From: a virus
Taxonomy: Duplodnaviria > Heunggongvirae > Uroviricota > Caudoviricetes
DNA: 41,145 nt
Virus record (IMG/VR): IMGVR_UViG_2531839440_000003
Coordinates: 1-41,145 of that record
Reading direction: 5' to 3' (one strand)
Positions 1-41,145 of the stretch are shown in pieces. Below the pieces are notes generated by a model. That model saw only the letters and a program-made list of their open reading frames with translations, searched no databases and was not told the DNA's origin. How positions within the stretch are numbered: the stretch's first letter is position 1; each line of letters begins with the position of its first letter. The position numbers and the translations under genes are program-made.

Positions 1-1020
1 CTACTTACTGACCACAAGCGGTAAATCCAGTGTTGGTGTGATTTTTGTTTTACGATCGTAAATCAACACCTGATTTTCTGTTTTGTGTCCACTGAAAATT
101 TGTTTGTCGCGACTGCTGCCTTCGTAATCTGAAATCCCTTTGGCTTTTATGTCATGGAAGTTGCACCCAAACGGAACGTCGGCTTTTTGCTCGGCTGCAC
201 GTTTGGCCTGATTCCACCAGTTGTTCAGTGTCTTAGCTATGACCTTCCCGCCTTTGGTTGTGTTGATCACATACTCGCATGTGCCGGAAGATACATTTCG
301 GGCTAACTGGATCGCCGTACGTAATCGTGGAGACCATTCCTTGATTTGTTTGGTGCCGGTCTTGTTTTGCTCAATGTAAATCCCTTTGTCCATAATATCC
401 TGCCATTTCAGCTCGAACACATCACCGAGCCTTGCCGCACAGAGATAGGATATCTCCATTGCAATACGTAACTGTGGAATTGCTTCCGCATATATCGCAG
501 CATACTGTTCATCGGTGATGTAAACGGTACGGGCTTTAAGCGTGAATTTTCTGACCCCTTTGCATGGATTATTTTTCACATACCCACGCTCATATCCCCA
601 TCCGTATACTCGACTCAGACTTGCCAGTTCATGGTTAGCCTGGGTCTTACTCTCAAGTCCCCGCTTATCCATGAAAATTCTTACCTGCTCAATTTTTACA
701 TTATCAGCAAGCACTTTTCCGAATACCGCCAACAATGCCCTTTGATGTTGCCGATAATCTTTTTGGGTTCGGGGGGCCAGTTCTGTAAATGCAGGGGAGT
801 CCATAAACATGTGCCATAATTTAGCTACAGTCATTATGTTGTGGAGTTTTGCTTTTTCCAGCTCATAATTTTGCCAGACTTTAGCTACGCTGGTTTCCCG
901 CAATCTTCCGAGCCCTATAGTTCTTGTGCTTCCTTCGGGTTTCCATACGTAACTGTAACCATTCGATCTAACTCGCGGTGGTAGTGCATTATCTTTTTTG
1001 TTTTTTCTTGGTCTTCCCAT
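1..1020 (-). CDS. int: Tyrosine site-specific recombinase (prophage integrase)
   Basis: 339-aa ORF at the prophage edge; translation resembles lambda-family integrases, with an N-terminal arm-binding-like region and C-terminal catalytic region; 3' end of Xis-like ORF overlaps its start. Assignment from recalled family features, not a search. Confidence 0.88.
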   Translation of the reverse strand: MGRPRKNKKDNALPPRVRSNGYSYVWKPEGSTRTIGLGRLRETSVAKVWQNYELEKAKLHNIMTVAKLWHMFMDSPAFTELAPRTQKDYRQHQRALLAVFGKVLADNVKIEQVRIFMDKRGLESKTQANHELASLSRVYGWGYERGYVKNNPCKGVRKFTLKARTVYITDEQYAAIYAEAIPQLRIAMEISYLCAARLGDVFELKWQDIMDKGIYIEQNKTGTKQIKEWSPRLRTAIQLARNVSSGTCEYVINTTKGGKVIAKTLNNWWNQAKRAAEQKADVPFGCNFHDIKAKGISDYEGSSRDKQIFSGHKTENQVLIYDRKTKITPTLDLPLVVSK

Positions 1021-1240
1021 TGTTCAGCGCCTCAAAATCGGGGTCAGCGGAAACCAGCTCAGGTGCTTTTGGCATCGTTGTCAGTCCGTGCGGAATATCC
1101 CTGCGAAGAACTATTGGTTCGTTTTTAGGACCGATTACAAATGGGATGCCGTGCAGCCTTAACTGGTGTTGTTGTTTTGTGTATCGCTTGTATTTCGTGA
1201 TCTCTTGAATCTCTGTTGGCGATAGCGTTAATTCGTACAT
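989..1240 (-). CDS. Putative excisionase (Xis-like small basic protein)
   Basis: 83-aa ORF immediately upstream of and overlapping int; begins MYELTL, reminiscent of lambda Xis (MYLTLQEW); basic C-terminus. Positional plus weak sequence resemblance. Confidence 0.5.
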   Translation of the reverse strand: MYELTLSPTEIQEITKYKRYTKQQHQLRLHGIPFVIGPKNEPIVLRRDIPHGLTTMPKAPELVSADPDFEALNNGKTKKKQKR

Positions 1241-1306
1241 GTGGTCACGCGTCTTACAGCATGACCGCCGTCAATATAATTCGGAGACGGCGATCAGGGG
1301 TGAACA

Positions 1307-3778
1307 TTAAAAATCAACCGGATTCGGGATCAGTTTTTGCCAGATTGCTGAAACGTATTTTGCCTGGTAACGGGCGTCATCAAGTGCATTATGGCGCTCA
1401 CCTTCGAATGGAATAGCCGTTCTGGCATCGAAGTCTATGGCTTTCCCCAGCTCAACGATTGTGCGTACATCGCGATCGTTGTAGTAACGCCACGGGCAGG
1501 GGATCCCCTGCCGTTCGTATGAACGGCGCAAAATCGTGTTGTCGAAGTTGGCTCCATTTCCCCAGACCTGAACAAAAAATTCGCCGGAGTTTTCGTCGAT
1601 AAATTCCCGCAATTGTAACAGTGCATCATCTAACGGGATTTCATCGGTCATAATGGCAGATTGCGCCTCGCGTGATTGCTTAAGCCACCATTTAATGGTG
1701 TCACGATCAATGACTCCGCCAGCAGTTTCCAGATCGATAGTCTTACTAAATTCCGGTCCCATATCTCCGGTTTGCGGATCGAAAAATATTGCACCTATTG
1801 AGATAATCGGGGCATCAGGATTTTTTCCCATGGTTTCAAGGTCGATCATTAGATGGTCACACGTCCTGCTGGTGGATGTGATAACGCGATGACCGTTCAC
1901 CGTAATTAAGGGATCTGCCGTCTCGCCAGTTTCACTATCGCTGGCGTGATCCTGAGCGCTGCCAGCATTCTCCTTGTGTGGGTGTTCAGCGCCTTCCATT
2001 TTCTCCGAATCGTCTTCCTGAACTTCAACCTGGTTCTTGTCATCGAATGTTTCCTGGTATGTTGCGTCGCCCATCACCGCACCACAATCAGGGCAGTTGC
2101 CACCACCGCTCTGACCGCAGGCGGTGCAGATTTTTTCCGGTTCCTGTTGCACTACTGGTTCAGGTTGTTTCGTTTCTGGCTCGTTTTGTTGCGTATTTGG
2201 GCTGTTTTGTTCCGCTTTCTGGTCGTTCTGTTCCGTTTCTTGCTGGTTCTGGTTCACAGTATCGCGGGTCTGGATCCCCTTAACCCATTTCGGATCATTC
2301 GGGTCGCTAATCCCTTCAATAAATTCACCACGTGATGCAGCAAGCAACTTATCGGCGTCAGGCTGGCTGATATTGGCTGCCTGCATAATTTTGTTTACTT
2401 CGTCAGCGGTAACTTTTACCGGTTCTGGCTGTGCGGTCGTGTCAGATGCACCAGTATTTTGTTGTGAACCTGAGTATGTACTGTTTTTGCGGGCGAAATA
2501 TTCTTCTTTCGTGATTTCAGTAGCCCCGGCAGCCAGCGCCTTATCCAGACCAGAAAGTTTGTTTGCGCGACCGTATTTTTCGCCATCCTTGTCGGTGAAG
2601 AGGAAGTAGAACGGCCCCTCACGCTCTACAGATGGTTCGACTTCCACTTTGCATTCGGTTTTTTCGTTGTCCGGAATTGCCGTTTCCACTGCATCAGTTT
2701 CTGGTACTGGCGACGAGAGAGTATCAGTTGCGCTCTGATTTGTTCCTTCATCTTCAAACACGCCCTTTGTAGTCAGGTATTCAGTAATGTATTTGTTCAG
2801 TGCCACAGGATCTTTGTGAATGTCGATCGGACGTTCACGGACAAGGCCAAAAATAGTCTGGCGGTCGTAGCGAAGGGCATCAGGCTGTTTGCGCATCGAT
2901 GCCGAGATACGCTTCCAGTCTTCGCGGTCGTTGTCGATAACTTCATTTTTTGCCCAGCGATGGATGCTGCCGTCAATGTTTCCGGCATCCACATCACCAG
3001 GCCAGAGAGCGTAGGCCAGTTCGTCATCCAGTGTTTTCCATGTCTGCTTGTATTCGCGATGAGTGGCAGCAATGACCGGGTTGATTTTTCCTGTTGAATT
3101 TTCAGTGTTCTGTTGATTGGCTCTGGCGCGGGCGAGATCAACAACAGACGTGTATTTTCCGGTTTCCTTGCGTTCACCTTCGCGACGTTTTTTCCAGATG
3201 CGCATCTCTGCCTGAATTTCGGGCCATTTAGCACCAGGAATACATTTATGCTTAACCCACCCAATGGCGTGCAACTTAAGCTCCGGATACATGGCGTTAA
3301 CTTCTGGCATTTTCATCAACGCTTCAACGATATGTCCGTCGAATGTTGCCATGTCTTCCTGCAACAGTTCCTGTGCACTAATCACCATATCAACGGTGAT
3401 GTTTTCACATGTGTCGAACTTAACCATGACAGCGTTCTGTACTTCAGGGGCCAGCTTGTCAAAAGTGACGTTCATCGGATTTGATTCAGTCTCAACCGGG
3501 ACAAAGGAAGCTGACTCCTCATCCCAGCGGTTTTCCTGCATATATTCAGCATCCCAGGAATCGAGGGCAGGGCGGGGTATACCGGGTTTATCCTCGCAAA
3601 CAAGAAATTTATAAGCGCAGTCCTGAGCAGCCGGATAATGTTCCAGGAATTGCCAGTGAAATTTTGCGCGGGCGCGACGTTCATCACCGGCTTCAATGGC
3701 AGTGGCTACAGCGACTGCACCTTCTTCCTTTATTGCCTGTTCGTCCGGAATGGCGGCGCAAATAAAGACTTTACTCAT
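1307..3778 (-). CDS. Phage exonuclease, C-terminal DEDDh (DnaQ-like) 3'-5' exonuclease domain, with Q/N/E-rich linker and Cys4 zinc ribbon
   Basis: 823-aa ORF; C-terminal motifs DLETMG (Exo I), WGNGANFD (Exo II), HNALDDARY (Exo III); central CTACG...CPDCG zinc ribbon; low-complexity QNxE linker encoded by degenerate DNA repeats near 2100-2300. Confidence 0.8.
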   Translation of the reverse strand: MSKVFICAAIPDEQAIKEEGAVAVATAIEAGDERRARAKFHWQFLEHYPAAQDCAYKFLVCEDKPGIPRPALDSWDAEYMQENRWDEESASFVPVETESNPMNVTFDKLAPEVQNAVMVKFDTCENITVDMVISAQELLQEDMATFDGHIVEALMKMPEVNAMYPELKLHAIGWVKHKCIPGAKWPEIQAEMRIWKKRREGERKETGKYTSVVDLARARANQQNTENSTGKINPVIAATHREYKQTWKTLDDELAYALWPGDVDAGNIDGSIHRWAKNEVIDNDREDWKRISASMRKQPDALRYDRQTIFGLVRERPIDIHKDPVALNKYITEYLTTKGVFEDEGTNQSATDTLSSPVPETDAVETAIPDNEKTECKVEVEPSVEREGPFYFLFTDKDGEKYGRANKLSGLDKALAAGATEITKEEYFARKNSTYSGSQQNTGASDTTAQPEPVKVTADEVNKIMQAANISQPDADKLLAASRGEFIEGISDPNDPKWVKGIQTRDTVNQNQQETEQNDQKAEQNSPNTQQNEPETKQPEPVVQQEPEKICTACGQSGGGNCPDCGAVMGDATYQETFDDKNQVEVQEDDSEKMEGAEHPHKENAGSAQDHASDSETGETADPLITVNGHRVITSTSRTCDHLMIDLETMGKNPDAPIISIGAIFFDPQTGDMGPEFSKTIDLETAGGVIDRDTIKWWLKQSREAQSAIMTDEIPLDDALLQLREFIDENSGEFFVQVWGNGANFDNTILRRSYERQGIPCPWRYYNDRDVRTIVELGKAIDFDARTAIPFEGERHNALDDARYQAKYVSAIWQKLIPNPVDF

Positions 3779-3858
3779 GTTGTTTTAACCTCATTACAGA
3801 TTTAAGGGTGAACAAATCCCTGCCATTGCTGACATATAAAAATGAAACCGGATATTAA

Positions 3859-4062
3859 TTACGGTGCTGTTTTAAGTCCTGCCGGGATTTCGTTATTATC
3901 CATGTGAATAACTTTATCGACCGGATAGCAGTTACCGGGAATTTTTTGTTCTGCTGCGGCAGCCATGCATTCTTTCATTGAACCGTAAATGTCAATAACC
4001 ATGTCAACAGGCTCGCCAGTATTAAGAAAAACAGTCAGAGTGAGGGCAATAGCAGTATTCAT
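3859..4062 (-). CDS. Small protein with hydrophobic N-terminus (positional equivalent of Qin ydfD)
   Basis: 67 aa from ATG at 4062 (AAGGA RBS 8 nt upstream); start overlaps upstream stop as ATGA; hydrophobic N-terminal segment MNTAIALTLTVFL. Confidence 0.45.
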   Translation of the reverse strand: MNTAIALTLTVFLNTGEPVDMVIDIYGSMKECMAAAAEQKIPGNCYPVDKVIHMDNNEIPAGLKTAP

Positions 4063-4247
4063 TGCCAGTATCCTTTTTGCATCGGGCGTAAACGTGCCAG
4101 CATTGAAAGAATGCATATTTTATTTAATAGCTCCCGTTCGTGTTTTCTCTTATTAATGGCATCTTCAGTAAATACAGGGTTACTGATTCTGACACCAATT
4201 TCAAAACAACCTTCAGACGTATTGACGTTTGGTAATAACGTTTCCAT
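4059..4247 (-). CDS. dicB: Cell-division inhibitor DicB-like protein (62 aa)
   Basis: Internal ATG of ORF 4059..4343 with GAGGA RBS 7 nt upstream; product METLLPNVNTSEGCFEIGV...NKICILSMLARL matches my recollection of E. coli DicB in sequence and exact length; lies downstream of the dicF-like hairpin as in Qin. Confidence 0.6.
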   Translation of the reverse strand: METLLPNVNTSEGCFEIGVRISNPVFTEDAINKRKHERELLNKICILSMLARLRPMQKGYWQ

Positions 4248-4430
4248 TATCGCGTCCTCAACAATGAATTTTGTGATGCGGTGCCTGGTGCCTCCAGGTG
4301 ACGTTAACCAGTTAATAATTAACGCCGGATACAGAGAACCCACCCATAAGAACCAATACGGAAGTCAACTGGCCTTTTTAACTGTTCCGCGTGCGCTGAG
4401 CCGCATTCACCGCATCACAAAATTCACTTT

Positions 4431-4490
4431 AAAAGGGGCGGGTATCATGGGAAAAACAAAACGGATACCCGCCAAAAGGTAATCAACATG
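4431..4490 (-). ncRNA. dicF: DicF-like sRNA 3' domain with intrinsic terminator (boundaries approximate)
   Basis: Minus-strand 10-bp perfect stem GGCGGGUAUC/GAUACCCGCC (4437..4446 with 4464..4473), 17-nt loop, followed by CCUUUU; preceded by UUUGGCGGG, resembling the DicF 3' hairpin as I recall it; 5' region differs from K-12 DicF. Directly upstream of dicB-like ORF. Confidence 0.4.
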
Positions 4491-4813
4491 GGTTGTTGCA
4501 GCGGGGTTGTCACTCAGGCGTATGGTCAACCTGACAACCCGGTGGACATTTGCGAGGAACGGAGAACCCCCGCCATACTTACCGCCGCGCCATTTCGCGG
4601 AGTGCCACAACCGGAAGCGCACGGTCGACGAAAATTTAACGACAGGCTATCTATGAACCAGCAACCTCGCCGTGCGCTTTCGCGTTATGCTCTGACTTTT
4701 CAGAGAAATATCCTTTCAGTAAACTGTCAGTGCCGGATGCTCACCCGTGTCCGGCGCACACACTCCACCTCACCTGTGGAGAACTCCTTAATTACCAACC
4801 CTCAGGAGGGTGA

Positions 4814-5047
4814 ATGTTAAAATCAACGCTTATTGCTAAATGCCTTTATCAAAATCGCATGGTAAGCAGCATTTCAATAAGCGAATCTGCAGTTAAAAGT
4901 ATTTTCGAAGAGTACTTTCCCGGGCATGATTTTAATAAATGGAATACCAAATTACCGCCAGCAGTTTCAACGCGTATTCTGAAAGCAACTGAAAGAGCAA
5001 GTACAATTCGCGTTAACTATTTCATTAAAGATTTGTGGGATCTTTGA
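4814..5047 (+). CDS. Hypothetical protein, low-GC, opposite orientation to the early-left operon
   Basis: 77-aa ORF with GGAGGG RBS 5-6 nt upstream; AT-rich codon usage unlike flanking phage genes; 3' end overlaps the convergent gene by 23 bp. Confidence 0.4.
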   Translation: MLKSTLIAKCLYQNRMVSSISISESAVKSIFEEYFPGHDFNKWNTKLPPAVSTRILKATERASTIRVNYFIKDLWDL

Positions 5048-5432
5048 TATCCACAGAGCCTAAAGTATGTGCATATGGATGTGCTATTGTGCGCCCCTGT
5101 AAATTTGCATCGTTTTCTAAATCTTTTGATTTCAACAGAACATCAGCAAGACTCTGAATCATGCAGAGATAATCAAAAACAGTTGCCGTTTCTGTTCTGA
5201 TTGCTGAAATAACATGACCATTCAGGCAAACAGAAATTACCCGTTCATCAATATCGTTTTCCTGTTTTTGATTATCAGAACCATATAGCCCTGAAAAAGC
5301 ATTGCGCACATTACGAACCATATTATCGATGGTTTCTTTTTTGGTGTGTGCCGGGTCAATTTTCACCAGACTATCACCGAGTGTCGTTGCAGCAATTATC
5401 TGGATTTCTTTTGGTAAATCTTTAAATTCCAT
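5025..5432 (-). CDS. Hypothetical protein, low-GC moron
   Basis: 135-aa ORF, no transmembrane segment evident, AT-rich; no Qin counterpart at this position between the ydfC-like gene and dicF-like RNA. Confidence 0.5.
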   Translation of the reverse strand: MEFKDLPKEIQIIAATTLGDSLVKIDPAHTKKETIDNMVRNVRNAFSGLYGSDNQKQENDIDERVISVCLNGHVISAIRTETATVFDYLCMIQSLADVLLKSKDLENDANLQGRTIAHPYAHTLGSVDIKDPTNL

Positions 5433-5454
5433 TATTAGCCTCGTTGGTTAACCA

Positions 5455-5673
5455 TTAACGTGGGTATGTAATCATTCTGGCAATGCTTAATGCCGCTGCT
5501 TTTTCCAGATTGGTGATATCCTGCTCCAGAGCGGACAGATTTTCAGCCTGCTTAGCCCTGGCTTCATTGGCCCATTTCAGATCCTGCGCAGCCTTAATTT
5601 TCTGGTGCATCCACTCATAAAGTTCATCATCGGTATAGTCTGGCGCGATGATGACGGGTTCTCGTTTCTGCAT
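5455..5673 (-). CDS. Small coiled-coil protein (72 aa; positional/length match to Qin YdfC)
   Basis: ATG at 5673 with GAGGA RBS; the longer track ORF 5455..5706 is an upstream in-frame extension. Confidence 0.5.
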   Translation of the reverse strand: MQKREPVIIAPDYTDDELYEWMHQKIKAAQDLKWANEARAKQAENLSALEQDITNLEKAAALSIARMITYPR

Positions 5674-5702
5674 ACTGATTCCTCGCGGTGCTGCTTCGCT
5701 TA

Positions 5703-5831
5703 TCAACCGTTAGATTTTGCCGAACTGGAAAGCGCCTGTTTAAATTCGCTGAAGCTGAGGGCTTCTTCGCCTTCGGCAAGGCCTTCGAAGTATTCTTCGT
5801 AAGCCTTTTCCATGATTGTGTCGAAATCCAT
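5703..5831 (-). CDS. Small acidic protein (42 aa; positional/length match to Qin YdfB)
   Basis: Below the 60-aa ORF-track cutoff; found by hand: MDFDTIMEKAYEEYFEGLAEGEEALSFSEFKQALSSSAKSNG; ATG lies 1 nt after the upstream stop. Confidence 0.45.
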   Translation of the reverse strand: MDFDTIMEKAYEEYFEGLAEGEEALSFSEFKQALSSSAKSNG

Positions 5832-5832
5832 A

Positions 5833-5988
5833 TCACTCACCTGAGTTTCTTTCCAGCCAGCGACGGGCACCATTTTCGGTTTTAAACGTTTTGCTTTTGG
5901 TATACGTCATCGCGGTGAACGTGCCGTCCTGGTTGGGAAACACGCCGTACACCAGAGATTCGTTGTTACCAAGATCGATAGTATCCAT
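5833..5988 (-). CDS. Small protein (51 aa; positional/length match to Qin YdfA)
   Basis: Internal ATG at 5988 with GAGG RBS 5 nt upstream; first gene of the leftward early operon. Confidence 0.45.
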   Translation of the reverse strand: MDTIDLGNNESLVYGVFPNQDGTFTAMTYTKSKTFKTENGARRWLERNSGE

Positions 5989-6101
5989 GTTGACCTCATT
6001 TCCCCTTAACGCCGGGTAGCGGAACTGTTTGCTGAGAACACCGTGCGGTGTCTTGATGGGTGGTAATTTAGTTTTCTCATGAGTGTTGGTCAAGTGCTTT
6101 T

Positions 6102-6117
6102 AATGAGAAAACTCAAT
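6102..6117. promoter_or_regulatory. Left operator: palindrome AATGAGAAAACTCAAT
   Basis: Near-identical to the palindrome at 6635..6650 on the other side of the repressor gene; core TGAGAAAACTCA is a perfect inverted repeat. Confidence 0.5.
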
Positions 6118-6177
6118 ATTTAATGCAAAATAAAGCCAATACATTGAAATGTAAGGCTTTAAAATTTGTGAAGGGGA

Positions 6178-6585
6178 TTACTGATGTTTGTTACGTTTGC
6201 GAGCTTCTAGTAGCTCGGTGAATAGGCGATTAAAATTCTCAACGCGGGCACGGAGTTCGCTGATTTGTGCTTGCTGCTCTGATTTTGGAAGTGCGCGATA
6301 CAATCGCAACATCTCCAACTCATCTTCCGATAAGTCTAAGGCGCTGTTGAGTGCAACTGGTGGATCTGGTGTTTTATCCTCGTCACCAAACAGTATCCAA
6401 GTTGGTGAACATTGCAATACCTCAGCCAGGCGATGCAAATTTTGCCCACGCGGGGCTGTATGGTCGCTTTCCCATAGTGAAATTGATGAGCCAGATACGC
6501 CAGCGGCTTTGCTTAAATCGTTTTGACTTAAACCAACCTGTTTGCGTCTTTCTCTAATTCGTTGACCTAAAGTTTTCTCGTTCAT
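6178..6585 (-). CDS. dicA: DicA-like HTH (XRE-family) prophage repressor
   Basis: 135-aa ORF with N-terminal HTH (LSQNDLSKAAGVSGSSISLWE) and the segment LQCSPTWILFGDEDK, which I recall from E. coli DicA; divergent from the Cro-like gene. Confidence 0.75.
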   Translation of the reverse strand: MNEKTLGQRIRERRKQVGLSQNDLSKAAGVSGSSISLWESDHTAPRGQNLHRLAEVLQCSPTWILFGDEDKTPDPPVALNSALDLSEDELEMLRLYRALPKSEQQAQISELRARVENFNRLFTELLEARKRNKHQ

Positions 6586-6662
6586 ATTTAGATATCTTAA
6601 TAACCCTTGACTTGAGATTCCTTGAGTGATTACTATTGAGAAAACTCAATTTTGGAGGGGTG
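6586..6662. promoter_or_regulatory. Divergent immunity promoter/operator region
   Basis: TTGACT -35-like hexamer near 6607, repeated CTTGAG half-sites, operator palindrome ATTGAGAAAACTCAAT at 6635..6650, then GGAGGGG RBS of the Cro-like gene. Confidence 0.5.
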
Positions 6663-6890
6663 ATGTTTAAATCAGACGTAATTAATTTTTATGGGACGAA
6701 AGCCAAAGTAGCGAAAGCTGCTGGTGTTGATCCATCTGCTGTTTCTCAATGGGGGGAACTGGTTCCTGAAGGTCGCGCGATGCGCCTGCAAGAGGCATCC
6801 GACGGGGAACTTCAGTACGACCCCAAAGTTTATGACGAATATCGTAAGGCAAAGCGGGCGGGGCGGTTGAACAATGAAAATCACCCCTGA
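6663..6890 (+). CDS. dicC: DicC/Cro-like small regulator
   Basis: 75 aa from ATG at 6663; segment VPEGRAMRLQEASDGELQYDPKVY matches what I recall of DicC; divergent from repressor. Confidence 0.6.
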   Translation: MFKSDVINFYGTKAKVAKAAGVDPSAVSQWGELVPEGRAMRLQEASDGELQYDPKVYDEYRKAKRAGRLNNENHP

Positions 6891-7395
6891 ACAGGTTTGT
6901 GAGGCTCTGGATGCCTGGGTATGTCGACCAGGAATGACACAGGAGCAGGCGACGATATTAATCACGGAAGCATTCTGGGCTCTGAAAGAACGCCCGAACA
7001 TCGATGTTCAACGCGTCACGTTTAATGATGGCGAGGTTGATCAACGGGCGCTGGGCGTTAACCGGGTGAAGATATTCGAACGCTGGAAAGCTATCGACAC
7101 CAGGGATAAGCGGAAAAAATTCACGGCGCTGATTCCGGCAATTATGGAGGCTATCCGGATTAATGATTTCAGGTTGTATCGTGAAATTACTGACGGAAAA
7201 AGCATTACGTACATGATCGCCGGGTTAAATAAAGAATATGGCGATGTGGTGGAATCCGGACTGCTTTTTGCAGATCCAGCTGTAGTGGATCGTGAAACTG
7301 ACGAACTTATAGAAAAAGCAATTGCTTTCAAGCTTGCGTATCGACAGCAATACCAACAAAAAGCTGGATGGAATTATGAGTCTTCTTTTTGCTGA
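6874..7395 (+). CDS. Hypothetical early regulatory protein (possibly YdaT/CII-like)
   Basis: 173-aa ORF between cro-like and replication genes; family assignment tentative. Confidence 0.4.
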   Translation: MKITPEQVCEALDAWVCRPGMTQEQATILITEAFWALKERPNIDVQRVTFNDGEVDQRALGVNRVKIFERWKAIDTRDKRKKFTALIPAIMEAIRINDFRLYREITDGKSITYMIAGLNKEYGDVVESGLLFADPAVVDRETDELIEKAIAFKLAYRQQYQQKAGWNYESSFC

Positions 7396-8341
7396 ACGCC
7401 CACTGGTTATAAACACGCAGCTGGCAATGAAAATTGGCTTAAACGAAGCCATTGTTTTGCAACAACTGCACTACTGGTTGAGAGATACCAACTCCGGCAT
7501 GGAATGTGATGGTGTTCGCTGGATTTATAACACAACGGAACAATGGCTGGAACAGTTCCCGTTCTGGTCAGAGTCAACGTTAAAGCGCGCGTTTGCAAGT
7601 CTGAAAACGCTGGGGCTTTTGCGTTGTGAAAAGCTCAATAAATCAAAGCGCGATATGACCAATTTCTACACGATCAACTACGGGAACGAGCTTTTAGATG
7701 GTGGCAAAGTGAGCGAATCCATCGGTTCAAAATGCGCCGCTCCATCAGGTCAAAATGACACGATGGAAGAGATCAAAATGAAACGCTCCATTGGTTCAAA
7801 ACGACTCAATGTCATCGGGTCAAAATGGCCTGATGATCTTACAGAGAATACAACAGAGATTACTACAGAGAATAAAAACACTTCTCGTCCGGAAGCTTCG
7901 CAACCGGACCCGCAGACGGTTGAACAGGATTTTTTAACCCGACACCCTGACGCGGTTGTGTTCAGTGCAAAAAAACGCCAGTGGGGCAACCAGGAAGATT
8001 TGGCGTGTGCGCAGTGGATCTGGGGACGAATCGTGAGTCTTTACGAGCAGGCCGCCAGCGATGATGGCGAGATTTCGCGACCGAAAGAACCCAACTGGAC
8101 CGCATGGGCCAACGACGTGCGCACAATGCGGATGCTGGATGGCAGAACTCACAGACAAATTTGTGAAATGTTTGGTCGGGTGCAGCGGGATCCATTCTGG
8201 GTAAAAAATATCATGAGTCCGTCAAAGCTTCGCGAAAAATGGGATGAACTGGTTATCCGCCTGGGGCGTTCGTCTGTACAGCGTTGTGTGAATCATATTT
8301 CTGAGCCGGATACCGAAATTCCGCCGGGGTTCAGGGGGTAA
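7376..8341 (+). CDS. Replication initiation protein (iteron-binding, O-like/DnaD-like)
   Basis: ATG at 7376; located upstream of DnaC-like loader; gene body contains iterons 7718..7827. Confidence 0.7.
   Translation: MSLLFAERPLVINTQLAMKIGLNEAIVLQQLHYWLRDTNSGMECDGVRWIYNTTEQWLEQFPFWSESTLKRAFASLKTLGLLRCEKLNKSKRDMTNFYTINYGNELLDGGKVSESIGSKCAAPSGQNDTMEEIKMKRSIGSKRLNVIGSKWPDDLTENTTEITTENKNTSRPEASQPDPQTVEQDFLTRHPDAVVFSAKKRQWGNQEDLACAQWIWGRIVSLYEQAASDDGEISRPKEPNWTAWANDVRTMRMLDGRTHRQICEMFGRVQRDPFWVKNIMSPSKLREKWDELVIRLGRSSVQRCVNHISEPDTEIPPGFRG
7718..7880 (+). repeat. Replication origin: five 17-bp iterons at 23-bp spacing followed by A/T-rich ACAGAGAAT repeats
   Basis: Iterons TCCATCGGTTCAAAATG (7718), TCCATCAGGTCAAAATG (7741), degenerate GAAGAGATCAAAATG (7766), TCCATTGGTTCAAAACG (7787), GTCATCGGGTCAAAATG (7811); then ACAGAGAATA copies at 7841..7877. 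Confidence 0.6.
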
Positions 8342-8347
8342 CGGGCC

Positions 8348-9094
8348 ATGAAAAATATCGCGACAGGTGGTGTTCTTGAGCGTATCCGTAAGCTGACCCC
8401 GCAGCATGTAATCGCGCCGTACCGGACAGTGGACGAGTGGCGCGAGTGGCAACTGGCAGAAGGGCGAAAACGTAGCGAGGAGATCAACCGCCAGAATCGC
8501 CAGTTGCGGGTGGAAAAAATCCTGAATCGTTCGGGCATCCAGCCTCTGCACAGCAAATGCTCGTTTGCGAATTATCAGGTGCAGAACGACGGGCAAAAAC
8601 ACGCGCTGAGCCAGGCAAAATCTATCGCTGACGAACTGATGACCGGGTGCACGAATTTTGTGTTCAGCGGTAAGCCGGGTACCGGAAAGAACCACCTTGC
8701 AGCCGCCATTGGCAATCATCTTCTGGCGAAAGGTCGCAGCGTGATTGTGATAACGGTGGCTGATGTGATGCTGGCGTTACACAACAGCTACGACAACAAA
8801 AACTCAGGCGAAAAATTTTTACAGGGGTTGTGTGATGTTGACCTGCTTGTCCTGGATGAAATCGGAATGCAGCGGGATACGCGCAACGAGCAGGTCACAC
8901 TGAACCAGATAGTCGACCGCAGAACGGCTTCGATGCGTAGTGTCGGAATGCTGACGAACCTGAACCACGTAGCGATGAGTACGCTTCTTGGCGAGCGTGT
9001 GATGGACCGCATGGTCATGAACGGTGGTCGCTGGGTGAATTTTAACTGGGAGAGCTGGCGTTCGAATGTCAGACACCTGAGGGTTGTGAAGTAA
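8348..9094 (+). CDS. DnaC-like replicative helicase loader (IstB-type AAA+ ATPase)
   Basis: Walker A FSGKPGTGKNHLAAAIG, Walker B DLLVLDEIG; follows initiator gene. Confidence 0.85.
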   Translation: MKNIATGGVLERIRKLTPQHVIAPYRTVDEWREWQLAEGRKRSEEINRQNRQLRVEKILNRSGIQPLHSKCSFANYQVQNDGQKHALSQAKSIADELMTGCTNFVFSGKPGTGKNHLAAAIGNHLLAKGRSVIVITVADVMLALHNSYDNKNSGEKFLQGLCDVDLLVLDEIGMQRDTRNEQVTLNQIVDRRTASMRSVGMLTNLNHVAMSTLLGERVMDRMVMNGGRWVNFNWESWRSNVRHLRVVK

Positions 9095-9108
9095 TTTCAG
9101 GAGGACTT

Positions 9109-9525
9109 ATGGTAAAAGTTTTTACTCCCGAACAACGGGAAGAAGTAAAGGCGCGTATTGTGGAACTGGTACGCAGAGATGGTAGGAAAACGCGTAAACA
9201 ACTGGAAAATGAAACAGGGGCGACGAGACATCTGATTGAAGTTCTGGCGAAAGAACTGGTAGACAGTGGTGTTGTATATGGTTCAGGGCATGGAATATTC
9301 CCTTCTGAGCAGGTACGTAAAGACTGGATAAAAGCCCATAAAGAGATGTCTAAAGGTGCAGCGAAAAAGAAGAGCGACCCTGGCCTGATTTATTCATTAC
9401 CAGATGGAGAGATACGCCACTACGACAGGCGTCAGAACATAATCTGTCTCGAGTGCCAGAAAAGCAAGGTTATGCAGCGTGTGCTGGCATTTTATCAGGG
9501 TAATTTTCAGGAGGTGATGGCGTGA
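9109..9525 (+). CDS. Hypothetical protein
   Basis: 138-aa ORF with AGGAGG RBS; translationally coupled to next gene. Confidence 0.5.
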   Translation: MVKVFTPEQREEVKARIVELVRRDGRKTRKQLENETGATRHLIEVLAKELVDSGVVYGSGHGIFPSEQVRKDWIKAHKEMSKGAAKKKSDPGLIYSLPDGEIRHYDRRQNIICLECQKSKVMQRVLAFYQGNFQEVMA

Positions 9526-9818
9526 GGGTGAGGGTTTATATCGCCGGTCCAATGACGGGGTATGAAAATTTCAACCGTGAGGCGTTTCACAAGGCAGAAG
9601 AGGAACTGAAACGGGAAGGGCATACCGTTTTAAATCCGGCTGTGCTTCCGGATGGGCTGACACAGCCGCACTACATGGATATTTGCATGGCAATGATTCG
9701 TTGTGTGGATGCGATTTACATGCTGAAAGGCTGGCAGCGGTCAGCGGGCGCTAAGGCAGAGCTGGCACTGGCGGAGAAACTGGGGCATGCGGTGATTTAT
9801 CAGGAGGTGGCTCAATGA
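9522..9818 (+). CDS. DUF4406-like protein (nucleoside deoxyribosyltransferase-like fold, tentative)
   Basis: 98 aa, begins MRVRVYIAGPMTGYENFNREAF, typical of the DUF4406 family as I recall it. Confidence 0.5.
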   Translation: MRVRVYIAGPMTGYENFNREAFHKAEEELKREGHTVLNPAVLPDGLTQPHYMDICMAMIRCVDAIYMLKGWQRSAGAKAELALAEKLGHAVIYQEVAQ

Positions 9819-10276
9819 GAGAGGTTAACTATGAGGCGCTTCGTGAGGCAGCACAAAACTATCAGTCGACGCTGGCGTGGTATCAGGCTATCCCGGACAG
9901 CCCAAATGCTGAACGGGATTGTGATGCGGCTCTTGCTGCGTTTAAGCGTCACATCCGTCATCGGGAAGCGGATATTATCGCTGATTTGCTGGATGGACTG
10001 GAAGAAGCAAAATCACAACTCAACGAGCAGCGTGAGTATTACGAAGGCGTTATCTCTGATGGGAGCAAGCGTATTGCTGAACTGGAAGCGCGGGAAGTTC
10101 AATTACCGACTCGCTACGACCTTCGATATGGACACCCGGTAAATGCAGATGAGCGACATGTCATGATACCTAAAGAAAATGGCAGTTGGCTTTACCTGAT
10201 TGACCTAGAACACGCATTACGCGTCGCTGGCATTCGCATCAAAGGAGAGGAGCATGGAAATAAAACCAGAGGATGA
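9815..10276 (+). CDS. Hypothetical protein
   Basis: 153-aa ORF, start overlaps previous stop (ATGA). Confidence 0.5.
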   Translation: MREVNYEALREAAQNYQSTLAWYQAIPDSPNAERDCDAALAAFKRHIRHREADIIADLLDGLEEAKSQLNEQREYYEGVISDGSKRIAELEAREVQLPTRYDLRYGHPVNADERHVMIPKENGSWLYLIDLEHALRVAGIRIKGEEHGNKTRG

Positions 10277-10610
10277 GTTAAGCAATATCGTTTTATTTCC
10301 GGTAAAAGAGGATGACCCTCGTAATCAGGTTAATTTTCTTTATGAGCCATCGGAAAGACCATATTGTCATCACGCCTCTGTCCGGGTTGACGAAAAAGAG
10401 CGTCAGGTCCGCTGTAAAATCTGCGGTGCAGTTGTGGAGCCATTTGACTGGATGCTCTCTGTGGCGAAAAGAGAAACCAGACTGGCAGATGATGTAAGGC
10501 TCTTGCGTCAGGAGGAGCGGGAAAGGCGAAAAAATATAGAAAAGCTAATTCAGATTGAGCGTAACGCGAAAGCGCGGATACGCAGGGCGACAAAATCCAG
10601 AACTGAATAA
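10254..10610 (+). CDS. Hypothetical zinc-ribbon protein
   Basis: 118 aa with paired Cys/His cluster CHH...CKICG and basic C-terminal tail. Confidence 0.5.
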   Translation: MEIKPEDELSNIVLFPVKEDDPRNQVNFLYEPSERPYCHHASVRVDEKERQVRCKICGAVVEPFDWMLSVAKRETRLADDVRLLRQEERERRKNIEKLIQIERNAKARIRRATKSRTE

Positions 10611-10703
10611 TTAAATTTAGCTCTGTTAAAAATTTAATCCTTAACCGGAGGGATTTCTGCACCCTCAGAACATCAGGAGGCCGCCCGAAAGGGCGGTAGT
10701 TAA

Positions 10704-10886
10704 ATGCGAAAGTTTAAAATAATTATTGAAACGGGAATAGCCGGTGGAGATTTCGAGGATGAATTCGAAGTGGATGATGATGCGACGCCTGATGAAATAC
10801 ATGACGAAGCAAAAGATATTTTCTTTAACTACTGCAATTACTCATATCACGAAATAAAAGACGAAGAGGAAGAACAAAATGGCTGA
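10704..10886 (+). CDS. Very acidic 60-aa protein
   Basis: About 40 percent D/E; SD AGGAGG (10675..10680) separated from AUG by hairpin CCGCCCGAAAGGGCGG. Confidence 0.45.
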   Translation: MRKFKIIIETGIAGGDFEDEFEVDDDATPDEIHDEAKDIFFNYCNYSYHEIKDEEEEQNG

Positions 10887-11055
10887 TTTTGGTTCAACTA
10901 AATACAACGTCAGTTTTGAAGAATGGCATGAACTGTTAATGGACTATGCAGAGTTACGTGGTGGCAGTGCTGCTGATGCTGAAGCATGGCGTGATGATTA
11001 TGAAGCAGGAAAAACTCCGGTCGAAGCATATTGTGATGAGTGGGGCGATGAATGA
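10879..11055 (+). CDS. Acidic 58-aa protein
   Basis: Hand-found (below track cutoff): MADFGSTKYNVSFEEWHELLMDYAELRGGSAADAEAWRDDYEAGKTPVEAYCDEWGDE; overlaps both neighbours. Confidence 0.4.
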   Translation: MADFGSTKYNVSFEEWHELLMDYAELRGGSAADAEAWRDDYEAGKTPVEAYCDEWGDE

Positions 11056-11567
11056 GCGAGATTAATTATCAGGAAGGGCATGAAACGGCAGGGCAGGCAA
11101 AACCAGTTGCATGGCGATATCGCTACGTGAAAAAAGACGTTACAGACTTTCAGGGGAAGCCGTGGGCTGGTGACTGGAAATATGTACCGACAAAAGAGGA
11201 TTGTAACGACAGGCCGAACTATGAAATTCAGGCCTTATTCATCGGCCCGCCAGTCCCGGTGACATCAGAAGGACTGGTTAAAGCCGTGCGCTTTTATGAA
11301 CAGGTAAAGCGTGAGAATCCGCCAGTCGAAACAGGAGAATGGAAGGATGCTGTTGACTGGGTGCTCAGAGAGGCCTGCTGCGCTGCCATTCTGGGTAAAG
11401 CTGACAATCCACCAGCATCCGGCAATCAGGTTAGCGAATTAACAATGTGGGTTAAACGACTGGTCAGTCAACTGAAAAAAGCTCAGCCGGACTGCAAATT
11501 ACCGGAGAAGGCGATGGATTACCTGAAACGAAATGGACTGATAAGCGTGGAGGATGTTTTACGATGA
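11052..11567 (+). CDS. Hypothetical protein
   Basis: 171-aa ORF, start overlaps upstream stop (ATGA). Confidence 0.5.
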   Translation: MSEINYQEGHETAGQAKPVAWRYRYVKKDVTDFQGKPWAGDWKYVPTKEDCNDRPNYEIQALFIGPPVPVTSEGLVKAVRFYEQVKRENPPVETGEWKDAVDWVLREACCAAILGKADNPPASGNQVSELTMWVKRLVSQLKKAQPDCKLPEKAMDYLKRNGLISVEDVLR

Positions 11568-11687
11568 ATATTTAGACTAAAGAGTTTGTAACGCTATGTA
11601 AGTGATTTTTTCTGGTTTAGATATTTATATGTCCGGCCAAATTGAGGTGTGTTTAAATGTTATTGCACATTGATTGTAGGGGGAATA

Positions 11688-11867
11688 ATGAAAAACGCAT
11701 TGCAGTTTTTGTTTGTTGCGTTCTGGTTGTTCGCATCATGTATGCCCATCATCTTCACAGCAAGGTATATGGAAAAAATTGATGTTTTGATATTAATGTT
11801 TGGACATATAAATGCCCTTTTTTTAGGGGTGTTCATGGCGGTCATGTGCATTGAATACTGGCGGTAA
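11688..11867 (+). CDS. Small two-helix membrane protein in low-GC island
   Basis: 59 aa from ATG 11688 (GGGGGA RBS); two hydrophobic helices; AT-rich surroundings. Confidence 0.4.
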   Translation: MKNALQFLFVAFWLFASCMPIIFTARYMEKIDVLILMFGHINALFLGVFMAVMCIEYWR

Positions 11868-12126
11868 ATACAGCGAACGCCATTGGTTTAGTTGGATATT
11901 TACTGTGCCGGACAAAAACGGTTTGCGGGGAAATCTTAGTTAAGTAGAATAACTGCGGGTGCTTGAGGCTATCTGTCTCAGGCATGAACACCAAAAGGCA
12001 GATAGAGAAAAGCCCCAGTTAACATTACGCGTCCTGCAAGACGCTTAACATTAATCTGAGGCCCAATCTATGTCTCACAAATGTAGGTTAGCCTCTTACG
12101 TGCCGAAAGGCAAGGAGAAGCAGGCT

Positions 12127-12282
12127 ATGAAGCAGCAAAAGGCGATGTTAATCGCCCTGATCGTCATCTGTTTAACCGTCATAGTGACGGCACTGGTAAC
12201 GAGGAAAGACCTCTGCGAGGTACGAATCCGAACCGGCCAGATGGAGGTTGCTGTTTTCGTAGACTACGAATCTAGAGAGTAA
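12127..12282 (+). CDS. hok: Hok/Gef-family type I toxin
   Basis: 51 aa MKQQKAMLIALIVICLTVIVTALVTRKDLCEVRIRTGQMEVAVFVDYESRE, closely resembling Hok (..[34 protein letters not shown].AYES); AAGGAG RBS; in-frame upstream extension from 12070. Confidence 0.8.
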   Translation: MKQQKAMLIALIVICLTVIVTALVTRKDLCEVRIRTGQMEVAVFVDYESRE

Positions 12283-12291
12283 GAGTGACCT

Positions 12292-12313
12292 GGCGGGAGA
12301 GTAATCTCCCGCC
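12292..12313 (+). other. 3' stem-loop of hok mRNA (fbi-like element)
   Basis: 9-bp stem GGCGGGAGA/TCTCCCGCC with 4-nt loop, 10 nt after hok stop; no T-run. Confidence 0.45.
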
Positions 12314-12498
12314 ACCTCTGATGTGTCGGCATCCTCAACGCACCCGCACTTAACCCGCTTCGACGGTTTTTGTTTTATTTTCAATGCGTTTTAACTTTTT
12401 TAAGACACCGGATATAGAATCCAAAACACTTAAGTAGCGCGCAGGGATAAGAGGGATGGCCCCCTGAAGGGGAGAGCTAATTATCCGGAAGGATTCTG

Positions 12499-12762
12499 AT
12501 GATGAACATCGAAGAACTGCGTAAAATTTTTTGTGAAGATGGCCTCTATGCTGTGTGCGTTGAAAATGGAAATATTGTTAGTCATTGCCGCGTTCTGTGT
12601 TTGCGAAAGAAGCAAAGAAAGAGTGGGGCTGCGTTAATTAATTTTGTGGATGCTCGGGTGACGGACGGATTTATCTTGCGCGACGATGAGTTTGCCACTT
12701 CATTACAGGCATTGAAAGAGATCGGAATAAAAGCTGGCTTTTCTGCTTTTTCAGAAGAATAA
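12499..12762 (+). CDS. Hypothetical protein (positionally Rem-like)
   Basis: 87-aa ORF next to hok as in Qin (rem-hokD); identity not verified. Confidence 0.4.
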   Translation: MMNIEELRKIFCEDGLYAVCVENGNIVSHCRVLCLRKKQRKSGAALINFVDARVTDGFILRDDEFATSLQALKEIGIKAGFSAFSEE

Positions 12763-12828
12763 ACTCATCTACAATCTTGCGCGGGGCTGAACTCCCGCTG
12801 AGTAACACCGTGCCACCGGAGAAAACCG

Positions 12829-13107
12829 ATGGCACGCAACGCAAAATATTACAATCATAATAATTCGACCGTTCTTGCCTGCACGCACGAGCGGTATCCT
12901 CACACATTCAAATCTGACTGGTATCAGCACGACCCCTGCACCGAAGAACAGGCCGAGTGGCTGATTCAGAACTACCGCAGACGTGGGTATGAGTTTAGGA
13001 AAGCCCTCAGCCTCGATTATCGTCTCTGGATAATCTACGTCAGACTCCCTTATTCCGAACGCCCACCGCGTCCGTCCCGCACATTCCAGCAACGGATCTG
13101 GAGGTAA
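12829..13107 (+). CDS. Hypothetical protein
   Basis: 92-aa ORF in nin-like region. Confidence 0.45.
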   Translation: MARNAKYYNHNNSTVLACTHERYPHTFKSDWYQHDPCTEEQAEWLIQNYRRRGYEFRKALSLDYRLWIIYVRLPYSERPPRPSRTFQQRIWR

Positions 13108-13108
13108 C

Positions 13109-14167
13109 GTGCGGGTATTACTTCGATCTGTTCCGGTACCGGAACTTGGGCTGGTGGTCCTTAAGCCTGGTCGTGAATCCATGCAGGTATTCCGCAGCGG
13201 TCGTGTACTGGTGGAGCCGGAACCGAAAAGCATGCGCGGTCTGCCGTCCGGAGTCGTTCCTGCCGTTCGCCAGCCATTGGCGGAGGATAAATCACTACTG
13301 CCATTTTTCAGCGATGAGCGGGTGATTCGTGCTGCTGGCGGTGCTGGTGCGCTGTCTGACTGGCTGTTACGCCACGTTAAATCCTGCCAGTGGCCTCATG
13401 GTGACTATCATCACAGTGAAATCGTCATACATCGTTACGGTACCGGCGCGATGGTGTTGTGCTGGCACTGCGACAACCAGCTGCGTGACCAGACCTCCGA
13501 ATCACTCGGGCAACTTGCTCATCAAAACCTGTCAGCATGGATGATTGACGTCATACGCCATGCAGTGAATGGCACGCAGGAGCGGGAATTATCGCTGGCT
13601 GAATTGTGCTGCTGGGCTTCTGTAAATGATGTAGTGGATGCCATGACCGAAAATATGGCGCGTCGAATCCTGAAGCTTCCGAGTGAAAAAATCCGCTCAG
13701 TATACCGCGAGAGCGACATCGTACCGGGAGAGCAGACCGCCATCAGCATACTGAAGCAGCGCACAAAAAATATTGCGCCGTTGCCTCACGCCCACCAGCA
13801 ACAGAATCCACCACAGGAAAAGACGGTGGTCAGCATTGCCGTTGATCCGGAGTCACCGGCTCAGTATCTCCAGCGCCAGAAACCACAACGGGAAGATATG
13901 CCTGTATACACGCGTTGGGTAAAAACGCAGAAATGCATGACGTGTGGCAATCAGGCAGATGATCCGCATCACATCATTGGTCATGGACTGGGAGGGATGG
14001 GAACAAAGGCTGATGATTTGTTTGTTATTCCGCTGTGCCGTAAATGCCATAGCGAACTACACGCCGGGGTAAAAGATTTTGAAGAAAAACACGGCAGCCA
14101 GCTGTTGTTGCTGATTCGTTTTTTAATGCACGCGAGAAATTCGGGTGTCCTGAAGTGGAAAGCATGA
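13109..14167 (+). CDS. DUF968-family phage protein (YdfU-like)
   Basis: 352 aa; C-terminal Cys/His cluster CMTCGN...HHIIGHGLGG...CRKCHSELH; directly upstream of rusA. Confidence 0.6.
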   Translation: MRVLLRSVPVPELGLVVLKPGRESMQVFRSGRVLVEPEPKSMRGLPSGVVPAVRQPLAEDKSLLPFFSDERVIRAAGGAGALSDWLLRHVKSCQWPHGDYHHSEIVIHRYGTGAMVLCWHCDNQLRDQTSESLGQLAHQNLSAWMIDVIRHAVNGTQERELSLAELCCWASVNDVVDAMTENMARRILKLPSEKIRSVYRESDIVPGEQTAISILKQRTKNIAPLPHAHQQQNPPQEKTVVSIAVDPESPAQYLQRQKPQREDMPVYTRWVKTQKCMTCGNQADDPHHIIGHGLGGMGTKADDLFVIPLCRKCHSELHAGVKDFEEKHGSQLLLLIRFLMHARNSGVLKWKA

Positions 14168-14533
14168 ATGACTGAACGCATAGAATTTGTTTTGCCTTAC
14201 CCGCCAACGGTGAACACTTACTGGCGACGTCGTGGCAGCACATATTTTGTATCAAAAGCCGGTGAGCGTTATCGCCGGGATGTGGCGCTTATTGTTCGCC
14301 AGCAGCGGCTGAAATTAAACCTGTCCGGAAGGCTGGCGATAAAGATTATTGCAGAGCCACCGGATAAACGTCGTCGTGACCTGGACAATATCCTGAAAGC
14401 ACCACTGGATGCGCTGACGCATGCCGGACTTCTCATAGACGACGAGCAGTTTGATGAAATTAATATTGTGCGCGGTCAGCTCGTTCCTGGGGGGCGGCTG
14501 GGCGTGAAGATTTACAAAATTGAGAGTGAGTGA
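14168..14533 (+). CDS. rusA: Holliday junction resolvase RusA
   Basis: 121 aa; LPYPPTVNTYW and RRDLDNILKAPLDALTHAGLLIDDEQ, matching the RusA family; sits before Q-like gene. Confidence 0.85.
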   Translation: MTERIEFVLPYPPTVNTYWRRRGSTYFVSKAGERYRRDVALIVRQQRLKLNLSGRLAIKIIAEPPDKRRRDLDNILKAPLDALTHAGLLIDDEQFDEINIVRGQLVPGGRLGVKIYKIESE

Positions 14534-15084
14534 TCGTAAATATGATATACCCGGAAATTACAGGCAAAAGCGGCGAGCATTTACGTCTAAAAACGCTGGA
14601 AGCCGTCTGGATCCAGGGGAAATTACGGATGTGGGGGCGTTGGTCGTACATAGGTGGTGGCAAACCAGGAAATATGTTCAATCAGTTGCTGACATCCAAA
14701 AAACTGACAAAAACCGCGATCAATGAAGCCCTGCGTAGAATCAGGGAGTCAGGGATTGATAAGCCAGAGCTGGAAGCATTCTTGCGAGAGATGATCGCTG
14801 GCAGACAGAAGAGCTGGTTGTCTCACTGTACTGATGCAGAGGCGTTACGCATTGATGGGGTGATAAGTAAAGCGCTTGCACGTTATCCTGGATTGATTGA
14901 TATCCTGCGGCAAAGATACGAAGGGCGGGGGATGAGTAAACGCAAAATGGCTGAATTGTTGAATGAGGTTCACCCTGAGTGGTGCTATACAACATGCCGC
15001 AATCGTATAGATATGTGGCTGAGAATAGCTGAGTTTATTCTGTATCCACTGATGCGAGATGCATTTTCTTTTACTGACGCTTAG
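14530..15084 (+). CDS. Putative late-gene antiterminator (Q-like)
   Basis: 184 aa immediately upstream of a promoter plus short-transcript terminator; assignment mainly positional. Confidence 0.5.
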   Translation: MIVNMIYPEITGKSGEHLRLKTLEAVWIQGKLRMWGRWSYIGGGKPGNMFNQLLTSKKLTKTAINEALRRIRESGIDKPELEAFLREMIAGRQKSWLSHCTDAEALRIDGVISKALARYPGLIDILRQRYEGRGMSKRKMAELLNEVHPEWCYTTCRNRIDMWLRIAEFILYPLMRDAFSFTDA

Positions 15085-15249
15085 AATCTGGAGGGCGTTT
15101 GTTGTTGCACGAAGAGGATTTTTGGCTGGTAGTAAGGTTTATGCAGTTTTAGAAAAAAAGCTTGTATTTTTAGCCATAAACTGTTTCAATCCAGCTACGC
15201 TTCGCAAAGCTGTACCGCGAGGCGAATAGCAGACATGGACACCTGAAAG
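15085..15249 (+). promoter_or_regulatory. Late promoter / qut-like region
   Basis: AT-rich intergenic region with TTGCAC and TTGTAT -35-like hexamers, located between Q-like gene and tR'-like terminator. Confidence 0.4.
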
Positions 15250-15273
15250 AACCCGCTTTATGCGGGTTTTTTT
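15250..15273 (+). terminator. Intrinsic terminator (tR'-like)
   Basis: 7-bp stem AACCCGC/GCGGGTT, 5-nt loop, T5 run. Confidence 0.65.
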
Positions 15274-15396
15274 ATGCCTGAAAAACGGCACAGAACATTA
15301 AACGCGCTGGTAGTTGTGAATACTGGTCTTTCAGCTTGCTGGCTTTTTGGACAAGAGTTATTGGTATGTCACGTTAACCGGAAAAGGGAAAAAGGC

Positions 15397-15594
15397 ATGC
15401 TAAAACAGCAGGATATGACCGAAACCGCCAGAGTGGTGTTTAATGAATTAAGCGTCACCGAACCGGCGACCGTCGGGGAAATTGCGCAGAATACTTACCT
15501 TTCACGCGAACGCTGCCAGTTAATACTGACTCAGCTTGTTATGGCGGGTCTGGCAGATTATCAGTTCGGTTGTTACAGACGCCTTCCGCAGTGA
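15397..15594 (+). CDS. Small hypothetical protein (possible winged-helix)
   Basis: 65 aa from ATG at 15397; the longer track ORF starts inside the terminator T-run. Confidence 0.4.
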   Translation: MLKQQDMTETARVVFNELSVTEPATVGEIAQNTYLSRERCQLILTQLVMAGLADYQFGCYRRLPQ

Positions 15595-15744
15595 AGGCTT
15601 TTTAATTTGTGGTAATGGGCGGCTGGTGGGTGTTAGCGGCACCTGCCAGCCATCTGCTCATGCGTTGGGGTCACAAGCAAACCTCAGGCCCATCTGCTTT
15701 GCGCAAAAGCGGTATGAGCCTATCAGAGAAGTGCTTATTGATCT

Positions 15745-41145: not shown

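Follow-up and report, generated by a model that had tools for sequence, protein, structure and literature searches.

A candidate Q-utilisation cassette behind a DUF1133-family gene in a lambdoid Escherichia coli prophage

Introduction

Late transcription in lambda is controlled at pR'-qut-tR', where the binding element for Q lies in the promoter spacer, the pause element lies at about +1 to +6, and a short terminated transcript is produced constitutively. Structures of Q21, the antiterminator of phage 21, with its promoter PR'21 (6P18, 6P19 and 6JNX) were reportedly described in 2019 by Yin, Kaelber and Ebright and by Shi et al. A Q cassette is ordered as Q gene, PR', pause element, terminator and late genes, and the Q21-binding element is found within -40 to -1 (Yin et al., bioRxiv 10.1101/651190). 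Short RNAs from such positions have been described in two further systems. StxS is a by-product of pR'-tR' in Stx phages, binds Hfq and is processed to 74 nt from a 258-nt primary transcript (PMC7547250). IsrK, which directly follows antQ in the isrK-orf45-anrP locus of Gifsy-1, acts both as a small RNA and as a leader (PMC4825925).

Depositors of Rac-type phages and one comparative paper based on HHpred already name DUF1133 proteins a Q, and our literature search on this branch of Q found no experimental paper. Here we analyse a DUF1133 gene and the DNA that follows it in the window, by which we mean the whole 41,145-nt stretch under study; the window is a lambdoid E. coli prophage. We propose that the DNA past this gene is probably a Q-utilisation cassette, equivalent to pR'-qut-tR' and served by an antiterminator of the Q21 fold family. 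Its predicted logic and geometry match those of lambda pR'-qut-tR', whereas Q-lambda belongs to an unrelated fold family (PF03589) and the 194-nt 6S RNA of lambda contrasts with the roughly 78 nt predicted in the window. With phage 21 the locus shares the predicted order of the cassette, as judged from the published layout of PR'21 and not base by base, and the candidate binding element lies upstream of +1, like that of Q21.

Results and Discussion

The upstream gene encodes a relative of Q21

The gene in question (14542-15084, plus strand, TAG stop at 15082-15084) encodes a 180-aa protein annotated in RefSeq merely as "DUF1133 family protein". In Pfam the protein matched DUF1133 with E = 3e-101 and PF06530 (Phage_antitermQ) with 27.6 bits, above the curated cut-off of 26; NCBIfam held no family for this protein, nor for the small ORF and the TerB protein encoded further downstream. 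A profile built from eight homologs and compared with the PDB matched the Q21 structures 6JNX and 6P18 (E = 4e-7), and the match spans residues 6-46 and 56-152 of 162. The AlphaFold model of the protein reached a pLDDT of only 60 overall (70-93 for the C-terminal half alone) and was used for fold searches only. When this model was submitted to Foldseek, the top 11 PDB matches were all Q21 (probability 1.0, TM 0.50-0.68), and the best match other than Q21 had E = 0.8. Identity with Q21 is about 19% over the Foldseek structural alignment, the window protein is about 20 residues longer, and Pfam assigns it to DUF1133 and PF06530 and not to the Q21 model.

The position of the gene is that of a Q gene. 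In the window it follows a DUF968/HNH gene (13109-14167) and a RusA gene (14168-14533), both on the plus strand, and homologs in Escherichia, Klebsiella, Providencia and Edwardsiella phages fill the same slot, between RusA or YbcO and the lysis genes. In the window protein, the predicted DNA-recognition helix holds the residues T-T-C-R-N-R, a hexamer that the profile alignment places on the second helix of the Q21 helix-turn-loop-helix.

Because Pfam, the Q21 profile and the fold search all point the same way, it is well supported by homology that the window protein is a relative of Q21 from the little-studied DUF1133 family. The Q-like assignment made in a preliminary description of this DNA is thus upheld, and a functional annotation can be offered for the gene. 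Of the likeness to lambda drawn in the same description, the membership of a Q family stands, whereas the fold family is that of Q21 and not that of lambda.

An intrinsic terminator follows the gene and its homologs

A gap of 312 nt separates the Q-like gene from the next ORF. It contains an intrinsic, tR'-like terminator on the plus strand (15244-15274) that reads AAAGAACCCGC-TTTAT-GCGGGTTTTTTT. The core stem, AACCCGC/GCGGGTT (15250-15268), pairs 15250-15256 with 15262-15268 around the loop TTTAT (15257-15261) and runs into seven U's (15267-15273); the hairpin alone folds at -12.7 kcal/mol. The hairpin begins 163-165 nt past the TAG, and the terminator spans 163-189 nt past the gene stop. A consensus scanner reported no terminator at 15250-15273, apparently because it let G-U pairs prolong the stem into the T run and so left no tail. 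Since our own scan found six comparable plus-strand sites in 41 kb, the probability that one would fall by chance within this 250-nt slot is about 4%.

The same feature recurs behind homologous genes. We counted as terminators those hairpins that fold at -8 kcal/mol or better, carry a U tract and lie no more than 250 nt past the stop. Of 42 loci, 38 had one; two control segments per locus, one from the upstream flank and one from inside the gene, gave 0 of 42 each. In most homologs a strong terminator lies 41-90 nt past the stop. The strong terminator that had been placed about 170 bp downstream of the Q-like stop is thus confirmed.

The terminator also appears to be a joint between modules. 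From its 3' arm at 15262 to about 15750, the window shows 88-95% DNA identity to phiP27 and many Stx2 phages, all of which have different genes upstream; the similar stretch takes in the small ORF and reaches the methylase gene. In phiP27 the 3' half of the terminator follows a GIY-YIG nuclease gene. Because phiP27 has a 5' arm of its own (AAACCCGCC...GGCGGGTTTTTT), we take the terminator to be the mosaic joint at which a Q-plus-cassette module meets a late-leader module that is shared. GC-rich terminator stems held in common may serve as sites of recombination between modules.

A candidate promoter and pause element lie between gene and terminator

To place the promoter, we compared more than 120 related loci, with post-stop DNA gathered from phage records, 38 species-representative genomes and 80 IMG/VR contigs. 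Most homologs have a sigma-70 promoter that overlaps the Q stop codon or lies directly next to it, and a promoter after the DUF1133 gene is kept in Escherichia, Citrobacter, Providencia, Proteus, Xenorhabdus, Edwardsiella and Serratia. It reads TTGACA-16-TAGTAT in Edwardsiella, TTGACT-16-TATAGT in Providencia and Proteus, and TTGATT-17-TTCAAT with a preceding TG in E. coli and Citrobacter homologs. In register with the TTGACA, TTGACT, TTGATT and TTGCAT of these cassettes, the window carries a candidate -35 hexamer, TTGTAT (15162-15167, plus strand). At a distance of 17 nt follows TTCAAT (15185-15190), the hexamer of a putative TG-extended -10, TGtTTCAAT (15182-15190), which aligns with the TAGTAT and TATAGT of distant homologs at an offset of 2 nt; the string AAACTG(C/T)TTCAAT is identical in all six aligned E. 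coli-type cassettes. The transcription start is predicted near 15197, with an uncertainty of about 2 nt.

Taken by themselves, the hexamers of the window are weak: TTGTAT matches at three of six positions, and in TTCAAT position 2 is not the usual A. The consensus scanner demands this A and was therefore silent on 15085-15250; on the plus strand between 13500 and 18500 it reported no other promoter-like site. TTGCAC-19-TAGTAA and other candidates in 15085-15160 were rejected for their incorrect spacing and because the conservation of the cassette does not extend to this segment. The late promoter that the preliminary description had announced somewhere in 15085-15273, with no hexamers named, thus finds a candidate by comparison, restricted to the second half of that range and weak in its own hexamers.

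Immediately past the promoter, the alignment of homologous cassettes points to a second, -10-like hexamer, TACGCT (15196-15201, plus strand), which straddles the predicted start. In an alignment of 18 cassettes from 7 genera, the hexamer appears as TAnGCT 5-7 nt past the -10; its T and A (alignment positions 48 and 49) are invariant and its last T (position 53) is conserved in at least 90%, and these are the positions that matter in a -10 element. An analogous hexamer stands 5 nt past the -10 in Klebsiella-type (TAGGCT) and Rac-type cassettes (TAAGAT). Lambda-type cassettes have their sigma-dependent pause element, at which Q loads, in this same place (cassette layout in bioRxiv 10.1101/651190), and TAnGCT is the candidate for such an element.

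The hexamer opens a block, TACGCTTCGCAAAGCTGTACCGCGAGGCGAA (15196-15226, plus strand), that would be the first part to be transcribed. The block does not vary among E. coli cassettes and occurs only once in the window, conservation peaks between -10 and +30, and a literature search with the block sequence gave no match. We considered a put-like RNA element and rejected it: for the 8-bp 5' hairpin predicted in the window, pairing holds in only 54.5% of the cells of the homolog alignment, no better than shuffles, no covariation was found in it, and a short GCUU/AAGC helix never varies among homologs and is thus uninformative on RNA structure. Because no RNA covariation was found, we read the conserved block as what is probably a signal at the level of DNA.

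The promoter spacer varies with the recognition helix of Q

In E. coli cassettes the sequence from AAACTG through GGCGAA is invariant, and most differences fall in a patch of some 10 nt within the promoter spacer. In the window the spacer reads TTTTAGCCATAAAC (15168-15181, plus strand), with its hypervariable core around 15171-15177. Across more than 100 loci this patch tracks the hexamer of the Q recognition helix one-for-one. Thus, helices of the form (A/T)TCRNR go with TTTTAGCCATAAAC (AGCC) at 34 loci, the window included, RTCCSR with TTTTGCACATAAAC (GCAC) at 10 loci, STCEKR with TTTTACGCATAAAC (ACGC) in 40 class-A cassettes, and RTCERR with TTTGACGTAAAAAC (GACGT) at 3 loci. The helix xTCRRR goes with GAGCCA in one E. 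coli-type cassette and in Klebsiella- and Enterobacter-type cassettes, so that this pairing holds across two different cassette classes; the STCEKR spacer is also kept in Rac-type loci, despite a different transcribed region. The clearest case is that of an E. coli locus that we call L050 (from CP018237; Q 93% identical to that of the window) and phage pPE4. In 60-nt windows, identity between the two Q genes is 63-88%; it rises to 97-100% over the 800 nt that separate gene and cassette, and differences cluster again in the spacer patch.

As the spacer patch covaries with the recognition helix, we take it as the candidate Q-binding element and the cassette as the likely cognate site of this Q. 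The pairing is suggestive of a cognate binding element, a rating that takes into account that the association is confounded by lineage and physical linkage, most groups being clonal sets. The Q21 element consists of two 8-bp subsites in direct repeat, whereas no such repeat is evident in the window element. With a likelihood that we put a little short of even, the DUF1133 branch may carry a readable specificity code, in which the spacer patch (15168-15181) would correspond to the 3-4 residues that open the helix x-T-C-x-x-R, and the RNA of about 78 nt could also be an unrecognised prophage small RNA that is widespread in E. coli. If so, natural allele pairs would define orthogonal sets of Q and binding element; the natural helix-spacer pairs would offer a ready test of how Q21-type antiterminators read DNA, and possibly orthogonal antitermination switches.

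A working model of the cassette

All together, a Q-family gene, a candidate promoter, a pause hexamer, a terminator and late genes on the same strand are present in silico, and the pR'-tR'-type arrangement that had been proposed for this DNA is borne out to that extent. We infer promoter activity, start site, pause, Q binding and read-through from sequence comparisons, and the following scheme is meant in this sense. RNA polymerase with sigma-70 would start near 15197 from the promoter at 15162-15190; sigma would re-bind the -10-like TACGCT at 15196-15201, and the complex would pause a dozen or so nucleotides downstream. When Q is absent, polymerase would escape, terminate at 15250-15273 and release an RNA of about 78 nt. 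When Q is present, the protein would bind the spacer element (15168-15181), load onto the complex at the pause and form a nozzle on the RNA exit channel, as Q21 does. The modified polymerase would then pass the terminator at 15250-15273 and the later ones (at 15581-15598, at 17107-17126 and further on), and so transcribe the methylase, tRNA, TerB, lysis and morphogenesis genes. Late genes should thus stay off until the Q-like protein is made. The textbook picture would be unchanged by this scheme, and would be extended to the uncharacterised DUF1133 branch.

The short transcript predicted here (15197-15275, plus strand, about 77-80 nt, with both ends inferred) comprises a 5' hairpin (15198-15205 with 15217-15224), a single-stranded linker of 19 nt and the terminator with its seven U's. 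Its predicted fold has an energy of -30.9 kcal/mol and, relative to 200 shuffles, a z of -5.65. Of the earlier claim of a short RNA ended by the terminator, the RNA itself is retained as a prediction, but its length is about 78 nt and not the 170 nt or so counted from the gene, because the first 78 nt past the stop are unrelated DNA, likely a relic.

The cassette is displaced by the probable relic of an antirepressor gene

The cassette of the window lies 78 nt further from the Q gene than in most homologs. Part of the additional DNA (15095-15152, plus strand) is likely the relic of an ORF6N-type antirepressor gene, namely its 3' end with the stop codon. Alignment matches it to the last part of ORF6N in L050 and pPE4, and by megablast, similarity to pPE4 begins at 15126. 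Relatives carry the ORF6N gene between Q and cassette. In the closest relatives with a Q of 184 aa, such as L050 (3575-4386 of this locus), the order past Q is isrK, c4-a1b1 targets, C4 antisense RNA, ORF6N antirepressor and then the cassette, with Rfam scores of 74.4 bits for a true isrK and 78 bits for the C4 antisense RNA, a layout that resembles the locus after antQ in Gifsy-1 (PMC4825925). Because 15095-15152 aligns with the last codons and stop of the ORF6N gene, the window type is probably the product of a deletion that took out the antirepressor module, with the repeated GTTTGTTG as a possible site.

P1 immI-like modules are seen between Q and cassette in L050, in pPE4 (our locus L006) and in loci L084-L111, and STnc100 and AgvB occur further downstream in relatives with such a module. 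We also noted that the Q region of pPE4, deposited as "Actinobacillus phage vB_Apl-pPE4" (PP818812), is nearly base-for-base that of the E. coli/Shigella prophage loci L012, L013 and L050, so that the Actinobacillus host label of this record looks doubtful.

Alternative readings

The simplest alternative would be that the hairpin merely ends the early rightward operon, with no functional promoter between gene and terminator and the late genes reached otherwise. Terminators are common at operon ends, the hexamers of the window are weak and invisible to the scanner, and the 3' half of this same terminator follows the nuclease gene of phiP27. Such a reading leaves several features unaccounted for: distant homologs carry near-consensus -35 and -10 elements before the terminator and then the invariant -10-like hexamer, the peak of conservation between -10 and +30 is unexplained by a bare terminator, the spacer patch covaries with the Q protein, and between 13500 and 18500 the plus strand offers no other promoter-like site. 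We hold this reading to be highly improbable. It is nearly as hard to see the cassette as non-cognate or as a dead remnant, in a prophage whose Q originally acted at the isrK promoter and whose late-gene switch was disabled by the deletion. What speaks for this is that the closest 184-aa relatives of the window protein (92-93% identical, with a different C-terminus) have the isrK promoter overlapping their stop, where the window has the probable 78-nt relic. Yet in relatives no -10-like hexamer was found 4-8 nt past the -10 of the isrK promoter, which therefore does not look like a rival site of Q loading, and the module that begins with this promoter, made up of C4 RNA and antirepressor, is of the P1 immI type. 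Moreover, window-type loci and insert-carrying loci with (A/T)TCRNR helices share the AGCC spacer, unlike RTCCSR loci with the same insert, and 15 IMG/VR contigs have the window-type arrangement in near-identical form, while 634 E. coli genomes cover at least 80% of the Q-to-methylase stretch. Loss of the switch by this route is thus very improbable in our view, even if the displacement of the cassette by 78 nt from the gene, unlike in most homologs, makes a defective prophage possible.

A more serious contender is that the unit is foremost a small-RNA gene, from which an Hfq-type RNA of about 78 nt would be made constitutively and act in trans during lysogeny on host or phage mRNAs, like StxS and IsrK, with antitermination secondary or absent; such a role can coexist with a Q cassette. 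The predicted architecture of 5' hairpin, 19-nt linker and seven-U terminator, with its z of -5.65, would suit such an RNA, for which StxS (PMC7547250) and IsrK (PMC4825925) are precedents. StxS of Stx1 and Stx2 phages has the same genomic position and origin, though upstream of 15262 the window shows no sequence similarity to Stx2 phages or StxS. IsrK of Gifsy-1 is likewise a terminated RNA, of about 77 nt, directly after an antiterminator gene and partly read through downstream. The window resembles isrK (RF01394) over the full length of the family model (15199-15272) with 21.6 bits, far below the 50-bit gathering threshold, and AgrB (RF02891) with 27.1 bits (E = 0.23 over 6.5 kb), far below that of 40 bits. 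The true isrK of relatives such as L050 is a separate unit at the head of the module with C4 RNA and antirepressor, and the window has lost this unit by deletion. Further, the linker, which would have to carry the seed, is the least conserved part of the RNA, the 5' hairpin is neither conserved nor covarying, the conserved parts fit DNA-level promoter, pause and binding signals, and the window contains no match to the probes for the four Pas sRNAs that have been named. We therefore regard a unit that is mainly a small-RNA gene as unlikely; a trans function of the short RNA is possible but unsupported.

Known RNA families and neighbouring RNAs were set aside on their own grounds. Sub-threshold Rfam matches (AgrB, isrK, STnc370 and leader peptides) were rejected as families, being mostly driven by the terminator. 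PasA and PasC are encoded close to RusA and TerB genes, but both are antisense RNAs in convergent orientation, and the window has no match to their probes at up to five mismatches. Among EcOnc10, 11 and 12 of E. coli Sakai, EcOnc11 lies on the opposite strand after the Sp10 lysis genes and is not this element.

The genes downstream of the cassette

Only plus-strand genes follow the terminator: methylase, tRNAs, TerB, and lysis and morphogenesis genes. The first is a 65-aa ORF (15397-15594), called "TrmB family transcriptional regulator" in phiP27; Pfam gave a weak TrmB match on a longer ORF and none on the 65-aa form. A terminator-like hairpin with a T-rich tail (15581-15598) overlaps the stop of this ORF. 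Then come a DNA methylase gene (15745-16794) and three tRNAs (16844-17093; Met-CAT, Arg-TCG and Arg-TCT by ARAGORN). Between the tRNA trio and the TerB gene stands another terminator-like hairpin with a T-rich tail (17107-17126, -14.0 kcal/mol). The TerB-domain gene itself (17269-17694) is a cargo gene in the slot where stx sits in related phages, and is followed by a further terminator-like hairpin with a T-rich tail (17893-17908). Two holin genes and an M15 endolysin gene extend up to 18968, past which the plus strand encodes HNH, the small and large terminase subunits, portal and prohead protease. The late genes, including the cargo unit at 17269, thus lie downstream of the terminator as had been stated, and the cassette marks the point that should gate all downstream expression, the TerB gene included. 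Because further terminator-like hairpins precede the cargo and lysis genes, processive antitermination would be needed, not a single event of read-through.

DNA from 14530 to 15750 is found at 99% identity in many E. coli chromosomes, those of ETEC TW10722 and ETEC-2265 among them, and homologous DNA is present in 2157 of 5426 complete genomes of the species. The methylase gene, the ileZ/argN/argO-like tRNAs and the cargo-gene module are shared with Stx2 phages.

Some minor observations concern the surroundings of the cassette. The first tRNA, Met-CAT by ARAGORN, is a tRNA-Ile in RefSeq, as in the ileZ/argN/argO trio of Stx phages. In Klebsiella phage 1 LV-2017 the same TerB gene, there labelled TciA, comes after the Q cassette; it is also present in phage pPE4. 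In the early region, the sok antitoxin RNA of a hok/sok module (11957-12132, Rfam 120 bits) is found as in related prophages. Finally, a perfect hairpin of 33 nt (18976-19008, about -20 kcal/mol) lies directly past the endolysin gene and is terminator-like on both strands.
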